This document shows positions 1 through 64,000 of a stretch of 64,000 nt of DNA, piece after piece. Positions within the stretch are counted from its first letter, which is position 1, and every line of letters begins with the position of its first letter. Source of the DNA: Pseudomonadota bacterium (GTDB taxonomy: Bacteria; Pseudomonadota; Gammaproteobacteria; JAKAQQ01). The notes beneath the pieces were generated by a model. The model saw only the letters and a list, made by a program, of their open reading frames with translations. It had not been told where the DNA came from and ran no database searches. A program made the translations under genes and the position numbers. The stretch covers positions 32,001-96,000 of the forward strand of contig DAHVLZ010000010.1 in the NCBI GenBank assembly GCA_027320085.1. Reading direction: 5' to 3'.

Positions 1-495
1 TCCCTCCGCTACTTCAACCCGGCGGGCGCGCATGACACGGGCGCGCTCGGCGAACACCCGAGGGGGATCCCCAATAACCTCATGCCTTACCTGTGCCAGG
101 TCGCGAGCGGCGAACGGTCCGAACTCATCGTGCATGGCAACGACTACCCGACACCGGATGGCACCGGGGTCCGGGATTACATCCACGTCATGGATCTCGC
201 CCAGGGCCATCTCGCCGCCCTCGATTACTTGGGAACCCATCCCGGTTTCATCGCCATCAATCTCGGCACCGGACGGGGCTACTCCGTCCTCGATCTGGTC
301 CATGCCTTCGAGCGCGTCATCGGCCGTACCCTCCCCTGCCGCATCGGCCCGCGCCGGCCGGGTGACATTGCCGCCTCCTGGGCGGCCGTGGACCGGGCAC
401 GGGAGCTTTTGGGGTGGCAGAGCGAACGGGGGCTCGATGCCATCTGCCGGGATGCCTGGCGCTGGACCTGTGCGGGGCGCCATCCGGCACCCTGA
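1..495 (+). CDS. galE: UDP-glucose 4-epimerase, 3' part (cut by window start)
   Basis: Frame 1 is open from base 1: LRYFNPAGAH...PNNLMPY...DYPTPDGTGVRDYIHVMDLA...NLGTGRGYSVL...RRPGD, all GalE motifs. Confidence 0.95.
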   Translation, partial: SLRYFNPAGAHDTGALGEHPRGIPNNLMPYLCQVASGERSELIVHGNDYPTPDGTGVRDYIHVMDLAQGHLAALDYLGTHPGFIAINLGTGRGYSVLDLVHAFERVIGRTLPCRIGPRRPGDIAASWAAVDRARELLGWQSERGLDAICRDAWRWTCAGRHPAP

Positions 496-555
496 CCCAC
501 CCGTCCGCTCCAGCGGATCTCGGGATTCCGCATCCGGTGTTCGGCGGGGTCGGTT

Positions 556-1059
556 TCAGGGTTCGCCCAAGCCATCACCCCCGTCTTCTCTGCCCTCACG
601 GGGGGGCGTCGAGGCGGGGGCGCGTTTCATGAGGTGGGGCAGCCAGTCCCCGATCCCCTGCTCGATTCGCGCGAGCGCACGCTCGTAATCCCGGACCGGA
701 CGACCATAGGGATCGTCGATCTCGTAGCCCCCCCAGTGCCCGATCAGGTACACCCGGCCGATCAGAAACGGCCAGCGCGCACCGATCCATTCCCGCTGCC
801 AGTGCTCCATGACGAAGATGAGATCCTGGGCCCGGAGGAGTCCGGCGGTCGCCTGCCGCGCGCGATGGCTCCGGATGTCGATCCCGCGCGATGCCAGGAG
901 GCGGATCGCCTCGGGCGACGGGGATGCCCCCACTTCCGCCATGAGCCCGGCGGAACTGAGTCCGGTCCCGGCCAGCTCCGGTCTCGACCCGAGGAGGCCG
1001 AATGCCATGGGACTGCGGCAGATGTTGCCGGCGCAGAGCACCGCCAGTTTTTCGATCAT
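556..1059 (-). CDS. Low molecular weight protein-tyrosine phosphatase (Wzb/Ptp-like)
   Basis: CAGNICRS P-loop (CX5R) and DDPY acid loop. Confidence 0.93.
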   Translation of the reverse strand: MIEKLAVLCAGNICRSPMAFGLLGSRPELAGTGLSSAGLMAEVGASPSPEAIRLLASRGIDIRSHRARQATAGLLRAQDLIFVMEHWQREWIGARWPFLIGRVYLIGHWGGYEIDDPYGRPVRDYERALARIEQGIGDWLPHLMKRAPASTPPREGREDGGDGLGEP

Positions 1060-1086
1060 GCCCGGCTCCGGGACGGATGCTTCATT

Positions 1087-1821
1087 CTAACGGGAGCGAG
1101 GGCGGGGCCGCGCCGGCCAACCCGCCAGTTTCTGGTAGTCGCGCGGGGCCAGTCCGACGAAGGCCCGGAACCGCCGGGAGAAAGCACTCTGATCCCCATA
1201 CCCGGAAGCCTGGGCCACCTCCGCCACGGTTCGACCCTCGGCCAGGGCGGCCATGGACTGATCGATCCGGATCTTGGCCAGCAGCATGCGCGGAGACAGG
1301 TTGAAGACCCGACGGCACAGCCGCTCGAGCTGACCCAGGCTCATACCGACCTCGTCCGCGAGCCGCCCGAAGCGGACCGGCTCCCCGTAATGCCCGGCGA
1401 GCCATCCGACCATGCGCTGGAGTCTCTCGTAGCCGGGATGGCGCACATCCGGCCGGCCGAGATCGCGGGAAACGCCGATGAGCCCTCCGATCTCGCCATT
1501 CACCCGGAGGGGCCGCTTGGTGCTGAGGCACCAGCCCGGCGCATGGTCCGGGTAGAGGTGGAGTTCGAGCTCATCCGTGATGATCCGGCCGGCCAGGACG
1601 GTCTCGTCCTGGGCCTCGTAGCGCTGGGCGAGGATGGCCGGGAATAGTTCGGAGGCCCGTTTGCCGATGATGTCCCCGCGCCGTTCCCGCCGGAGTCTCC
1701 GCACGAGGGTCTGGTTGGCAAACCGGTAGCGTCCCGCCCGGTCCTTCACGAAAAACACGACGTCCGGGAAAGCATCGAACAGGCGCTCGAGATCGGCGAG
1801 GGAAACCTGCTGTACGGCCAC
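1087..1821 (-). CDS. AraC-family regulator with N-terminal PAS domain (LhpR-like)
   Basis: PAS-like FFVKDRAGRY; AraC HTH GYGDQSAFSRRF; divergent from the hydroxyproline operon. Confidence 0.88.
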   Translation of the reverse strand: MAVQQVSLADLERLFDAFPDVVFFVKDRAGRYRFANQTLVRRLRRERRGDIIGKRASELFPAILAQRYEAQDETVLAGRIITDELELHLYPDHAPGWCLSTKRPLRVNGEIGGLIGVSRDLGRPDVRHPGYERLQRMVGWLAGHYGEPVRFGRLADEVGMSLGQLERLCRRVFNLSPRMLLAKIRIDQSMAALAEGRTVAEVAQASGYGDQSAFSRRFRAFVGLAPRDYQKLAGWPARPRPRSR

Positions 1822-1901
1822 CTTCCGATTATGCCGGAATCGGCCTCCGACCGGCCGACTCCGGACAAGCCTGCTCTCGCGGATCGCGATACGCTCATGC
1901 C

Positions 1902-2855
1902 ATGTGGACGATCGAAGTCGCAGATTCCCACACGGGCGGAGAACCGACCCGCGTCGTGCTCAGCGGCTTTCCGGATCTCGGGGAGGGTCCGCTCACGGAA
2001 CGACGGGCGCGATTCGACCGCGATTTCGGGAAGCTCCGCCTCGCCCTCACGACCGAGCCCCGTGCCCCGCTGGCCACCGTTCTGGCCCTCCTGACCCCGC
2101 CCACCGACCCGGCCTCCGCAACCGGCGTCCTCTACGCGGACAGCGGCGGGTCGCTCGGCATGTGCGGACATGGAACGATCGGGCTGATCCATACCCTGGC
2201 CGCGCTGGAGCGGATCCAGGCCGGCCGCCATACGGTCGAGACCCCGGTGGGCCCGGTCGAAGCCGAGCTTCATCCCGACGGGTCGGTGTCGATCGACAAT
2301 GTCGAAAGTTACCGCTTCAAGAAAGGGGTGACGTGCCTCCTTCCCGACCATGGCCCCGTGACGGGTGACATCGCCTGGGGTGGCAACTGGTTTTTCATCA
2401 CCCCCGCAAGCCCGGTTCCGCTCGAACCCCGCCATCGGGACACGCTCGAGGCCTATGCCCGGGCGATCCGGCAGGCACTCGAAGCGGGGGGGATTACGGG
2501 CGCGGACGGGGCACCCATCGACCACATCGAACTCCATGCCCCCCCGTCGCGGCAGGAGGCGGATTCCCGAAACTTCGTGCTCTGCCCGACCCTGACCTAT
2601 GACCGTTCACCCTGCGGCACCGGAACCAGCGCCCGCCTGGCCTGTCTTGCGGCCGACGGCCATCTCGCTCCCGGAGAAACCTACCGCCAGGAGGGTTTTA
2701 CCGGAAGCCTGTTCGAGGCCTCCTACCGCCCCGGGACACACGGCATCCGGCCGCGGATCCGCGGCCGGGCCCACCTCACCGCCCGCTCCCGACTCCTTTT
2801 CGAGCCCGATGACCCGCTCGTGGGACCGCTGTCCTGGAACTCCGATGGCTCGTGA
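1902..2855 (+). CDS. lhpA: Proline racemase family, probable 4-hydroxyproline 2-epimerase
   Basis: DSHTGGEPTR, MCGH and DRSPCGTG motifs (both catalytic Cys present); operon context. Confidence 0.88.
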   Translation: MWTIEVADSHTGGEPTRVVLSGFPDLGEGPLTERRARFDRDFGKLRLALTTEPRAPLATVLALLTPPTDPASATGVLYADSGGSLGMCGHGTIGLIHTLAALERIQAGRHTVETPVGPVEAELHPDGSVSIDNVESYRFKKGVTCLLPDHGPVTGDIAWGGNWFFITPASPVPLEPRHRDTLEAYARAIRQALEAGGITGADGAPIDHIELHAPPSRQEADSRNFVLCPTLTYDRSPCGTGTSARLACLAADGHLAPGETYRQEGFTGSLFEASYRPGTHGIRPRIRGRAHLTARSRLLFEPDDPLVGPLSWNSDGS

Positions 2856-3942
2856 TCTCATCGTCGTCGGATGTGGCATCGTCGGGGCCTGCATCGCACT
2901 CACCGCCCAGCGGGCGGGTCTCCGGACCCAGATGGTCGAAGCCGGGTTCCCGGGGGGCGGCGTGAGTGCCGCCGGCATGGGGCACCTGGTCGCACTCGAC
3001 GGGGCCGAACTCGCGCTCTCCGTCCGCTCCCTCGCCCTCTGGCAGGAGATCCTCGAAAGGGATCCCGGACCTTTTGAATACCGGAGAACAGGGACCCTCT
3101 GGGTCGCCGAAAACGATGCGGATCTCGCGGCCCTCGCCCAATGGCGGGACAGACTCCAGTCAGCCGGCATCCCAGCCGCACTCCAGGATGCCGCCGGACT
3201 CCGCCGGGAGGAGCCGGCCCTCGCCCGCGATCTCGCGGGTGGACTCCTCCTCGCGGGTGATGGCATCGTCTATCCCCCGAAAGCCGTGCACCAATTTTTG
3301 ACCCGTGCCCTGGAACTCGGGGCCCGTATCCGGACCGGCCGGCGAGTGACGGCACTCACCGCCGATGGCGTGGTCCTCGAGGGCGACCGGCGACTTTCGG
3401 GCGAGGTCGTGATCGCGACCGGCCCTGCCGGATCCGAACTCCTGCCCGAGCTTCCCGTGCTTCCACGCAAGGGGCATCTCGTCATCACGGAGGCCACCGC
3501 ATCCCCCCTCCGCCACCAGATCGTCGAAGCCGGCTACACGCAGGGCATTCATGCCCCGGACGGACTCAGCATCGCGATGAATGTCCAGCCGAGACCCACC
3601 GGCCAGCTCCTGATCGGCTCATCGCGTGAGAACGGCCTGTCGGATCCTTGGGTCTCGCCTGTGGTGATCGCGGCCATGCTCAGACGGGCCCTCCGGTTTC
3701 TTCCGGGCCTGGGCCGGGTGGCTGCCCTCCGCACCTGGACCGGATTGCGGCCGGCCACCCCGGATGGTCTGCCCTATATCGGCCGCGTTCCCGGGCGCAG
3801 GTCCGTCTGGGCCGCTTTCGGGCATGAGGGACTCGGCATCACGACCGCTCCCGCAACAGCCGAACTCCTGGTCGACCTGATCCTCGGCCGGAAAAGCACG
3901 CTCGACCCCGCACCCTACGATCCCGTCCGGTGCCTGGGATGA
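2845..3942 (+). CDS. lhpB: DAO-family FAD oxidoreductase, probable D-hydroxyproline dehydrogenase beta subunit
   Basis: Start set at ATG 2845; GCGIVG Rossmann, SAAGMGH, GLRP, GHEGLG. Confidence 0.85.
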   Translation: MARDLIVVGCGIVGACIALTAQRAGLRTQMVEAGFPGGGVSAAGMGHLVALDGAELALSVRSLALWQEILERDPGPFEYRRTGTLWVAENDADLAALAQWRDRLQSAGIPAALQDAAGLRREEPALARDLAGGLLLAGDGIVYPPKAVHQFLTRALELGARIRTGRRVTALTADGVVLEGDRRLSGEVVIATGPAGSELLPELPVLPRKGHLVITEATASPLRHQIVEAGYTQGIHAPDGLSIAMNVQPRPTGQLLIGSSRENGLSDPWVSPVVIAAMLRRALRFLPGLGRVAALRTWTGLRPATPDGLPYIGRVPGRRSVWAAFGHEGLGITTAPATAELLVDLILGRKSTLDPAPYDPVRCLG

Positions 3943-4178
3943 ATCCCCCATCGGTCACGGTCTACGTCGATGGCGTGGCGGTGAGACTGCCCGAGGGCCA
4001 GACCGTGGCGGCCGCGGTCGCCTGCGTCAACGGCCAACACCGGCCCGCTCGGGCGGGACGCGGCCCGTTCTGCGGCATGGGATACTGTGGCGGGTGTCGC
4101 CTGCGGATCGGCGGCGAATTCCGACTGGCCTGCCAGACCCTCCTCTCACCAGGCCTCCGGGTGGAAACGGATGATTGA
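3939..4178 (+). CDS. 2Fe-2S ferredoxin-like subunit (gamma) of the dehydrogenase
   Basis: PFCGMGYCGGC...LACQT; ATGA overlap with upstream gene. Confidence 0.85.
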   Translation: MNPPSVTVYVDGVAVRLPEGQTVAAAVACVNGQHRPARAGRGPFCGMGYCGGCRLRIGGEFRLACQTLLSPGLRVETDD

Positions 4179-5475
4179 TGTTTTTGATCTCGTGATCGTG
4201 GGGGCCGGTCCTGCCGGTCTCGAGGCCGCACGGTCCGCCTCGAGAGCGGGACGGGGAGTCGCCGTGATCGATGACAATCCCCGACCGGGTGGGCAGATCT
4301 GGCGCCACGACCCCACGGAGAATCCACCCCGCCCCCTCCAAAGACTCCTCAACGACCTTGAATCCCGGGAGCGCATCCGCTTCTTCACCGGCCATCGCCT
4401 GGTGGCCTTCGAGTCCGGACCCACCCTCGTTCTCGAATCCGCAACCGGCCGGCGACGCCTCCGGGGCGAGAGCCTGCTCCTCGCCACCGGCGCGCGCGAG
4501 CTTTTCCTGCCCTTTCCCGGTTGGATGCTGCCCGGAATCCATGGTGCCGGCGGACTCCAGGCACTGGTCAAGGGCGGATGGCCCGTGGCCGGCCGGCGGG
4601 TGGTCCTCGCGGGTTCGGGCCCTCTCCTCCTGGCTTCGGCCGCCACACTTCTCCGCCATGGCGCACGGATCGAGGCCATCATCGAGCAGGCACCGACCGC
4701 GGACCTCCTCCGATTCCTGGCCCTCCTCCCGCGCTGGCCCCGCCAGACCACAACCGCCCTCGCCCTCCTGCGACGGCTTTTCCGCGTGCCCTACTGGCGT
4801 GGATCCTGGGTCACCGAGGCGCGGGGACGGGATGGGCTTCAGGAAATCGTGATCACGGACGGACGGCGGGAACGTGTCCTCGGCTGCGAGCTTTTGGGAA
4901 CGGGCTACGGACTTGTACCGAACATCGAGGCCGCGAATCTGCTCGGCTGCGAACTCACCCCGAGCCGTCATCCCGCGGTCCGGGTCGGGTCCCGGGGTGA
5001 AACGAGCCGCCCCGGTCTCTACGCCGCCGGCGAAATCACCGGGATCGGCGGTGCCGGACGGGCCCGTCTCCAGGGTGCTCTCGCCGGGGCTACTGCGGTG
5101 GGGGATCACCGTCAGTCCGACCGCCTGCTCGGCCGCAGCCGGGAGGCCGAAGCCTACGCCCGGCACTTCGCCCGGCATTTTCATCTGGGCGAGCCGGTCC
5201 GCCGGCTGGCCCGACCCGAAACCGTGATCTGCCGCTGCGAAGAGGTCCCACTCGACCGGATTCCCGAAATCCCGCAGGCGGATTCGCGCGGTCTCCGGCT
5301 CCTCACGCGGATCGGCATGGGCCCCTGCCAGGGCCGGATCTGTCTGCATGCCCTGGCCGAGACCCGGCCGGAACCCTTTCTCCGGGACTGGCTCGCCCGG
5401 CCCCGCCCCCCACTTTTCCCTGCCCGTCTCGAGACTCTTGCCGGTCCCGAGGTGGCCCATGGCCCTGAGACCTGA
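4171..5475 (+). CDS. FAD/NAD(P)-binding oxidoreductase (alpha subunit) with C-terminal Cys cluster
   Basis: GAGPAG, PGGQIW, LATGARE, ICRCEEV and GMGPCQGRIC motifs. Confidence 0.85.
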   Translation: MIDVFDLVIVGAGPAGLEAARSASRAGRGVAVIDDNPRPGGQIWRHDPTENPPRPLQRLLNDLESRERIRFFTGHRLVAFESGPTLVLESATGRRRLRGESLLLATGARELFLPFPGWMLPGIHGAGGLQALVKGGWPVAGRRVVLAGSGPLLLASAATLLRHGARIEAIIEQAPTADLLRFLALLPRWPRQTTTALALLRRLFRVPYWRGSWVTEARGRDGLQEIVITDGRRERVLGCELLGTGYGLVPNIEAANLLGCELTPSRHPAVRVGSRGETSRPGLYAAGEITGIGGAGRARLQGALAGATAVGDHRQSDRLLGRSREAEAYARHFARHFHLGEPVRRLARPETVICRCEEVPLDRIPEIPQADSRGLRLLTRIGMGPCQGRICLHALAETRPEPFLRDWLARPRPPLFPARLETLAGPEVAHGPET

Positions 5476-5487
5476 TGTGAGATCCCC

Positions 5488-6381
5488 ATGAACCCATCGC
5501 CCGCCTTCGCCGGCATCTGGCCGGCCATCACCACCCCCTTTGACGGATCCGGCCATGTCGACCACGAGGCTTTGGCCGAGCATGCCGACCGTCTGATGGC
5601 GGCCGGGATCCACGGACTCGTGGCCCTGGGCTCGCTCGGCGAGGGAGGAACCCTCTCGCTCCCGGAAAAACGCGCGGTCGTGAAAACCCTGGTCGGGCGC
5701 CGGATCGCGGTGGCTGCGGCGGTCTCGGCCGTGGCCACCGATCAGGCGGTGGCCTTTGCCCGCACCGCCTCCGATCTCGGCGTGAGCGGTCTCATGGTCC
5801 TGCCTCCCTACGCCTATGTCGGCACGGCCGCTGAGATGGAGTCGCACATGTCGGAGATCTTTTCCGCGACTCCCCTCCCCTGCATGCTCTACAACAATCC
5901 CATCGCCTATGGCACGGACTTTGCGCCGGAGGCGATCCTGAGGCTGGCCCAGGCCCACCCCAACCTCGTTGCGGTCAAGGAATCCTCGGGCGATGTCCGT
6001 CGCATCACGGCCCTGCGGGCGCTCGCGGAGGAGCGACTCCTGCTTTCGGTCGGCGTGGACGACCTCGTGGTCGAAGGCATCGCCGCGGGTGCCCGCGGCT
6101 GGATCGCGGGACTCGCGAACGCCTTTCCGGAAGAATCCATGGCCCTCTACCGGCTGGCCCTCACCGGATCCGGGGCGGAATGCGAGACGCTCTACCGCTG
6201 GTTTCTGCCCCTCTTGCGCCTGGATACCGGTCCGCGATTCGTCCAGTGCATCAAGCTCGCCGAAGCGCGCGTCGGGCTCGGCAGCGAACGGGTGCGCCCG
6301 CCGCGCCGGCCACTCACCGGAGCCGAGCGCGAAGGGGTCCTGGCCGTGATCGAGAAGGCTTTGGCGACGCGGCCCTCATGA
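5488..6381 (+). CDS. lhpC: DHDPS-family protein, probable 1-pyrroline-4-hydroxy-2-carboxylate deaminase
   Basis: GSLGE, LYNNP and Schiff-base AVKESSGD motifs; operon context. Confidence 0.82.
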   Translation: MNPSPAFAGIWPAITTPFDGSGHVDHEALAEHADRLMAAGIHGLVALGSLGEGGTLSLPEKRAVVKTLVGRRIAVAAAVSAVATDQAVAFARTASDLGVSGLMVLPPYAYVGTAAEMESHMSEIFSATPLPCMLYNNPIAYGTDFAPEAILRLAQAHPNLVAVKESSGDVRRITALRALAEERLLLSVGVDDLVVEGIAAGARGWIAGLANAFPEESMALYRLALTGSGAECETLYRWFLPLLRLDTGPRFVQCIKLAEARVGLGSERVRPPRRPLTGAEREGVLAVIEKALATRPS

Positions 6382-7964
6382 GCACGGCGCAGCTCTGGAT
6401 CCGGGGATCCTTTCAACCGTCCGTGGATGGGGGGGACGCATTCCAGGCCTGGAATCCGGCGACCGGACGGCCGATTCTGGGCGAATACCCGATCTCCGGG
6501 GGGGGCGACCTCGAGGCCCTTCTCACGGCCGCGACCCAGGCCGCCCCCCTCCTGGCCGAAGCCGCCCCCGAAACGATTGCCCGCTTTCTCGAGGGCTACG
6601 CCCTGCGCATCGAATCCCATGCCGTGGCCCTGTCCGGGCTCGCCCACGAGGAAACCGCCCTCCCGGTCCGGCCGCGCCTGTTCGAGGTGGAGCTGCCCCG
6701 CACCCTGAAGCAGCTGCGGGAAGGTGCCCGGATCGCCCGCAGCCGGAACTGGCGGGAACCGGTGATCGACACGGCCGCCAACCTCCGCACCCAACGCGGA
6801 CCGCTCGGCAAGCCGGTCGTGATCTTCGGGCCCAACAACTTCCCCTTCGCCTTCAACGCCTTGTCCGGCAGCGACTTCGTGAGCGCCTGGGTGGCCCAGA
6901 ACCCGGTTCTGGCCAAGAGCCATCCGGGTCACCCCCATGTGACCGAGGCTTTGGCCCACCTGGCCCAGGAAAGTCTCGACGCGGCGGGACTCCCGCCGGG
7001 ATCCATCCAGCTCTGTTACGGGCTTGACGAGTCATCGGGTTTCGCGCTGGTGAGTGACCCCCGGGTCGGTGCCGTCTGTTTCACGGGAAGCCGCCCGGCC
7101 GGGCTTGCCCTCAAGGCCCATGCCGACACAGCCGGCATCCTGTTCTTCGGCGAGATGTCCTCGACCAACCCCCTCTTCATCCTGCCCGGGGCACTGGCCG
7201 AGCGCGGAGAGGCTCTGGCCTCCGAAATCGCCGCCTCCTGTCTTTTGGGATCCGGCCAGTTCTGCACCAAGCCCGGACTCCTCTTCCTGCCTTCCGGCAG
7301 AATCGCGGAGACCTGGATCGGGACCCTGACCGGTCATTTCGCCGCTGCCCCGACCGCCGTTCTGCTCGCGGACGGTGTCCGCAGACGTTTCGAGGCGGCG
7401 CTTGTGGCCTGGGAGCAGGCCGGAGCCCGGCGTCTCACCGCCCTCCGGCCGGTCACCGAGGCCGGCTTCCGGGCCCGGCCCGCACTTTTCTCGGTCGACA
7501 TCCAGACCTTCCTCGCCCACCGGGGTGAACTCGAGACGGAGGCCTTCGGCCCGGCCGCCCTCGTCGTCCACGGGATCGATCCCGGCGAGATGCCCGGGGT
7601 CGCTCACAGACTCGAAGGCCAGCTCACGGCGACCCTCCTCACCGCTCACGACGGCGCGGACGAGGATTTCTACACCCCCCTGGCCGCCGTGCTCCGGAGC
7701 CGGGCCGGCAGGCTGCTCAACGACAAGATGCCGACGGGCGTCCTGGTCTCCCCGGCCATGAACCATGGAGGGCCGTTCCCGGCCACGAACCAGCCCGGTT
7801 TCACGTCGGTGGGACTGCCCGGCGCGATCCGGCGTCTCACCGCGCTTCACTGCTACGACGGCATCCGGCCCGGACGTCTTCCGGCCGAGCTCGGCAACCC
7901 CAACCCCGTTCCGGGACTCTGGCGGCTGGTCGACGGCACCTGGACCGACCGGGATATCGACTGA
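6378..7964 (+). CDS. Aldehyde dehydrogenase, probable alpha-ketoglutaric semialdehyde dehydrogenase
   Basis: NFPFAF, FTGS, GEMSSTNP, GQFCTKPG, EAFGP, HGGPFPAT. Confidence 0.88.
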   Translation: MSTAQLWIRGSFQPSVDGGDAFQAWNPATGRPILGEYPISGGGDLEALLTAATQAAPLLAEAAPETIARFLEGYALRIESHAVALSGLAHEETALPVRPRLFEVELPRTLKQLREGARIARSRNWREPVIDTAANLRTQRGPLGKPVVIFGPNNFPFAFNALSGSDFVSAWVAQNPVLAKSHPGHPHVTEALAHLAQESLDAAGLPPGSIQLCYGLDESSGFALVSDPRVGAVCFTGSRPAGLALKAHADTAGILFFGEMSSTNPLFILPGALAERGEALASEIAASCLLGSGQFCTKPGLLFLPSGRIAETWIGTLTGHFAAAPTAVLLADGVRRRFEAALVAWEQAGARRLTALRPVTEAGFRARPALFSVDIQTFLAHRGELETEAFGPAALVVHGIDPGEMPGVAHRLEGQLTATLLTAHDGADEDFYTPLAAVLRSRAGRLLNDKMPTGVLVSPAMNHGGPFPATNQPGFTSVGLPGAIRRLTALHCYDGIRPGRLPAELGNPNPVPGLWRLVDGTWTDRDID

Positions 7965-8029
7965 GGCATCCGCCGGGGAGCCGACCTTGCTATGATGGGC
8001 CGGACTGCCCCAGAACAAGAGAGCAAGCC

Positions 8030-9448
8030 ATGGCGATCTGGCAGAACCTGACCCGCCACAAGTCGGTCGAGGAGATTCAGCGGGAGGCCGGCGAAAGCCG
8101 GGCGTTCCAGCGCGTGCTCGGATTGGGACACCTCACCGCCATCGGACTCGGCGGGATCATCGGCGTCGGCATCTTCGTGCTGACCGGGATCGTGGCCGCC
8201 CGGGATTCGGGGCCGGCCATCATCCTCTCCTTCGTGATCGCCGGCACGGCGAGCGCGGCGGCGGCCTTGTGCTACGCCGAGTTCGCGGGCATGCTCCCCG
8301 TGACCGGGAGCACCTACGCCTACACCTATGCCGTCCTGGGCGAGTTTGCCGCGTGGCTCATCGGCTGGGATTTCCTGCTCGAGTATCCGCTCATCGTGGC
8401 GGTGGTCGCGGCCGGTTGGTCCGGTTACGTCCAGGCCCTCCTGGGATCGGCCGGTCTCACCCTACCCCCGTGGGCACAAGGGGCGATGGGGAGTGCGCCG
8501 GGGCATGTGTTTGACGTGATCGCCGCCGGGATTTCCCTCGCAATCGCCATCCTCCTGACCCTCCGCACCGAGTGGGGCGCCCGCTTCAACTCGACCATCG
8601 TCACGATCAAGATCGCAGGACTCCTCCTCGTGATCGCGGTCGGCTTGTTCTTCATCCATCCATCCAACTGGCACCCCTTCATGCCCTTCGGCTTCCACGG
8701 CGTCCTCGTGGGGGCGGCGGTGGTCTTCTTCGCCGTCTTCGGTTACGACACGCTCACGACCGCAGCCGAGGAATCCAAGAACCCCCAGCACGACCTGCCG
8801 TGGGCGGTGGTCCTCTCGCTTGCGATCTCGATGGCGCTCTACCTGGCCGTCTGCCTCGTCTTGACCGGGATCGTCCCCTACACCACGCTCAACAACGCCG
8901 CTCCCGTCGCCAATGCCTTCTCGGCGATCGGCCTGCCCTGGGTCATGATCGTGATCTCGCTGGCCGCGATCGCCGGGATCACGAGCGTGCTCTTCGCAAA
9001 CCTCCTGGCCGGCGCCCGCATCGGCTTCGCCCTGTCGCGGGACGGCCTCCTGCCCGCCTGGTTCGCCCGCGTGCACCCGCGTTTCGGAACTCCCTACCGG
9101 ACGACCCTCCCCCTCGGCGTCCTGATCGCCCTCGTCGCCGGACTGTTTCCGCTGACCACGGTGGCCCGCCTTGTCAACATTGGTTTTCTCTCGGCCTTCA
9201 TCGTGATTTCGGGATCGATCCTGGTCCTGCGCTATACCCGCCCCGAGCTGCCGCGCCGCTTCCGCACGCCCTGGGTCCCCGTCGTTCCCCTGATCGGGAT
9301 GGGATTTTCGGCCTGGTTGATCTCGGGCCTGCCGGCCTCGACCGACTGGGGTTTTGCGATCTGGATCGGGCTCGGCATCCTCGTCTACTTCGGTTACGGC
9401 ATCCGGCGCAGCCGGCTGGCCGGCCGCACCCATCCGTCCTCCTCGTGA
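8030..9448 (+). CDS. APC-family amino acid permease
   Basis: GGIIGVGIF, CYAEFA, many TM helices, RRFRTPWVP. Confidence 0.92.
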   Translation: MAIWQNLTRHKSVEEIQREAGESRAFQRVLGLGHLTAIGLGGIIGVGIFVLTGIVAARDSGPAIILSFVIAGTASAAAALCYAEFAGMLPVTGSTYAYTYAVLGEFAAWLIGWDFLLEYPLIVAVVAAGWSGYVQALLGSAGLTLPPWAQGAMGSAPGHVFDVIAAGISLAIAILLTLRTEWGARFNSTIVTIKIAGLLLVIAVGLFFIHPSNWHPFMPFGFHGVLVGAAVVFFAVFGYDTLTTAAEESKNPQHDLPWAVVLSLAISMALYLAVCLVLTGIVPYTTLNNAAPVANAFSAIGLPWVMIVISLAAIAGITSVLFANLLAGARIGFALSRDGLLPAWFARVHPRFGTPYRTTLPLGVLIALVAGLFPLTTVARLVNIGFLSAFIVISGSILVLRYTRPELPRRFRTPWVPVVPLIGMGFSAWLISGLPASTDWGFAIWIGLGILVYFGYGIRRSRLAGRTHPSSS

Positions 9449-9464
9449 TTCCTGAACAACCGGG

Positions 9465-10397
9465 GTGATGTCCTTGCCACCATCTCCCACCACCCCGCCG
9501 CTTCGCTACTCCCAAGTCATCTCCCGTGCCTGGACCCTCACCTGGAAGGGTCCCGCAGGCACGCGGCGCTACGGATTGTGGTCGGTCTTGATCCTTGCCT
9601 TGATCGTGCTTCCCCTCTGCGTGCTCGCGGTCGTGACCCTGGTCAGCATGGCCAAAGGGAGCCTCGCAACCCCACCCGTATCCCCACTCGCCCCCTTTGC
9701 GGGTTCCTTTCCCGCCTTCTCCCTTCTGGCCCTCTTCGGGATACTCCCCGCAGACGCCCTTTTTCTCCTCTGGCTGATCGGATTCAATGGGGGACTTGCC
9801 GAATCCTTCTCCGCACGTCCGCCGCGGATGCGGCGCTTCTTTGAGGATTTGGGCCAGAAACAGAGCTGGCAACTGGTCGGCGTGTTCCTGGTCCTGGTGC
9901 TTTGTTTCATGTTCGCCGATCAGGGACTCTTCTGGCTCATGAGCCAGATCTGGGGCCCCCCGTTCCGGGCGATTCCCGGTCGGCCGCCGGCCCCGAACTG
10001 GCTCCATTTCTTTCTGGATTTCCTGTGCGTCTGGATCCTGCTCTATACCCTCGGCGTCTGGACGTATTACGTGATCCCGCTCGCTGCCCGCTATCGCCTG
10101 GGTGCCCGTCAATCCCTGGCGAAGGCGCTCGGCATCTACCGGAAGGGCAGGCGGCGCTGGTTCTGGTTCCCCCTCATCCTGATTTTGCTCTCCCTGGGCA
10201 GTCTGCTCCCGCTTTATCTCCTGCTCGGCCTGCTTGTCCTTCTGGCCTATTGGATCAACCTCCCTCTTCCTTCCGATCTCCACCCGATGATCATCCTGAT
10301 TGCAGCTGCCCTCATGCTTTGCATCCTCGTTTTTTACTTCCTGGTTTTCTTCCTGTTCTACTCCTTCGCCCTGCTCGAAGCCTCTTCCGCACTCTGA
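9465..10397 (+). CDS. Hypothetical integral membrane protein
   Basis: 310-aa ORF with about 6 hydrophobic segments, 16 bp after the permease. Confidence 0.65.
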   Translation: MMSLPPSPTTPPLRYSQVISRAWTLTWKGPAGTRRYGLWSVLILALIVLPLCVLAVVTLVSMAKGSLATPPVSPLAPFAGSFPAFSLLALFGILPADALFLLWLIGFNGGLAESFSARPPRMRRFFEDLGQKQSWQLVGVFLVLVLCFMFADQGLFWLMSQIWGPPFRAIPGRPPAPNWLHFFLDFLCVWILLYTLGVWTYYVIPLAARYRLGARQSLAKALGIYRKGRRRWFWFPLILILLSLGSLLPLYLLLGLLVLLAYWINLPLPSDLHPMIILIAAALMLCILVFYFLVFFLFYSFALLEASSAL

Positions 10398-10954
10398 ACG
10401 CGGGATCAGCAAGCGAGCCAAGGACAGGCCACACGCGGGGCAAGGCGGGTGACCGGCTTTGCTCGCGGGAGGAATCCAGGGAGGGAGAGGGCTTGGCCCC
10501 CGGAGAACACCCGGATCCGGGCGTCCGCCTTCCGCCCCGGGGGCCGGATCAGCCGGCTCAAGCCCGCGTAGTCGTCAATGTCCCTTTGCCTTCCTGTCTG
10601 CGGAGAAGGGGCAAGGAGTGCCCCCGGGCCGCAGCGGACCCCACTGCGGCCCTTCGGGGTGTACGGATGGCGAGGCCAGCCGATCCTTGCGACCTCGGCG
10701 GTCCCCCATAGCTCCCGTGTGGGGTTGCAGAATCCAGGGCGATGTTCCCAAGGAAATGGAGGCGAGCCTGCACAGCTCCAAAGCAGCCAAAATTCCCCCC
10801 CACCAACGGAAAAACACGCGGCTTTCGCCGACAGTGACTTGAATGATTCGCGCCGGAGTGCGTTGAGCCACACTGAAGGCGGCCTAGACACCCGCCGCCC
10901 CGGGTCATTGCCCTCCCTCGGGACAGGGCTACCGGGGTGGACGGGCGATCGGTC

Positions 10955-11563
10955 TCAGGCCTTGAGTCCCTCGGCGGCGAAGGCCTGCTGCACGGCCGGA
11001 CGGCTTGCGATCCGTTTTTGATAGTCAACCAAAGCCGGCCAGCGCGAGAGATCAAAACCGACGGTTTTCGACCAGTTGGTCACGGTGAAGCAGTAGGCGT
11101 CGGCCACGGTGAAGGCACTGCCCATGAGAAAGGGTTGCCGGGCGAGCGTCTCGGAGATGAATGCGTAACGACGTTCGAGGTTCCCGGTAAAGATCTTCTT
11201 GACCTCCGCGGGAACCTGCGGGTTGAAAAGCGGCGAATACTGTTTATGGAGCTCCGTGCTCACGAAGTTGAGCCATTCCTGGAGACGGCTGCGTTCGAAA
11301 GTCCCGGCACGCGGTGCCAGCCCGCTTTCGGGTTTGCGGTCGGCCAGATACTGGACGATGGCCGCCCCCTCCGTCAAGATCGCCCCGTCGTCGAGTTCGA
11401 GGGCCGGGACATACCCTTTCGGATTGATCTCGAGAAAGTTCCGGTCGGTCCCGGTCTTCCGGGTCTTGAGGTCGACCCGCTCGAGCGTGACCGGAAGATT
11501 CGCCTCATGGCAGACAATGTGCGGCGAGAGCGAACAGGCGCCGGGAGAGTAGTAAAGCTTCAT
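10955..11563 (-). CDS. gstA: Glutathione S-transferase (beta class)
   Basis: MKLYYSPGACSL, NPKGYVP, TELHK, FTVADAY. Confidence 0.93.
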   Translation of the reverse strand: MKLYYSPGACSLSPHIVCHEANLPVTLERVDLKTRKTGTDRNFLEINPKGYVPALELDDGAILTEGAAIVQYLADRKPESGLAPRAGTFERSRLQEWLNFVSTELHKQYSPLFNPQVPAEVKKIFTGNLERRYAFISETLARQPFLMGSAFTVADAYCFTVTNWSKTVGFDLSRWPALVDYQKRIASRPAVQQAFAAEGLKA

Positions 11564-11663
11564 GCCGGACCCACCAAAAAGCCTTAAAGGTAACCAAGTG
11601 CGAGCGCGTATTTTAAAGAATCGACCGGTGGCTTTCAAGACTCCTCCTGTCGAGCTTCTTCCG

Positions 11664-11808
11664 ATGATCGCGACCCTCAAGACCCATGGGCTCAAGACAA
11701 AGGAGCAGATCCAAGCCTTCCCCGGAGTCACTCTCCCCCTCGGTTTTGAGGCCCCTCCCACAGGGTGCCGCCTATGACTGGGTCCAGGCGCGAGTTGCGC
11801 CGTTTCGA
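11664..11808 (+). pseudogene. Possible transposase N-terminal remnant
   Basis: MIATLKTHGLKTKEQIQAF...AYDWV resembles, from memory, starts of integrase-core transposases; frameshifted and cut at the 33-bp repeat. Confidence 0.3.
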
Positions 11809-11841
11809 TTCACGTCCTGGTATCAATCGTTGCAGCCCGGA
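11809..11841. repeat. 33-bp repeat, copy 1 (probable IS4-family end)
   Basis: TTCACGTCCTGGTATCAATCGTTGCAGCCCGGA, 32/33 identical to 18098-18130. Confidence 0.75.
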
Positions 11842-11910
11842 GACGACAGACCCTGAGCGAGTTCAGCCCAAAACGGTTTTTTGCAAGGTATCGATTGTAT
11901 GTGTATGCAA

Positions 11911-11988
11911 TATTCAACGCATAATGTGCGTTTAATAGTTGCATCTTGCGATGAATGCCGGTTATAATCAACGCAGAGGATGCGTTGA
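11911..11988 (+). promoter_or_regulatory. Sigma70-like promoter flanked by two palindromic operator boxes
   Basis: TTGCAT (11939) and TATAAT (11963); boxes TCAACGCA-N5-TGCGTT(T/G)A at 11914-11934 and 11968-11988. Confidence 0.6.
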
Positions 11989-13098
11989 ATGTATATCCAT
12001 GAACTCAAGGACTGGCCCCACTTCGCCTGGAACGCGGAGCCACTTGTGGAATCACTTGCCTCCGTCCGCCACCGGCAAGGCCGGTGGATCGGCAGCATGC
12101 AAGCCCTCGGGTTCAGCCTCCGGCAGGAGGCCGTCCTGGAGACCCTGACTCGGGATGTTCTCAAAAGCAGCGAGATCGAGGGCGAAAAGCTCGATGCCGG
12201 ACAGGTCCGCTCGTCGATTGCCCGACGCCTGGGCATGGACATCGGTGCGCTCAAGCCAACCGACAGCCACGTTGAAGGCGTCGTCGAGATGATGCTCGAC
12301 GCGACGCGTCATTACGACCGCCCGCTCACTGCGGGCCGTCTGTCTGCCTGGCACGCCTCATTGTTCCCTACGGGGTACAGCGGCATGACAAAAATCCGGA
12401 CGGGCGTCTGGCGCGATGACAGCACGGGACCGATGCAAGTTGTCTCCGGCCCCATCGGCCAGGCGCACGTCCATTACGAAGCGCCGAAGGCGGAGCGCGT
12501 CGACACCGAAATGCGCGCCTTCCTCGAATGGTTTGAGGCCGGCCCTCCAATGGATCTTGTGTTGAAGTCCGCCGAGGCCCATCTCTGGTTCGTGACCCTT
12601 CACCCGTTCGATGACGGGAACGGCCGCATCGCGCGCGCCCTAGCCGACATGGCTTTAGCGCGGTCGGAACGCAGCCCGCAGCGTTTCTACAGCATGTCGG
12701 CACAAATCCGGCAGGAACGGAACGACTATTACGATATTCTGGAGCGTACGCAAAAAGGAACCCTGGACATCACACCGTGGATGGAGTGGTTCCTCGGCTG
12801 TCTCGGGCGTGCCATTGACGGCGCGCAGGCGACCTTGGCCGCGATCCTCGCCAAAGCACGTTTCCGGGACCGCATCAAAAGCATTCCGCTGAACGAACGC
12901 CAGCGCCTTGTCCTGAACCGGCTTCTCGACGGCTTCGAAGGCAAGCTCACGAATTCGAAATACGCAGCACTGGCCAAATGCTCGCATGACACGGCGCTCC
13001 GCGATATTCTCCAGCTCGTCGAGCGTGGCATTCTCGTGCGCAACGCCGAAGGCGGCCGCAGTACGAGTTATTCACTGGCGGGCGAGATGCCCAGATGA
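11989..13098 (+). CDS. Fic family protein with N-terminal DUF4172 and C-terminal wHTH
   Basis: SSEIEGE inhibitory motif, HPFDDGNGRIAR Fic motif, GGRSTSY end. Confidence 0.93.
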   Translation: MYIHELKDWPHFAWNAEPLVESLASVRHRQGRWIGSMQALGFSLRQEAVLETLTRDVLKSSEIEGEKLDAGQVRSSIARRLGMDIGALKPTDSHVEGVVEMMLDATRHYDRPLTAGRLSAWHASLFPTGYSGMTKIRTGVWRDDSTGPMQVVSGPIGQAHVHYEAPKAERVDTEMRAFLEWFEAGPPMDLVLKSAEAHLWFVTLHPFDDGNGRIARALADMALARSERSPQRFYSMSAQIRQERNDYYDILERTQKGTLDITPWMEWFLGCLGRAIDGAQATLAAILAKARFRDRIKSIPLNERQRLVLNRLLDGFEGKLTNSKYAALAKCSHDTALRDILQLVERGILVRNAEGGRSTSYSLAGEMPR

Positions 13099-13162
13099 TT
13101 CTTGCTGGTGTGTATAGGGGGCCAAGCAGCGAAGCGCCCTATCGGGCCCGATGATGGCGACG

Positions 13163-13320
13163 ATGGATTAACGCAAGAGTCGGCTCCGTCCACGCCAGCA
13201 AAGCACACTGATCGCGCACGTTGTGGCGGGCCCCACGGCCCGTGCGGCGGGCGGGATTGTCGGCGTTCAACCCAACACGGCGATCCGCTTCTTGATGCGC
13301 CTACGCCAGCTTACCGTTAT
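13163..13320 (+). pseudogene. IS1595/IS1016-like transposase N-terminal remnant
   Basis: ATG GAT TAA then RKSRLRPRQQSTLIAHVVAGPTARAAGGIVGVQPNTAIRFLMRLRQL, matching the IS1016-type N-terminal pattern. Confidence 0.7.
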
Positions 13321-13349
13321 TGCAAAGTCCTGCGAAAATCGTTTCAAGG

Positions 13350-13412
13350 CGCTCACACGTCCCAATCACCCTCGATCTCAACTGTTGCATTTTTTGCAAC
13401 AGTTGCTTTTCG
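13350..13412 (-). pseudogene. Short RhuM-family fragment
   Basis: Minus strand reads KATVAKNATVEIEGD, resembling the RhuM central segment. Confidence 0.5.
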
Positions 13413-13477
13413 AGAAAGCTTCTCGAACCCGAACACATTGCGCAACTGACTGGAAATCAAGGACTTATCGCGCCCCA

Positions 13478-13838
13478 TACGGTGGACCCAGTTGTCAAGG
13501 CAGATTTCAAGACTTCTATCCCTCACCTGTGGTCTCGTGGAGGACCTCCCATGGGAGATTCATACGCATGGAGGTAGACCTCCCACCCATGGGCGGCCTT
13601 GAGCTCGTGAATTTTCTGGTCCAAGAAGACCCCGGAAAGGCCTTCTCAAGACTGGCTTCTCCACCGGACCAGAAGGGAGTGATGATTTCCGTGCCCGGAT
13701 GCCAACCGAGACAGGGTCTTTCCTTCTCGTAGAAGTTCAAAAACGACCTTCGATTTGAACCCGGGTAGTGTTTGCGATCGGTTTTCATTGTGCTTAAGGA
13801 TCCCTCTCTTTCTTGTCCAGATTTCCGGGTCCATCATA
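13478..13838 (-). mobile_element. Internally deleted IS3-family element (361 bp)
   Basis: Imperfect terminal IRs TACGGTGGACCC / TATGATGGACCC; frameshifted orfA remnant MKTDRKHY..FKSKVVFELLREGKTLSRLAS. Confidence 0.7.
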
Positions 13839-13935
13839 ATTCGCGTGACCCTGGCGGCGATTTCTCCGAAAGAGTGACGAGTCTGCGCAAGAGCGCAGAC
13901 TCCATACTCTCGCTGTTGAAGTAGAAGGGGTCTGA

Positions 13936-14172
13936 GTGGCGAAGCCCAAGAAACCAAAGAAGCGCAGTCCATTCGCTGAAGCAGGAAGAATTCCGGCCGG
14001 AGAGGCGAAAGCCGCCGGCCGCGGCACAAGCGTGAACCGAAATCCAAAGCTGGCCGCCCGTGTCGGGCGCGCGCTGCTGCGAGCGGCTGTGGTGACTCGG
14101 TGCACGGCGCGGATGCACGGGACGCTACTTTACGTCTGGGAGAACGGAAAGGTCGTCGCCAAACGCCCGTAA
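13936..14172 (+). CDS. Small basic hypothetical protein
   Basis: 78-aa ORF with a purine-rich upstream region; C-terminus ARMHGTLLYVWENGKVVAKRP looks protein-like. Confidence 0.45.
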   Translation: MAKPKKPKKRSPFAEAGRIPAGEAKAAGRGTSVNRNPKLAARVGRALLRAAVVTRCTARMHGTLLYVWENGKVVAKRP

Positions 14173-14269
14173 TGGGCTTCGCGACGGCGATGCCGGTAAC
14201 TCTGGACGCCCCGATCTCCGGTAGGTCGACAAGCACCAGGGCCACCGGCGCTCAGGTCTACCCGCGGAT

Positions 14270-14308
14270 GAAAGTGCATACCGATTCTCAATGTCTGTAT
14301 GCACTTTC
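14270..14308. promoter_or_regulatory. Perfect 12-bp inverted repeat, putative operator
   Basis: GAAAGTGCATAC-N15-GTATGCACTTTC. Confidence 0.45.
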
Positions 14309-14445
14309 TTCCATGTCCGCCGACCTCAGGAGGTCATTCTGTGAAGCGGCCAACCAAAGAGACCATGGCGGCGGGCCGAAAAAATAGGTAAAATCAATCA
14401 CTAATACCCTCACGCACTGCGAGCCAACCCGGGTAAAATTAGGCA

Positions 14446-14745
14446 ATGGAACGTGACGATGCCCTTCGCCGTCTCCGCGAACGCCGCGAGCAACTGAATG
14501 CCCTAGGCGTCGGGCAGCTATTCCTTTACGGATCGGTGGCGCGCAACGAGGCTCGCGTGGACAGTGACGTCGACCTTCTCGTCGAGCCTTCAAACCAGCG
14601 ATTTTCAATCTTCGATTTGGTGCGCGTGCGAGATGTCTGCCGCACAATCTTGGGCGTCAACGCTGACATTCACGATTACGACGGCCTGCGCCGCCTGCCA
14701 GAATTCCGGCGACGCGTCGGCGGCGATCTCATCCGTGTCTTCTGA
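14446..14745 (+). CDS. Minimal nucleotidyltransferase (MntA-like antitoxin)
   Basis: YGSVARNEARVDSDVDLLV (GSx10DxD). Confidence 0.9.
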   Translation: MERDDALRRLRERREQLNALGVGQLFLYGSVARNEARVDSDVDLLVEPSNQRFSIFDLVRVRDVCRTILGVNADIHDYDGLRRLPEFRRRVGGDLIRVF

Positions 14746-15124
14746 CACGCCCCGCGGTGGACGTGCGGCGACGCCTCGCGGCGCCGCAGTGGCCGCAGTG
14801 CATGCCGGCCGCAAAGCACAGAAACTCGTCGCGCACGACACTGAAGTCAGTTACTTGGCAAACAGCGAACGCCAGCTTGCCATTGAACGCCTCCTGATCC
14901 GGTTCGGCGAAGCCCTGAAGAGTATTCCCAACCAGACGTTGGCGCAGATTGCCCCTGACATCGCCTGGGCAGGTCCCAAAGGCTTCCGAGACATAGCCTC
15001 GCACTGGTACGAGGAAGGGCTGGATCACCGCTTGATCTGGCACGCGCTCGTGAACGACTTGCCTCATATGCTCGACGCCATGCAGCGGTGGATTGACACG
15101 TGCAGCCCGAAGTCAGCCCCGTGA
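14735..15124 (+). CDS. HEPN/DUF86 (HepT-like) RNase toxin
   Basis: GTG start overlapping the MNT gene; ERLLIRFGEA and RDIASHWY (RX4HXY). Confidence 0.85.
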   Translation: MSSDTPRGGRAATPRGAAVAAVHAGRKAQKLVAHDTEVSYLANSERQLAIERLLIRFGEALKSIPNQTLAQIAPDIAWAGPKGFRDIASHWYEEGLDHRLIWHALVNDLPHMLDAMQRWIDTCSPKSAP

Positions 15125-15180
15125 TTATCACCACTGCATCCGTCCGAGTCGGGTGAGCAAGGTGGGGAGGTGTGACGCGG

Positions 15181-15681
15181 CTATCGTGGCTTGAGAACGA
15201 CAATGTGGACCCTGCTCCCCTTGCGCAACTCTTTGGCAAATCGGTTCTCCACACGATTACCGGGGCCAAATGCGGCTGAGTACCGAGCACCCGAGGAATA
15301 GTCAAAGAGAACAAGTATGACAACCTTGTAGTAGTGCGAATACAGTAGGGACTGGCTCAGCCCCTCTTTCCAGCGGGCCTTTGCAAATTGATCATTGAGT
15401 TTCTTGCACTCAATAGCGCAGAGCGGGTATTTGCCCGAGCCTCGCAGAAGACACTCAGGTCGAAACTTTTCCCCTACAAATTTGGCGGGTGTGATATTTC
15501 TGTTCTCGATACTGAGATTGCGTTGCAGGAGGTAGTTAATGAGAAAAGCATTGAGCCTTGTCTCCCCAAGTTTTTTTTGCTGCGGGAGGATTCTGAATCC
15601 CTTTATCTCTTTTAGAACGGCACCAAACTGGCCCGCTTCCAATTTTCCCATGCGCCTTTGAGCGGCTCTTTTTCTTGCCAC
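15181..15681 (-). CDS. Hypothetical protein, putative PD-(D/E)xK nuclease
   Basis: GTG start after AAGGGAG; FRPE...AIECK...QSLLY; AT-rich. Confidence 0.55.
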   Translation of the reverse strand: MARKRAAQRRMGKLEAGQFGAVLKEIKGFRILPQQKKLGETRLNAFLINYLLQRNLSIENRNITPAKFVGEKFRPECLLRGSGKYPLCAIECKKLNDQFAKARWKEGLSQSLLYSHYYKVVILVLFDYSSGARYSAAFGPGNRVENRFAKELRKGSRVHIVVLKPR

Positions 15682-16001
15682 TGTGACTCCCTTATCAGTT
15701 GACTCGCCGAACTGATGGACACAGACAGTCAATTTACCCCAAAGAATGTCCGGAACGCGGCTCTAGAACTATCGTCCTGACGCCTATCTTGTGTCGCTTT
15801 CGGCACATCTCGTCAATGGGTTCGACGATGCTAAAGGAAATTTGGTTCTGTTGAAAACGGAGTTGGTAACACCGCCACGTCACGGTTGATCCGTGGGAAG
15901 ACGAGCTGGCCTGCGATGAGGATGATGAGCATGCGGACGGTGGGGAAGCAACCATACCCAGGTGTGTTTTATCCACATCTTCATCGCACGGGTGGGGTTC
16001 G

Positions 16002-16093
16002 ATGGGAGTGCGAGAACGATTTGAGCGGTATCTGGGACATCTGGCGACAGCGCTGGGACACACCGACCGGGTCGCCGGGCTCGGAGCGTGGTC
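16002..16093 (+). pseudogene. IS701-family transposase N-terminal remnant
   Basis: MGVRERFERYLGHLATALGHTDRVAGL, cut by the IS3 remnant. Confidence 0.6.
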
Positions 16094-16210
16094 ACCTCCC
16101 ACTCATGGGCGGCCTTGAGCTCGTGAATTTTCTGGTTCGAAAAGACCCCGGAAAGGCCTTCGTGCTTAAAGCCCCCTCTCGTTTTTGTCTAGATTTCTGG
16201 GTCCATCATA
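16094..16210 (-). mobile_element. Second, more deleted IS3-family end
   Basis: Similar to 13578-13645 joined directly to 13790-13838, ending GGGTCCATCATA. Confidence 0.75.
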
Positions 16211-16330
16211 CAAAGCGCTCGGCCATCGGATTCAGTGTCAACCACCCCGGCTCGCCGGCGAGCCGCACGTCCCGGGCGATGCCGCCGTCCCCGGCCCGGG
16301 ACAAAACTACCTCACCGCGATCATCGAGTT
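16211..16330 (-). pseudogene. RhuM-family N-terminal remnant
   Basis: DRGEVVLSRAGDGGIARDVRLAGEPGWLTLNPMAERF, similar to the start of the gene at 20313. Confidence 0.65.
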
Positions 16331-16406
16331 TTATCCTTCGGCCGGTTGATGATGCTGGCGCCGATAGCGCCGAATGCCGGAGATCCGGCTTGTCGGGCGA
16401 GGCAGA

Positions 16407-17609
16407 TCAGCCTTTCCTGAAGCGGGCGGCTTCTTCCGAGCCCGCGGTGGCGTTGCCGGCGCTGTAGGAGTGCGCTCCCGCGCCGGCAAGCCGGCCTCCG
16501 TCCACAATCAGGTACTCATTCCGGATCGGCCGGTTCTCGAAGAAGCATTCCAGGATTTCCCGGGTTCCGGCCGCATATCGGGCTTGAGCCGACAAGGAGG
16601 TGCCGGAGGTGTGGGGCGTCATGCCGTGGTGCGGCATGGTCCGCCAGGGGTGATCCCCCGGTGCGGGCTGCGGGAACCAGACATCGCCGGCGTAGCCGGC
16701 CAGTTGGCCCGATTCCAGCGCGCGCACGACCGCCTCGCGGTCACAGAGCTTGCCGCGCGCGGTATTCACCAGATAGGCGCCGCGCTTGAACCGCTTGAGC
16801 GTCTCGTCGTTGATCATGTGCTCGGTTTCGGGATATAGCGGGCAATTCAAGGTGACCACATCGCAGGCCCCATACAGGTCTTCCCGGGAGGCATGCCAAG
16901 TCAAGCCCAGTTCCTTTTCAACCGACTTCGGGAGGCGATGGCGATCGGTGTAGTGGAGGTGCACATCGAAGGGCTTGAGGCGCCTGAGCACGGCAAGTCC
17001 GATGCGGCCGGCAGCGACTGTTCCCACATGCATGCCCTCCACGTCATAGGAGCGGGCAACGCAATCGGCAATATTCCACCCTCCTTTCACGACCCATTGA
17101 TAGGACGGGATGTAGTTGCGCACAAGGCCCAGGATCATCATGACCACATGCTCGGATACCGAGATCGAATTGGAGAACGTCACCTCGGCCACGGTGATGC
17201 CACGATCAATCGCAGCCTGCAGGTCGACATGGTCCGAGCCGATACCCGCGGTGATCGCGAGCTTGAGCTTCGGGGCCTTGGCAATCCGCCCGGCCGTCAG
17301 GTAAGCCGGCCAGAACGGCTGCGAGATGACGACATCCGCATCCCCCAACTCGCGTTCGAATACGGAATCCGGCCCATCCTTGTCGGAGGTCACAACCAGA
17401 GTGTGACCCTTGGATTCCAGATATTTGCGCAGCCCGAGTTCACCCGAGACACTGCCGAGCAGGACACCCGGCTGGAAGTCGATGGCCTTGGGCGTGGGCA
17501 GCGTCTGGCCGTCGGGGTAGCGGGTCAGTCTCGGCACACCCTCGCGCGCATAGGATTTCGGGTAGCCATCGACCGGATCGTCATAGAGAACACACACAAC
17601 TTTGGCCAT
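16407..17609 (-). CDS. fdh: NAD-dependent formate dehydrogenase (metal-independent)
   Basis: MAKVVCVLYDDP, SQPFWPAY, AAGRIG, TDRH, NTARG, DVWFPQP, MTPHTSG. Confidence 0.96.
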   Translation of the reverse strand: MAKVVCVLYDDPVDGYPKSYAREGVPRLTRYPDGQTLPTPKAIDFQPGVLLGSVSGELGLRKYLESKGHTLVVTSDKDGPDSVFERELGDADVVISQPFWPAYLTAGRIAKAPKLKLAITAGIGSDHVDLQAAIDRGITVAEVTFSNSISVSEHVVMMILGLVRNYIPSYQWVVKGGWNIADCVARSYDVEGMHVGTVAAGRIGLAVLRRLKPFDVHLHYTDRHRLPKSVEKELGLTWHASREDLYGACDVVTLNCPLYPETEHMINDETLKRFKRGAYLVNTARGKLCDREAVVRALESGQLAGYAGDVWFPQPAPGDHPWRTMPHHGMTPHTSGTSLSAQARYAAGTREILECFFENRPIRNEYLIVDGGRLAGAGAHSYSAGNATAGSEEAARFRKG

Positions 17610-17899
17610 TTCATTTCCTCCTCATGGCGAAGAACTCTTCATCAGGCACCGCCCCGACAGGTCAATGCGCAAAAAGCGCATAAACGGGGGCCGATCGGTT
17701 ACCTCAGGGTCCAGCGCCCCGTCCGAGAACCCATACCCGTTCCGCAAGACAGACACCTGGACATCAGCCGATTGAATGTCCATGTTTTCATTGTAACAAA
17801 ACCTTCCCGAGCACATCCCTGTGGGCCGATTTTTTCGTATGGTCTTCCTTTTGCTCCAGCCTCCTCCAATGCATGAGCCTGACCGGGGATCGTGATTCC

Positions 17900-18130
17900 A
17901 AGGAGACGGTGCCCCCGATGCCCCCGCGACAGGGCCTGGCCGGCTGCGCCGAAAGACACGCCTCGATATCCCTCAGGCTTTTCCGACAGGTCAGCTGCGC
18001 GAAGACAGGCTTGCCGGCGTACATGGCGATCTCCCGAATAAGTCGGGAAAGTCTGCCGGAGGGGGACGGTTTTATTCCAAAGCTAGCCACCAAGGCTTTC
18101 ACGTCCTGGCATCAATCGTTGCAGCCCGGA
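17900..18130 (-). mobile_element. IS4-family (DUF4372-type) remnant with its left end
   Basis: ATG at 18024: MYAGKPVFAQLTCRKSLRDIEACL; 33-bp repeat copy 2 at 18098-18130. Confidence 0.72.
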
Positions 18131-18141
18131 CAGGCCGATCC

Positions 18142-18236
18142 ATCGTTTCAATATTCGTGAAACGATATCTTGACGATAGGAGAAAACATATATATCTTAA
18201 TAAGATAATCGTTTCAGTCTTTGGAAAATCGTTTCA
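18142..18236 (+). promoter_or_regulatory. Fic promoter with four ATCGTTTCA 9-mers
   Basis: 9-mer at 18142, 18158 (inverted), 18208 and 18228; TTGACG-N17-TATCTT at 18170-18198. Confidence 0.6.
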
Positions 18237-19537
18237 TGGCATTCACCGACCAAGCCCTTCTTGATTATGTCGCCGCCCATCCCGGCGCGGGCCGGGAGGA
18301 CATCAGGCGCCACATCGCACCCGATGTGAGCGCGCCGACGATCTGGCGCGCGCTCAAGCGCCTGGCCGATGAAGGCAAGCTGGAAGTCTCGGGAAGGGGC
18401 CGCGCCACGGGCTACAGCCTGGCGGGCGCCGCCGTGGTGCGCGCCCACCTACAAACGCCCTACAACCGCCGGCGGCCCACGACCCATAACAGAGAGTTTC
18501 TCGACCGCTACATTCCGAACAGGAGCTTCTATCTCGGCGCTGCCGAGCGGGCGCGGCTGCATGAGACCGGCCGCCCTGAGCCACAGCGGCTGCCCGCCGG
18601 CCCCTATGCGCGCCGCATCCTTGAGCGGCTCCTTGTGGATCTGTCCTGGGCGTCATCGCGTATGGAGGGCAATACCTATGACATCCTCGAAACAGAGCGG
18701 CTGATCCGTTTCGGCCAGGAGGCCGCCGGCAAGGATCGCCGGGAAGCGGTCATGATCCTCAATCACAAGGAAGCGATCCAGTACGTCGTCGAGCATCTCG
18801 CCGACATCACCATCAGCCGCCCTGACCTGTTCAGCATTCATGCCTTGCTCGCCGACGGCTTGCTTGCCGATCCCGCAATGGGAGGACGGCTGCGGTGGAT
18901 GCCGGTCGGCATTTCCTATTCGAGCTACAGGCCGCAGGCTGATCATTTCGCGATCGAGGAAGAATTCGACATACTGGTGCAGAAGGCGGCGGCGATCACT
19001 GATCCGTTCGAGCAATCCTTCTTCCTGCTGGTCCACATCCCGTATCTACAGCCGTTCGAGGATGTCAACAAACGGACTTCGCGCATTGCCGCCAACATCC
19101 CGTTGCTCAAGGCCGGCCACGCCCCTATGTCGTTTTTGACCCTGAACGACGCTGATTATCTTGACGGGCTGATCGGCGTGTACGAGTTGAACAACGTCTC
19201 GCTGTTGCGCGGCGTGTATATCGACGCCTACCTGGCCTCCGCCGAAAACTACCAGGTGCTGCGCGCCGAGCTTGAGAGCCCGGAGAAAGCGTCGCTTGCC
19301 TACCGTGATTTTGTACGCGCGGCTGTACGCCGCAGCGTACTCGAATGGAAGGCGTTTCGGCCGGACTCGGTGATGGCCATGGCCACCGATGCCGGCATTC
19401 CGGAGGCCGACCGCGAGCAGGTCGTCAACTATATCGGCCAGGAGTTCCGGGGCCTTCACGATGGCAATGTCATCCGCTACCGACTGCGCCCCGAGGACCT
19501 TGCCGAGATGGCGCGCGAGCAGGCGGGACAACGATGA
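18236..19537 (+). CDS. Fic family protein with N-terminal wHTH
   Basis: SSRMEGN; variant Fic motif QPFEDVNKRTSR. Confidence 0.92.
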   Translation: MAFTDQALLDYVAAHPGAGREDIRRHIAPDVSAPTIWRALKRLADEGKLEVSGRGRATGYSLAGAAVVRAHLQTPYNRRRPTTHNREFLDRYIPNRSFYLGAAERARLHETGRPEPQRLPAGPYARRILERLLVDLSWASSRMEGNTYDILETERLIRFGQEAAGKDRREAVMILNHKEAIQYVVEHLADITISRPDLFSIHALLADGLLADPAMGGRLRWMPVGISYSSYRPQADHFAIEEEFDILVQKAAAITDPFEQSFFLLVHIPYLQPFEDVNKRTSRIAANIPLLKAGHAPMSFLTLNDADYLDGLIGVYELNNVSLLRGVYIDAYLASAENYQVLRAELESPEKASLAYRDFVRAAVRRSVLEWKAFRPDSVMAMATDAGIPEADREQVVNYIGQEFRGLHDGNVIRYRLRPEDLAEMAREQAGQR

Positions 19538-19547
19538 GGTTTCCCGA

Positions 19548-19583
19548 GCTTCAATGAGGCCGCAGCAAATCACTGCGGAATAT
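19548..19583 (-). CRISPR. Solitary CRISPR-type repeat (type I-G/I-U-like); no array or cas genes in the window
   Basis: Minus strand ATATTCCGCAGTGATTTGCTGCGGCCTCATTGAAGC: CCGCAG/CTGCGG hairpin and ATTGAAGC 3' handle. Confidence 0.6.
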
Positions 19584-20313
19584 TTGATGACGAAATACAA
19601 CAAATGTGCGGCCTTGGCCTCGATGCTCGGATACGCCGGCTCGCCGAACGCGCTCTGGTCAAGATTCCCCAGGATGGATTCAAGCCCTGCCTTGTGCTCC
19701 TGCCCGAACAATCCGCTGGCTTCGCGGCGCGCGATCAGGTCCCGCTTGAGCACCTCAATGCCGGCATGGGCCTCGGCAATGCCGGGCAACACACCGCCGG
19801 CGGTTCCTTTCGGCTCGGTCAGCAGCCCTTCGTCGTAGCGCTGCAAAAGCAAAAAGGTCCGGGTATAGCAGGCGATGACATCGACCAGGCCGCGGTCCTG
19901 GTCGCCGGTGAGCGCCTCGCGTCCGGCGGTCTTGCGGATGAGCACGAGCGCTGCCTCCAGTTCCCGCGCCTTCTGCTCGAAACGCCGACGATGGACAGTG
20001 TAACCCTGCGTGAGATGCTCTTTGAGGATCTGGGTGGCCCAGATGCGGAACTGGGTACCGCGTTTCGACTTGACGCGGTAGCCGACGGAGATGATCACAT
20101 CCAGGCTGTAAAAGGCGACAGGCTTGTCGGAATTTGCAATGTGCATTTTTTGCACATTGCCATTTTCCTTGAGTTCACTTTCCGCAAAGATGTTCCGAAT
20201 ATGTTTGGTGAGGACAGATCGCCCCCGGCCAGCCGCACGTCCAAGGCGGTCCGGCCGTCCTCGGTCCGGTACAGGAGCACTTCGCCATGATCTTCGGGTT
20301 TTGCCCGGGTCAT
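19584..20313 (-). pseudogene. RhuM-Fic/Doc fusion, internally deleted and 3'-truncated
   Basis: GEVLLYRTEDG, frameshift, YSLDVIISVGYRVKSKRGTQFRIWA...YPSIEAKAAHLLYFVIK; homology ends just before the expected HPFxDGNKR. Confidence 0.85.
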
Positions 20314-20329
20314 GGTTTTGCCTTCCTGA

Positions 20330-20833
20330 TCGGGCTTGGGCCCATGGTGGACATCGCTTGATCCAGCCGCTGCATGAAATTCCGCTTGGCCCTGTGTCTG
20401 GCCCGCACGACGTCGGGCCACGCTGCGAACCCCCTTTCCTGTTTTGTGCGACGCGTCAAGTTGCGGACCCTAACTATGAGGGCGACGGCTTCATCATAGG
20501 CGGGGTTATTCTTTTGCTCAACGATGCCATTGAGGCGGTTACGGTAGATTTCCGCGGCGTCGGCGGGGTGATTCCTTTCGCGCGCCCGGGCGAGAGCAAA
20601 CCACAGGTCTTGCGTGCAACCACCGGGCAGGTGCAGGAGTAGCCGAGTCGTTTGCCCTCCGCCCAGAGTTGCACGGCGTATTCGTCGCCGCCCCCGACGC
20701 GCGCGTTGATCGTCTCATCCGTCACCACAAGATCGATCACGGCGCCCGGCTCGAAATAGGCGTGACCACGCGCGTAGGCGAGGTCGCCCGCTCCGGTCCG
20801 CAGGACGTTTTCGGTGATCACACCGTTACGCAT
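20330..20833 (-). pseudogene. SWIM zinc-finger protein with large internal deletion
   Basis: N-terminal AYARGHAYF...YSCTCP joined out of frame to C-terminal LARARERNHPADAAEIY...AYDEAV...HRAKRNFM. Confidence 0.65.
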
Positions 20834-20975
20834 CCCTCAGTTTCCTGTTGTTCCAGTATCGGCTGGGGAGCCTTGTCCCATGATAACGCCGAAAGGGGAC
20901 AAGCCCCTGTCCCTGGAAATCTCAGAGCCGGATCCTCCACCCGGCGGTGCCGGCCGTGCAGAATCCGGGCCGGGC

Positions 20976-22619
20976 TCATCCGGGCCCGGCGGACATCCAC
21001 CCGGGACCGGACGGTTCCCGGTCCGGACCCCGCAGGCGATCTGCGGCCGGCAGCCGGGCGAGTTCCCGTTCGGGGAGCCTTTGCCAGCTGCGCGAGACGA
21101 GAAAGGTGTCGCGCACCTCGTCCCGGAGCCAGTGGACCTCGGTGCCGCACCGCCGGAGATGATCGAGCCCCCGCAGGCGGAGCAGTCCGTATTCGCGCCG
21201 CGGCCACTCGACGAGCACCAGGGTGAGATCCCGTTCCCGGGCCCATTCCCGGGCCGCCTCGAGTGCGGAAATCCCCATCCGGCGCGGCAGGTAGAACAAA
21301 AGACAGCGGGATTCCGGCCGGAGGGGGTTCTCCGGCCCCTCGCCAAGGAGGAGGCAGGGGAGCCGGAGCCGTCCCGGGCGCAGCGGAGCCGCCCCGGTGG
21401 GATCGCAGGATCCCAGACGGGACAGCAGGTCGCGCCCGTTTCCCCAGCACAGGTAGAACGCCGGAGCCGCCGGACCGCCCGGGGATGGCCGGTCCGGACA
21501 TTCGTGCCAGTCGCTGCCAAAACAGAGGCTCCGACCCCACCGGCCCTCGGATGGAACCGTCCTCTCCTCAAGGAGCGGTGGGAGCGCGGCCCTGAAGGTG
21601 GCCGCATCCATCCGGCCCACGGCTCTGGAAAAGAGCCGCCCGTAGACCTCGATCCGGCGGAACGACCCGTATTCGGCACCGAGTTCGCGCACAGTCTCCC
21701 CGACGAGCCCGGCCAGATCGAAGGGCTGAGACACCCCAGGTTCCCCCGGGGCCCGCCAGGGCGCCGCGGGCACCCGATCCGGCTGGATGCGACCGTACTC
21801 CTCACGCCAGCGACCGGCGATCTCGACCCACGAGGAAGCGGTCTTGGGCGGACGGGTGTGCAGGGTCAGGTACTGTTTTTCGCCCAGGGTCGCGAAATCC
21901 CGGGAGGACCCGGTGTGGGCGAGCGCCTGCTCGACCGCGTGGCTCCGTTTGGACCAGAGCGCAAGCAGGCGTCCGGGAATCTCCCCGATCTCGAAGGCGT
22001 GGGGGGTCGGCCGGATCGTATAGCCGAGCCCGGCAACGCGTGCCGCCAGATCGAGCCGGTAGTAGCCACCGAGGAGTTTCGCGGCATTGAAGAGAAAAAT
22101 GCGGTCGAGCGCGCGGAAGGGCCCCTCCGGGGTTGCCGTGAAATTGAGGATGACGCTGTGGGTATGGAGCTGCGGATCGGCCAGGCGCGACAGTCCATGC
22201 CGGAAGGTTGCGATCAGAAGTCCCGCCCCCGCCACGGCCACCGTGTTCCGGCCGATGTGCTTCTGGAAATAACAGTGTTCCGCCTCAATCCAGGACAAAG
22301 CCTCGCGGACGGACTGGTCGTGCGCATCGACCAGGCGGCGATCCCCCCAGACCAAGGCGGCAATCGAGACCGACTTCGGTGCACTGAAGGTGGCATCCAC
22401 GCCGCGCACGGTGGTCCCGGCGGGCCCCCGGGTTCCGCCGGGCAGGCGGCCTTCCAGCACCTCCCTGAAAACCGTGGGATCGACCGGCGGGACCAGTCTC
22501 CAGGCACGCGCCCATTGCCCGTCCCAGCCACTCGAGAGACGGGACTCGACCGTGAGATCGTCAATCGCAAAGTAATGCTGCACATGGGCCGCATCGCGGA
22601 TGATGCGGAAGCTCAGCAC
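20976..22619 (-). CDS. MOBF (TrwC-like) relaxase with atypical C-terminal region
   Basis: GTG start after GGAG; DATFSAPKSVS, AHDQSV, FRHGLSRLADPQLHTHSVILN (3H), WSKRS. Confidence 0.88.
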   Translation of the reverse strand: MLSFRIIRDAAHVQHYFAIDDLTVESRLSSGWDGQWARAWRLVPPVDPTVFREVLEGRLPGGTRGPAGTTVRGVDATFSAPKSVSIAALVWGDRRLVDAHDQSVREALSWIEAEHCYFQKHIGRNTVAVAGAGLLIATFRHGLSRLADPQLHTHSVILNFTATPEGPFRALDRIFLFNAAKLLGGYYRLDLAARVAGLGYTIRPTPHAFEIGEIPGRLLALWSKRSHAVEQALAHTGSSRDFATLGEKQYLTLHTRPPKTASSWVEIAGRWREEYGRIQPDRVPAAPWRAPGEPGVSQPFDLAGLVGETVRELGAEYGSFRRIEVYGRLFSRAVGRMDAATFRAALPPLLEERTVPSEGRWGRSLCFGSDWHECPDRPSPGGPAAPAFYLCWGNGRDLLSRLGSCDPTGAAPLRPGRLRLPCLLLGEGPENPLRPESRCLLFYLPRRMGISALEAAREWARERDLTLVLVEWPRREYGLLRLRGLDHLRRCGTEVHWLRDEVRDTFLVSRSWQRLPERELARLPAADRLRGPDREPSGPGWMSAGPG

Positions 22620-22638
22620 ACGAGCCTCCGTCCCGACT

Positions 22639-24087
22639 TCACCAAGGCACTCCGACGTCCACAACCGGAAACTCCACCGCTTGCAGCCGGGGTCGTGGCT
22701 GGAAGGCCTGGGTGACCTCCGGTCGCTCGCGGGGCTTGAGCCGGATGGGCCGGATGGGATGGTCCCCGGCCAGGGCCAGATATCCCCTGCAGTCGCGGAG
22801 TGCCTGGATTTCACCGGGCAGGATCAGGCGCTCGAACTGCCGCCGGTCGGTATGCGACGCGCCGCCCCGTCCGTGGGACCACTCGCGCACCACGATCTCA
22901 CGTTCGCCGAGTTCACGGCTCAGGGTCTCGGCGGTACCGGCCTCCTGCGTGCGGAGGACCAGAAGCGATCCGAAGCAGGATCGGAGAATACGCGCACCCG
23001 TGCGACCGTAAGCCTCGTCCAGCTGGCTCACCGACTGGACACCCGCAAGACAGGAAAGCCCGTATTTGCGTCCCCGGGTCAGCGCATCGGTGAGGACCGG
23101 GATCGTACCCAGGGCCCCGAGTTCGTCCAGAACGATCCAGAAGCGCCGCCCCCGCTCCGGCCGCTGGGAGAGGATCCCGCCCACGGCCAGGTCGATCCAG
23201 GCCGCAAGGAGCGGTCTCATCAGGGCCAGCTGGTCGTCCCGGTAGGGCAAAAACAGCCATCCCCCATCGGTCCCGGTTGCCCAGCGTCGCACCGAAAAAC
23301 TGCCGGCATCCGCCATGGGGTTGAGAAAACGGTAGGGCGCGAGGTAGGTCCCGACGATGGCCCGGACCGAGCCCAGCATGCGTTCGGCCCCCTCTTCGAA
23401 GAGGGCGTGGGCCGGATGGCCGGTGACCTGGGCGGCCAGATCCGCGTTGGAAGAGCGCGTGAGCGTCTCGACCAGCGTGCCGGTCGCAGTCTGGCCCGTC
23501 TCCCACAAGCGTCCCATCACGGCCGCGACGAGCGATTGCGCGTAGTGGTGCCATTCGGCCTCAGCCGCGCCGCGGGTCGGGACAAGGCTCCGGGCAAGAC
23601 GTTCGACATCCCAGGCTGCGGTCATCTCCGCAAGCGGCGCCCAATCGACCGAGCGTTCATCCACGGGATTGAGGATCCGGTCTCCCTTCCGGTGGAAGCG
23701 GGACAGGAAATCGCCTCCGCAATCGGCCACGAGGACACGGTCACCCCGCCGCCGCAGGATCTCGAGGCAATCGGCCAAGGCCACACTCTTGCCGGAGCCG
23801 GGGCTGCCTGCGCAGAGGAGGTGGTAGGGCTCGAGCCGGTGCGGGATCCGGATGCCACCCACGCGCAGCCGGCTCATCCGGGCTGTGGCTTGGGTGAGGC
23901 GGTGCCCCAAGACCCGGAGCCAGGCGACCCGGCCGCGCCCTGCGATCTGCCGGCCACGCGAATGGCGACGTCCCGGGCGTGAGCGGCCGAATGGGAAAAA
24001 ACCGCCTCCCGGCAGGCTGCGCCGGATCAGGATCAGGCCCAAGAAAAAACCGCCCAGTGCGGCTGTGCCGATTCCGATTTCCCCCAT
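22639..24087 (-). CDS. Type IV coupling protein (TrwB/TraD-like)
   Basis: N-terminal TM, GSPGSGKS Walker A, NPVDERS, IVLDELG Walker B, GRKYG, QSVSQL. Confidence 0.92.
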   Translation of the reverse strand: MGEIGIGTAALGGFFLGLILIRRSLPGGGFFPFGRSRPGRRHSRGRQIAGRGRVAWLRVLGHRLTQATARMSRLRVGGIRIPHRLEPYHLLCAGSPGSGKSVALADCLEILRRRGDRVLVADCGGDFLSRFHRKGDRILNPVDERSVDWAPLAEMTAAWDVERLARSLVPTRGAAEAEWHHYAQSLVAAVMGRLWETGQTATGTLVETLTRSSNADLAAQVTGHPAHALFEEGAERMLGSVRAIVGTYLAPYRFLNPMADAGSFSVRRWATGTDGGWLFLPYRDDQLALMRPLLAAWIDLAVGGILSQRPERGRRFWIVLDELGALGTIPVLTDALTRGRKYGLSCLAGVQSVSQLDEAYGRTGARILRSCFGSLLVLRTQEAGTAETLSRELGEREIVVREWSHGRGGASHTDRRQFERLILPGEIQALRDCRGYLALAGDHPIRPIRLKPRERPEVTQAFQPRPRLQAVEFPVVDVGVPW

Positions 24088-24183
24088 CCTTTCGCTCCCA
24101 CGGACCGCACCCTGCAGGGTAGGGCCTCAACCACAACGCCCGGGGGGACTCCCCGGGTACCGGACGCCCGGCCGACTACGGCT

Positions 24184-24564
24184 TCAAGGCGAGATGGATG
24201 CGGCCATTTCGCCCAGGATCGGACCGATGACCGCGGCAAACTCAATCTTGTTGACGAAACCATCGACCCCGATTTCCTGTGCCCGCTCGCGGTACTCGGG
24301 ATCGTCGTACAGCGTGATCAGAACCACCTTCGGGGAATCCGCCTTCTGCTTGAGTGCCTCAGCCGCACCCAGCCCGCCGATACCCGGCATGGCCACATCG
24401 AGTAGCACGACATCAGGCCGCAGGGATTCGCACAGGCTCAAGGCCTCCTCACCGGATCGGGCCAGTCCCACGACCTGGACCCCCGGCTGGGCGGCAAGAA
24501 GGCTCGCCACCGATTCGACGAAGAGCGGGTGGTCATCCGCAACCAGGACTTTAAGTCGACTCAT
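24184..24564 (-). CDS. Single-domain response regulator (NarL-like receiver without HTH)
   Basis: ADDHP, LLDVAMP, T and K conserved; 126 aa. Confidence 0.9.
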   Translation of the reverse strand: MSRLKVLVADDHPLFVESVASLLAAQPGVQVVGLARSGEEALSLCESLRPDVVLLDVAMPGIGGLGAAEALKQKADSPKVVLITLYDDPEYRERAQEIGVDGFVNKIEFAAVIGPILGEMAASISP

Positions 24565-24629
24565 CCAAGCCTGCTCCTTCTTCCAGCCTGTTGATCGTAT
24601 ACGATTTTCACGGATTAGTCAGCCTCGCG

Positions 24630-26033
24630 TCAGGCTTGAGTCTGGCCATCGGCCACGACTTGAGCGCTAACTCCAGAGATTTCCTTTGGATTTTCGATCT
24701 GGGAAGATTTTTCAGACCCCACGGGTCCTCCCGAATCCTCACCGGAGGCCTGGGTGAGCGCAAAGACCATGGCAATGGTCGTCCCCCGTCCGGGGGCACT
24801 CACCAGGTCGAAATGCCCTCCCGCGAGCTGAACCCGCTCCTCCATGCCCAAAAGCCCGAGACTCGAGCCTCCCTGGACCTTGCGGCGCATTGTCTCCACA
24901 TCAAAGCCGCGACCATCGTCCCGGATCGTGACGCGGAGTTCGTCTCCCTCGACCCGGAATGCGAGTTCGACCTTGATGGCCCCGGCATGACGGGCGATGT
25001 TGTTGAGCGCTTCCTGGACCACGCGGTAACAGGTAATTTCGACAAGCGGGGGGAAACGCGGATCGGCGGGGGGCAGATCGAGTGTCAGCTTGATGCCCGA
25101 CAACGTGGCCATCCGGCTGCCCAGACCGCGGATGGCGGCCACGAGGCCCAGATCATCGAGCAGTGAGGGATGCAGGTTGAGCGACAGGCTGCGGACCTGG
25201 GTGAGCACCCGGTCCAGATTGGCCACGAGTTCCTCGTAGAGCTTTTCACGCCGGCTCAGCTGGAACAGATCGGACATGGCATGGAGTCCGAGCTTGGTCG
25301 CCGTGAGTGTCTGGCCCACCTCGTCGTGGAGCTCGCGGGCCAGGTGACGGCGCTCGTTTTCCTGGGTCTCCAGGAGTTTGCGCGACAGAAGCCTGAGGCG
25401 TTCGGCGTATTCGATCACGGCTTTCTGCACGGTCCGGAGCGCCGTCACATCCCGGGCGATGCCCACGCTGTAATCACGTCCTTCCCATTGGATGAGGTAA
25501 CGGTAACCCTGGACCCAGCGCCACCCGCCATCGGCCATGGCCACACGAAACTCGCTCAAGGGGTAACGGTGCCAGTCCCCGATCCGCTCGAGGTCGACCG
25601 GGTGGATGAGGGATCCCGGATGGCGGTTGCGCAGGGCCTCGGGTTCGAAGCCAAGCAGCGTCTGGTGCGAAGGACTCAGGTACTCCATCTGGCCATCGAG
25701 ACTCGCCATGCTGATCAGGTCCACGGAGTTCTCGGCGATCAGCCGGAACTTGAGAGCCTGCTCCTGCTGGACGCGGCGGATCCGTTCCCGCCGCCGAAGG
25801 TCGCCCTGGAAGCGCTTTTCCTCCTGTACGACGATCAGGGTCGAGAGCAGGATGAAAAGGGCCATGAAGCCGGCCAGGGTTTCGACCGCCGGATCGTAGG
25901 CGTGGGGGCCGAACAGGGTATGGACGATGATCCCGGCCAGAACCAGCCAGACGAGCCCAAGACCCAGATAGCCCAGGGCAATCCGCCAGACCGCCTTTGA
26001 CCCGATACGGGGTTCGCGGGGATTGGTCTTCAT
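24630..26033 (-). CDS. PAS-domain sensor histidine kinase (HisKA_3)
   Basis: 2 TM, PAS, ARELHDEVGQ, QEALNN, DDGRGF, GLLGMEER; ATGA overlap with tadA. Confidence 0.92.
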   Translation of the reverse strand: MKTNPREPRIGSKAVWRIALGYLGLGLVWLVLAGIIVHTLFGPHAYDPAVETLAGFMALFILLSTLIVVQEEKRFQGDLRRRERIRRVQQEQALKFRLIAENSVDLISMASLDGQMEYLSPSHQTLLGFEPEALRNRHPGSLIHPVDLERIGDWHRYPLSEFRVAMADGGWRWVQGYRYLIQWEGRDYSVGIARDVTALRTVQKAVIEYAERLRLLSRKLLETQENERRHLARELHDEVGQTLTATKLGLHAMSDLFQLSRREKLYEELVANLDRVLTQVRSLSLNLHPSLLDDLGLVAAIRGLGSRMATLSGIKLTLDLPPADPRFPPLVEITCYRVVQEALNNIARHAGAIKVELAFRVEGDELRVTIRDDGRGFDVETMRRKVQGGSSLGLLGMEERVQLAGGHFDLVSAPGRGTTIAMVFALTQASGEDSGGPVGSEKSSQIENPKEISGVSAQVVADGQTQA

Positions 26034-26563
26034 CGACCCGTCCCTCCTTCCGTCTCCAGCATACTCCCACCGCCCCGCCGGATGGAAAAGAATTCCTGGA
26101 GAAGCCGGCGGGAGGGTTCGGCGCGGATCCCGCCCGTGACCGTGAGATGATGGTTGAAGACCCAGCCGAGCTGCCCGGAGGAAAGCCGTTCGACGGCGCC
26201 GAAGCGGGGATCGGATGCGCCGTAGACGAGACGCCCGATGCGGGCCAGCATGAGCGCACCCAGACACATGACGCAGGGCTCGAGGGTGACGTAGAGCGTG
26301 GTTCCACCAAGCCGGTAGTTGCCGATCCGGCGCGCCGCCTCCCGGAGCACGCCGATCTCGGCATGCGCGGTGGGATCCGCCTGGCTGATCGGGGCGTTGC
26401 CGGCCGCAGCAAGGCACTCCCCTTCGCGGACGAGGACGGCGCCGACCGGTACCTCGCCCGCCTGGCGCGCGCGTTCTGCCCACTCGAGGGCCCTATCCAT
26501 CCACGCCTCATCCTGGATCGGATCCACCGCCTTGACCTGTTCAATGGTCAACGCGGTCTCCAC
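26030..26563 (-). CDS. tadA: tRNA adenosine(34) deaminase
   Basis: EVPVGA, HAE, EPCVMC motifs. Confidence 0.95.
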   Translation of the reverse strand: METALTIEQVKAVDPIQDEAWMDRALEWAERARQAGEVPVGAVLVREGECLAAAGNAPISQADPTAHAEIGVLREAARRIGNYRLGGTTLYVTLEPCVMCLGALMLARIGRLVYGASDPRFGAVERLSSGQLGWVFNHHLTVTGGIRAEPSRRLLQEFFSIRRGGGSMLETEGGTGR

Positions 26564-26974
26564 GGACTGACGAGAGGACTCGTCTTGAGACTGTACCGGA
26601 AACCATCAAAGACCTCATGCCCCGTGATGCGATGCACGCGGGAAACCCCTGACCAGACCGGTCCATCCGACCAGGATCAAGACCGTAGCGAAACAGTGTT
26701 CTCACGATGCTGACCGGAATCATACGCCCAACGCTCTGGTCGAGTGAGCCCCCCCTTTGGTTGAGGACAGCCTGAGGTGCGTGGCGAGTGGGCACCGGGT
26801 GATGATCATCACAGGTTGGGCCCGGGGTGTTGGAAGCATTCGGCGGAAACCGCAGGGACAGCGACGCGCCGCTGGGCATTGGCTGTCCGAAAGCGGGCGA
26901 GCGCACCACTCGGCATCACACGCCCCGCGCAAGACTCCGGAGGCGCGCAATGACGGACCGGCTGACGGAGACAT

Positions 26975-27148
26975 GTAAGCATCCTCCCGTAGCGGCAACG
27001 AAAGGGAGACAGGGATGGCTTTTTCCCAGCCGAGCCAACTCTCGTCATATCGAAAGCGAATCGTGCCGCCCGGCTCCTTAAGCAGCTGGCCAACCAGGCG
27101 ATTGTTGAGAGAGACATGCAGGGGCACATGCTTCCGACGGCGCGGCAT
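26975..27148 (-). pseudogene. hipA: HipA N-terminal fragment
   Basis: LNNRLVGQL...FRYDESWL...PVSLSLPLREDAY; kinase domain absent. Confidence 0.8.
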
Positions 27149-27267
27149 CAGAAAAAATCCTCGAGGGTGGCCGCTTGGTCCTTGGGTCGGGGGGTCAAGC
27201 GCAGAACCCCCACCACTCAACACGACCCGCCGTGCGCTTGGTTTCGGGTGGGCAACCGTTTACCGGC

Positions 27268-27283
27268 ATTGATCAGGGCTTCC
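27268..27283. repeat. Probable IS5-family right end
   Basis: ATTGATCAGGGCTTCC, 14/16 identical to 32471-32486 downstream of the IS5 transposase fragment. Confidence 0.5.
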
Positions 27284-27452
27284 CGGATCAAGAAATCGGG
27301 GGCTGCCGCTCCCCTGACTATCGCCAGCATCTGCACGATGAGCAGCACGAAGTAAATGAAACGATCGTTCAGGATCATATGCTCGCAAGCTTGAGCAAAA
27401 CCACATCAAATGGAATAATGGGTGGCGACCCGTAAACTGGGGAATTTGATTC

Positions 27453-27830
27453 ATGGGCGAAGCACTTGTTCAGACGCTTTCCATGCTTGAGACCGAACTC
27501 CAGAAACCCCGGATCCGCAGTGAGAATGATCCTGCAGCCGCGCTTCTCCACCCTGATTTCGAAGAGGTCGGGCGATCCGGGCGACGCTACACCCGCGAGG
27601 CTGTCGTTTCCGCCCTGTCGGGCAAACGCCACTCCGATGCGGTAATCGCAGACTCGTATGCCGCAACTGAGTTAGGCCCGGGCGTTGCACTCCTGACCTA
27701 CCATTCGGCACACAAGGGGAAAAACGGGGCTCTCACGCGGCACACGCTGCGTTCCTCGATCTGGATCCTGATCGGTGACAACTGGCAACTGCGCTATCAC
27801 CAGGGGACAGCTGCTGCTGAACACGGGTAA
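27453..27830 (+). CDS. DUF4440 / NTF2-like protein
   Basis: LLHPDFEEVGRSG...RSSIW...WQLRYHQGT. Confidence 0.85.
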   Translation: MGEALVQTLSMLETELQKPRIRSENDPAAALLHPDFEEVGRSGRRYTREAVVSALSGKRHSDAVIADSYAATELGPGVALLTYHSAHKGKNGALTRHTLRSSIWILIGDNWQLRYHQGTAAAEHG

Positions 27831-27839
27831 TGGATCAGC

Positions 27840-28370
27840 GTGTGCTACGCTGGCCTCGTCTCCATGCTGCCTGCCCAGGTGACGCTTTCAATCATGAACA
27901 CAAACGCTTTCGCGCCCACCACCCGCGCACACACCTCGGAAACCTTTCAGTTCCACGTTCCCGCGCCAATGGCCGTCGCCTTTCCACTGTTCGGTGCTCA
28001 CTGCGAACGGCAGTGGGCACCGGACTGGGAACCCGAGTTCATCTGGCCGTCACAGCCAACTGACCGCAGTGGCATGGTGTTCACTGTCGCGCACGGTGCG
28101 CGACAGGCGATCTGGGTGAACACCGACTTCGATCCCGTTGCCGGCCATGTTCGGTACATCTCTGTGCTGCCAGAGGTCATGACGACAGTCATCACGCTGC
28201 AACTGCGCGAACATGAGGCGGGGACCCACGTAGAGGTACGCTATGAGCGCACGTCTTTGAACGCGGCCGCCGACGAACGAGTCCGGGAGTTGGCGCGGGA
28301 AGACGCACAGGCCGGCCCGGAATGGGCCAGCCAGATCGCAAAGCACCTGGCCGATCGACCCGTCCGCTGA
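27840..28370 (+). CDS. Hypothetical SRPBCC-like protein (start uncertain)
   Basis: FPLFG...ERQWAPDWEP...VEVRYERTSL pattern. Confidence 0.6.
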   Translation: MCYAGLVSMLPAQVTLSIMNTNAFAPTTRAHTSETFQFHVPAPMAVAFPLFGAHCERQWAPDWEPEFIWPSQPTDRSGMVFTVAHGARQAIWVNTDFDPVAGHVRYISVLPEVMTTVITLQLREHEAGTHVEVRYERTSLNAAADERVRELAREDAQAGPEWASQIAKHLADRPVR

Positions 28371-28860
28371 GCCCCACGCCTCGAGCGGGCGGCCACGGGG
28401 CCTCTGGTGTCAGCCGAACAGTTCGCTGTGCGAGCCTATCCGGGCCCGCCGCTGGGTGTTGGAATCGGATTTTCGGTAGATCACGAGCAGGCCGGTCGTT
28501 ACATGATGACTAGCCCGCCCAGTCGCCCGAAAGGTCACAATCGCGGTAGCGCGTATTGAGGCACTGATATAAAGATACGCACTCTGGGGTGGCCGGCCCA
28601 GTCCATTGCCTCAGGAAACGGCGCATAACGGGCTCATCTGTCTCCAGTGCCTGTGGGCCCCGCCATGGCCAAACGTCGGATCATCCCCGATTGTCAACGA
28701 TGAATATATCTATTTGAAATAGAGATGGTTTTTCAGATCCCGACGCAGCGATACCATGCTCAATACCATGAGCCCAGGACCACTTGGACTGCTCGTCAGA
28801 GATGGATGACTCTCGCTCGCCACGGGAGTTTGCATTCGCCCTGCAATGGAGATACACTGA

Positions 28861-28886
28861 AACTTGTACTATTAAATGTACAAGTT
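28861..28886 (+). promoter_or_regulatory. yefM-yoeB operator palindrome
   Basis: AACTTGTAC-N8-GTACAAGTT with TGTAC cores typical of YefM operators. Confidence 0.7.
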
Positions 28887-28939
28887 CAGCCGTTCACTGA
28901 CTGCTGACTACCAGGCGAATTGAATGAACGGAGTAAAAA

Positions 28940-29239
28940 ATGAGAATCGTCAACTTTTCTGAAGCTCGCAACAGCTTACGGGCTGTTATCGACCAAGTGG
29001 TTGAGGATGCTGACGTAACAGTCATCTCGCGCAGAGACGCACCTGACGCCGTGGTCATGTCCCTCAATCATTACAACAGCCTGATGGAAACCGTGCATTT
29101 GTTGAGTTCACCTGCAAATGCGGCGCATCTTGCCAAATCCATTTCGCAGGCTCGTGCAGGTCAAGCGAAGCATCGGGAATTAGTCAACATTTCCGGCGCC
29201 GAGGACCCGCAAAATGCGCAACCTGAAGTTCACGGATGA
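28940..29239 (+). CDS. yefM: Phd/YefM antitoxin
   Basis: FSEARNSL...ETVHLLSSPANA. Confidence 0.93.
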   Translation: MRIVNFSEARNSLRAVIDQVVEDADVTVISRRDAPDAVVMSLNHYNSLMETVHLLSSPANAAHLAKSISQARAGQAKHRELVNISGAEDPQNAQPEVHG

Positions 29240-29471
29240 GGCTTGGGAAACCTACCTCTTCTGGCAAACACAGGATAGAAAGACGCTTAAACGCATCAAT
29301 GATCTGATCCAAGCCGCCCTAAGAGATCCTTTCGGCGGCATGGGGAAACCCGAAGCACTCAAACACAGCCTGAGCGGATGCTGGTCACGGCGAATAGATG
29401 AAACCAACCGGCTCGTCTACGAAGTCCAAAATGATGAGTTGGTCATCATTTCGTGCCGGTATCGCTATTGA
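29214..29471 (+). CDS. yoeB: Txe/YoeB toxin
   Basis: GKPEALK...WSRRID...RLVY...SCRYRY. Confidence 0.93.
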   Translation: MRNLKFTDEAWETYLFWQTQDRKTLKRINDLIQAALRDPFGGMGKPEALKHSLSGCWSRRIDETNRLVYEVQNDELVIISCRYRY

Positions 29472-29546
29472 AATTAGAAGGGTAGAAGGGGAACTGGCCG
29501 CTCCCCCTTTTCCCCCGCACGGAATGCTTCAAGCAACTTTAAATTC

Positions 29547-29562
29547 TCACTCCCACTCGATC
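29547..29562 (-). repeat. att-like copy of the guaA 3' end
   Basis: ACTCCCACTCGATC (29549-29562) is identical to 32580-32593 (IEWE codons). Confidence 0.75.
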
Positions 29563-29563
29563 A

Positions 29564-30346
29564 TCAACGGCGACGATATGCCACTGAATCGCAAGGAAAA
29601 TCTCTAGCCCCTGGCGGGTTTACCCTGAACCTCCCCACGGCTAACGCCCATTGATCCGGCCAGGGCTCGAGATCGTCATCGAGAAATACACTGTTGCCTT
29701 GGTCACGCGGCACTTTTTGCAGCGGCAAGGCGATGAGGTTTCCGAACCCGCCTTGCGGCAGGAAGTCCTGGTTCGGGAAGAGGCGGTCGTAGGAATCCAG
29801 TCCGACGTCCGGCCTGCGTTCCATGGTCTCTGTCAGCAGAGAGGAACCGAGCCGTCTGGCCATTGCCGCTGGTCTCGCCCCCTCGAAAAACAGCCAGACA
29901 TGTCCGCCCCGCCCGGAGCGCGACCGCTCGAACGCAGCCGGCAGGTGCATGCGGCAGCAGGTTTCGAGAAAGGCTTTCGCGTCTTCGCTCCACTCGACCT
30001 TGTCAAAGTCGACCGCCCGAAAGGCGCAGGTTTCGTCCTGGAACAGCGGGTAGCCCCCGGCGACGAAGGGTTCGCCATCAGGGTCGCAACCGGACAGGTG
30101 CCAACGGATGACGTCGTCGGTCAGCGGAAGAAATCGGCGGTGGGGACAGTCCGCGCATTTGACACGCGGCTTTTCGCAGACCCCGCGTACCCATTCGTTG
30201 GCACAAACGGGGGCGTAGCCCGACTTGCCGGTCCTCCTGCTTTCAAATCGCCTCGCGTACACGTCGGCGCGGACGCGGAACAACGGACGAAAGAGCGCGA
30301 TCTTGGCCGCCGGCAATGAAGTTCGGTCGACCATGCTGGACTTCAT
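29564..30346 (-). pseudogene. Truncated AEP primase-like domain (TOTE-type primase-helicase N-terminus)
   Basis: DVYARR, Cys cluster, VDFDK, ERSRSG.GGHVW, DRLFPNQD, GNLIALP; homology ends at DQW and the helicase part is missing. Confidence 0.75.
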
Positions 30347-30352
30347 TGTTCA

Positions 30353-31307
30353 CTAACTTCCCGGCACCGGCGGTTCGCCAGCGCCAGACGCCGGGGTGGC
30401 AAACCTCGCGGCCAGCGCATCGGTCTGCTCCGCGAACCTCTTCGCATCGGTCTTCTGCAACTGCGCCAGATTGTGCAACTTCCAGCGGATGCCCGGCAGT
30501 TGTTCAAGGTGCGCGATGTCCAGCAGCGACCAGTCCGGCGTGCCGGCTGCCAGCGACAGCAGGAAACGCCGCTCCTTGTCGTCCAGTCCCAGTTCGATTT
30601 CGCGCACCACTCGCTCTCGCGCTGCGAGCAGTGCATCGAGCGGCACCGGCTCGGCCGTCATGCCCTGGAAATTGTTCTCGTAGTCGTGCCGAATATCCCG
30701 CAGGGGCGGGAACAGCAACTCGTGGATTGGCCGGTTGCTGCAGGCCAAATAGACCACGAAAGCGCGGCGGATTCCGGGCGTGATGCCCTCGTTCGCAAAG
30801 AGCTGCATCACGTCGAACAAGTCGCGTGGGTGTTGCCGATCCAGCGCCGCCACCAGCTTGCCGCCGTACGCGTCTTCCAGTGACACGACCGGGATTTCCA
30901 TATCGGCCATCAACACATCGCGGGCGGCGGGCGTAAGCGAAGCGCGCCGCACCGGTTGCACCGTTCCGCGCATGACGAAGTTGACTCCGGTCTTGATCTG
31001 GATCGAGCCACGGCGCACCAGCAACTTCGTCTCCCCCTTCTGCCGCCGCCGGAACATGCGTCTGGAATCCTCGCTTCCGCAACCGGACAGCGGCTTGCCG
31101 GATGGCATCGCCGATGATTGCGAGAGCCTCGTTACGCGGCCGCCGGTGGTCGGAAAAGACCAGATCGAGATCGACCGACAGGCGCGGCATGTCGCGCACG
31201 AACAGATTGATCGCCGTACCACCCTTCAATGCGAAGGTGCCGTCCACGAACACCAGCGGCGCCACCTGCGTCAGCAGACGCGCGGTATCAAGATAAGTCT
31301 GGTTCAT
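30353..31307 (-). pseudogene. abiEii: AbiEii nucleotidyltransferase toxin, frameshifted near 31040
   Basis: LKGGTAIN...RLSVDLD in one frame; GETKL...GKLVAALDRQHPRDLFD in another. Confidence 0.88.
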
Positions 31308-32041
31308 GGCTTGAGCACGAGCAGACCGTCGGCCGACCGGGACACCCAGGGTCGGTTGCTGCCCTTCGGCAGCGTGCCTGGATCGAGCTTGGCCGCCCAT
31401 GGCGACGAGGCCTCCCGGCCAAGTTGCAGGCACAGCCGCACGGTCTTGACGCTTGAGCAGTGCTGCAACAGCTCGCGCAGCACATCGGCGCGGAGGTTGT
31501 AGGTGCTTTCGATGATTTCGCGAGCTTCCTGCAAGGGCTGGCGCACGCCGACTTCGCTCAACAGTTCCAGCAATGCACGCTCCGGCGCCGACACCTGCGG
31601 CGCCCCGCTGCGCTTCTCGAAAGGGCCGACGTGCAGCAGGGCGTCCGGCTGCTCGTCAAACAGGCGCTTGCGGTGGTATTCGGCCGGAAAGCGTTGGGTG
31701 AACCATTCCGGCAGGCGGGCCGCCTTCCAGCCGTACAGTTGCAGCACGGGATGCTGCGACACGTACTGGCGCACGCCGTACCAGTCGAGGGCCGACTTGC
31801 CGCCGACGTGCATCCCTTGGATTCCGCGCTGCAACTGCAGCAGGCTGGGATGCAGGGCCGGGGCGTCATTCGGGCGGCCATACACCCCCCGGGACAGGCG
31901 CATGAGCCAACCCGCCCGGACGTAGTGGACGGCCAAGTCTGCGGAGATGCCGAGCGCCGCCAGGTCCTCTGAGGTCAGCGGTGTTCCCGGCGCCAGCCGA
32001 GTGTAGAGCGCATTTAGCTTACTTGTAGAAGTCGTAGCCAT
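31304..32041 (-). CDS. abiEi: AbiEi antitoxin
   Basis: GWLMRLSRGVY, HVGGKSAL, SAPERALLE, SVKTVRL; ATGA overlap with abiEii. Confidence 0.92.
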   Translation of the reverse strand: MATTSTSKLNALYTRLAPGTPLTSEDLAALGISADLAVHYVRAGWLMRLSRGVYGRPNDAPALHPSLLQLQRGIQGMHVGGKSALDWYGVRQYVSQHPVLQLYGWKAARLPEWFTQRFPAEYHRKRLFDEQPDALLHVGPFEKRSGAPQVSAPERALLELLSEVGVRQPLQEAREIIESTYNLRADVLRELLQHCSSVKTVRLCLQLGREASSPWAAKLDPGTLPKGSNRPWVSRSADGLLVLKP

Positions 32042-32077
32042 GTTACGACTTCTACAACATTTTCAAGAGAAAGTCAA
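32023..32077 (-). promoter_or_regulatory. abiE promoter/operator spanning the start codon
   Basis: Perfect IR TTGTAGAAGTCGTA-N7-TACGACTTCTACAA (32023-32057); TTGACT-N17-TAGAAG-N7-ATG on the minus strand. Confidence 0.65.
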
Positions 32078-32146
32078 TTTAATATAGTTGCATCAATCGT
32101 AGCATCACTACGCTAGCTGAAACCGTTCTAAATACTCTCCCGCTCG

Positions 32147-32486
32147 ATGATCAATGGTCTCTGGAACGCATTGATATACAGAGTACGGGCCAGGGGAGAA
32201 CATCCATTTCTCGTGATCAAGCGGATCTTCGGCTTCACGAAGACCCGCTATCGGGGGCTTGACAAGAATGCCCACCGGCTGTTTGTGGCCTGTGCGCTGG
32301 CCCATCTCTTCAGGGTGAGGAGAAGGTTGTTGCGGCTGCAAGGGGCGTAGTCTGCCCACGGTCTGCCCCATCCGCCCGACAAGGGGGATGCGGCGGAGGA
32401 AAACCGGCAAGCAACCGGCCCCTTCGGGCAATCCGTGCGTATGAATCCGGTTCGACGTCATCTCATCACGATTGATCAGGCTTTCC
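32147..32486 (+). mobile_element. IS5-family 3' remnant (transposase C-terminus and right end)
   Basis: RARGEHPFLVIKRIFGFTKTRYRGLDKN; terminal ATTGATCAGGCTTTCC. Confidence 0.85.
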
Positions 32487-32577
32487 TTGGCGGATAAAAT
32501 ATCCGGGCGCCCCTTGCAATCAACGCGTGGGACCCGATTTCCGATAGATCGCGATGCGCTGCGATAGACCTCGAAAC

Positions 32578-35717
<3,140 letters not shown>

Positions 35718-35730
35718 CTATCATGGGCCC

Positions 35731-37119
35731 ATGCAGCAATCCATCCCGGGACCTCCCGCCGGAGCCCGCCGGGAGGGCGAGCCCCTCACGGTCTCCGAAC
35801 TCTTGAAGCGCGTCCAGCACCTTTTGGCCGAGGAGCTGCCCGCCGTTCTGGTCACGGGCGAGATCTCCGACCTGCGCCCTTCGGCGGCCGGCCACCTCTA
35901 CTTCAACCTCAAGGATTCCCGGGCCTCACTGCACGCCGTCCTCTTCGAGCGGGAGGCCCGCCGGCTGACCTTCCCACCCGCCAATGGACAGGCCGTTCTC
36001 GCCTTCGGCCGCATCGGACTGTACGCCGCGCGCGGCGATTTCCAGATCATCGTGGAAAGCCTGGAGGAGGCCGGGGAAGGCAGCCTGCGCCGCGACTATG
36101 AACGGCTCAAGACCCGCCTCGCCGCCGAGGGACTCTTCGACCCGAGCCGGAAACGGCCCCTCCCCGCCCTTCCGCGACGCATCGGCATCGTGACCTCCCC
36201 AAACGGAGCCGCCCTGCGCGACGTCCTCAAGGTCCTGGCGCGTCGCATGCCGCTCATCCCCCTCCGCATCGCCGCGGCACAGGTCCAGGGAGAGGGCGCG
36301 GAGGTGACCCTGGTCCAGGCGCTCGAGGCGATCACGCAAAGCGGCGGGGTCGACGTCGTGATCGTGACCCGGGGTGGCGGTTCCCTGAAAGACCTCGCGC
36401 CGTTCAACACCGAAGCCCTGGCCCGGGCCATCCGCGCCGCGCCGGTTCCGGTCGTGACCGGCATCGGTCACGAAACCGATCTCACCCTCTCCGATCTCGC
36501 CGCCGACCTGAACGGCATCACACCGAGCGGCGCTGCCGAACGGGTGAGCCCCGATGCGGCGGAGCTCGCCCAAAGGCTTTCCGATCTCGGCCGAAGGCTC
36601 GGACACCACCATCCGGGATACACGGTGGCCGAGCTGGCCCAGCGCCTCGATGAAACGGCATCCCGGCTCGATCGCGCGCTCGGGGGACTCTGGAGACGGT
36701 CCCGGGAACGCCTCGCGGTCCTGCGCGCCGAGCTCAGGACGACCGATCCCGGGATCCGCCTGGACGGCATCGGCCGCGAACTCCTCCACTGGCGGGCGCG
36801 ACTCGCGGCAACCCACCCGCTCGGCCCGGCCGAAAGCGCCCTCGACACGCTCGCCCGGCGTCTCACCTCCCCGCTCGTCGCGTCCCTCGACAAAGCCCGT
36901 CACCGACTCGAACTGGATCAACGGAGCCTCACGGCCCTGGATCCGCGCGGAGCCCTCCGGCGGGGGTTTGCCCTGGTCGAAAACACCCGGGGCGGGCTCG
37001 TGACGGGCCCGGCGGGCCTTTCGCCCGGAGACCGGCTCGCGATCATCTGGCAGGAGGGCTCAGCCTGGACGCGGATCGAGGCCCTCGACCACACGGACCC
37101 CACCCGTGACCCCGACTAG
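35731..37119 (+). CDS. xseA: Exodeoxyribonuclease VII large subunit
   Basis: GEIS..GHLYFNLKD, RGGGS, GIGHETD; divergent from guaB. Confidence 0.96.
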   Translation: MQQSIPGPPAGARREGEPLTVSELLKRVQHLLAEELPAVLVTGEISDLRPSAAGHLYFNLKDSRASLHAVLFEREARRLTFPPANGQAVLAFGRIGLYAARGDFQIIVESLEEAGEGSLRRDYERLKTRLAAEGLFDPSRKRPLPALPRRIGIVTSPNGAALRDVLKVLARRMPLIPLRIAAAQVQGEGAEVTLVQALEAITQSGGVDVVIVTRGGGSLKDLAPFNTEALARAIRAAPVPVVTGIGHETDLTLSDLAADLNGITPSGAAERVSPDAAELAQRLSDLGRRLGHHHPGYTVAELAQRLDETASRLDRALGGLWRRSRERLAVLRAELRTTDPGIRLDGIGRELLHWRARLAATHPLGPAESALDTLARRLTSPLVASLDKARHRLELDQRSLTALDPRGALRRGFALVENTRGGLVTGPAGLSPGDRLAIIWQEGSAWTRIEALDHTDPTRDPD

Positions 37120-38614
37120 ACGCGGGATCCTGGCCCTTCTCCTCCTGGCCTGGGTGGTCCCCACCGCCTGGGCGGAAAAACCCGCCGGGCCTGCCGCGAC
37201 CGCCATCCTCCGTGCGCTTTCCGCCCGCGGACTGGCCGTGAGTGCGGAGGTCGTGACGCTCGGTCGCCGAAAGCGGATCCTCGCCCGTTTCCAGGCGGAC
37301 CGCCCGCTCATCCCGGCCTCGCTCTCCAAGCTCTTTGTCGCCGCCCGCGCGCTCCGCCTCTGGGGCGGCCGGCACCGTTTCACCCTCCGCGTCGAAACGA
37401 CCGGTCCCCTCGTTGGCGGTCGGCTCGAGGGCCCGCTCATTCTCGTCGATGACGGGGATCCCGGGCTTGTTCACGGCTTCATGGGGGCCACCGCCTGGGA
37501 GGCACGGGCGCTCGGGCTGACGGACGTCCGGGGAGGGCTCGTCCTCGTGGCAGCCGGCGACATCCGTCCCCCCTGCCGGCTCATCGACCGCTGCCGGGCC
37601 AGACGGGAGAGTCGCCATGCCTACGCAGCCCAACCCACCGCGCTCGCGGCCGACTATGGCACCCTCGACCTCATCGTCGCCCCCGGCCCCACCCCGGGCG
37701 CACCGGCCCGGGTCGCCTTCCTGCCCTTTCCGCCTGGCGGGATCCGGCTCGAGAATGGGGTGACCACCACGCCCCGGGGCGCGGGGCGCGGGCTCGCGGT
37801 CCGCCAGCGCCTGCGCAACGGCCGCGAATTCGTCCGTGTGGAAGGCAGTCTCGCGATCGGTCACCGCCCCATCCGGCTCTATGTGGCCGCCGCCCATCCC
37901 GACGAGCTCGCGGGATCGCTCTGGGCCGGGGCCTTCAGCCGTGCCGGGATCCGGATCCGGGGCCCCGTCCGCATCCAGCATCACCCTCCCCCGGGATCGA
38001 GGACCTGGTTCGTCAAACGAAGCGTGACGCTCGCGACCCTGATCAGCCGCATGCTGGCCTACAGCAACAACTTCATCGCCGACGATCTCACTTTCGATCT
38101 CGCCCGCTCCAATGGGGCCGGCCGTGAGGGGCGGACCCTGCCCGCGGCTGCTCGCGCGCTGGCGCTCTCCCTGCACCCCTGGCTGACTCGCTGGGGCGCC
38201 CGGGGAACCCTGCGTCTCGAAAGCGGCAGCGGGCTCAGCCGGCGCAACCGGAGTTCCGCTGCCGATCTCGTGGCTGTCCTGGCCGGCATGGCGGCCGACG
38301 ACCGGGATTTTCCGGCCTTCTGGGCCGGGCTGCCGCCCGCCGGGGAATCCCCCCTGGCCTTCCTCACGGTGGGCAATCGGCGCTGGCGCCGGTGTTTCTT
38401 CGTGAAAAGCGGGACCCTCGACGATCCGGTGGGCGCACTCGGTCTGGCCGGTTACTTCCGGCGGGCGGACGGCGGGATCGGGGCCTTTGCCGTGCTCGTG
38501 AACGGAACCTCCGCCCATCCCGGGCTGTCCGTGGCACCGACCCTGGCCGCGCTCCGCCGCTTCCTCACCCCGTTCTCGGGAGCCGGCCTCAGCGCAAGAA
38601 CAGGCTGTAGGTGA
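37106..38614 (+). CDS. dacB: D-Ala-D-Ala carboxypeptidase/endopeptidase (peptidase S13)
   Basis: Signal peptide; SLSK, SNN and KSGT motifs. Confidence 0.85.
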   Translation: MTPTRRGILALLLLAWVVPTAWAEKPAGPAATAILRALSARGLAVSAEVVTLGRRKRILARFQADRPLIPASLSKLFVAARALRLWGGRHRFTLRVETTGPLVGGRLEGPLILVDDGDPGLVHGFMGATAWEARALGLTDVRGGLVLVAAGDIRPPCRLIDRCRARRESRHAYAAQPTALAADYGTLDLIVAPGPTPGAPARVAFLPFPPGGIRLENGVTTTPRGAGRGLAVRQRLRNGREFVRVEGSLAIGHRPIRLYVAAAHPDELAGSLWAGAFSRAGIRIRGPVRIQHHPPPGSRTWFVKRSVTLATLISRMLAYSNNFIADDLTFDLARSNGAGREGRTLPAAARALALSLHPWLTRWGARGTLRLESGSGLSRRNRSSAADLVAVLAGMAADDRDFPAFWAGLPPAGESPLAFLTVGNRRWRRCFFVKSGTLDDPVGALGLAGYFRRADGGIGAFAVLVNGTSAHPGLSVAPTLAALRRFLTPFSGAGLSARTGCR

Positions 38615-39011
38615 GCACGGCCCCGACAAAGGCAGTGAAGGCCGTGTATTTCCAATTGCGTTCTTCCACCGCAAAAAACACCATGGAGCTCACGACCCGG
38701 ATGTAGGGCGTAAAGAGCAGGCTCGCGATCCCGAGATCGATGAAGACCCGGGGATCCCACCCGGCCGGGTGGAACAGTGATCCCAGATCGTGGATCAGGA
38801 AGTCGAAGTAGTTCATCCCGGCGATGAGATAGTTGAGATGGAGCGAACCCGTCAACGCGTACTGCCAGATGAGCCCGATGACGAGGAACGCGATACTGAC
38901 CAGGACGCCGGCCAGGAGGATGTAGCCCACGAGGAGCTCCATGTCGTGCTCGAGCCGGGCCTCCCGCCGGGCGGCATCGGTGGCATCGGGGTTGGACGGG
39001 ATGCGGTTCAT
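38589..39011 (-). CDS. DUF1634-like membrane protein
   Basis: 3 TM, TPYIRV, KYTAFT; usual partner of TauE-family genes. Confidence 0.8.
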   Translation of the reverse strand: MNRIPSNPDATDAARREARLEHDMELLVGYILLAGVLVSIAFLVIGLIWQYALTGSLHLNYLIAGMNYFDFLIHDLGSLFHPAGWDPRVFIDLGIASLLFTPYIRVVSSMVFFAVEERNWKYTAFTAFVGAVLTYSLFLR

Positions 39012-39021
39012 GCGGGTCTCC

Positions 39022-39870
39022 CTAGATGCCGTGGCCAAAAACACCGAGCCCGCGCAGGATCATCTCGACCCCAAGCAGGAGGAGGACCACGAGGAAAAAC
39101 TGGCGGATGGAATGGTTGCTCAACCGCTTGAGCAGGCGGGTGCCGATGAACGCCCCGGCCACGACGCCGATGATGACCGGTGCCGCGAGTCCCGGATCGA
39201 CGTAGCCGGCCGCGATGTAGATGCTGGTGCCGGCCAATGCGGTGACGCCGATGATGAGGTTGCTGGTCGTGGTCGAGACCTTGGGGGGCAACCCCATGGC
39301 GAGGTCGAGGATGAGCACCTTGAGCGCCCCGGCCCCGATCCCGAGCAGACCGGCGATGAAACCCGCGCCGAACATGCAGGGGCCACCCAGCCAGCCCCGC
39401 CGACCCTCGTAATCGATCTGCCGCCCTTCCGCATGGTCGTAGTAACCGCCCCGGAGCTCCAGCCAATGCGTGATCGGATCGGCGGGCCGGAGGTAGTCCT
39501 CATGCTTCACCTTGCGCACAAAGAGCGTCCCCCATGACAGGAGCAGGACGGCGCCGAAGGCGATGAAGAGGGGCTGGTCGGACGAGGCCAGGGTCACGGT
39601 CGCCCCGACGATGGCACCCAGGATGGTGAACATCTCGAGGAACATGCCGATCTTGAGGTTGGTGACACCGTCACGGACGTAGGCGGAAGCCGCCCCGCTC
39701 GAGGTGGCGATCACGGAGACGATGCTGATGGCGATCGCATGCTTGATGCCCACCCCGAACAGCGTGAGCGCCGGAATCAGGACGATGCCCCCGCCCATGC
39801 CGCTCATGGCCCCGATGAACCCGGCCACGATCGAGACCACAAACAGGATGCCGGGTGAGGTGATACTCAT
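39022..39870 (-). CDS. TauE/SafE sulfite exporter family
   Basis: GMGGG, ATSSGA, GLLGIGAG, TTTSN. Confidence 0.9.
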   Translation of the reverse strand: MSITSPGILFVVSIVAGFIGAMSGMGGGIVLIPALTLFGVGIKHAIAISIVSVIATSSGAASAYVRDGVTNLKIGMFLEMFTILGAIVGATVTLASSDQPLFIAFGAVLLLSWGTLFVRKVKHEDYLRPADPITHWLELRGGYYDHAEGRQIDYEGRRGWLGGPCMFGAGFIAGLLGIGAGALKVLILDLAMGLPPKVSTTTSNLIIGVTALAGTSIYIAAGYVDPGLAAPVIIGVVAGAFIGTRLLKRLSNHSIRQFFLVVLLLLGVEMILRGLGVFGHGI

Positions 39871-40959
39871 TCAGAACTCCAGGAATTTTCGCAATGGTTC
39901 TTCAAAGCGGATCCAGTCGACCAGAAATGCATCATGGCCCGAAGGCGAATCGATGATCCGGAGATCGACCGGCACGCCCGCCCGCTCGAACCCCCGGGCC
40001 AAAGACTCCTGCTGGTGGCTCGGATAGAGCAAATCCGTCGTCACGCCGGCCACGAGAACGGCCTCCAGACCGGCTCCCGCCAGTGCCCGTTCGAGGTCAC
40101 CGCCGCCGTAGTCGGCCGCATCGAACTCGTCCATCGCGCAAGACAGGCGGAGGTAGGACACGGGATCAAAACGTTCGGCGAAATCGCGGGCACGCGACTC
40201 CAGGTACCATTCTACCGCAAACGGCGGCCGTGATCCGTCCGGAAGACCGGCCTTCGCGGCCGGATCCGTCTCGCGGCGCCGGCCAAAGCGCGTGCGCCAT
40301 TCCACCGGCGAGCGGTAGGAGACGAGTCCGAGCTTGCGCGCGAGACGCATGCCGGTCCGGACCCCTCCCGCACCCTGGGCGAGATGGCTCGCGAGGATCT
40401 CGCGCTGAAGCGAGCGGATGGCCACGGCAAACGGTTCCGCCGCCGCGGCCGCCGAGATCACGGCCAGGCGGCCGACCGCCCGGTGCCCGCGCAGGGCCAG
40501 GGCCAGGGCCACAAGTCCGCCCAAGGACGGCCCGACCACGGCGTCGATCCGCCCGATGCCGAGTCCCCCGAGCGCCCGGTGGATGGCGAGGGCGATATCC
40601 TCGATCGCAATCCCGGGAAAACGGGAGCCGTAAGCGTCACCGGTCAGGGGATCGATCGAGGCGGGCCCGGTCGAACCGAAGCATCCGCCCAGGGGGTTGA
40701 AACAGAAGATCCGGAACCGGTCCGTGTCCAGGGCCCGACCCGGGCCGATGAGCGGCTCCCACCAGCCCGGGCGGGGATCCGCCGGACCCGAGGCGGCATG
40801 CGCCGATGGGGAGAGTCCCGTGCAGAGCACAAGCACCGGTCGGGACGGAGGCCCCCAGGTCTCGTAGGCCAGGGTCACCGCCGGCAGATCAAAGCCGCCC
40901 TTGAGCGGGAAAGGTCCCGGCAGGGCCAGGCTGCGCCGCGCCGGATCCACTCCGGTCAC
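39871..40959 (-). CDS. metX: MetX-family O-acyltransferase (homoserine or serine)
   Basis: AYETWG, TGLSPSAH, GSTGP, GPSLGG, GHDAFL; GTGA overlap with der. Confidence 0.85.
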   Translation of the reverse strand: MTGVDPARRSLALPGPFPLKGGFDLPAVTLAYETWGPPSRPVLVLCTGLSPSAHAASGPADPRPGWWEPLIGPGRALDTDRFRIFCFNPLGGCFGSTGPASIDPLTGDAYGSRFPGIAIEDIALAIHRALGGLGIGRIDAVVGPSLGGLVALALALRGHRAVGRLAVISAAAAAEPFAVAIRSLQREILASHLAQGAGGVRTGMRLARKLGLVSYRSPVEWRTRFGRRRETDPAAKAGLPDGSRPPFAVEWYLESRARDFAERFDPVSYLRLSCAMDEFDAADYGGGDLERALAGAGLEAVLVAGVTTDLLYPSHQQESLARGFERAGVPVDLRIIDSPSGHDAFLVDWIRFEEPLRKFLEF

Positions 40960-42311
40960 GACATCCGGCCGCGGGAGAGGGAAGAGGCACCCGACCGCCA
41001 CCGGTGATGATCCGGGCTGTCCCGGAACTCGAGGCGGAGCGGGATCCCGCCCAGACCGAAGTGATCGGAAAGCTGGCGGGTCAAGTAGCGCCGGTAATCG
41101 GCGCTCAGGAGCTCGAGACGGCTCCCATGGATGATGAGCAGGGGAGGATTGCGTCCGCCCTGGTGACCGTAGCGGAGCTTGGGCCGGATCCGTTCGACGA
41201 GCGCGGGCGGATGGGCGCGAACGGCGGCCGTGAGTACCCGGTTGACCCGCGGGGTGGCCAGATCGGCCTGGGCCCGTTCGAGCCGGTCGTTCCAGGCGGC
41301 CACGAGTTCTCCCAGTCCCGATCCGTGAAGGGCCGAGACCGGCACGGGCTCGGCTTGGGGAAGGAAGGACAGGAGATGGGCCAGCTGGCTCCGCGCCCGG
41401 GTCTTCTGGTGACGCTCGAGCCCATCCCACTTGTTCAGGGCGATGACGAGGGGCCGGCCCGCCTCGTGGACCGCCGCCGCCAGACGGGCGTCATCCTCCG
41501 TGGGACCGGCTGCGGCATCGATCAAGAGCGTGACCAGGCTCGCCCGGCTGATCGTGGCCAGGCTGCGGGCGATCGCGAGCTGGTCACGCGGGTCGAGCCG
41601 GCGGGTCCGGCTGCGGATGCCGGCCGTATCGATGAGGATCCAGGTTCGTCCCATCCGTTCGATCGCAACCTCGATGGCATCGCGCGTCGTACCGGGTGTG
41701 GGGGAGGTCAAAACCCGGGCCTCACCGACCAGCTGGTTCAGGAGCGTGGACTTGCCGGCATTGGGGCGGCCGATCAGGGCCACGCGGGGCAGCGGCCCGG
41801 GCCCGGGGGAGGTGGTGATGGCCGGGAAGCGTTCCCGGAGCCCTGAGGCCAGTCCGGCCAGTCCATCCCCGTACAGGGCCGAAATCCACGACGGGAGTCC
41901 CCAACCCAGCCGGGTCAGGTCGAAATCACGCTCGGCCAGGGTCCGTCCCTCGGCCTTGTTGGCCACGAGAAGAACCGGTTTGCCGAAACTCCTGAGCCAC
42001 TCCGACAGATTGAGATCCTCGGCCAGGAGGCCTTCCACGGCCGAGACCAGCCAGAGCACGCCGTCGGATTCGCGGACGGCGGTCTCCGCCTGCTGGCGGA
42101 GCGCCCCGTCAAACGGGGTCGGTGTGCCGACGGCAATACCGGCCGTATCGATGAAGACATGACCGGCAAAGGCTCCGCGTCCGCTTCCGACCAGACGGTC
42201 ACGCGTACAGTGCGGCTCTTCCGAAACCAGAGCCTGACGGGACCGCACCAGTCGGTTGAAGAGTGTGGACTTCCCCACATTGGTGCGGCCAACCAAGGCA
42301 AGCAGGGCCAT
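40956..42311 (-). CDS. der: Ribosome biogenesis GTPase Der
   Basis: Two G domains (GRTNVGKS, GRPNAGKS) and a KH-like tail. Confidence 0.96.
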   Translation of the reverse strand: MALLALVGRTNVGKSTLFNRLVRSRQALVSEEPHCTRDRLVGSGRGAFAGHVFIDTAGIAVGTPTPFDGALRQQAETAVRESDGVLWLVSAVEGLLAEDLNLSEWLRSFGKPVLLVANKAEGRTLAERDFDLTRLGWGLPSWISALYGDGLAGLASGLRERFPAITTSPGPGPLPRVALIGRPNAGKSTLLNQLVGEARVLTSPTPGTTRDAIEVAIERMGRTWILIDTAGIRSRTRRLDPRDQLAIARSLATISRASLVTLLIDAAAGPTEDDARLAAAVHEAGRPLVIALNKWDGLERHQKTRARSQLAHLLSFLPQAEPVPVSALHGSGLGELVAAWNDRLERAQADLATPRVNRVLTAAVRAHPPALVERIRPKLRYGHQGGRNPPLLIIHGSRLELLSADYRRYLTRQLSDHFGLGGIPLRLEFRDSPDHHRWRSGASSLSRGRMS

Positions 42312-42323
42312 CCGGTGCTCCGC

Positions 42324-43487
42324 TCACCGGGGAGCGAGTCGGTAGGCCACGAGACGGCCGCCCGAGGTCAGGACGAACAGGCGTCCCCGCGCGGTCACGG
42401 GGGCTTGCTCGATCGCCGAATCTCCGGCACGCACACGATCCAGGAGATGGCCCGTCTGGCGGGACAGAAACTCGACCCAGCCCTTGAGATCACCCGTGAC
42501 GACCGCAGGACCGAAGGGAGTCGGTGCCGTGAGCCGGCGACCCAGGAAATCCGGATTGGTCCAGATCGGCAACCCGGTCGTCCGGTCGAAGACCCGGATC
42601 ACGCCCCTCTGACCGGTGACATAGACGTTTTCCTGTCCCACGCTGAGTCCCGCCAGGCTCGAGACGTGACGCGACCAGACCCGCTTGCCCGTCTGGCTGG
42701 ACAGGCACACGAGCCGGCCATGGTCATTCACGGCAAAGAGCTGGTGGTGGTTGAGACCCATCCGCCAGGCGACATCGACCATCCGCTGGACCTGATTGTG
42801 CCCGGGTGCATAGGCCAGGGCCGTGTGCCAGCGCTCGTGTCCGGTCGCCGTCACGATGGCCACGACGTGCCCGTCGCTGAAACCGGCGTAGACGCCGTGG
42901 CGGGTCACGATCGGGGGCGCATTGCCACGCAGGAGCAGATGGGGCTCGCGCTCATGGATCTTCCAGAGCAGCGTTCCCCGTCTGGCCGAGAAGTTCCACA
43001 CGCGGCTGTCCCCGGTCAGGACGACCACCCGCCCGAAAGCGATGACCGGTGGGGCCAGGGCAAAGCTCAGAAGGTGCGACCGCCAGAGCGTCCGGCCATT
43101 TTTGGCGCTGAGCACGACGAGCCAGCCCCGCCGGGTCACGACCGCCAGCCGCCCCTCTCCGACACCCGGACCGGCGGTGATGGCCTGCCCGATCCGGATA
43201 CTCCAGAGGAGCCGTCCGGTCCGGGCCTGCCAGGCCGCCACCCGTCCGCCCCGGCTCGCGGCAAAAACCACCCCCCCTCCGGCATCCACGGCCGGGAGGA
43301 GCCCATAGCGCTGTCCCCCGGCCCCTGATCCCACCTCATGCGACCAGAGCCGGATGACCCCGATCCGGGGATGGAACGGTTTGAGCGGCGTGGGTGGCAG
43401 AACCGTGCTGCGGTTGCCGCAGCCCGCGAGGAGGGTGGCCAGCGCGAGCGGAACCAGAAGAAGGACGGTCAGACGGCGCCGGCTCAT
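42324..43487 (-). CDS. bamB: Outer membrane assembly lipoprotein BamB
   Basis: LAGC lipobox, PQQ-like repeats, synteny. Confidence 0.92.
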   Translation of the reverse strand: MSRRRLTVLLLVPLALATLLAGCGNRSTVLPPTPLKPFHPRIGVIRLWSHEVGSGAGGQRYGLLPAVDAGGGVVFAASRGGRVAAWQARTGRLLWSIRIGQAITAGPGVGEGRLAVVTRRGWLVVLSAKNGRTLWRSHLLSFALAPPVIAFGRVVVLTGDSRVWNFSARRGTLLWKIHEREPHLLLRGNAPPIVTRHGVYAGFSDGHVVAIVTATGHERWHTALAYAPGHNQVQRMVDVAWRMGLNHHQLFAVNDHGRLVCLSSQTGKRVWSRHVSSLAGLSVGQENVYVTGQRGVIRVFDRTTGLPIWTNPDFLGRRLTAPTPFGPAVVTGDLKGWVEFLSRQTGHLLDRVRAGDSAIEQAPVTARGRLFVLTSGGRLVAYRLAPR

Positions 43488-44200
43488 GACTGCGCTCCGG
43501 CCGGACGGGGACCGGGCGGGGTGGAAACCGTCCCTGCCGCCTTGGCCTTGACGGGAGCCGTCTTGGCCGGAGGAGTCGGCAAGGTCGACATCTCGACACG
43601 GACAATCCGCCTGAGCGCCCCTTCCCCGGTACCGAGGTTGTCCAGTGCCAGCGTCCAGTCGTTCCGCGCCCGGTGGAAGTGGTGAAGCGCACGGTCCGCC
43701 CGGCCCTTGAGCCAGGCCGTGAGCCCGACATAAGCACCCGGGTTCTGGCCGTGGAACAGGGCCAGCACGGCTTTGGGATCGTGCTGCTCGAGATCCACCC
43801 GGGCCAGCCGGACGCGGATCAAGGGCGCGAGAGCCGGATCGGGATCATGGGCGAGCGCCCACTCGAGGTCATGGGCCACACGGGACCATTTTTCGTGGCG
43901 GGCCTGGAGCTTGGCCAGCGTGAGGGCGGCGAAGGTGGCCTCGATGGTTCCCCGGTCGTGCTGCATGATGAGACGGGCTTCGGCCGTGGCCTGAGCCCAG
44001 CGGGCATGGGCCAGATCATGCCCCAGCCGGCTGTAGGCCACCCCGGCCCTTTCCTGGGCTGCCCGTTGCTCGTAGCGCCAGACCCGCCATCCGGAAAATC
44101 CGAGCAGAACCGCGACCAGGCTCACGGCCATGAAGCGCCCGTTCTGTTTCCAGAAGTTGACGAAAAGCTCGATTTCCCGTTCCTGCCACTGTTCTTCCAC
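43484..44200 (-). CDS. yfgM: YfgM-family TPR protein
   Basis: FWKQNG, TM, RLARV; synteny. Confidence 0.9.
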   Translation of the reverse strand: MEEQWQEREIELFVNFWKQNGRFMAVSLVAVLLGFSGWRVWRYEQRAAQERAGVAYSRLGHDLAHARWAQATAEARLIMQHDRGTIEATFAALTLAKLQARHEKWSRVAHDLEWALAHDPDPALAPLIRVRLARVDLEQHDPKAVLALFHGQNPGAYVGLTAWLKGRADRALHHFHRARNDWTLALDNLGTGEGALRRIVRVEMSTLPTPPAKTAPVKAKAAGTVSTPPGPRPAGAQS

Positions 44201-44213
44201 CGTACCTCCGGTC

Positions 44214-45494
44214 TTATGCTGACGGGTCGGCGGGAGGTTCCCCGCCGACGAGATATTCCGCGAGTCCTGCCCGCGGGACGAAATCGGTGCGCCGCTCGCC
44301 CACGAGCGTCTTGACCTGGACCACTCCCCGCATCAGTTCATCCTCGCCCACGATCACGGCCCGCAGGGCCCCCGTGCGGTCCGCCTGCTTGAGTCGGGCC
44401 TTGAGCGAACCGGCCCCGAGACTGAACTCGATCTGCCGGCCGGGCAACAGGCGGTGCAGGTCCCGGATCAGTGCGAGACACTCGGCCTCGGCCCGGGCAC
44501 CCACGGGGATCACGACGGCATCCGGCCCTTCGGACCGGCGGACGGGAACCAGGCTGGCCAGCCGTTCGACCCCGAGCGCCCAGCCCACGGCCGGGAGCGG
44601 GGGACCGCCCAGTTGCTCGACCAGACTATCATAGCGTCCCCCCGAGCAAACCGCCGATTGGGCACCCAAAGCCGGGCTGGTCCATTCAAAGACGGTCTGG
44701 GTGTAGTAGTCGAGGCCGCGCACGAGTGTCGGATTGATGCGGAACGCCACACCGGCCGCCGTGACGAGTTCGAGGACCCGTTCCCAGTGGGCGCGGGAAT
44801 CGGGGCCGAGCGAGTCGATCAGCCGCGGTGCTTTTTCGAGGAGCACCCGGGCCCGTTCGGATTTGCTATCCAGCAAACGCAGGGGATTGCGGTCGAGGCG
44901 CCGTGCGTCATCCGGCTCGAGTTCCGCCCGGTGGGGCGTGAAGTAGTCGAGCAGCGTCTTCCGGTAGCGCTCGCGCTCGCCGGAGGTGCCGAGCGTGTTG
45001 AGTTCGAGTGTGAGCCCGGTCAAACCCAGCGCGGCCCAGAGTTCGTCGGTGAGGAGCAGGAGCTCGGCCTCGAGATCCGGGGTGGGGATCCCGAACACTT
45101 CGACCCCGATCTGGTGGAACTGGCGCTGGCGTCCCTTCTGTGGCCGTTCGTGCCGGAACATGGGGCCGGCGTACCAGAGCCGCTGGACGCCCTCCCGTCC
45201 CAGGTGGTGCTCGATCACGGCCCGCACGCACCCGGCCGTGGCCTCGGGTCGCAGCGCCAGGCGATCGCCATTGCGGTCGTCGAAGAGGTACATCTCCTTT
45301 TCAACGATATCCGTGACCTCGCCGATGCTTCTGACGAAGAGCGCCGCCTCCTCCACCAGAGGCAGCCGGATCTCCCGGTAACCGGCCCGGTGAAACACCC
45401 CACGAGCCACGCTTTCGATCCGCTGCCAGTGGGCGGTCTCGTGGGGCAAAAGATCGTTCATGCCGCGGACGTGAGCCGGAGTCTCGCGCTTCAT
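44214..45494 (-). CDS. hisS: Histidine--tRNA ligase
   Basis: RGMND, KEMY, LRPE, FRHERPQKGR, RGLDYY, GGRYD. Confidence 0.98.
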   Translation of the reverse strand: MKRETPAHVRGMNDLLPHETAHWQRIESVARGVFHRAGYREIRLPLVEEAALFVRSIGEVTDIVEKEMYLFDDRNGDRLALRPEATAGCVRAVIEHHLGREGVQRLWYAGPMFRHERPQKGRQRQFHQIGVEVFGIPTPDLEAELLLLTDELWAALGLTGLTLELNTLGTSGERERYRKTLLDYFTPHRAELEPDDARRLDRNPLRLLDSKSERARVLLEKAPRLIDSLGPDSRAHWERVLELVTAAGVAFRINPTLVRGLDYYTQTVFEWTSPALGAQSAVCSGGRYDSLVEQLGGPPLPAVGWALGVERLASLVPVRRSEGPDAVVIPVGARAEAECLALIRDLHRLLPGRQIEFSLGAGSLKARLKQADRTGALRAVIVGEDELMRGVVQVKTLVGERRTDFVPRAGLAEYLVGGEPPADPSA

Positions 45495-46294
45495 GGCCGG
45501 GACTTCCCGCCCGGACCGGAAAGCCGGATGACGGCCACCCGGTGGGATCCGGTCCAGGGCGCAAGCCGGAAGGGTGTCCCATCGACCGTGAGACGGACGG
45601 CCGGCGCGTTGCCGATATGGACCCGGACCGGCGGGGTCACCTGCAGGGTCAGGGTTTTGCCACCGGTGAGGAGGGCGGCATAGACGGTGTGACCGGCATG
45701 CCCGATTTCGATCCACGACCGGTGCCGCAAGGTGAAGTCGAGCACAAGCCGCCCGGCACCGGGCCGCGAGGGCTTGGCCCGGACCGGCCGGAGCGGGCGC
45801 CGGGTCGCCCGGGAGGCCTTCGCGGACCGTGGAACCGCCGGGGCTTTCGGATGCGCGGACCCCAGCATGGCGGGGAGCCGGCCGGCCGGCAGTCTCGAAA
45901 AATAGCCGATGAGGATCCCGGCGGCAGCAAACAGGAAAATTCCGCTCAAGACGGCCGGCAACCAGCGGGTGCGTGCACTCCCCCACGGGGTTTCCTCGGC
46001 CTCCCGGGATCTCGCCGCAAGCAACGGAGAATCCCAGGCGGGGAGCGGTGCCAGCCGATCGATCAGGGCATCGGGCGGAAATCCGAGCCAGTCGGCGTAA
46101 CGACGCAGATGGCCCAGGTAGTAGATCCGCGCGTCGAAGGCGTCAAGGCGGCCCGCCTCGAGCTGCTCCAGGATCTGGCGGGGCAGGTGGAGGGCCTGGG
46201 CCGCCTGTTCGAGGCTGACCTGCCGTTCGGCGCGGCGGTGGGCGAGGAGCGTTCCGGTCTCCACGCTGGTCAGGCGGGATTCGGGACTGGTCAC
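45491..46294 (-). CDS. rodZ: RodZ-like protein
   Basis: HTH, TM, C-terminal IGNAPAV; synteny. Confidence 0.88.
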   Translation of the reverse strand: MTSPESRLTSVETGTLLAHRRAERQVSLEQAAQALHLPRQILEQLEAGRLDAFDARIYYLGHLRRYADWLGFPPDALIDRLAPLPAWDSPLLAARSREAEETPWGSARTRWLPAVLSGIFLFAAAGILIGYFSRLPAGRLPAMLGSAHPKAPAVPRSAKASRATRRPLRPVRAKPSRPGAGRLVLDFTLRHRSWIEIGHAGHTVYAALLTGGKTLTLQVTPPVRVHIGNAPAVRLTVDGTPFRLAPWTGSHRVAVIRLSGPGGKSRP

Positions 46295-47055
46295 GATCCG
46301 GGATGGCGAAGGAAGGCAAGCGCCTCGGGCGAACCCGGATAGTCCCGGAGCAGGATGGCGCCGTAGCGGTCGGCCATCAGGCTGTCACCGAGCGCCCACT
46401 CGGTCCGGATGAGCAGCCAGAGCACGGGGGGGGCGGGACGGGGACCGAGATCGGCCAGGCGGAGCAGGTCACGGGCCGCCCGATGGAGATGGTGGGCCCG
46501 CCGTTCCACCCGGGCCAGCTGCCAGAGGGCCGGGGGATAGTTGCGGTCGAAGGACAGTGCCCTCTCAAAATCATGACGGGCGGGCGCGGCCTCGTGAATC
46601 CGGAGCTCGCAGATCCCGGCATTGGTGTAGGCCACCTCCGGGGTCAGGTAGGACGGGGTTCTCCCGGCCCGGTGCAGGTAGGCCAACCCCCGCCGGATCC
46701 GGTTGGTATGACAGAGGAAGACCCCGTACGCATTGAGGGTCACCGCATCGTGTGGACGGAGCGACAGGGCTCGCCGGTAGAGCCGGTCGGCGGTCTGGTT
46801 GCGTCCGAGTTCCACGTTGAGGAGGGCGAGCCCGTCATGGGCGCTCACGGAATGGGGATTGAGCTTGAGGGCCCGCTCGAAGCTGTGCATGGCGAGCGTG
46901 CGCTCCCGCCGGCGCAGATAGATCATGCCCATGGTGACGTTGTCCCGGGCTGCCGCCCGGAGGTTGACAGTCGGGCGGGGCGCCGTGGATTCGGTGACAC
47001 AACCGGTCATGGCGCACGCCAGGCCGGCCAGAACCACCCCCTTGAGGATCCTCAC
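46291..47055 (-). CDS. pilW: Type IV pilus biogenesis TPR lipoprotein PilW/PilF
   Basis: MTGC lipobox, NAYGVFLC, TNAGIC. Confidence 0.9.
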   Translation of the reverse strand: MRILKGVVLAGLACAMTGCVTESTAPRPTVNLRAAARDNVTMGMIYLRRRERTLAMHSFERALKLNPHSVSAHDGLALLNVELGRNQTADRLYRRALSLRPHDAVTLNAYGVFLCHTNRIRRGLAYLHRAGRTPSYLTPEVAYTNAGICELRIHEAAPARHDFERALSFDRNYPPALWQLARVERRAHHLHRAARDLLRLADLGPRPAPPVLWLLIRTEWALGDSLMADRYGAILLRDYPGSPEALAFLRHPGS

Positions 47056-48176
47056 GCCGAAGCTCCCGCGAGCGCGAAGCGCTGCCGCTCCGGCAGACGG
47101 TTGGCCACCCGGCCGGCCAGCTGCCCGCAGGCCGCGGCAATGCTCTCGCCCCGGGGACGGCGGATCAGGGTCCGGATCCCGGAGTCGATCAGGCGACGCT
47201 GGAAATCCTCGATCACCGCGACGGGCGAGCGGGCAAACCCGCTTGCGGGAAAGGGGTTGAAGGGGATCAGATTGACCTTGACCGGGATGCCGGCCAGACA
47301 GCGGATCAACGCGCGGGCATCGGCCGGGGTGTCGTTCACCCCATCCAGCATCACGTACTCGACCAGGATCTCCCGGTCCGGGTGGCGGTCGGCATAGCGG
47401 CGCATGGCCCCCAGAAGATCCGTGAGGGGATGCACACGGTTGATCGGGACGAGCCGGTCACGCAGTTCGTCCCGGGCAGCATGAAGGGAAATCGCGAGTG
47501 CGACGTCGTGCTCGGAAGCGAGCCGGTCGATCACGGGAACGAGGCCGGCCGTGCTCACGGTCACGCGCCACTTGGAAAACCCGTACGCACAGTCGTCGGT
47601 CAGGAGGTGCAGGACGGATGACAGCGCCGCGTAGTTCGCAAGCGGTTCGCCCATCCCCATGAACACCACGTTGTGGACCGGCCGCTGGGGAGCGCTCACG
47701 GATCCGGCGTGCCAGACCTGCCATAACTGGGCCACGATCTCGGCACTCGTGAGATTGCGGCTGAACCCCTGGGCCCCGGTGGCACAAAAGGCGCAGTGCA
47801 GGACGCAGCCCGCCTGGGTCGACAGGCAGAGCGTACGCCGGTCCTCGTCCGGGATGACCACCGCCTCGACCGCGTTCTGGGCATCCACTTGAAACAGCCA
47901 TTTTTCGGTGCCGTCGGCATCGCGTGCGCGCGACAGGACCGGCAGCCGCCTCACCTCCGCGGTGTCGCCGAGACGGGCCCGGAGCGCCCGGCTGAGATCC
48001 GTCATCCGGTCGCAGTCGACGATCCCGCGCTGGTGGACCCAGGCCAAAACCTGGCGCGCATGAAAGGCCGCCTCCCCGGCCTGGACCATCCAGGCCGCGA
48101 GTGCCGCCCGGTCAGACCCGAGGAGGGAGAGCGGTGCGGTCGGGTGCGGTTCAGGGATCCGTTCGGTCGCAGACAT
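47052..48176 (-). CDS. rlmN: Radical SAM RNA methyltransferase RlmN
   Basis: [20 protein letters not shown]. Confidence 0.97.
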
Positions 48177-48585
48177 CGATCGCGCCGAAAAAGAAGTGGA
48201 TTTCCTCGCGCGCCGTCTCCGGGCTATCCGAACCGTGAACGAGATTGCGTTCAATGCTCTCGCCCCACTCGCGCCGGATTGTTCCGGGAGCCGCCCGTGC
48301 CGGATCGGTCGCACCCATGAGTTCGCGGTTCTTCCGGACGGCCTCCTCCCCTTCGAGCACCTGCACGAGAACCGGACCCGACGTCATGTAGTCGACCAGC
48401 GAGGCGAAAAACGGACGGGTGCGATGCACCGCGTAGAAACGCTCGGCCTCGTCCCGGCCCAGGCGGCGCATGCGGGCTGCCACGACCCTAAGGCCGGCCC
48501 GTTCGAAATGGCCAACCACCGCCCCGATGAGATTGCGGGACACACCGTCCGGCTTGATGATGGAAAGGGTCCGTTCGAGCGTCAT
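48151..48585 (-). CDS. ndk: Nucleoside diphosphate kinase
   Basis: [16 protein letters not shown]. Confidence 0.98.
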
Positions 48586-48700
48586 GAACTGTTCTCCGCA
48601 GACCGGTCCGGCCGGCCAGAAAGTAGAATGGAAACGCTTCAGTTTAGCGCGCGGGCGGCTGCTCCCGCAAATCGTGGTGCCCCCCGGGCCGCGGATCAGG

Positions 48701-49222
48701 TTAGGGCAGATCGTCGATGGCCCGCTCCGCGTGCTCCCGCATGCCTTCCTTGATTCCGTGCGCAAGGGTGATCAGGAACAGCTGGGCTCCTTCCCGCCTT
48801 GCGAATTTCATCGCCGGGATAAAATCGCTGTCCGCAGTAACCCGAACGATGACCTGCGCCTGACACTTGAGCGTCAAGCTCGCGATGTCGAGCCCGATCC
48901 TCCTATCGCCACCCTTCTGCCGAATGCTGGGCCTCACGTCAGAGGACGTCACTTCGACTGGGGATTCCGGCTTTGCCAAGATCTTGTGGTCAAGATTCCA
49001 GCCTTCATGACAGAGCTCGCCGAAGCGTAGCGCGAAGAACGGCCTTTTCATAAGATCCGCGTGGATGCGCTTGTTCCGCTTGGCCACTTCGGTTGCGCCA
49101 AAGTTGAGAGCACCGCCCCCGAGTGGTGCCGTGGTGATACCTTCCAGTGGTTGCGCATCGTAATAGTAGATGCGGTGGAGACACATCTCGCCGAGACAAA
49201 AGAAAATCAAGGAACTATCCAA
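48701..49222 (-). pseudogene. NYN/LabA (PIN-like) protein, 5'-truncated and degenerate
   Basis: RIYYYDA, QKGGDRRIGLD, ADSDFIPA; N-terminal DGG motif region missing. Confidence 0.7.
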
Positions 49223-49330
49223 TCCCCCGTGGCCGTAGTCACGGGGAACTTCGGGTTGGACTGGATAAATTAATCAGAGGTTCCGTTACCTTATTTCGGG
49301 ACGGCTCGCTTCTCCGTCGGTTGTTTTTGA

Positions 49331-49343
49331 GATACAATGTATC
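49331..49343 (+). promoter_or_regulatory. Operator palindrome upstream of dinJ
   Basis: GATACA-A-TGTATC just before the GGAGG RBS. Confidence 0.6.
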
Positions 49344-49362
49344 GCACTACGGAGGTACCCCG

Positions 49363-49641
49363 ATGTCCAGCACCACCATGATCCATGTGCGCGTGAACGA
49401 GAAGATCAAGACCCGGGCCACCAAAGCGCTCGGCGCCATGGGGCTTTCCATTTCCGACGCCGTGCGTATCCTGCTGACGCGGGTCGCGGCCGAAAAGCGC
49501 CTGCCGTTCGAGATCCGGATTCCGAACGCCGAGACCCGCGCCGCCATGACCGAGACCGAGGAGCTTCTGCGAGACCGGCGCGCTCACTTCCGCTCGGTCG
49601 ACGAGATCTTCGATGACCTTGAGCAGAACCCCGGGAAGTAA
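49363..49641 (+). CDS. dinJ: RelB/DinJ antitoxin
   Basis: HVRV, GLSISDAVR, LPFE..PNAET. Confidence 0.92.
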   Translation: MSSTTMIHVRVNEKIKTRATKALGAMGLSISDAVRILLTRVAAEKRLPFEIRIPNAETRAAMTETEELLRDRRAHFRSVDEIFDDLEQNPGK

Positions 49642-49942
49642 GCGCGCGCCACCGCCGCGCGCCGCGGATTTCGCCAAGCCGTTCCACAAAGATGGGGGGC
49701 GGCTTTCACACGCCGGTCGCTTTGACATGCGGCGTCTGAAGGAGGTGATGCTGCTCCTCATCGCCAACAACGGACCGCTCGGCCCCGAGTGGCAGGACCA
49801 CACGTTGACTGGTGACTGGGATACCTATCGAGAATGCCACGTCGGTGGCGATTTCCTGCTGATCTATCGACTCGATGGCAAGGCGCCGCACGAGGTCGTG
49901 GTGTTCGTGCGTGCAGGTACGCACGCAGACCTGTTCGAGTGA
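49613..49942 (+). CDS. yafQ: YafQ toxin
   Basis: DHTL, RECHVGGDFLLIY, RAGTHADLF. Confidence 0.92.
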   Translation: MTLSRTPGSKRAPPPRAADFAKPFHKDGGRLSHAGRFDMRRLKEVMLLLIANNGPLGPEWQDHTLTGDWDTYRECHVGGDFLLIYRLDGKAPHEVVVFVRAGTHADLFE

Positions 49943-50115
49943 GGAGCTGGCGAGGCCCTGGCCAGCCGTTATTCTATAACCCACTCTTTGCAGCACATAA
50001 GTGCCATTGTCATCGGCCGGGTCCCCGCCCTCGGCTGGATTTCCCTTGATTCGGCGCCCCGCTCGCGGGTTTCACAGGCCTAGCTCCTCTGCCCAAGGGA
50101 TCCGCCGCCCCCCGG

Positions 50116-50442
50116 CTAGACCGTGAAGCTCTCGCCGCAGCCGCAGACCTCGCGCGCGCGCGGGTTTTCGAAACGGAACATGCGGTTCAGTCCCTGGCGT
50201 ACGTAATCGACGGTGGTCCCCCGGACCAGGGGGAGATCGGCGGAGGCCACGAAGAGCGCAACCCCCCCACATTCAATCCTTTGGTCCTCGGGACCCGTGG
50301 TCTCCGCATAGCCGATCCGCCAGCGGTAGCCGGCGCATCCCGACCGTTCGACGGAAATGCGGAGTCCCGGCATCTCCGGCCGCTTCGCCAGCAGGCTCCG
50401 GGCCTGGTTCACGGCCTCGGGTGTCAGGGTCAGCTCAGTCAT
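50116..50442 (-). CDS. iscA: A-type Fe-S carrier (IscA/SufA)
   Basis: SGCAGY, CGCGESF. Confidence 0.9.
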   Translation of the reverse strand: MTELTLTPEAVNQARSLLAKRPEMPGLRISVERSGCAGYRWRIGYAETTGPEDQRIECGGVALFVASADLPLVRGTTVDYVRQGLNRMFRFENPRAREVCGCGESFTV

Positions 50443-50842
50443 CGGAAACCTCCCGCAGGGGGGCCAGTGCGGCCATCAGGGCATCCTCCACAATCAACGC
50501 CTCATCATAACGGGTGCGGGGATAACCCAGTTGACGGGCGACCGCGGCCCCGGTGGGCCAAAGACAGGTGGGCGGCTGCCCCTCGAGTGCATGGGCATAA
50601 AAGGCACACGCGGCGTTGGTCCAGGGACTGCCCCGGAAGCGGTAGCGGACCCGGGCAATCCGGCCGGCCTCGAGACAGAGCGAAAACTCGACCTCGGCCC
50701 CCGCCCCGGGGCTGCCCGCCCGGCCCTCATGGACTCCCGGGGTGCCGGGTTCAAAAGCACCGGCGCGTTCGAGGTTGTGTGCCCAGAAATCGAAGGGAGA
50801 GGATCCGGCCACCCCCCATGCCGGGGACCGAGCCTCACTCAT
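50435..50842 (-). CDS. IscU-like protein lacking canonical Cys ligands
   Basis: Position between iscS and iscA, size and motif spacing (GRAGSP, RFRGSP, IVEDAL) resemble IscU. Confidence 0.65.
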   Translation of the reverse strand: MSEARSPAWGVAGSSPFDFWAHNLERAGAFEPGTPGVHEGRAGSPGAGAEVEFSLCLEAGRIARVRYRFRGSPWTNAACAFYAHALEGQPPTCLWPTGAAVARQLGYPRTRYDEALIVEDALMAALAPLREVSDD

Positions 50843-52029
50843 CCGGCCTGCCGCCGGGTCGTCTCCGGTGCGATGGCGGACAGTCGGGCATAGGCCTGGG
50901 AGATGCAGAAGGCTGCCCGTTCGACCTCCTCCGCGGTCGTGAAGCGACCGAGCGTGATCCGCAGCGTGGACTCGGCCTCGGTGGCGGTGAGTCCCATCGC
51001 CTGAAGCACGTGCGAGGGCCCCCCGCGGGCACTGGAACAGGCCGAACCCTGGGCCACCGCGAGATCCCCCAGGAAGTAGATCAGACTTTCGCCATTGACC
51101 CCGCCGAAACTCACGCTGAGATGTCCGCAGGCCCGTGGCGCACCTCCTCCATTCAGTCGGACCCGGTCCAGGCGGGAGAGCTCGGCCCACAGGGCATCGC
51201 GCAGCCGCCCGATACGGGCGGCATCGGCCGCCCCCTCCTCCCGGGCGATGCGAAAAGCGGTGCCCAGTCCCACGATCTGGTGGGTCGCGAGTGTCCCGGC
51301 CCGAAGCCCGCGTTCCTGCCCGCCGCCGCGGATCATGGGTTCGAGGACGAGCGTGGGATCGTGGCGGACGTACAGGGCGCCGATCCCCTTGGGACCATAG
51401 ACCTTGTGCGCCGAGAAGGACATGAGGTCGACCGGCAGGACCGAGAGGTCGATCGGGAGCTTGCCCGCGCTCTGGACCGCATCCACGTGAAAGGGCACGC
51501 CGCGCGCGCGGCACCGCTGACCGATGGCCGCAATGTCCTGGATCACGCCGGTTTCATTGTTGACGTGCATGACCGAGCAGAGCACGGTCTCAGGTGTGAG
51601 CGCCTGGCCGACCCGTTCCGGATCCACCCGGCCCTCCCGGTCACAGGGCAGGTAGCTGACCCGGAATCCCTCGGCCTCAAGTGCACGGGCCGTATCAAGC
51701 ACGGAGGCGTGTTCGATGCGTGAGGTGACCAGATGGCGCCCCTGCCCCCGGCGCTGGGCGGCCAGTCCGCGCCAGGCCAGGTTGTTGGATTCGGTGGCTC
51801 CGGAGGTGAAGTAGATCTCGCGTTCCCGGGCACCGACCAGGGCCGCCACTTCCGCCCGGGCGTCCTCGACCGCCGCGCGGGCGGCACGACCCGGCACGTG
51901 CGTCACCGACGAGGGGTTCGCGAACAGCCCATCGGGACCCAGGAATCGGGCCATCTCCTTGATCACCCGCGGATCGGCCGGCGTCGTGGCGGCGTAGTCG
52001 AGGTAGATCGGACGCGGGGCAGAGGCCAT
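50839..52029 (-). CDS. iscS: Cysteine desulfurase (class I)
   Basis: YLDYAATTP, FTSGATES, SAHKVYGPKG, GSACSS. Confidence 0.93.
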   Translation of the reverse strand: MASAPRPIYLDYAATTPADPRVIKEMARFLGPDGLFANPSSVTHVPGRAARAAVEDARAEVAALVGAREREIYFTSGATESNNLAWRGLAAQRRGQGRHLVTSRIEHASVLDTARALEAEGFRVSYLPCDREGRVDPERVGQALTPETVLCSVMHVNNETGVIQDIAAIGQRCRARGVPFHVDAVQSAGKLPIDLSVLPVDLMSFSAHKVYGPKGIGALYVRHDPTLVLEPMIRGGGQERGLRAGTLATHQIVGLGTAFRIAREEGAADAARIGRLRDALWAELSRLDRVRLNGGGAPRACGHLSVSFGGVNGESLIYFLGDLAVAQGSACSSARGGPSHVLQAMGLTATEAESTLRITLGRFTTAEEVERAAFCISQAYARLSAIAPETTRRQAG

Positions 52030-52102
52030 GCGGCATTATAACGCCGGGAGCAGCGGAGACCGGGCTCTGCTATGATCCCCCCGTCCGTCCCGCGCCACGA
52101 CC

Positions 52103-53104
52103 ATGCAGCCCATCGTCCAAATCGCCATCCGGGCCGCCCGCCGGGCCGGCGAGGTCATCCGCCGCCAAGCCGACCGGCTCGACCGTATCCGGGTTGAAGA
52201 AAAGGCACCCCACGATTTCGTGAGCGAGGTCGACCGGGCGGCCGAAGCCGCCATCGTCGAGGTGATCCGCTTCGCCCACCCCGATCACGCCATCCTGGCG
52301 GAGGAAGGCGGCCTGCTGGACCCGGGAGAGGGACGGGGCGGGGAACGCTGGATCGTGGATCCCCTGGATGGGACGACCAACTTTCTCCACGGGTTCCCGG
52401 TCTATGCCGTCTCCCTCGCTTTCGAACGTCGCGGGGTTCTCGAAGCCGGGGTGGTCTATGATCCCACCCGGGACGAATTGTTCGTCGCGAGCCGGGGCGA
52501 GGGGGCCCTCCTCAACGATCACCGGATCCGGGTCGCGAAGCGATTCCGGCTGGAAGACGCCCTCATCGGGACCGGCTTCCCGTTCCGGGACTTCGGCCGG
52601 CTGGGGGCCTATCTGGAACAGTTCCGCGCCCTCCTGCCCAAGGTCGCCGGCGTCCGGCGGGCGGGATCGGCGGCCCTCGATCTGGCCGCGGTCGCGGCAG
52701 GCCGGCTGGATGGCTTCTTCGAGCTCGGGCTCAAGCCCTGGGATATGGCCGCGGGGCTCCTGCTCGTCCAGGAGGCCGGTGGCGTGGCACAGGGTTTCGG
52801 GACCGCGGACCTCCCGCCACTGGAAAGCGGGGACGTGATCGCCGCAAACCCCCGCCTCCTCGAGGCTCTCCGAGCCCTCCTGAACCCGTTTTACGAGCCC
52901 TCAGGGTCCCTCGGCCAGGGCCGCCGGACGCTTGGGGAGGAGATCGGAGCGATCCACACCCAGCATGAGGGCGATCGCGCTCGCGATGAAGATCGACGAG
53001 TAGGTCCCGATCAGGATGCCCACAAAAAGGGCAATCGAAAATCCGCGCAGCACCGGGCCACCCACCACCAAAAGGGCAATCACGACCAGAAGGGTCATGA
53101 ATGA
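52103..53104 (+). CDS. suhB: Inositol monophosphatase SuhB (ORF reads into the secF antisense strand)
   Basis: WIVDPLDGTTNF, RRAGSAALD, PWDMAAG; homology ends near 52890. Confidence 0.92.
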   Translation: MQPIVQIAIRAARRAGEVIRRQADRLDRIRVEEKAPHDFVSEVDRAAEAAIVEVIRFAHPDHAILAEEGGLLDPGEGRGGERWIVDPLDGTTNFLHGFPVYAVSLAFERRGVLEAGVVYDPTRDELFVASRGEGALLNDHRIRVAKRFRLEDALIGTGFPFRDFGRLGAYLEQFRALLPKVAGVRRAGSAALDLAAVAAGRLDGFFELGLKPWDMAAGLLLVQEAGGVAQGFGTADLPPLESGDVIAANPRLLEALRALLNPFYEPSGSLGQGRRTLGEEIGAIHTQHEGDRARDEDRRVGPDQDAHKKGNRKSAQHRATHHQKGNHDQKGHE

Positions 53105-53830
53105 GGTCATGAGGGTCCTCGACAGGGTCTCATTGATCGCGATGTTCATGAGCTCGAACGGCGTGCCCTTCTTGAACTTGCGGAAATCCTCACGGATCCG
53201 GTCGAAGACCACCACCGTATCATTCAGTGAATAACCCATGATGGCCAGGATGGCGGCCAGCACATTGAGGTTGAAATCGATCCGGGTAAAGGAGAAAAAG
53301 CCGACCACAAAGATCACGTCGTGAACCGTGGCCGCGATGGCCCCCAGCGCGAAGCGCCACTCGAAACGGAACATGACATAGACGAAAATCAGGATCAGGG
53401 TGGCCAGCATGGCCGTCAAGCCCTTCTCCCGGAGTGCATGTCCCACCTGGGGACCGATCACCTCCTTGTCGACCAGCCGGGCCCCCGGAAAGTGGGCCGC
53501 CACGGTGCGGGCGATGGTCGAGGCGGCGAGGCTGGCCATGCCGGGTTTCTGCGGCTTGAGCCGGATCAGGACCTCGGGATGGTGGCCGAAGGGGCTCACA
53601 TGGGCACTCGGATAGCCGGCCGCCGTCACCACCGAGCGCACCTGACCCAGGGACGGCATCGTGGGGAAGCCCATTTCGACCACGACCCCACCCGTGAAAT
53701 CGAGCCCGAGGTTGAGACCCTGGATGGCCAGGGATCCCAGGGCCGCCACGAAAACCAGGGTGGAGGCCACGAGCGCGACCCGGCGCGCCGACAGGAAGTT
53801 GATGTGGGGAACGCGGTGAAAGAACTCCAT
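52901..53830 (-). CDS. secF: Protein translocase subunit SecF
   Basis: GLDFTGG, GYSLNDTVVVFDRIRE, GTYSS. Confidence 0.97.
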   Translation of the reverse strand: MEFFHRVPHINFLSARRVALVASTLVFVAALGSLAIQGLNLGLDFTGGVVVEMGFPTMPSLGQVRSVVTAAGYPSAHVSPFGHHPEVLIRLKPQKPGMASLAASTIARTVAAHFPGARLVDKEVIGPQVGHALREKGLTAMLATLILIFVYVMFRFEWRFALGAIAATVHDVIFVVGFFSFTRIDFNLNVLAAILAIMGYSLNDTVVVFDRIREDFRKFKKGTPFELMNIAINETLSRTLMTSFMTLLVVIALLVVGGPVLRGFSIALFVGILIGTYSSIFIASAIALMLGVDRSDLLPKRPAALAEGP

Positions 53831-53842
53831 GGACGACGATCC

Positions 53843-55687
53843 TCAGACGGGCAGACGGGTGAGACGGCGGCCGCCGTAGAGGGCATTCGTGATGGCCCGG
53901 CTGTTCATGACGGCCGTGTAGAGGGAAGTCAGGATGCCGAGACAGAGCGTGATGGCAAATCCCTTGACGGGCCCGCTGCCCAGCAAAAACAGGAGGACTC
54001 CGGCGATGAGCGCCGTGACATGCGAGTCGACGATGGTTCCCCAGGCGCGTTCATAACCGGCATGGATGGCCGCCTGCGGGCTCGCCCCGTTGCGCACCTC
54101 CTCGCGGATCCGCTCGTAGATGAGGACGTTGGCGTCGATGGCCATACCGACGGTGAGCACCATGCCGGCGATGCCCGGCAGGGTGAGCGTGGCCTGGAGA
54201 ATCGACAACAGGGCCACAATCAGGACCAGGTTCACGAGCAAGGCGAGGTCGGCGATCACGCCGAACCACTTGTAGTAGAAGGCCATGAAAAGCACGACCA
54301 GGGCAAAACCCAGCACCACGGCCGCCACCCCATCGCGGATGTTCTGCCGTCCGAGGCTCGGGCCGATGGTCCGCTCGGCGACGACGGTCATCGGGGCCGC
54401 GAGCGGGGTGCGCAAGAGCAGGGCGAGCTTCTCGGCCTGCCGGTTGGTGAGTCCCGTGATCTGGAAGTTGTTCGAGAAAACGCCCTCGATGGTCGCGATG
54501 TTGATGACCCGTTCGATCTTGTGCGTGATGAGCACGGAGTGGCCATCGACCGTCCGGTGCTCGCTCCGGTTCTGGATATAGAGCACGGCCATCGGTTTGC
54601 CCAGGTGGTGGCTCGTGGTCCGGAGCATGCGCCGCCCGCCGGCCGAATTCAGGGTGACATTGACGGCGGGAGAGCCATTCACATAGCTGGAGATGGCATT
54701 CACGATGTCGCGCCCCCCCACGATGCTCCCCGCATCCAGGAGGACGGGCGTACCGGCCGTCGTGGTGAAGCGACGAGCCCCGCGCGGAGTCTGGCCGGTC
54801 TCGAGGGCGTTTTCGGCCGCCGGCGAGTCGTCGACCAGCCGGAACTGGACGGTGGCCGTATCCCCGAGCCGGCGTTCGGCACGGGCGGCATCCTCGATCC
54901 CGGGCAGTTCGACCACCACATGCCGGGCTCCCTGCTGTTCGACCACCGAGGCGGTGACCCCGAGCTCGTTGACCCGGCGCCTCAAGGCCGCGACATCATC
55001 GACGATGGCCCCCTGGTCCAGGTGGGTCCGCATGGCGGAACCGTAGCGGGCCCGGATCACGGGGAAGCCGTGCGCGACGCCGGTCGTGAGGAGCAGGTTG
55101 GGATGATCGGTCCTGAGAAGCTTCAAGGTCGGCTTGAGGTTCTGGGGCGAGACGAGCTCGATATGGAGCGCGTGGGCGGCCTCGCGGATCCCGAGGTAGT
55201 GGATCCGGTGGTGACGGAGCAGGGACTCGATCCCGCTGCGGTCCCGGCTCAGCGCATCGTGCTGGGCCGCCCGCGTGTCCACCTCGAGCAGGAAATAGAT
55301 CCCCCCGCGCAGATCCAACCCCTCCGGCATGGGTTTGAGCCCGAGCGAACGGAGCCAGGCCGGGGTTTCCGGGACGAGATTGGGCGCAACCGAATAGTTC
55401 CTGCCCAGCCAGTCTTTGAGCCGGACCAGGGCCAGACGCTGGGTCGCCCGATGAGGGAAAACCAGAAGGACGTGATCGGCTTCGACCGAAGCCCTGAGCG
55501 GAGTCAGGGCATGGTGACGGAGCTGACGCTCGATGCGCGGCAGGAGGTCGGGGGCGACCACCGAGGCCCCGATCCGCGTGACATTGAGGGCGGGGGCCTC
55601 CGGATAGAGATTGGGCAGGGCCAGGAGGATCGCCACGAGGGTGACGAGCACAACCAGGACGTTCTTCCAGAGCGGATAGCGGTTCAT
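53843..55687 (-). CDS. secD: Protein translocase subunit SecD
   Basis: GLDLRGG, GPSLG, DANVLIYERIRE. Confidence 0.97.
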   Translation of the reverse strand: MNRYPLWKNVLVVLVTLVAILLALPNLYPEAPALNVTRIGASVVAPDLLPRIERQLRHHALTPLRASVEADHVLLVFPHRATQRLALVRLKDWLGRNYSVAPNLVPETPAWLRSLGLKPMPEGLDLRGGIYFLLEVDTRAAQHDALSRDRSGIESLLRHHRIHYLGIREAAHALHIELVSPQNLKPTLKLLRTDHPNLLLTTGVAHGFPVIRARYGSAMRTHLDQGAIVDDVAALRRRVNELGVTASVVEQQGARHVVVELPGIEDAARAERRLGDTATVQFRLVDDSPAAENALETGQTPRGARRFTTTAGTPVLLDAGSIVGGRDIVNAISSYVNGSPAVNVTLNSAGGRRMLRTTSHHLGKPMAVLYIQNRSEHRTVDGHSVLITHKIERVINIATIEGVFSNNFQITGLTNRQAEKLALLLRTPLAAPMTVVAERTIGPSLGRQNIRDGVAAVVLGFALVVLFMAFYYKWFGVIADLALLVNLVLIVALLSILQATLTLPGIAGMVLTVGMAIDANVLIYERIREEVRNGASPQAAIHAGYERAWGTIVDSHVTALIAGVLLFLLGSGPVKGFAITLCLGILTSLYTAVMNSRAITNALYGGRRLTRLPV

Positions 55688-55730
55688 CGGTTCATGGCAG
55701 GGTTGGGGCCCGAACCCGGAGATCCGGGGT

Positions 55731-56066
55731 CTAGACGGGTTTCAGGGTTCCTTTGGGATAGACCGCAATTACGGCCTGGCGCTGGAGGGTGACTTCGACA
55801 CCCGGTGCCGTCTCCAGGGCAATGGCTTGTTCATTGAGCCGGACAACCCGTCCCACGAGCCCCCCCTGGGTCAACACCTCGTCTCCCGTGGCCAGCCCCT
55901 CGATCAACTTCCGGTGCTCTTTCTGGCGCTTGCTCTGGGGCCGGATGGCCACGAAATAGAAAAACAGGATGAAGATGACGAAAATCACGACGAGCTGCCA
56001 GAGCCCGCCCGTCGGTTGGGCCGCCGGGCTGGTGCCCTGGGCCCAGGCATTGGTGATCAGGTTCAT
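55731..56066 (-). CDS. yajC: Preprotein translocase subunit YajC
   Basis: IRPQSKR, GDEVLTQGG, PKGTLK. Confidence 0.95.
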   Translation of the reverse strand: MNLITNAWAQGTSPAAQPTGGLWQLVVIFVIFILFFYFVAIRPQSKRQKEHRKLIEGLATGDEVLTQGGLVGRVVRLNEQAIALETAPGVEVTLQRQAVIAVYPKGTLKPV

Positions 56067-56101
56067 GAGAATCCCCGCCAGTCCGGATGGTCCGGCGGGC
56101 A

Positions 56102-57214
56102 TTATCGCATAGCTGATCCACTCTGTTGCTGGCGCTCGAACGCGGCCACGGACTCGGCCAGGCAGCCGGCCTGGATGGCCTCCCGCAGCCTGGCCAGGAG
56201 TCCCTGGTAATAGGTCAGGTTATGGAGGGTGAGGAGCCGGAGCGCCAGGGGATCTCCGATGCGGTCGAGATGGTGGAGGTAGGCCCGGCTGTGGTGCCGG
56301 CAGGCCCGGCACGGACAGTCCGGCTCGATCGGGGACTCGTCCAGGCGGTAGCGGCTGTTGCGCAGTCTCAGGATTCCGGCCCGGGTGAACAGGTGGGCAT
56401 TGCGCCCATTGCGGGTCGGGAGCACGCAATCGAAAAGGTCGATGCCGCGGCAGACGGCGGCCACGAGATCGGCCGGCTTGCCCACCCCCATGAGATAGCG
56501 GGGCCGGTCCGCCGGCAGGAGGGCCGAGAGCGCATCCAGCACCGCCTCCCGCGCCGTGGCGGGTTCGCCGACGGCCAGCCCGCCCACGGCATAGCCGTCG
56601 AATCCGAGGGGGGTGAGACCCTCGAAGGACCGCCTTCGCAAGTCCGGGTCGATGCCGCCCTGGATGATGCCGAAGAGGGCGCCCGCCCCGTCCGCCGACG
56701 CGCTCCGGCACCGTGCGGCCCAGAGGAGCGACCGCCGGAGGGCGGATTCAACCTCCTCCCGGGGTGCCGGGTAGGACGGACACTGGTCCAGGACCATCCG
56801 GATGTCGCTGCCGAGCTGTTTCTGAATCTCGATGGCCCCCTCGGGGGTCAGGCGGAAACGCCGTCCGTCCACGGGTGCCTGAAACGTGACCCCCTCGTCG
56901 TCGAGCGTCCGCCGGTGGGCGAGACTCATGACCTGGAATCCGCCCGAGTCGGTGAGAATCGGTCCCTCCCAGCCCATGAAGGCATGGAGTCCGCCCATCC
57001 GTCCGATCACCTCGAGCCCGGGACGCAGCGCGAGATGCAGGGTGTTGCCGAGGATCATCTGGGCGCCGGTCGCCCGAAGGTCCTCCGGATCGAGCGCCTT
57101 GACCGCCCCGTAGGTCCCGACGGGCATGAAGGCCGGGGTGTCGACCGTGCCGTGATCGAGCGTGAGCCGTCCCCGGCGGGCCCGACCCTCGGTTGCCAGA
57201 CACTCAAAGCGCAT
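56102..57214 (-). CDS. tgt: tRNA-guanine transglycosylase
   Basis: TPAFMPVGT, TDSGGFQV, FDCVLPTR, CPCRAC. Confidence 0.97.
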   Translation of the reverse strand: MRFECLATEGRARRGRLTLDHGTVDTPAFMPVGTYGAVKALDPEDLRATGAQMILGNTLHLALRPGLEVIGRMGGLHAFMGWEGPILTDSGGFQVMSLAHRRTLDDEGVTFQAPVDGRRFRLTPEGAIEIQKQLGSDIRMVLDQCPSYPAPREEVESALRRSLLWAARCRSASADGAGALFGIIQGGIDPDLRRRSFEGLTPLGFDGYAVGGLAVGEPATAREAVLDALSALLPADRPRYLMGVGKPADLVAAVCRGIDLFDCVLPTRNGRNAHLFTRAGILRLRNSRYRLDESPIEPDCPCRACRHHSRAYLHHLDRIGDPLALRLLTLHNLTYYQGLLARLREAIQAGCLAESVAAFERQQQSGSAMR

Positions 57215-58244
57215 GGCGGGACGGAAGCCACATGGCATCCCCGTAGCTCAGAAACCGGTATCCCGCCCCGAGTGCGTGGGCATAGGCCGTGCGGATCCGC
57301 TCAAGGCCGGCGAAGGCGGAGACGAGACACAGGAGCGTCGAGCCCGGCTGGTGAAAATTCGTGAGCAGGGCATCGGTCAGTCGAAACTCGAAACCCGGGC
57401 GGATGAAAAGCCGGGTCTGTCCGGAACCTGCGGTGAGCGGATGGTCGGGGTAGCCCGATCGGCGCGCCAATGTCTCCAAGACCCGCACGACCGTGGTGCC
57501 GACGGCGATGACGCGTCCGCCCCGGCTTTTGGCCGCAACCAGTGCCGAGACAGTCGCCTCGCTCACCTGATAGCGCTCCTCGTGCATTTCATGATCCTCG
57601 ATCCGCTCGGTGCGCACGGGCTCGAAGGTTCCCGGCCCGACATGGAGGGTCACGGCCGTCCGGGCCACGCCACGGGCCGCAAGCGCACCGAGCAGCCCCT
57701 CGTCGAAATGGAGCCCTGCGGTGGGCGCCGCAACCGATCCCGGCTCACGGGCAAAAACCGTCTGGTAACGCTCCTGATCGAGCGCTTCCGCCGCCCGTCC
57801 GAGATAAGGCGGCAGCGGGACCTCGCCTGCCGTGGAGAGGACATCCGCCCAGCCCCCCTCCTCGAGCACGAGCTGCCACCGATCCCCGTCGCGGCTCACA
57901 ACCCGGATACGGAAACCGGGTTCGAGGCGGAGCAAAGCGCCGGGGGCCAGGCGGTGCCGGGTCCGGAGCCAGGCCCAGGCCAGAGCGCCTGCGGGCGCCT
58001 CGATGAGGAGGATCTCGATCCGGCCCCCGGTCTCCTTCCGGGCCCGGAGCCGGGCCGGGATCACGCGGGAGTCATTGACGACGACGAGATCGCCGGGCGC
58101 AAGGCAAGCCGGCCAGTCCCGCATGAAACCGTCCCGGAGCCCCCGGGGTCCGACCGTGAGCAGGCGGCTTGCGCTGCGCTGCGAGAGGGGATAACGGGCA
58201 ATCCGGTCCGCCGGAAGCACATAGTCGAAATCCGCCCGGTTCAT
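57204..58244 (-). CDS. queA: SAM:tRNA ribosyltransferase-isomerase
   Basis: PLPPY, YQTVF, AAPTAGLHF, TNFH, SYGDAM. Confidence 0.97.
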   Translation of the reverse strand: MNRADFDYVLPADRIARYPLSQRSASRLLTVGPRGLRDGFMRDWPACLAPGDLVVVNDSRVIPARLRARKETGGRIEILLIEAPAGALAWAWLRTRHRLAPGALLRLEPGFRIRVVSRDGDRWQLVLEEGGWADVLSTAGEVPLPPYLGRAAEALDQERYQTVFAREPGSVAAPTAGLHFDEGLLGALAARGVARTAVTLHVGPGTFEPVRTERIEDHEMHEERYQVSEATVSALVAAKSRGGRVIAVGTTVVRVLETLARRSGYPDHPLTAGSGQTRLFIRPGFEFRLTDALLTNFHQPGSTLLCLVSAFAGLERIRTAYAHALGAGYRFLSYGDAMWLPSRHAL

Positions 58245-58339
58245 GACATTGCCCGCCGAAACCCCACCCCGGACATTTTATGAGGTTTGACCATGGGACA
58301 GAGCTTGGTAGACTAGACTTCCGTTTCCAAGTCCCGTGC

Positions 58340-59185
58340 ATGTCCCCGTCGACCCCACCCTCAAGGACCCGCCCCACGGAGTGGCTGGACGGTCTGACTG
58401 CCGCTCCTGCGTGGCAGCGGGGGGTCTTTTTGTGCCTCTTCGTCCTGATCGCGCTCTGGGGCAGCATCCGGCCGGTCAGGGCCGACTACAACTGGAACGA
58501 GATCGAGGCCGACAAATCTCTCCTCACCCAAACCACCGAGTCATCCGGCCTTCAGGGTTCCGTCAACTTGGGCTATCTCGCCACCACGGGCAACAGCGTG
58601 TCGAGAAGCCTCAATGCCAAGGTTCTCATGGGCTACCGCGTGGGCCCGTGGCGGACCGATCTCAACCTGAACTGGATCCAGGCCAGTGCTGCCGGGGTTC
58701 TCTCCGACCAGAGCCGGGAAGCCAGTTCCCAGACCGACTACGACTTCAACAGTCATAACTACACCTTTCTCTATCTCGATTACCTGAATGCGCCCTTCAG
58801 CGGTTACCTCCGCCGCTACACCGAAGTTGTGGGTTACGGTCGCCGGCTCATCGCGATCCCGGGCCAGTCCCTGGATGCGGAGCTCGGTGTGGGCGCCCGC
58901 CAGACCCTGCCCACGACCGGTCCCTCGCGCAGTTCGGCCATCGAACGGTTGGCCCTGAACTACCGCTGGAGAATCAGCCGGACGAGTTCCCTGGTCGAAG
59001 GGGTGAGCCTCGCCCGCGGTACGACCAGCACCTACTCGGAATCCAGTACCTCGCTCATCCTCCACGTCGCGGGCAACCTGGCCCTCTCGGCGTCCTATAC
59101 CATCTCCCATGATTCCACCGTCCCGGTGGGCTTTCTCAAGACGAACACGGAGACTTCCGTGTCGCTGATCTACAGCTTCAACTGA
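58340..59185 (+). CDS. DUF481/YdiY-like outer membrane beta-barrel (start uncertain)
   Basis: Signal-like segment, GYLATTGNS, GYGRRL, terminal YSFN. Confidence 0.8.
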   Translation: MSPSTPPSRTRPTEWLDGLTAAPAWQRGVFLCLFVLIALWGSIRPVRADYNWNEIEADKSLLTQTTESSGLQGSVNLGYLATTGNSVSRSLNAKVLMGYRVGPWRTDLNLNWIQASAAGVLSDQSREASSQTDYDFNSHNYTFLYLDYLNAPFSGYLRRYTEVVGYGRRLIAIPGQSLDAELGVGARQTLPTTGPSRSSAIERLALNYRWRISRTSSLVEGVSLARGTTSTYSESSTSLILHVAGNLALSASYTISHDSTVPVGFLKTNTETSVSLIYSFN

Positions 59186-59379
59186 ACGGGTTGCCGGGGA
59201 TCCCCACGGGATCCCGGAAACATCCGTGTTCGGGACGCGGTGGGACAGTTCGCTCGACCCGCTCCCCATTCCCGTTCCATGAGGCAAGGGTCCAGATCCG
59301 GGCAGGCTCCTCCTGGTTTGCCGGGGCGAGCCGGTTCGGCGATAATTCGGGGCTTGGATGTTCTCCAGGATGGTGGCCT

Positions 59380-59466
59380 GCCGGGGTGGCGGAACTGGTA
59401 GACGCGCCGGACTCAAAATCCGGTTGGGGAAACCCAGTGAGGGTTCGATTCCCTCCCCCGGCACCA
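59380..59466 (+). tRNA. tRNA-Leu(CAA), intron-less
   Basis: Cloverleaf with long variable arm; CCGGA-CTCAAAA-TCCGG anticodon arm; GTTCGA; CCA end. Confidence 0.97.
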
Positions 59467-59743
59467 AGAGGCTTTCTCACTCACTCCCGCTCTGTCTAAT
59501 ACCATATAAGAATCATAGCGTTATGTTTATACAAGATGGAATAGAATCCTTCCAGACCTTGCGGGAGCATTCCAGTTGGAGGCATCCTCTGATGCGCGTG
59601 ATTCAAAATCTAAAATATAGAAATCAAAAGCAATAGTAAATCCTTCCTCTACAAATAGTTATTTACAGAATCTCGATTTGTGATATCCATACACAACTCT
59701 TTCACAGTTTCACACTTTTGAGAGAGTTTGGGAGGATATTCCC

Positions 59744-60969
59744 GTGGCCGAACACCACACCATTCTCGGCGGCAAAGTCCACGTGTACATGCGGCCCAAC
59801 AGCAGCCACTGGCAGTGCTCCACCTACCTCGCGGGCAAGAACCGGCGTCTCAGCACGAAAGACGACAGCCTCGCGAGGGCCAAGGAGATTGCCGAGGACT
59901 GGTATCTGCAACTGCGCGGCAAGCTCCGGAGCGGCGAAATCAAATCCGAAAAGACCTTCGGCGAAGCGGCGGAGCAGTTCCTCCGCGAATATGAAATCAT
60001 CTGCGCATGAGCGCGCACCTCGTCCCCTTCTTCGGGAAGATGGGCCTCTCCGAGATCACCTCCGGAACGGTGCAGGAATACAGAATCCACCGGCTGCAGC
60101 AGGCGATGAAGAAGTTCAACAAGCCGCCCGCCCGCAGCACCATTCACCAGGAAATCGTTTGCTTGCGGCAGGCCCTCAAAACAGCTATCCGCCACGGATG
60201 GCTGGACCGCCTGCCGGACCTCTCGGAACCCTATAGGGCTTCCGGCAAAATCTCGCACCGGACATGGTTTTCGCCGGAGGAATACAAGAAGCTCTACGAG
60301 GCCACGCGCGAGCGCGCGCACCATCCGCTCAATCCCCGCTATCAGTGGGAATCAGAACAGATGCATGATTATGTTCTGTTCATGGCGAATACGGGTCTGG
60401 GCCCCGACGAGGCCCGGCGTCTCCAGTTCCGCGATGTCACCATCGCAAAGGATGACGGCCTCAAGAAAGAAATCCTGGAAATCGAGGTTCGGGGCAAGCG
60501 CGGCGTCGGCTATTGCAAGAGTATGCCGGGCGCCGTGGTTCCCTTCGAGCGCCTCAAGGCGCGCAATGTTGAAAAGCGCAAGCAGGAAGCGGAGAAGGCG
60601 GCACGGAAAGCCGGGGCCGCTCCGCAGGCGAACGGCCAGACGGGAGCGAGCAAGGAACCTGATCCCACCGACCTGCTTTTTCCGAAGTCCCATCGGGAGC
60701 TGTTCAATGCCATTCTGGATGAACAGGCACTCAAGACCGACCGGGAGGGCCAGCCGCGCACGGCCTACAGCCTGCGCCACACCTACATCTGCCTGCGACT
60801 GATGGAAGGGGCCGACATCTACCAGATCGCCAAGAACTGCCGCACCAGTGTCGAGATGATCGAAAAATACTACGCCTCCCACATCAAGAACAGCCTCGAC
60901 GCAGCGGCGATCAACGTGATGAAACCGAAACGGCCCAAAGAGAAGCAAAATAAAAACGACGAGAAATAA
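59744..60969 (+). pseudogene. Tyrosine recombinase/integrase, split and catalytically damaged
   Basis: Arm-binding ORF 59744-60010 and catalytic ORF 60007-60969 in different frames; TGLGPDE (expected TGLR), YSLRHTY, IEKYY. Confidence 0.88.
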
Positions 60970-61029
60970 ACGCGCAGCCCGAAGTCACCGTGCCTTCTTT
61001 GCGCGACTGGGTTATTATTTGAATGGTGT

Positions 61030-61350
61030 GCCGGCGTGGCGGAATGGCAGACGCGGCGGACTCAAGCCAGAATTGAGTGCTCGCCGGGAAACCGGCGATG
61101 CAGAACTGCTCAAAGTCGGGGAAGCCTGAAATGGTAATCCCGAGCCAAGCCTGAACGGACAGTTCAGGAAGGTGTAGAGACTAGACGGGCAGCACCTAAC
61201 CTCCGAATTCTCCGGAGCACGGTGAAGGGATAGTCCAGACCACAAACTTCCGTGAAGGCTCCTGCCTGACGGAAGGCGGCGAAAGCCGTAGAGGCAAGAA
61301 AATCCGCTGGGCGCAAGCCCGTGTGGGTTCGACTCCCTCCGCCGGCACCA
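61030..61350 (+). tRNA. tRNA-Leu(CAA) interrupted in the anticodon (exons 61030-61063 and 61299-61350)
   Basis: Joined exons give an 86-nt Leu-type cloverleaf with GCGGA-CTC^AAAA-TCCGC and a CCA end. Confidence 0.92.
61064..61298 (+). ncRNA. Group I intron (IC3-like), 235 nt, no ORF
   Basis: P1 ACTCAA/TTGAGT; core GAAGGTGTAGAGACTAGACGG...CACCTAA...GGTGAAGGGATAGTCC; GAAA tetraloops; terminal G. Confidence 0.93.
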
Positions 61351-61659
61351 ACTTTCCTTTGCCGTCGCTTCGGAGCCGAAAAGACCGCGGGTCACCATGA
61401 ATCCGCTTCGGCGTAGGGGATGGCACCGTCCTGCGCAGGGCAATTTCCTTAAGTTTCCGTACGCCGGGGAAAAAGCGGGACAGTTGCTCCCGCCCCGGCA
61501 GCATAGGATGGAACCATCCGGTGTTTCTCTGTTCAGAAACCACGCTGCTTGCTGCAACATTCGCACTGGCTATCCGTTGGATATCTCCTGCAGAGAACGT
61601 GCGGTCGTCAGAGACCGAGTACGCCCTCACGTGCGAAAGATTTACCAGCCGACCAGGAA

Positions 61660-61950
61660 CTACTTCTTGCCGCAGGTCTGGCTCACATTAGCAGACACGA
61701 GTGTATAAGAGTCGATCTCTAGAGATTTGCCCGTCTTCCCATTGTGTTTCTTGCAAAGCGGAACAATGTACCAGCTCTTGTCAGTGGCACTGTCCTTCTG
61801 GACGTGGGCGCCCACCAGGTCTATTTCAAAGCATTTTTCTACAGGGCAGTATGTGGGAACGGTCCCGCCGCCGAATTTCTTCCAATGATCGAGCCAGCTA
61901 CCGCACTTGCATGTATTGTCGCTCGTACCGTTAACGTTGATTACCTTCAT
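61660..61950 (-). CDS. Small Cys/His-rich protein, HNH (beta-beta-alpha-Me)-like
   Basis: GGAG RBS; CKC, C-x4-C, GAHV...IVPLCKKHN. Confidence 0.7.
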   Translation of the reverse strand: MKVINVNGTSDNTCKCGSWLDHWKKFGGGTVPTYCPVEKCFEIDLVGAHVQKDSATDKSWYIVPLCKKHNGKTGKSLEIDSYTLVSANVSQTCGKK

Positions 61951-61997
61951 GATGTTCTCCTTATGAGTCGATGTCTCCCGCGATCAGGCGGGCAGCC

Positions 61998-62348
61998 TTA
62001 GCCGCCCTCTTTCACGTTGCAGCCGTTTGGCGTATAGGCATCCGTATAGTGCGCCAGAAGGTCAGCCTCCTCGGCGATCCGATCTTTCTCTTTTGTGTTG
62101 AGGTGGACATGGACGTGGGTTGCGCCTTTTCTCTTGATACACGCCGCTTGATGATGGTCGTCGCTGACCCTGTCTGCCAAGTCACCCTCACCAATGTAGA
62201 TGGGAACCCATAGGCCTTTGTCGTTCTTCTTTGAAAAGATGTAATTGCCGTCTTGATTGGCGTTGAAGTCGGCAGGCAGCTCCCAAATGAAGTACGTATA
62301 TTTTGTGCTGCTCGCGCCGGTCCAACTACATTTCTTATGCTCAGCCAT
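61998..62348 (-). CDS. Small GIY-YIG-like protein
   Basis: GNYIF...IYIGE..LADR...HH...EEADL...CN; GGAG RBS. Confidence 0.75.
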   Translation of the reverse strand: MAEHKKCSWTGASSTKYTYFIWELPADFNANQDGNYIFSKKNDKGLWVPIYIGEGDLADRVSDDHHQAACIKRKGATHVHVHLNTKEKDRIAEEADLLAHYTDAYTPNGCNVKEGG

Positions 62349-62537
62349 GTCGATTCTCCCGTTCCTGATTCTCCAGCCTTTGCGAACGATCGCGGTAGCG
62401 GGCTGCAATCAACCCGAGCACATTTTACCATGAATTGCCACTTCTGATATGGGCAAGCAGCATGCACGAGCTGCAAACACGTTGGCAACTATTGCAATTG
62501 GGAATTGTTCATCGTATGCTGGCTATGTAATCGTTCC

Positions 62538-62918
62538 ATGGACAAGAATTTCTACCTCCGTTTCGGCCAGATGCTCCGGGAAGCGCGCAAGGCTTCCGGG
62601 TTGTCGCAAGAGGACCTGGGCAAGTCTGTCGGCCTCAACAGAACATCGGTCAGTAATATCGAAAAGGGCCGTCAGAAAATTCTGCTCCACACGTTCTGTG
62701 AGTTATTGAGGGTATTGAACGTAGGGCCACGCGACCTGATTCCCTTGCCGGTTGAGAAAAAGCCGCCCGCCAATCCTGATCTGAGCGGATACCGGCCGGC
62801 TGTGCGTGCCTTCATCGCAAGGGGCATCGGCCTGCAATCGAGAGAGGAGTCGAAGAGTAAATCCAATGTCAATTCGCCGCTTCAAGATTCAGAAGCTCGT
62901 AAGCGAGTTGCTCGATGA
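62538..62918 (+). CDS. XRE-family HTH regulator
   Basis: LSQEDLGKSVGLNRTSVSNIEKGRQ. Confidence 0.92.
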   Translation: MDKNFYLRFGQMLREARKASGLSQEDLGKSVGLNRTSVSNIEKGRQKILLHTFCELLRVLNVGPRDLIPLPVEKKPPANPDLSGYRPAVRAFIARGIGLQSREESKSKSNVNSPLQDSEARKRVAR

Positions 62919-63402
62919 GTTCGAAATAGCGGAACCACCCGTCCCGGTGCGGAAGCTTGCACGCGGCCGCGGCGCCCGGATATTCCTGGAAGGCCAGGAA
63001 GGCGATCTGTCTGGGTTCCTGTTCAGGCGCGAAAAAGAGATCATCATTGGCGTCAATACGAATCAGGCCCCCATTCGCCAGCGGTTCACCATAGCGCATG
63101 AATTGGGGCACTTGCTGCTTCATGATTTGGATGATCTGCATGTGGACCACGGGTTCGTGGTACGGTTGCGCAGCGATGTATCGAGTCTCGGCCTTGACGA
63201 GGCAGAAATGGAGGCCAACCGGTTCGCGGCGGAACTCTTGATGCCGACGCGGCTCCTGAAGGAAGATCTGGAAGGTACGGAGCTGGACTTGACGAATGAC
63301 CAGACGTTTCGGTCTCTGGCCAAGCGTTACGGCGTCAGCGCGCAGGCTTTGGCCATTCGGCTTACTGGCTTGGGATATCTGCCAACCGTAGAGACTGCCT
63401 GA
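62866..63402 (+). CDS. ImmA/IrrE-family metallo-endopeptidase
   Basis: RQRFTIAHELGH (HExxH), EMEANRFAAELLMP. Confidence 0.94.
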   Translation: MSIRRFKIQKLVSELLDEFEIAEPPVPVRKLARGRGARIFLEGQEGDLSGFLFRREKEIIIGVNTNQAPIRQRFTIAHELGHLLLHDLDDLHVDHGFVVRLRSDVSSLGLDEAEMEANRFAAELLMPTRLLKEDLEGTELDLTNDQTFRSLAKRYGVSAQALAIRLTGLGYLPTVETA

Positions 63403-63591
63403 CTATAATCGAACGGTCACCCAAGCAACGGCAGTTAGCCTATGCCCAGCATCGCCGGAATCAGCAAAGCCACAGTGTGTGACCAAGTGCGAGCGGAACG
63501 CTCCAATTCATTCGCAGCGTTAACGGGCTCCAGACTTCGCCCCCAATCCCAGCCGGTCTCCACGATCCCTTGCGCGTGACAAGTTGCGTTA

Positions 63592-64000
63592 TCACTGCTG
63601 GACGAGTGAATAGCTCGTGCTGCGTCCGCCTTCGGAACTCTGAATGAGGACGCCGTGCCCGACGAGCGCGAGAATGTCCCGGTACGCCGTGTCCTGCGAG
63701 CATTTCGCGAGTCTGGCGTATTTGGAACTCGTGAGCTTGCCTTCGAAACCGTCGAGCAGGCGGTTGATCACCAGCCGCTGACGGTCGTTGAGATGGACGT
63801 CCTTGATGCGTTCCCAGAACCGCGCTTTAGCAAGCATGCTGCTCAAAGTTTCCTGAGCCCCGTCGATGTCCCGGCCCAGACAGCCGAGGAACCATTCCAT
63901 CCAGGGCGTCACGTCCATTTTTCCTTTCTGCGTCTGTTCCAGGATGTCGTAATACGCATTCCGCTCCTGCTGGATCTGCGCGGACATGCTGTAGAAGCGC
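63592..64000 (-). CDS. Fic family protein, 3' part (paralog of 11989-13098; cut by window end)
   Basis: RFYSMSAQI...AKARF...GFEGKLT...GGRSTSY, closely similar to the first Fic. Confidence 0.92.
   Translation of the reverse strand, partial: RFYSMSAQIQQERNAYYDILEQTQKGKMDVTPWMEWFLGCLGRDIDGAQETLSSMLAKARFWERIKDVHLNDRQRLVINRLLDGFEGKLTSSKYARLAKCSQDTAYRDILALVGHGVLIQSSEGGRSTSYSLVQQ

Follow-up and report, generated by a model that had tools for sequence, protein, structure and literature searches.

Phages and islands carry complete tRNA genes as cargo. The tRNA-Leu gene described here differs from such cargo: it has the identity of the integration target, is fixed beside the integrase and appears to replace the gene that integration destroys. 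In the Islander and TIGER scheme (PMC4383910), an island restores the split gene at one of its junctions; among 3919 islands, 159 have a 5' fragment and 2083 an anticodon-centred site. The islands considered here share with that description (PMC4383910) an integrase beside the junction, crossover within the anticodon loop, one end marked by a displaced piece of tDNA, and tandem arrays at a single tRNA. Unlike the islands of the scheme set out there, many members restore nothing: both junctions are fragments, and a separate complete tRNA is carried instead. Literature searches, supplements aside, returned no description of islands that combine two fragmentary junctions with a complete replacement tRNA.

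In one study, group I introns of the Leu.3Cg type were found in Proteobacteria only (n = 72; 10.1101/2020.01.27.920355). The intron of this locus resembles them in its insertion site between positions 34 and 35, the lack of an ORF, a P1 formed with the 5' exon, a terminal G and a C at position −1 paired with G; C at this position, present here, inactivates the Tetrahymena intron (10.1101/2020.01.27.920355). Unlike in that preprint, copies of the CAA type also occur in Acidobacteriota MAGs (L052, L089), where they adjoin integrases; its main text links Leu.3Cg introns to neither integrases nor islands. Randau and Soll, as summarised in PMC4090602, proposed that in archaea introns, or the splitting of genes, guard tRNA genes against integrating viruses. 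Here as there, an intron in the anticodon loop would destroy the attB that integrases use. Their proposal concerns archaeal host genes that defend themselves with protein-spliced introns, whereas in the present islands it would be the element that shields the tRNA copy it carries, by means of a self-splicing intron.

The DNA analysed (the window, 64,000 nucleotides of contig C45, with window position 59380 at C45:91380) is best explained, with a probability of roughly 75%, as holding the left end of an island whose family breaks its tRNA-Leu target and brings a complete replacement, the module in the window being a fossil. The elements listed in the initial annotation, namely a host tRNA, an AT-rich spacer, an integrase and a second, intron-bearing tRNA-Leu(CAA), are all present where it had placed them (Table 1).

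Table 1. Features of the tRNA-Leu module and adjoining cargo, in window coordinates.
Feature	Position	Strand	Remarks
Intron-less host tRNA-Leu(CAA)	59380-59466 (C45:91380-91466)	+	ARAGORN; Rfam tRNA 62.3 bits
Flank F, 37 nt	59467-59503	+	repeated after all three copies of the tRNA 3' part on C45
Degenerate attachment-core relic	59591-59610	+	GATGCGCGTGATTCAAAATC; at the position of the displaced host tRNA-Leu 5' half of family members, which ends GGACTYAAAATC
AT-rich arm, core to integrase	59611-59743	+	arm-type repeat TACACAACTCTTTCACAGTTTCACAC at 59700-59725
Tyrosine-integrase pseudogene	59744-60969	+	frame shift near 60000-60010; about 18 codons missing
Second tRNA-Leu(CAA), complete	61030-61350	+	60 bases after the integrase; ARAGORN with introns allowed
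5' exon	61030-61063	+	last base is anticodon C34
Group I intron (predicted), ORF-less	61064-61298	+	235 nt; between C34 and A35
3' exon	61299-61350	+	AAAATCCGC ... CCA; acceptor strand CGCCGGC complements its own 5' exon GCCGGCG
First cargo genes	61660-64000		two small ORFs, XRE-type HTH protein, M78/ImmA peptidase, start of a Fic (SoFic-like) gene

The host tRNA lies at its native locus, after a DUF481 gene, and the island array starts at its 3' end. The same gene occupies the same place in the same-genus genomes G001 and G002, and homology to both ends at window position 59467. There the intron-less tRNA stands alone, in keeping with the initial annotation, which had suggested looking for empty sites in relatives. 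Genes downstream of the tRNA in G002 map to a different contig of the source genome, and contig C21, which represents the native right flank, has no further tRNA-Leu 3' half at its end. Flank F follows the tRNA in neither G001 nor G002; a further copy lies at C45:114387-114419, and C45:112588-112599 repeats its first 12 nt. GC content falls at the tRNA, from 0.65-0.73 on its left to 0.46 in the AT-rich spacer (59400-59799).

The left junction of the window is a 20-nt degenerate relic and not a host 5' half. The relic core ends 397 nt before 60007, compared with 420-460 nt in family members, and the window integrase is short by about 55 nt; 24 of 41 positions in the relic region match a tRNA-Leu 5' half. 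A tandem-array history is the only account of this relic that was found, and it is unproven. A tandem copy of this island whose right arm forms the relic was considered and rejected: the relic is unlike the island's own right arm and has no arm repeats to its left. The CTTACACA and TTTCACA motifs of the AT-rich arm occur again before the far-end core (C45:112452-112480) and before the far ends of other elements.

The integrase is divided between an ORF of 88 aa (59744-60010) and one of 320 aa (60007-60969), which lie in different frames. It lacks about 18 residues, carries a frameshift and has Gly in place of the catalytic Arg of the TGLRPDE motif, which is invariant in 17 of 17 homologues; for these reasons it is, judging from sequence, an inactive pseudogene of its family. 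Its terminal branch in the family tree measures 0.35 against a median of 0.046. The two ORFs match SAM-like N-domains only, below the Pfam cut-off. The catalytic domain PF00589 passes its cut-off of 27.1 in homologue P0099 (28.1) and comes near it in P0110 (26.3). Annotated phage integrases match at 27-31% identity by tblastn, and no sequence match to a solved structure was found with either one protein or a 17-row profile as query.

The second tRNA-Leu is called neither by default ARAGORN nor by Rfam tRNA at its gathering score. With introns allowed, ARAGORN joins the exons into a regular tRNA-Leu(CAA) and places the intron after the first anticodon base. Rfam RF00028 matches positions 61054-61254 at 32.4 bits (E 8.7e-6), below the family gathering cut-off of 50, and this intron is its only match in the 2.14-Mb genome; the homologous introns of loci L077 (56.1 bits) and L085 (51.2 bits) lie above the cut-off. 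The window intron aligns end to end with these copies (nhmmer E 5e-90). In P1, alignment columns 34-38 pair with 50-54, and 25 sequences have U-G at the splice site against five with C-G, one of them the window, whose base C-1 is paired with G in this helix of 5' exon end and internal guide sequence. The intron-terminal G, at 61298, is invariant (30/30 sequences). The alignment of intron-bearing tRNAs has 81 consensus pairs, 36 with compensatory changes, and invariant core stretches, and the window intron shows just two private deviations at near-invariant columns. These features identify it as a group I intron of the tRNA-Leu anticodon-loop type Leu.3Cg, predicted to be self-splicing.

The island is probably about 21 kb long and runs beyond the window to a host-tRNA 3' half preceded by arm-type repeats. 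This half, at C45:112527-112599, lies on the same strand, starts at GGACTCAAAATCC and shares 69 of 72 bases with the host tRNA; it is not called as a tRNA, and the repeats before it are those found upstream of the integrase. The data agree with a further attachment site beyond position 64000, which the initial annotation had suggested looking for. Another host-tRNA repeat lies at C45:114353-114419 (60/66); both are far better repeats of the host tRNA than the 3' end of the intron-bearing gene. The layout used by Islander is present, with the tRNA, a cognate fragment on the same strand and the integrase in between, as are absence from close relatives and deviating composition. With regard to restoration of the target at one junction, the left end in the window carries a whole tRNA, and typical intron-type members have fragments at both ends.

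The integrase has at least 7600 homologues, the best at 70-80% identity, in Binatia, Acidobacteriota, Alphaproteobacteria and others. The survey of the family covers the 80 closest integrase loci from other phyla, most of them in MAGs. The isolate Tunturibacter empetritectus M8US30 carries an intron-type element (L094). At 78 of the 80 loci a core lies at a fixed distance upstream of the integrase; contig ends cut the other two. True tRNA-Leu 5' halves account for 77 of the 78 cores, two of the 77 lying within whole tRNAs. The apparent attachment core is the anticodon loop (GGACTCAAAATC), not the 3' end. No tRNA-Leu module was found near distant homologues on alphaproteobacterial plasmids (53-58% identity), in the same-class genome G081 (61%) or on four IMG/VR contigs, so the module is confined to a close subfamily.

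Directly downstream of the integrase, 34 of the 80 loci have an intron-bearing tRNA-Leu, always on the integrase strand (34/34), which bears out the association between integrase homologues and intron-bearing tRNAs that the initial annotation had wished to see checked. Another 12 loci have a plain tRNA-Leu, four have remnants and 30 have nothing within 4 kb. In some of these 30, a 5' half brought by the element makes the target whole again (L078, L084); in others a plain tRNA is present at the far end (L104, L114). The acceptor strands of the left fragments differ with the host (GCCGGGA, GCCCGGA, GCGGGGG and others) and the downstream tRNA retains a matched acceptor pair of its own, in most cases GCGGGCG/CGCCCGC, which indicates that both of its exons are element-borne. 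Ten intron-type elements were tested for a far end. Five have, 25-54 kb downstream on the same strand, a 3' fragment with an acceptor strand complementary to that of the left fragment, two have one elsewhere in the genome, and L054, L072 and L045 gave no consistent far end. In four of these genomes the far fragment is the sole place where the intron-less pattern ACTTAAAATC...GGTTCRANTCC is found. The split gene and its replacement have the same anticodon at 32 of the 34 loci (one differs, one is unreadable); with phylogeny controlled, there are three independent pairs, two going the same way, none the opposite way and one unchanged (p 0.5).

According to the proposed mechanism, the tyrosine integrase of this cross-phylum family would recombine at the anticodon loop of tRNA-Leu(CAA or UAA). 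Integration would split the host gene, leaving the 5' half about 200 nt upstream of the integrase and pushing the 3' part 13-54 kb away, and neither junction would rebuild a tRNA. The island's own complete tRNA-Leu, 60-120 nt after the integrase gene, would compensate for the loss. In the commonest form this replacement holds a group I intron, predicted to be self-splicing, exactly within the integrase recognition sequence, and the cell would then depend on the island-borne, intron-containing copy. In the genome of the window the host tRNA is whole and nothing needs replacing, which counts against the replacement reading there, as does the degenerate relic at the left junction. In the family, the 30 loci without a tRNA after the integrase, the three elements without a consistent far end and the anticodon comparison with phylogeny controlled also count against it. 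With the integrase broken and the native position occupied by an intact tRNA-Leu(CAA) that has no intron, the well-preserved intron-bearing tRNA of this genome is a redundant second copy, a passenger.

The intron may keep the replacement from serving as an attachment site, both for its own integrase and for rival elements; this proposal is tentative, at somewhat less than even odds. The scenario as a whole, in which a very large cross-phylum family of islands destroys the host tRNA-Leu, the cell depends on the intron-containing copy and the intron masks the attachment site, is possible but leans towards doubtful. A serious contender, though short of being the probable account, accepts the replacement and gives the intron no function: an ancestral element would have captured a tRNA-Leu(UAA) with its classical intron, which would persist for no other reason than that its precise loss is rare and splicing has to be maintained. 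Intron-bearing tRNA-Leu genes do exist apart from integrases, as in G017, where one lies at its native locus next to queA, 72 Leu.3Cg introns are reported in Proteobacteria (10.1101/2020.01.27.920355), and conservation of the ribozyme core would be expected under this account too. The plain replacements of L090 and L096, which keep an unmasked 12-mer core identical to the left fragment, likewise speak for it and against masking. The comparison of positions 27-41 points the other way: once spliced, 11 of 31 intron-type replacement tRNAs equal the host left fragment, against 0 of 11 intron-less ones, a contrast limited by 2 of the 31 rows, in which the left site is wrong, and by the intron-less set, whose 11 members represent just two independent lineages. 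Without their intron, those 11 intron-type tRNAs would duplicate the target perfectly, in direct orientation and some 1.4 kb away from attL or attP. The presence of intron-type members in both halves of the integrase tree also argues against a functionless intron.

Far less likely is that the intron-bearing tRNA is itself defence cargo, a spare or decoy tRNA-Leu that would sustain translation when anticodon nucleases from phages or rival systems cut the host tRNA. The cargo (GC 0.50-0.59 within the window) extends past the window to C45:112526, and its PADLOC matches mark it as a predicted defence island with type III R-M (MTase_III, 5.5e-225; REase_III), a CBASS cyclase (4.6e-123) and 4TM effector, AbiE (AbiEi/AbiEii), SoFic and a Ppl-like protein (Ppl). 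The intron-bearing tRNA sits in a defence island and is redundant with the host gene, both of which speak for this reading. Across the family, by contrast, it travels with the integrase and with no cargo gene: no conserved protein gene follows it, the largest cluster covering 3 of 34 loci. Its anticodon follows that of the split target, and other genomes seem to have no second gene of this kind; all of this speaks against a decoy.

The initial annotation had itself proposed that recombination between direct repeats at the 3' ends of the two tRNAs excises an 1884-bp circle of spacer, integrase and intron-bearing tRNA, with the whole tRNA as attP and the integrase as a possible means of moving the intron. 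The repeat, put there at 24/26 bp, does exist (about 25 of 27 bases). The integrase lies between two tRNAs in direct orientation whose 3' ends are about 93% alike, and integrase-only units are conceivable in view of L090 and L096, where a series of a 5' half, an integrase and a whole tRNA-Leu recurs every 1.5 kb or so. The repeat is only the best-conserved part of two homologous tRNA genes, which have 44 of 53 positions in common where their 3' parts align. Pair 6:67 is G-C in one tRNA and C-G in the other, and the acceptor and anticodon stems are self-consistent in each and different between them, so the two tRNAs are not recombination products of each other; with each 3' acceptor strand matching its own 5' strand, the last 10 identical bases are the only place where a crossover could fall. 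The core of the family is the anticodon loop, the real right end, with arm repeats, core and host 3' half, lies 21 kb away, and the integrase is inactive. No excision or circle joint on 58800-62300 occurs in contigs of four mine-drainage runs, rare forms being beyond the reach of contigs. A contig that skips from 59424 to 61319, with 10 other letters between, belongs to another organism's tRNA-Leu and was rejected as an excision joint. The 1.9-kb circle is therefore highly improbable, and the integrase is the intron's vehicle only in the looser sense that an integrase-bearing island carries it. The alternative offered with the circle, a spare tRNA carried as cargo of a larger island continuing rightward, is supported.

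Hardly credible, finally, is that both tRNAs are vertically inherited tandem paralogues between which an integrase merely landed: their exons are about 83-89% alike and both are tRNA-Leu(CAA), but G001 and G002 have one tRNA here, with homology stopping at its 3' end, the intron-bearing tRNA has no match in three same-genus genomes and one partial match (G007) in six same-family genomes, its closest relatives (86% identity) lie in Acidobacteriota MAGs adjoining homologous integrases, and the integrase family occurs in 2 of 301 genomes of the class.

If islands of this family do break their tRNA-Leu target and supply a replacement, they would carry ORF-less group I introns of tRNA-Leu from phylum to phylum, giving these bacterial introns a concrete way to travel horizontally. 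By recombination of the 5' exon with a displaced 5' half, introns could come to sit at native loci as well, perhaps including that of G017, which would explain their patchy distribution outside cyanobacteria. Islands that target tRNA genes are thought to spare them, and a family that breaks its target changes how such islands should be detected; default tRNA finders miss the intron-bearing tRNAs, so that genomes with such islands will seem to lack tRNA-Leu(UAA). The hold of the island on its host would also be seen differently, as a cell that lost the island imprecisely would be left without an essential tRNA. The family would also offer a bacterial system for testing the old idea that introns shield tRNA genes from integrases.

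The components named in the initial annotation, a host tRNA, an AT-rich spacer, an integrase and an intron-bearing tRNA, are all real by ARAGORN, Rfam, open reading frames and GC content, the last of which falls from 0.65-0.73 left of the host tRNA to 0.46 right of it before rising to 0.50-0.60. The Rfam group I model matches the window intron at 32.4 bits (E 8.7e-6), below its cut-off of 50, and this is the single group I match in the whole 2.14-Mb genome. With all its components present, the observation is confirmed. With introns allowed, ARAGORN also called three further interrupted tRNAs in this genome; RF00028, run across the genome, gave no group I match at these Ser and Pro calls, which are probably false.

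Features of the locus and of related loci. Bare coordinates are window positions; C2, C7, C21 and C45 are contigs of the window genome, G000; other G numbers are other genomes and L numbers are numbered loci.
Feature	Position	Description
Host tRNA-Leu(CAA), intron-less	59380-59466	Sole tRNA found by both ARAGORN and Rfam
Degenerate core	59600-59610	tRNA-like over last ~20 nt only
Tyrosine-integrase homologue	59744-60010 and 60007-60969	Two ORFs in different frames
Second complete tRNA-Leu(CAA)	61030-61350	60 bases past integrase stop codon; called by ARAGORN only with introns allowed
Intron of second tRNA	61064-61298	235 nt, after first anticodon base
4TM effector of CBASS-like pair	C45:109467-110337 (L019:18467-19337)	Beyond window; two ORFs that overlap, 80 and 215 aa long
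Host tRNA 3' copy, first	C45:112527-112599	Begins GGACTCAAAATCC in anticodon stem; 69/72 bases match
Host tRNA 3' copy, second	C45:114353-114419	T-arm to 3' end plus 37-nt flank; 60/66 match
Ser "intron" tRNA call	C7:34812-35152	248-nt insert
Pro "intron" tRNA call	C21:3147-3532	302-nt insert
Pro "intron" tRNA call	C2:1608-1711	13-nt insert
Partial second intron-tRNA copy	L072:7692-7923	2.3 kb after first
3' part of intron-bearing tRNA-Leu	L014:1-140	G007, family of window genome; at contig start
Intron-bearing tRNA-Leu(CAA)	L010:550-868	G017, other family, same class; 69% identical to window copy
tRNA-Leu fragment pairs	G042:C1:1438012-1450674; G044:C7:80789-100388; G318:C1:1751874-1755770	Acidobacterial genomes

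At least 7600 homologues of the 320-aa integrase ORF were found; identity is 70-80% for the best 120, and Binatia, Beijerinckiaceae and Sulfotelmatobacter are among the sources named. The association with intron-bearing tRNAs that the initial annotation had proposed to look for was found in the 80 best loci, out of 529 confirmed in species-representative genomes: a full intron-bearing tRNA-Leu follows the integrase on the same strand, mostly 60-120 nt downstream, in 34 loci, an intron-less tRNA-Leu occupies the same place in 12, remnants of an intron-tRNA in 4, and nothing is found up to 4 kb in 30. Two of the family introns pass the Rfam cut-off. Thirty aligned intron-tRNAs fold into tRNA arms and intron helices with 81 pairs, 36 of which show compensatory changes, and the P1 splice-site pair is U-G in 25 and C-G in 5. 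Integrase and intron-tRNA together form a conserved module. One locus (L072) holds a partial second intron-tRNA. At L014, where the contig starts at the tRNA part, two small ORFs that resemble a toxin-antitoxin pair follow. The intron-tRNA of G017 directly adjoins queA-tgt with no integrase upstream, and an ORF between it and the contig end may be an IS-type transposase, to judge by its N-terminus; this tRNA may be native, or it may have arisen when a displaced 5' half recombined with an island 5' exon.

The sequence GGACT(C/T)AAAATC lies 420-460 nt before the integrase part that matches the 320-aa ORF in 78 of the 80 loci, the other two being truncated by contig ends. In 77 of the 78 this core ends a recognisable tRNA-Leu 5' half, and a whole tRNA is present in 2 of the 77 (L042 and L074). 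Repeats of the CTTACACA...TTTCACA type lie between core and integrase, 50-75 nt ahead of the far-end core in other elements, and also ahead of the first host tRNA 3' copy in the window genome. The position of the core and these repeats indicate an attachment site in the anticodon loop with flanking arm-type repeats, and not one at the tRNA 3' end.

Integration at this site typically splits the host gene. The left fragments, its displaced 5' halves, vary from host to host. The downstream tRNA retains an acceptor stem whose two strands match each other: most loci have GCGGGCG/CGCCCGC, whereas the window, L052 and L089 have GCCGGCG/CGCCGGC. The 3' strand of that stem would not pair with the left fragment. 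The downstream tRNA is thus borne by the element, and it appears to replace the split host gene. The missing 3' part of the host gene was sought in 10 intron-type elements. In five (L085, L094, L116, L043 and L041) it lies 25-54 kb downstream on the same strand, with an acceptor strand complementary to the left fragment and no tRNA called; in L052 and L089 a candidate fragment of this kind, with arm repeats, occurs elsewhere in the assembly; and in L054, L072 and L045 no consistent far end was found. In four of these genomes the only occurrence of the intron-less pattern ACTTAAAATC...GGTTCRANTCC is within the host 3' fragment, so the intron-bearing copy is probably their sole tRNA-Leu(UAA), within the bounds of that pattern and of MAG completeness. 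The anticodon of the split gene equals that of its replacement in 32/34 loci (29 UAA, 3 CAA); L072 differs (replacement UAA, split gene CAA) and in L070 the anticodon is masked by N's. The window agrees, both of its anticodons being CAA. Counted on the integrase tree, the match amounts to three independent contrasts, two in the same direction, none opposite and one without change. In L094, L099, L107, L116, L086 and L115 the island 5' exon equals the displaced host 5' half between roughly positions 8 and 34; its acceptor strand is element-specific in all but L115, where it too is identical. The pattern resembles gene conversion between the direct repeats, with selection preserving acceptor pairing.

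Other members make good the loss of the gene in other ways. L078 and L084 rebuild it at their far end from a supplied promoter-proximal 5' half, L104 and L114 have a plain tRNA-Leu ~150 nt ahead of the far-end fragment, and nine Bryobacteraceae-type loci carry a single plain tRNA whose anticodon stem is altered. The four states require 12 changes on the integrase tree versus 37.0 in shuffles, and intron-type members fall in both halves of the midpoint-rooted tree. Several acidobacterial genomes contain additional tRNA-Leu fragments, each 4-20 kb from a whole tRNA or another fragment; their tRNA-Leu genes seem to have been struck repeatedly by such elements.

Aligned with six homologues (417-438 aa), the two window ORFs lack ~18 residues between EYEII and HLVPFFG, and the frame changes at the same place. 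The Arg of TGLRPDE, present in every aligned homologue and invariant in 17/17, is Gly in the window, and the end branch is 0.35 against a family median of 0.046. The window integrase is dead. The intron-tRNA, unlike the integrase, does not appear decayed, its two private deviations at near-invariant columns falling within the spread among the other 29 sequences.

The initial annotation's alternative, that the tRNA is cargo of a larger island continuing rightward, is borne out beyond the window: the host tRNA 3' part recurs twice on the 117-kb contig C45, of which the window covers C45:32001-96000. Neither copy is called as a tRNA by ARAGORN, and the first, a core with arm repeats, provides the further attachment site that was to be sought past position 64000. 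In G001 and G002 of the same genus, the same DUF481 gene is followed by an intron-less tRNA, and similarity to the window genome ends at the last base of that tRNA. Genes downstream of the tRNA in G002 are syntenic with contig C21, and the island array therefore extends past the end of C45. The interval up to the host tRNA copies carries defence genes: an XRE/ImmA pair, SoFic, a Schlafen-type and a Ppl-like ATPase, a type III restriction-modification pair, AbiEi/AbiEii and a CBASS cyclase whose 4TM effector is split. Both effector ORFs match S_4TM; because the effector is split, this CBASS-like system may be broken, as the integrase is. Contigs from four mine-drainage metagenome runs covering 58800-62300 have lower depth over the island than over the core flank (16-19 versus 28 in run X1; contig-derived depths, weak evidence), which hints that related strains lacking the island share these samples.

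Excision of a 1.9-kb circle through the 3'-end repeats, as initially proposed, is unlikely because the two tRNAs differ by compensating acceptor (6:67) and anticodon stem changes and are not hybrids of one another, their 3' likeness is ordinary homology, the family core and arms lie elsewhere and the integrase is inactive. In the window a 37-nt flank, F, directly follows the whole host tRNA, and ~90 nt later comes the degenerate core, in the place equivalent to that of the family. The best guess for this left end is a tandem array: a later gene-restoring element, like L042 and L074, would have integrated at the island left junction, rebuilt the tRNA and then been almost wholly deleted. The two distal copies, each followed by F, would be left ends of older gene-restoring elements.

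The intron lies between nucleotides 34 and 35, inside the attachment core, and may mask the replacement tRNA from integration, a reading given a probability of about 0.4. An unmasked target copy would sit ~1.4 kb from attL/attP in direct orientation, where the integrase would be prone to excise the gene that encodes it; the intron would stop this deletion and also withhold the site from rival elements. The intron may instead be a passive hitch-hiker, consistent with L090 and L096, whose intron-less replacements still share the 12-mer core with the left fragment. Against this, the spliced replacement is identical to the left fragment at positions 27-41 in 11/31 intron-type loci and 0/11 intron-less ones, a comparison in which 2 of the 31 rows used the wrong left site and the 11 intron-less cases represent only two lineages. 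Masking by the intron has an archaeal precedent in the proposal by Randau and Soll, as summarised in PMC4090602, that introns shield tRNA genes from integration.

Williams described 72 "Leu.3Cg" group I introns (C-1, tRNA-Leu(CAA)), all in Proteobacteria, in a main text that mentions no integrase link (bioRxiv 10.1101/2020.01.27.920355), and Islander gives a displaced 5' fragment in 159/3919 islands (PMC4383910). A full-text literature search, supplementary tables aside, turned up no account of islands in which tRNA-Leu is split and an intron-bearing replacement supplied. The family is a widespread and apparently undescribed variant of tRNA-targeting islands, of which the window copy is one instance.

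Follow-up and report, generated by a model that had tools for sequence, protein, structure and literature searches.

A tRNA-Leu(CAA) gene interrupted after C34 (61063) by a 235-nt group I intron was identified on the forward strand at positions 61030-61350 of the window, i.e., the whole 64,000-nt stretch of DNA analysed here. Sequence comparison indicates that this is a complete tRNA-Leu(CAA) gene with an island-borne intron of the Leu.3Cg type (subgroup IC3), which is probably derived from a tRNA-Leu(UAA) intron and probably still self-splices at a C-G pair. Within a defence island of approximately 21 kb, which is inserted in the host tRNA-Leu(CAA) gene, the split gene comes first after the integrase. 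The C-G intron type itself has already been described in a 2020 preprint; added here are the island setting, the split-and-replace arrangement with matched anticodons, the two origins indicated for the C type and the pattern of conservation. An earlier note on this DNA had seen neither the Leu.3Cg precedent nor the genomic island with its integrase. The features of the region are listed in Table 1.

Table 1. Features of the split tRNA-Leu(CAA) gene, its intron and the neighbouring island genes (window coordinates).
Feature	Position	Strand	Basis or remarks
Host tRNA-Leu(CAA), uninterrupted	59380..59466	+	Integration target, attL, regenerated; ARAGORN, Rfam tRNA 62.3 bits
Direct repeat, copy 1	59409..59480	+	72-nt repeat; anticodon stem-loop to tRNA 3' end plus 13 nt
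Tyrosine integrase, N-terminal piece	59744..60010	+	88-aa ORF in another frame; tblastn with full-length relatives
Tyrosine integrase, C-terminal 320 aa	60007..60969	+	Weak Pfam SAM-like integrase domain matches
5' exon of tRNA-Leu(CAA)	61030..61063	+	Ends ...GGACTC at C34; ARAGORN -i, exon alignment with the genome's other tRNA-Leu genes
P1 hairpin	61060..61078	+	ACTCAA (61060-61065), loop GCCAGAA, TTGAGT (61073-61078); Rfam alignment
Group I intron, IC3-like, 235 nt	61064..61298	+	RF00028 32.4 bits; helices hand-placed
P2	61081-61087/61092-61098	+	Hand-placed, pair counts
P3	61106-61111/61187-61192	+	Hand-placed, pair counts
P4	61116-61120/61139-61143	+	Hand-placed, pair counts
P5	61124-61126/61133-61135	+	Hand-placed, pair counts
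P6	61150-61156/61162-61168	+	Hand-placed, pair counts
P7	61179-61183/61231-61235	+	Hand-placed, pair counts
P8	61193-61196/61221-61224	+	Hand-placed, pair counts
P9	61248-61253/61269-61274	+	Hand-placed, pair counts
3' exon	61299..61350	+	AAAA, 3' anticodon-stem strand, long variable arm, T arm, acceptor strand, encoded CCA
XRE-type HTH cargo gene	62505-62918	+	Pfam
M78/IrrE-like peptidase cargo gene	62806-63402	+	Pfam

The 5' splice sites of group I introns normally lie after a U in a U-G wobble pair, which is among their most conserved features and is recognized directly by the ribozyme core. In the window gene, C61063 pairs with G61075 instead, and P1 is composed of six Watson-Crick pairs with no wobble. 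The Rfam model RF00028 aligns C61063 to its conserved splice-site U, with G61075 as the partner. The intron starts with AAGCC and ends with GCAAG, its terminal G being 61298, and is followed by a 3' exon that begins with AAAATCCGC and ends with the encoded CCA. Joining of the exons restores the 7-nt anticodon loop CUCAAAA on a 5-bp anticodon stem. Only a cut after C34 yields both the terminal intron G and the 7-nt loop, and alternative registers of P1, checked by eye, lead to mismatches. With introns allowed, ARAGORN reported tRNA-Leu(caa) i(35,235) with bounds at exactly 61030-61350. The split gene was missed by ARAGORN under default settings, under which the neighbouring uninterrupted tRNA-Leu(CAA) was the sole call in the region. 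The split pattern (CTC / a...g / AAAA) fits the definition of Leu.3Cg, i.e., a split after the third loop nucleotide with C at position -1 and a terminal G. A splice site after C34, proposed in the earlier note, is borne out by the terminal G, the 7-nt loop and the ARAGORN bounds, and the pairing of this C with G in P1, also proposed there, agrees with both the sequence and the RF00028 alignment.

The C at 61063 is not an assembly error, since two further samples from that study yielded contigs that cover this position with 0 differences; the same C-G pair is present in nineteen other distinct genes. Apparent joints between 61063 and 61299 in four DNA runs were traced to intron-less tRNA-Leu(CAA) genes of other organisms and do not represent spliced RNA. 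The mature tRNA is predicted to be a class II cloverleaf with fully paired acceptor, D, anticodon and variable-arm stems. Its T stem contains one U-U mismatch (U50-U64), which is shared with loci L179, L200 and L220 (four of the eight island-borne C-type genes). A promoter scan gave no sigma-70-like call ahead of the split gene, a result of little informative value.

Editing of the splice-site C to U, or its bypass by another 5' site (e.g., after U33), is hardly credible. Such an event would satisfy the general rule of a U in a U-G wobble at 5' splice sites, but a cut after U33 cannot restore the 7-nt loop together with a terminal intron G, and the P1 partner of U33 is A, not G. The orphan host halves found beside C-type genes (described below) carry CAA, so that the island would need a CAA product, and bacterial C-to-U editing of nucleotide 34 is not known to us. 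Among the outcomes considered in the earlier note, the comparative evidence favours splicing at the non-canonical pair, whereas nothing supports a C-to-U change.

The intron was matched by RF00028 (Intron_gpI) at 61054-61254 with 32.4 bits (E 1.5e-6 for the 501-nt stretch searched). The match thus falls short of the gathering score, which is 50, and a scan at that threshold does not show the intron; the same model has been used at cut-offs of 18-20 bits for bacterial tRNA introns (Williams 2020, 10.1101/2020.01.27.920355). A search of the rest of the window genome with RF00028 gave no further match. Elsewhere in the genome, ARAGORN made intron-bearing calls on contigs C2, C7 and C21. Two of these, tRNA-Ser and tRNA-Pro on contigs C7 (34812-35152) and C21 (3147-3532), were rejected as false, having neither tRNA-like exons nor group I motifs.

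Pairing was counted in an alignment of the eight island-borne C-type genes, covering the intron helices P1-P9 and the tRNA stems. Standard pairs occupy 95.5% of the cells, a share inflated by the drawing of the structure from one of the eight sequences. Changes on both sides, a count that is not inflated in this way, were found in 19 of 82 pairs (0 of 500 shuffles; 1-6 pairs in slid controls). P1 is paired in 100% of the cells, and the splice-site pair is C-G in all eight genes. The helices P3, P4, P7 and P8 are invariant and fully paired, the P3/P7 pseudoknot included, while covariation is seen in P2, P6, P8a and P9 and in the acceptor, anticodon and variable-arm stems of the tRNA. Given the 66 distinct homologous intron-bearing tRNA-Leu genes that were aligned with the window gene, the predicted group I intron is a feature far beyond chance.

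The host tRNA-Leu(CAA) gene used as the integration target lies upstream of the integrase, and its 3' part belongs to a direct repeat. A second copy of this repeat, with 95.8% identity over 72 nt, lies 21 kb downstream of the first at positions 112528-112599 of contig C45 (80528-80599 on the window scale, outside the window), and a weaker third copy is found 1.8 kb beyond the second (window-scale 82354-82413). The C-terminal integrase open reading frame, which ends sixty bases upstream of the split tRNA-Leu gene, is 61-77% identical to open frames of 413-422 aa in genomes G072 and G333 and to the metagenome relatives. When full-length relatives (open reading frames of 394-485 aa) were aligned by tblastn, their first approximately 90 residues matched frame 3 and the rest matched frame 2. 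The integrase gene of this metagenome-assembled genome therefore has an apparent frameshift near 60000 and looks broken.

In addition to the two cargo genes in the window, Pfam identified a Fic protein, a Schlafen/AlbA ATPase, a type III restriction subunit with an N6/N4 methylase, SMODS with an S_4TM effector, and AbiEi/AbiEii beyond the window. The stretch between the repeats is a defence island. In two genomes of the same genus (G001 and G002), synteny with the window genome extends to the 3' end of the host tRNA-Leu(CAA) gene and not beyond it, and the genes downstream of this tRNA in G002 map to a different contig of the window genome. An integrase beside the target tRNA, a distant direct repeat and the end of synteny with close relatives at the tRNA, which together characterize an island, were all found. 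Beyond the island, positions 114700-116200 of contig C45 (window-scale 82700-84200) contain diverged internal repeats that are 70-83% identical, with a period of approximately 100-500 nt. Similar repeat sequence occurs at the ends of contigs C45 and C21 and probably explains the assembly break.

The earlier note had asked whether the genome has another tRNA-Leu(UAA). An uninterrupted tRNA-Leu(UAA) gene was found by ARAGORN and exon alignment, together with the uninterrupted tRNA-Leu(CAA) gene, so the split copy in the window is intact but redundant.

Relatives of the integrase are encoded in at least 514 of 600 matched metagenome stretches, and the best 80 of these integrase-bearing stretches (L164-L243) were compared. 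In 51 of these 80 loci the integrase is followed by an intron-bearing tRNA-Leu gene, with U at position -1 in 40 and C in 11 (eight pairs of loci are identical). In 10 others an uninterrupted tRNA-Leu(CAA) gene, identical in all ten, takes its place. An orphan tRNA-Leu 5' half lies approximately 135 nt upstream of the integrase start (approximately 445 nt before its aligned part). This half extends through the anticodon loop and then gives way to AT-rich DNA; no 3' half follows it, and ARAGORN calls no tRNA there. On its upstream side, the orphan half is flanked by housekeeping genes, which vary from locus to locus. The DNA that follows the whole tRNA encodes BREX genes, methylases, MmeI, ArdC, topoisomerase, IS21, Fic, AbiEi and ThiF/JAB.

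The 3' acceptor strand of the island tRNA matches the 5' exon of the same gene rather than the orphan half (L167, L179, L200, L219 and L220). The whole tRNA is therefore self-consistent, which argues that it travels with the island. In genome G333 (contig C4, approximately 17.3-56.7 kb), an orphan 5' half, the integrase, a whole tRNA-Leu(CAA) gene, 37.6 kb of other DNA and an orphan 3' half follow one another, and this 3' half fits the orphan 5' half located 39 kb away. The layout in G333 and the self-consistent tRNAs together indicate that these islands split and replace their target rather than rebuild it. Locus L206 also rebuilds the target, as does the island of the window genome.

A model in which a mini-element consists of the integrase, the 5' exon and the intron only, the 3' exon being supplied by the host, was rejected for the island loci. 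The acceptor strand of the 3' exon complements the 5' exon of the island and not the orphan half, the replacement tRNA is identical in 10 loci with differing orphan halves, and the matching orphan 3' half in G333 is 37.6 kb away. This model may apply to the compact form found in Alcaligenaceae. The idea that the replacement gene owes protection from the integrase to its intron is weakened by intron-less replacement genes with an anticodon stem-loop nearly identical to that of the target (G333). In L170 (4250-4840), a second copy of the last approximately 33 nt of tRNA-Leu (T arm and acceptor strand) is present approximately 560 nt after the gene, which points to an earlier integration of a further small element at the 3' end of the island tRNA gene.

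A BLAST search of 400 genomes from the class of the window genome gave five full-length relatives of the split gene. Three of them are tRNA-Leu(UAA) genes with a U34-G wobble (G343, 77% identity; G060, 76%; G406, 75%), one is a tRNA-Leu(CAA) gene with C34-G (G017, 69%), and the fifth is a tRNA-Leu(UAA) gene (G130, 67%). The G of the guide sequence is identical in all five. The aligned relatives place the insertion at the site used by tRNA-Leu(UAA) introns, as the earlier note had stated. A pattern scan of one genome per species gave at least three C-type genes among the 120 stretches listed, of which only three were real intron genes; these belong to Bordetella tumbae, an Achromobacter sp. and a Steroidobacteraceae MAG (unpublished genome). 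The scan was too unspecific to yield frequencies. A full-length intron gene was found in 18 of 61 relatives of B. tumbae, and ARAGORN typed 10 as CAA and 7 as UAA. The intron type of Bordetella, Achromobacter and Steroidobacteraceae is also carried by G017, a member of the window genome's class.

Six other intron-bearing tRNA genes were observed in the same class: L022 (G069), L016 (G017), L012 (G031), L028 (G349), L040 (G181) and L034 (G399). In three of them the 3' exon starts with CATAA, which corresponds to a CAU anticodon and apparently places the intron between U33 and C34. Of the others, two resemble tRNA-Arg(UCU) and one resembles tRNA-Ser(UGA); several of the six were mislabelled by ARAGORN.

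A tree of 67 distinct genes, built after masking of positions -1 to +3, groups the 20 C-type rows into two clades nested among 47 U-type rows. One clade contains 8 island-borne genes and the other 12 Burkholderiales-type genes (SH-aLRT 93 and 99), and a minimum of two U/C changes is needed. This tree came from a quick search and has several long branches, so its topology is indicative; an earlier tree of 49 rows agrees with it. The C type thus appears, on this indicative topology, to have arisen twice.

The wobble base of the orphan half is the same as the -1 base of the island gene in 43 of the 43 informative loci among the 80 (32 U/U, 11 C/C, 0 discordant), a match that represents few independent events because the C-type island loci belong to a single clade. 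The agreement extends to genomes near B. tumbae, in which an orphan half begins 235-236 nt ahead of the intron-bearing gene and reads CAA in five C-type genomes and UAA in one U-type locus. Some orphan halves (L179, L219) differ little from the adjacent 5' exon, and the match of anticodons could therefore also have come from gene conversion. The orphan tRNA-Leu(CAA) 5' halves in Bordetella tumbae, Achromobacter and three related genomes (L063 4368-4405, minus strand; likewise L115, L280-L284 and L290) are identical to the 5' exon and end after the anticodon loop, with housekeeping flanks and no integrase nearby. They look like decayed or miniature counterparts of the island insertions.

The following series of steps probably accounts for the C type. 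The ancestor would be an island-borne tRNA-Leu(UAA) intron gene. The integrase would cut the host tRNA-Leu gene at the anticodon loop, and the island would usually leave the cut gene unrebuilt and bring a whole replacement tRNA-Leu with the same anticodon. Since the codons read by the broken gene would have to be read by its replacement, a branch that targets tRNA-Leu(CAA) would have needed C34. The change of U34 to C34 would then have created the C-G pair with the same guide G, and this pair would have been accepted at the splice site as the cost of C34.

Whether such an intron can still splice was approached through the constraints on its sequence. Mean pairwise identity within the island clade is 0.84 both among the C types (8) and among the U types (33). 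Of the 122 intron columns without variation in the U types, only 5 vary among the C types, as against 31 of 58 columns that are variable in the U types, and the corresponding counts for exon columns are 2 of 50 and 24 of 29. Fisher p-values for these comparisons are inflated by relatedness, but the pattern itself is clear. The window copy has no change in the core columns; where it departs from U-invariant columns, it does so by a compensated pair in the acceptor stem and a single G-U pair in P5, and relatives have both. The C types have thus diversified under the constraints of the U types and with compensated pairs, which argues that the C-G intron still splices. Self-splicing at C-G would probably be slower than in the U-G relatives and would yield a working tRNA-Leu(CAA).

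The competing explanation that splicing was lost after the change of U34 to C34, leaving at least the window copy as a silent relic of the island, is unlikely. The window copy is redundant beside the uninterrupted tRNA-Leu(CAA) and tRNA-Leu(UAA) genes, the integrase is apparently frameshifted, the T stem contains the U-U mismatch, and the same C-G splice-site mutation inactivates the Tetrahymena intron, as stated by Williams (10.1101/2020.01.27.920355). A relic of this kind is, however, difficult to reconcile with C types that are as diverse as the U types and yet conserve the same core columns, with the 19 compensated pairs within the C clade and with the unchanged core of the window copy. 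The T-stem mismatch occurs in half of the eight C-type genes and is hence old and tolerated. In addition, no uninterrupted tRNA-Leu(CAA) gene was found in four other carriers (G017, Bordetella tumbae, Achromobacter sp. and the Steroidobacteraceae MAG) by BLAST with a tRNA-Leu(CAA) query, a search that did find other leucine isoacceptors but amounts to less than a full tRNA census. Where UUG is read by tRNA-Leu(UAA), cells may do without a tRNA-Leu(CAA). Selection on the C types could therefore be weaker than on the U types. Continued splicing at the C-G pair is the reading preferred here.

No changes in the core that would compensate for the lost wobble were found when the C and U types of the island clade were compared; the near-fixed differences between them are restricted to position -1 and intron position +3. 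A G at intron position +2, paired with a U of the guide sequence, is carried by 17 of the 20 C-type rows and by 2 of the 47 U-type rows, an association that represents two independent contrasts only (sign test, p 0.5). This G-U pair is possibly a helper of C-G splicing. It could also be taken to favour slow or conditional splicing as a form of regulation, in which the C-G pair would throttle the output of island tRNA-Leu(CAA). Data on the Azoarcus ribozyme (PMC2241849) likewise lead to the expectation that C-G weakens the first step. A regulatory role is nevertheless quite improbable, given that the +2 association comes down to those two contrasts and that the window copy has A at +2. Splicing at the C-G pair as a tolerated cost of C34 remains the favoured explanation.

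In a wider and more tentative reading, to which we give somewhat less than an even chance, tRNA-Leu intron genes would be standard in a large family of split-and-replace islands. The wobble base would have followed a switch of target from UAA to CAA, with splicing persisting, so that the C-G exception evolved twice. If this is true, the C-G introns represent a natural, twice-evolved exception to the U-G rule, and the islands also carry group I introns of tRNA-Leu from one bacterium to another. In Alcaligenaceae, the chromosomal Leu.3Cg genes, with their orphan 5' half 235 nt upstream, would then be the decayed remains of such insertions. A natural C-G lineage that is apparently under selection in two origins provides material for testing how strict the U-G rule is. 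The island setting may matter more than the C-G pair itself. Replacement islands with matched anticodons suggest a sideways route for tRNA-Leu introns, which bears on the debate about the age and mobility of these introns, and their design differs from the usual model in which the target is regenerated. Neither the spread of tRNA-Leu introns by islands nor the split-and-replace design was found in print in the literature searched.

Among known systems, the closest is the Leu.3Cg type, of which 72 introns, all in Proteobacteria, have been reported (Williams, bioRxiv 2020, 10.1101/2020.01.27.920355). According to this preprint, their splicing "needs testing". In the literature searched, the term Leu.3Cg occurs only in the preprint itself, and nothing relevant was found on follow-up work, on islands combined with introns or on natural C-G exceptions. 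The window gene shares with this type the tRNA-Leu host, the insertion after nucleotide 34, the C at -1, the terminal G and the Watson-Crick C-G pair in P1. The text of the preprint gives counts and no genomic context, whereas the window gene is island-borne and lies beside an integrase, and its lineage is separate from the chromosomal Leu.3Cg type of Alcaligenaceae.

The tRNA-Leu(UAA) introns (Leu.3Ug), which are classical in cyanobacteria and plastids, have the same insertion site, the 3' exon AAAA, the guide G and an alignable IC3 core, but carry U34, a U-G wobble and the anticodon UAA. The Leu.3Ug relatives found in this analysis come from the window genome's own class and from islands, not from cyanobacteria. 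The IC3 intron of Azoarcus tRNA-Ile(CAU) is also a small, GC-rich bacterial tRNA intron, and its core presumably resembles that of the window intron. It differs in its tRNA, in its insertion point and in having a natural U-G wobble at the splice site. When the splice-site U of the Azoarcus IC3 ribozyme was changed to C (CAU to CAC), the reaction was inhibited but not blocked, and CAC was the best tolerated of four mutants (PMC2241849).

The islands resemble those of the Islander model (PMC4383910) in the tyrosine integrase, the tRNA target, the crossover in the anticodon loop, the displaced tRNA fragments at the ends and the defence cargo. In that model the split gene is rebuilt from fragments, whereas in most of the loci studied here the 5' half is orphaned and a replacement tRNA is supplied. 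The island of the window genome does both, as its target has been rebuilt and it also carries a replacement tRNA.

Follow-up and report, generated by a model that had tools for sequence, protein, structure and literature searches.

A candidate damage-inducible cassette of four genes: an XRE/M78 regulator pair divergent from a small GIY-YIG-fold protein and a Cys/His-rich protein in a tRNA-Leu defence island

The four-gene cassette and its surroundings

Towards one end of the window, the whole stretch of 64,000 nucleotides of DNA that was analysed here, lie four genes arranged as two divergently transcribed pairs (Table 1). The two small genes, called GIY116 and CysHis96 after the character and length of their products, face away from a pair that encodes a helix-turn-helix (HTH) protein and a metallopeptidase. 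The open reading frames agree exactly with the earlier note in their coordinates and strands, in the 189-bp gap between the pairs and in the overlap of the HTH and peptidase genes, which amounts to 53 nt; the lower G+C content that it had claimed for the block is equally apparent, at 0.50-0.57 over 61400-63400 against 0.65-0.73 over 56000-58400. The minus-strand reading frame of GIY116 spans 61998-62408, and its 116 amino acids are counted from the ATG at 62348. Purine runs resembling Shine-Dalgarno sequences precede the ATG of both small genes.

Table 1. Features of the cassette and its immediate surroundings, in window coordinates.
Feature	Positions	Strand	Remarks
Terminator-like hairpin and T run	61476..61497	-	About 160 nt downstream of the CysHis96 gene; pattern match only
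CysHis96, gene for a 96-aa Cys/His protein	61660..61950	-	ORF; second gene of the small operon
GIY116, gene for a GIY-YIG-fold nuclease candidate, 116 aa, stand-alone	61998..62348	-	ORF; first gene of the small operon
Divergent intergenic region, 189 bp	62349..62537		Between GIY116 and the HTH gene
Gene for an XRE-family HTH repressor (CapH/ImmR-like), 126 aa	62538..62918	+	ATG 62538, stop 62918
Gene for an M78 (ImmA/IrrE/CapP-type) zinc metallopeptidase, 178 aa	62866..63402	+	ATG 62866, stop 63402

All four are real genes rather than chance reading frames, and all four are under purifying selection. The families of the two small proteins retained 806 of 808 and 130 of 130 candidates at E <= 1e-3. 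Further, comparison with a second copy of the cassette, found in a Terriglobia genome (locus L001), gives dN/dS values of 0.10-0.20 at a dS of 0.50-0.64, with 0.16 for CysHis96, 0.20 for GIY116, 0.14 for the HTH gene and 0.10 for the peptidase gene.

The L001 copy, about 82% identical and set between unrelated flanks, also defines the limits of the cassette. The homology is confined to the four genes (81.9% over 1759 nt) and ends at the two outer stop codons, which delimits a unit of 1.74 kb at window positions 61658-63396 and leaves the match only 2 nt past the stop codon of CysHis96. Judged from this alignment, the four genes move as one unit; no convincing terminal repeats were found around it. 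In L001 the surroundings are adk, a PIN toxin gene that adjoins the cassette, a TPR gene and ispDF, with no integrase family among the 15 flanking ORFs scanned and no tRNA found at the locus.

The two promoters and the HTH operator presumably lie in the divergent region at 62349-62537. This region shares 138 matching bases with its 203-bp counterpart in L001, and the conserved blocks lie beside the HTH start and ahead of the GIY116 ribosome-binding site. A promoter scan found no sigma-70-like promoter in the 189-bp gap, the repeats within 62300-62600 are short and unconvincing as an operator, and no clear palindrome emerged when four intergenic regions were aligned. The hairpin listed in Table 1 lies outside the conserved cassette and is a possible end of the GIY116-CysHis96 transcript; the pattern scan found three terminator-like hairpins against 2.1 expected in shuffled sequence. 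The sequencing runs listed as containing this stretch are four DNA runs of a single study, with no RNA run among them.

The cassette sits in a defence island of about 21 kb, with tRNA-Leu at one boundary and a 58-nt repeat of this tRNA at the other. The island carries SoFic, a Ppl-like ATPase, a type III restriction-modification (RM) system, a type I CBASS and AbiE. The integrase gene ends 0.7 kb from the cassette, forms a separate transcription unit and appears to be split into two frames, and a tRNA-Leu(CAA) gene split by an intron lies 310 nt away. Across a sample of 401 genomes of the phylum the two small genes occur in 6 and 1 genomes, this genome included in each count; both are patchy accessory genes.

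The regulator pair

The XRE-type HTH gene adjoins the M78 peptidase gene, and both products match the profiles of their families: the HTH protein matches Pfam HTH_3 (4.1e-13) and PADLOC capH (3.3e-9), and the peptidase matches Pfam Peptidase_M78 (3.1e-26) and PADLOC capP (2.4e-34). These matches uphold the earlier placement of the pair in the ImmR/ImmA, DdrO/IrrE and CapH/CapP class, with CapH and CapP as its best PADLOC matches. As in the CapH/CapP system (Lau et al.), an XRE HTH repressor stands beside an M78 peptidase and diverges from the operon that it presumably controls. Passages of the two papers on CapH/CapP describe cleavage stimulated by single-stranded DNA, followed by derepression (bioRxiv 10.1101/2022.04.27.489752; 10.64898/2026.05.16.725639), and those of the former draw the parallel to ImmR/ImmA and DdrO/IrrE. 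According to passages of the latter, the C-terminal GAF domain of CapP forms the groove for single-stranded DNA, and a cysteine-switch loop is found in CapP, though not in all of its homologues (10.64898/2026.05.16.725639).

The peptidase of the cassette departs from CapP in precisely these respects. It is 178 aa long, carries the HELGH motif and contains no cysteine that could serve a cysteine switch. The GAF domain is absent, because the capP match covers only positions 4-155 of the 242 in the profile and the protein ends at residue 178. The peptidase is thus a short form, without GAF domain or cysteine, of about the size of ImmA. The HTH repressor carries a C-terminal tail of about 60 aa. 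By analogy, the pair could work in the manner of ImmR/ImmA of ICEBs1 and phage-like elements, or of DdrO/IrrE (PprI) of Deinococcus, in which a repressor is cut by its M78 peptidase after DNA damage; the HTH and GAF domains of IrrE are both missing from the peptidase here. A further likeness to ImmR/ImmA is carriage on an integrative element, whereas the cassette shows no connection with genes for excision or transfer, and its L001 copy is not part of a recognisable mobile element.

In another genome (locus L011) a type II CBASS operon is preceded by a closely related short peptidase (176 aa, 7e-33). The GAF-less, cysteine-free form occurs ahead of an immune operon as well, and raises the question of how this subclass senses its signal.

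A small protein with a GIY-YIG fold

The AlphaFold2 model of GIY116 (pLDDT 93.3) is closest to the N-terminal incision domains of UvrC, to which it is 26-28% identical. It superposes on the GIY-YIG domain of Thermotoga maritima UvrC, a chain of 90 residues, with a Z score of 8.7 and an rmsd of 2.2 A over 81 residues, and on the UvrC N-domain chains as a group (89-90 residues; VIA) with Z scores of 8.5-8.7 and rmsd values of 2.2-2.5 A over 80-81 residues. Foldseek likewise returned UvrC GIY-YIG domains in all nine top rows, at probabilities of 0.94-1.00. Scores fall to Z 6.7 for I-TevI, 5.7 for Eco29kI and 5.5 for the defence nuclease PD-T4-3.

Across 45 sequences the invariant residues are Y36, Y51, I52, G53, R60, E93, E94 and N111, so that the GIY tyrosine, the YIG tyrosine, the arginine, the glutamate and the asparagine of the motif are all invariant. 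The spacing of the motif agrees with the aligned ranges, 22-113 in GIY116 and 4-90 in UvrC, on the UvrC residue numbering used for the motif comparison. GIY116 thus has the fold of a GIY-YIG nuclease and keeps the catalytic residues of the motif, which bears out its first description as GIY-YIG-like and makes it a candidate metal-dependent nuclease.

It resembles the UvrC/Cho N-domain, I-TevI, R.Eco29kI and PD-T4-3 in its fold and in the GIY..YIG, Arg, Glu and Asn residues, and differs from all of them in having no Pfam match or accessory domain and in an extra N-terminal beta-hairpin (residues 6-23) ahead of the core, whose alignment begins near residue 22. No Pfam family was matched at E <= 0.1, hence none to PF01541, and no NCBIfam family at E <= 1. 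Since membership of the superfamily rests on fold and motifs rather than on a curated model, GIY116 is best regarded as a divergent subfamily. The protein has no DNA-binding or partner-binding extension, and neither a UvrB-binding nor a helix-hairpin-helix region. A search for longer forms returned only two proteins, with N-terminal extensions that hold no Pfam domain, and these are probably over-called ORFs. PADLOC gave no match for GIY116 or for CysHis96.

A large family of Cys/His proteins

CysHis96 belongs to a family of at least 1743 clusters at 50% identity. Its invariant residues are C14, C16, H22, C35, C40, H49, D57, C66, H69, N70, N88 and C93. The protein carries eight invariant Cys/His residues and probably binds two zinc ions. 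The AlphaFold2 model (pLDDT 86.8) places strands at 45-52 and 61-66, followed by a helix at 67-70. The order of residues recalls a zinc-braced HNH or His-Me finger, with C-x4-C, a strand bearing an invariant histidine, a second strand, and then C-x2-H/C and an invariant asparagine at the start of the short helix, much as in a beta-beta-alpha motif. In contrast to HNH proteins, in which aspartate or histidine usually precedes the conserved histidine, CysHis96 has an alanine there; and, unlike HNH and His-Me fingers of the CxxC...CxxC kind, it has no significant match by profile, profile-profile or structural comparison.

The searches behind this statement were broad. No family in Pfam, NCBIfam, PADLOC or PHROGs was matched above its curated cut-off, and Pfam and PHROGs gave only sub-threshold matches, to TT_ORF2-like (0.0093) and to phrog_17603 (0.018) respectively. 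Foldseek gave best E values of 2.3 against the PDB and 2.6 against BFVD. A VIA search of 48,161 chains gave a best Z of 3.6, to small ribosomal proteins, with no HNH chain above background, and VIA on the Foldseek list reached a Z of 3.1. The family profile met only chance caspase-6 matches among PDB sequences (E 0.17), and the ESM Atlas returned unnamed clusters with no usable named match. Comparison by hhalign gave probabilities of 0.12-0.19% with the neighbouring HNH proteins and of at most 0.29% with three neighbour families. The HNH family PF01844 is not matched by CysHis96 itself, nor does it appear among the 25 Pfam families listed of the 29 matched by 92 family members at E <= 1. Among those 92 members weak matches were found to RecA_dep_nuc in six (best 0.0063) and to DUF968 in two, both of them families of the HNH clan. 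Nineteen longer members were scanned and hold no Pfam domain above the curated cut-off except a TT_ORF2-like zinc motif; four of the nineteen are tandem repeats of the family domain.

Given that CysHis96 has neither a curated family match nor a fold match, the label HNH-like that the earlier note had attached to the 96-aa gene is not confirmed; the Cys/His pattern on which it drew is real and invariant, and no profile or fold search connects it to HNH. The cassette thus draws attention to a large family, resident in defence islands, that has neither annotation nor a recognisable fold, and should CysHis96 prove to have a novel fold or to be a nuclease of novel chemistry, that would be of interest in itself.

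Re-association of the parts in other genomes

The neighbourhoods of relatives were surveyed in two sets of loci, each made up of the best-scoring relatives rather than a random sample: 80 of the 120 confirmed genome relatives of GIY116, and 80 of the 480 confirmed metagenome relatives of CysHis96, with neighbouring ORFs called by a simple longest-ORF rule. The exact four-gene set recurs in one of the 80 GIY116-anchored loci, namely L001, and three of the 80 CysHis96-anchored loci have GIY116 and CysHis96 as neighbours. Of the 78 loci with a GIY match at the ORF level, 77 lack CysHis96 and most lack XRE/M78 genes, and CysHis96 stands without GIY116 in 77 of 80. Conservation of the neighbourhood, which the earlier note had proposed to look for, holds in part: it is seen in the L001 quartet and in a recurrent re-association of the same kinds of genes, and not in the exact set (1/80) or the pair (3/80).

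This re-association takes several forms. GIY116 directly adjoins an XRE gene, an M78 gene or both in 8 of 78 loci, in three layouts and with three peptidase sizes: divergent in L001, L008 and L011, co-directional in L002, L003, L009 and L030, and with a fused XRE-M78 gene in L020. One contig in IMG/VR adds a further case of GIY116 with XRE/M78. On the GIY116 tree the adjacency needs five changes, at least four of which are forced by supported branches. As an internal control, all seven phmmer matches to M78 are found no more than 2.5 kb from the GIY gene, and none in the outer 2.5-6 kb of the loci. In these XRE/M78 modules GIY116 has a small Cys/His protein as its partner, drawn from varying families: this cassette and L001 have CysHis96, L002 and L003 have a canonical HNH protein of 100-136 aa, and L009 has a 53-aa CxxC protein. 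The type II CBASS operon of L011, which is under CapH/CapP control, begins with the GIY gene.

Seen from CysHis96, a small GIY-YIG gene, either GIY116 or a second family for which we use the name GIY9x, is the same-strand neighbour in 14 of 80 loci. A LexA-like repressor adjoins CysHis96 in 6 of 80, an XRE-family gene (assigned by family cluster) is no more than about 900 bp away in 4 of 80, accompanied by M78 in L151, and WYL-WCX genes adjoin CysHis96 in two loci. The same architecture is thereby built from other parts in L160, where a LexA-like gene is followed by a GIY gene and CysHis96, and in L151, where an M78-XRE pair is followed by small ORFs and CysHis96. At many of the loci the small genes stand among RM, CBASS, Thoeris, Dnd and Abi genes. 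Small GIY-YIG genes, the CysHis96 family and repressors of the damage-responsive type keep re-associating across genomes.

Most GIY116 genes nevertheless stand alone, many of them beside housekeeping genes (polA in L068, tyrS, rtcA and those for ECF sigma factors). GIY116 may therefore have a role other than defence, and by itself it is probably of low toxicity.

A model for the cassette

The best explanation of the cassette, in which our belief and our doubt are about evenly matched, is a mini-nuclease module derepressed by damage, most likely an inducible defence or abortive-infection effector, a purpose favoured because of the defence-island setting. Its switch half would be the XRE repressor and the M78 metallopeptidase, which is expected to cut the C-terminal tail of the repressor, and its cargo half a two-gene operon for GIY116 and the two-zinc CysHis96, transcribed divergently from the shared 189-bp region. 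In an unstressed cell the repressor would keep the small operon off; DNA damage or phage infection would activate the peptidase; once the repressor was cut, the nuclease would be made together with its zinc partner; and GIY116 and CysHis96 would then cut DNA. Both the repression and the cleavage in this scheme are inferred, as are its inducing signal, the activity of the nuclease, any contact of GIY116 with CysHis96 and the role in the cell. The earlier proposal of an undescribed two-nuclease module keeps its GIY-YIG fold, its regulator of the damage-switch class, its integrity as a unit and its place in a defence island, while its second nuclease is not borne out, CysHis96 having no nuclease or HNH fold match.

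A bolder form of the model, which we put forward as speculation and ourselves consider doubtful, would make CysHis96 the founder of an unannotated two-zinc family with a fold absent from solved structures, acting with a mini GIY-YIG protein as a two-part DNA-cleaving effector that three unrelated kinds of DNA-damage sensor, XRE+M78, LexA-like and WYL, have captured time and again. The order sensor, mini-GIY-YIG, CysHis96 would then mark an undescribed compact abortive-infection system triggered by damage or infection, of which window positions 61658-63396 would be one complete mobile copy.

Other readings of the evidence

The alternative that deserves most thought, unlikely as we find it, is a damage-inducible repair module in which GIY116 would be an incision nuclease of the Cho/UvrC kind and CysHis96 its DNA-binding helper, engaged in the processing of lesions rather than in phage attack or cell killing. 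The kinship with UvrC incision domains would suit such a role, as would the many GIY116 genes beside housekeeping and DNA-metabolism genes such as polA, and the regulators found around both small families are all of DNA-damage sensor types (XRE/M78, LexA-like and WYL). However, both genes are patchy within the phylum, the cassette and many related loci lie amid RM, CBASS, Thoeris, Dnd and Abi genes, the GIY gene of L011 heads a CBASS operon, and GIY116 lacks the regions by which it could bind UvrB or form a helix-hairpin-helix.

An improbable reading is that of a toxin-antitoxin or addiction cassette that stabilises the island, with a nuclease toxin held in check by CysHis96, or by the XRE/M78 pair as repressor-antitoxin. 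A compact, mobile cassette bounded exactly by its own genes is consistent with it, and so are the PIN toxin gene next to the L001 copy and a partial match of the peptidase to the NCBIfam 'spr1629 family repressor/antitoxin' (3.2e-18, far below the cut-off). An obligate toxin pair is nonetheless argued against because each small gene mostly occurs without the other; the obligate pairing of type II toxin-antitoxin systems is not what the neighbourhoods show, with GIY116-CysHis96 adjacency in 1/80 and 3/80 loci, and one would not expect to find a toxic nuclease standing free next to polA or tyrS.

We give still less credence, and very little in all, to an ImmR/ImmA-type switch of island excision and transfer, to which the small genes would be bystander cargo or factors of recombination directionality or processing. 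The short, GAF-less peptidase of ImmA size would fit such a switch, and so would the nearby end of the integrase gene in an island with tRNA-Leu boundaries; against these stand the housekeeping surroundings of the L001 copy with no integrase match in its flanking ORFs, the separate and apparently split integrase here, and the CBASS operon controlled by the same short peptidase type in L011.

The proposal that the small genes are free-standing homing endonucleases serving the adjacent intron-bearing tRNA-Leu gene, which the earlier note had carried as a weaker alternative, is largely refuted and hardly credible: GIY-YIG is indeed a homing-endonuclease fold, as the I-TevI match recalls, and the split tRNA is close by, but the L001 homology excludes the intron, a tRNA was not found in L001, seven other loci with these genes gave no group I intron at E <= 0.01, both proteins are bare domains of catalytic size with no DNA-binding module or extension, and the neighbours over 160 loci are regulators and defence genes rather than introns.

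Place among known systems

With CapH/CapP-CBASS the cassette shares its regulator, and it differs in what is regulated: two small uncharacterised proteins in place of CBASS. Our literature search found no paper in which an XRE/M78 or LexA-like switch governs a GIY-YIG or small Cys/His protein; the supplements of the CapH/CapP papers, which lay outside it, may list non-CBASS operons. The passage on GIY-YIG in PMC8565304 concerns a different exonuclease, assigned to COG0847.

XRE/M78 switches are already known to place a few immune operons, mainly CBASS, under the control of DNA damage. If the damage-derepressed effector is the correct reading, its cargo, a GIY-YIG nuclease of just 116 aa with no further domain and a zinc protein of 96 aa, would be among the smallest known for such a switch; should the pair be the effector, it would form a new module of defence or stress response that is compact and easy to test.

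A four-gene cassette in an integrative defence island

The earlier note had described a lower-GC block of four genes, in which a minus-strand pair diverges from a repressor and peptidase of the XRE and ImmA/IrrE type, and this description is borne out in full. The coordinates and profile matches were recovered (table), the divergent pairs stand 189 bp apart, the HTH and peptidase genes overlap by 53 nt, and the G+C content of the block is 0.50-0.57 against 0.65-0.73 a few kb upstream. A BLASTN comparison of 20 kb of this genome with the 12.3-kb Terriglobia locus L001 gave a single common stretch (window 61658-63396; 81.9% identity over 1759 nt), with similarity breaking off, at either end, a few bases from the stop codon of CysHis96 (the 96-aa protein) or of the peptidase. 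L001 is flanked by adk, a PIN gene, a TPR gene, ispD/ispF and a further 95-aa GIY-YIG gene, and no terminal repeats were seen around the cassette. Judged by sequence comparison, the four-gene block is a cassette. Relative to the L001 copy, dN/dS is 0.16 for CysHis96, 0.20 for GIY116 (the 116-aa protein), 0.14 for the HTH protein and 0.10 for the peptidase, at dS of 0.50-0.64; in the two small-protein families, 806 of 808 and 130 of 130 candidates match at E <= 1e-3. By these measures the genes are real.

Coordinates of the features in the window, on the contig or in the numbered loci
Feature	Position	Strand	Details
tRNA-Leu(CAA), intron-less	59380-59466		tRNA search
Defence island, ~21 kb	window 59467 to past window end; contig 91467-112585		bounded by tRNA-Leu and 58-nt repeat (L082, L083, L168)
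Integrase ORF 1	59744-60010	+	88 aa; ORF pair with weak SAM-like N-domain Pfam matches only
Integrase ORF 2	60007-60969	+	320 aa; different frame, overlaps ORF 1
tRNA-Leu(CAA) with intron	61030-61350	+	235-nt intron in anticodon loop; ARAGORN, introns allowed
CysHis96 gene	61660-61950	-	96 aa; ORF list and sequence
TT_ORF2-like match in CysHis96	61879-61920	-	residues 11-24; spans C14, C16, H22 (C-x-C-x5-H)
GIY116 gene	61998-62348	-	116 aa; ATG internal to longer TTG-started ORF
HTH repressor gene	62538-62918	+	126 aa; Pfam HTH_3 4.1e-13; PADLOC capH 3.3e-9
M78 peptidase gene	62866-63402	+	178 aa; Pfam Peptidase_M78 3.1e-26; PADLOC capP 2.4e-34
Fic/SoFic-like gene beside cassette	window 63592-63999; L082 5593-6342 / 6376-6732	- (window)	249 aa
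L011 operon (Desulfobacterales MAG)	4040-9366		176-aa CapP-like peptidase and CapH-like HTH facing GIY116 homologue

The surrounding tRNA-Leu region is an integrative defence island. A 58-nt repeat of the 3' part of the tRNA-Leu lies beyond the window at contig 112528-112585 (98% identity), and another partial repeat of 30 nt follows 1.8 kb further on. The island carries, in order, a split integrase, the intron-bearing tRNA-Leu(CAA), the cassette, the SoFic-like gene, a Schlafen/AlbA gene, a Ppl-like ATPase, a type III restriction-modification system (MTase_III 5.5e-225), a CBASS cyclase (4.6e-123) that forms a type I CBASS with its 4TM effector, and AbiEi/AbiEii. The split integrase may reflect a frameshift in the gene or a misassembly. 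The SoFic-like gene, which matches the 361-position SoFic profile over positions 136-350 only and has a separate 118-aa ORF directly upstream, may itself be split or truncated. The intron-bearing tRNA lies 1.56 kb downstream of its intron-less counterpart; its intron carries no ORF and scores 32.4 bits with Rfam Intron_gpI, under the gathering score of 50.

The two small proteins

Neither minus-strand protein has a match above the curated cut-offs of Pfam, NCBIfam, PADLOC and PHROGs, and NCBIfam and PADLOC give no match at all. The confident AlphaFold model of GIY116 (pLDDT 93.3) upholds its GIY-YIG label: the nine best Foldseek rows are all UvrC GIY-YIG domains (probability 0.94-1.00), and VIA-align places 81 of its residues on the 90-residue chain of the T. 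maritima UvrC N-domain (Z 8.7, rmsd 2.2 A, 26% identity), followed by I-TevI (Z 6.7), R.Eco29kI (Z 5.7) and the defence nuclease PD-T4-3 (Z 5.5). Across 45 sequences Y36, Y51-I52-G53, R60, E93/E94 and N111 are invariant; compared on UvrC numbering, they follow one another at the intervals at which the superfamily has its GIY and YIG motifs and its Arg, Glu and Asn. Given the UvrC-like fold and the invariant motif residues, GIY116 is very probably an active nuclease. It represents a divergent GIY-YIG subfamily with no Pfam match and no added domain; a search for longer forms found two proteins only, the extensions of both domain-less.

CysHis96 belongs to a family of 1743 clusters at E <= 1e-3 and 766 at <= 1e-10 (profile search of 1.84 billion representatives), with members nearly all of 90-130 aa. 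Close relatives share twelve invariant positions (C14, C16, H22, C35, C40, H49, D57, C66, H69, N70, N88 and C93), eight of them Cys or His, which would be enough for two zinc sites; H69 is replaced by Cys in some distant members. The earlier label 'HNH-like' found no backing. The model (pLDDT 86.8) has best values of E 2.3 in Foldseek against PDB, Z 3.6 in VIA against 48,161 chains (small ribosomal proteins), Z 3.1 in a VIA re-run on the Foldseek list and E 2.6 against BFVD; the profile gave chance matches only against PDB sequences, hhalign against neighbouring HNH proteins gave a probability of at most 0.29%, and the Atlas gave no named match. Its two strands and short helix around 'GAHV ... 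PLCxxHN' resemble a zinc-braced HNH motif by eye, a likeness that no search supports. Sub-threshold matches of CysHis96 itself are limited to the TT_ORF2-like family of Pfam (0.0093) and phrog_17603 of PHROGs (0.018). Among 92 diverse family members surveyed, weak Pfam matches were TT_ORF2-like in 59 (best 0.00012), RecA_dep_nuc in 6 (best 0.0063) and DUF968 in 2. The C-x-C-x5-H motif is known from anellovirus ORF2 and gyrovirus VP2 phosphatases, and the match is probably a mere common zinc-knuckle pattern.

Recurrence of the theme at other loci

Each family is patchily distributed and seldom found in viruses: GIY116 occurs in 6 and CysHis96 in 1 of the 401 genomes of the phylum sample (own genome counted in each), with two IMG/VR loci and one, respectively. 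All locus sets comprise closest relatives and are non-random samples; neighbouring ORFs were called by the longest-ORF rule, with Pfam run on neighbours within 700-900 bp.

Of 120 confirmed genome loci, the best 80 make up the GIY116-anchored set, 78 of them with an ORF-level match. The earlier note had counted a failure of the genes to co-occur elsewhere against its reading, and in part this is what was found, since the exact quartet is rare, with CysHis96 present in L001 only among these 78, whereas the wider theme recurs. XRE and/or M78 genes directly adjoin GIY116 in 8 of the 78, divergently (L001, L008, L011), co-directionally (L002, L003, L009, L030) or as a fused XRE-M78 gene (L020), and an M78 gene lies 1.4-2.4 kb away in three more. 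All seven phmmer M78 matches of this best-80 set fall within 2.5 kb of GIY116, leaving the outer 2.5-6 kb empty of such matches. A maximum-likelihood tree of 77 GIY116 proteins requires five changes in the adjacency, at least four forced by supported branches, and none of 500 shuffles reaches as low a score. In L002 and L003 the peptidase and GIY116 are separated by a canonical small HNH gene, and in L009 by a gene for a 53-aa CxxC protein. In L011 the GAF-less peptidase and the repressor face GIY116, which is followed by a 184-aa ORF (membrane-spanning by eye), a CD-NTase by Pfam, and 606-aa and 162-aa ORFs read as putative Cap2 and Cap3, the operon being read as a type II CBASS. On an IMG/VR contig, an ORF of 371 aa that matches M78 weakly (9e-6) stops 33 nt before a 163-aa GIY116 ORF. 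The remaining loci are mixed, some with restriction-modification genes and many with housekeeping genes such as polA, tyrS, rtcA and ECF sigma factors.

In the CysHis96-anchored set, the best 80 among 480 confirmed metagenome loci, three loci (L085, L112, L119) have GIY116 immediately upstream; all three arrays extend to an HNH-like gene, those of L085 and L112 also to a second small GIY-YIG gene. With a profile of the family of this second gene (GIY9x), a same-strand small GIY-YIG gene adjoins CysHis96 in 14 of the 80, 13 of them upstream (69 of the 80 offer an upstream stretch of 350 nt or more); the profile itself drew sequences from seven of the 14, and the new finds are just five (L087, L088, L109, L149, L156). 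LexA-like S24 repressors adjoin CysHis96 in 6 of these 80, genes of the XRE family (by family cluster) are found within ~900 bp in 4, one of which (L151) also has M78, and WYL-WCX regulators adjoin it in two loci whose proteins are identical. L160 (LexA-like / 63 aa, GIY-YIG 102 aa, CysHis96) and L151 (M78, XRE / small ORFs, CysHis96) are the cassette architecture rebuilt from other parts. Other neighbours include DNA methyltransferases, type I restriction-modification subunits, DndB, Cap15, ThsB-TIR, OLD/AAA_15 ATPases, Vsr and NucS-like genes.

A proposed derepressible cassette and its alternatives

What recurs is a repressor module of the DNA-damage type set beside genes for a minimal GIY-YIG nuclease and a small Cys/His protein, an arrangement assembled more than once and from different parts. 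Because of this repeated assembly, we give an even chance to the block being a derepressible mini-nuclease cassette. Derepression would follow the logic of CapH/CapP, ImmR/ImmA and DdrO/IrrE, as set out in two preprints (10.1101/2022.04.27.489752; 10.64898/2026.05.16.725639). The latter explains ssDNA sensing by CapP through a GAF domain and a cysteine switch, both of which the cassette peptidase lacks, a caveat to the proposed switch. A literature search found no description of such cargo, the supplements of the CapH/CapP preprints being outside its reach.

The setting in a defence island, and the defence genes that neighbour both families in other genomes, favour a defence role. Service in DNA repair, to which the UvrC-like structure of GIY116 and the housekeeping neighbours point, is rather unlikely. 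A toxin-antitoxin cassette fits the neighbourhood counts poorly and is improbable, and a switch controlling the island itself, at odds with the same counts, is more improbable still. Homing endonucleases, kept in the earlier note as a weaker alternative for the adjacent intron, likewise fit these counts poorly and hardly merit consideration.

Other arrangements around CysHis96

In L147, L157 and L136 (also L160, L158 and L140), CysHis96 relatives diverge from LexA-like S24 repressors that run in the same direction as DNA methyltransferases and, for L147, a Vsr gene. Since this arrangement is reminiscent of a restriction-modification system, CysHis96 might act as a restriction-type nuclease of very small size. 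A Cys/His protein of 86-88 aa with a 'WEAHHG' motif and no Pfam or PADLOC match is encoded at L121 5340-5606, L085 1654-1914 and seven more loci. Its gene follows CysHis96 in eight of the nine loci of its cluster, usually 19-132 nt downstream, and in L107 lies upstream on the opposite strand; it is another unannotated member of the small-gene set.
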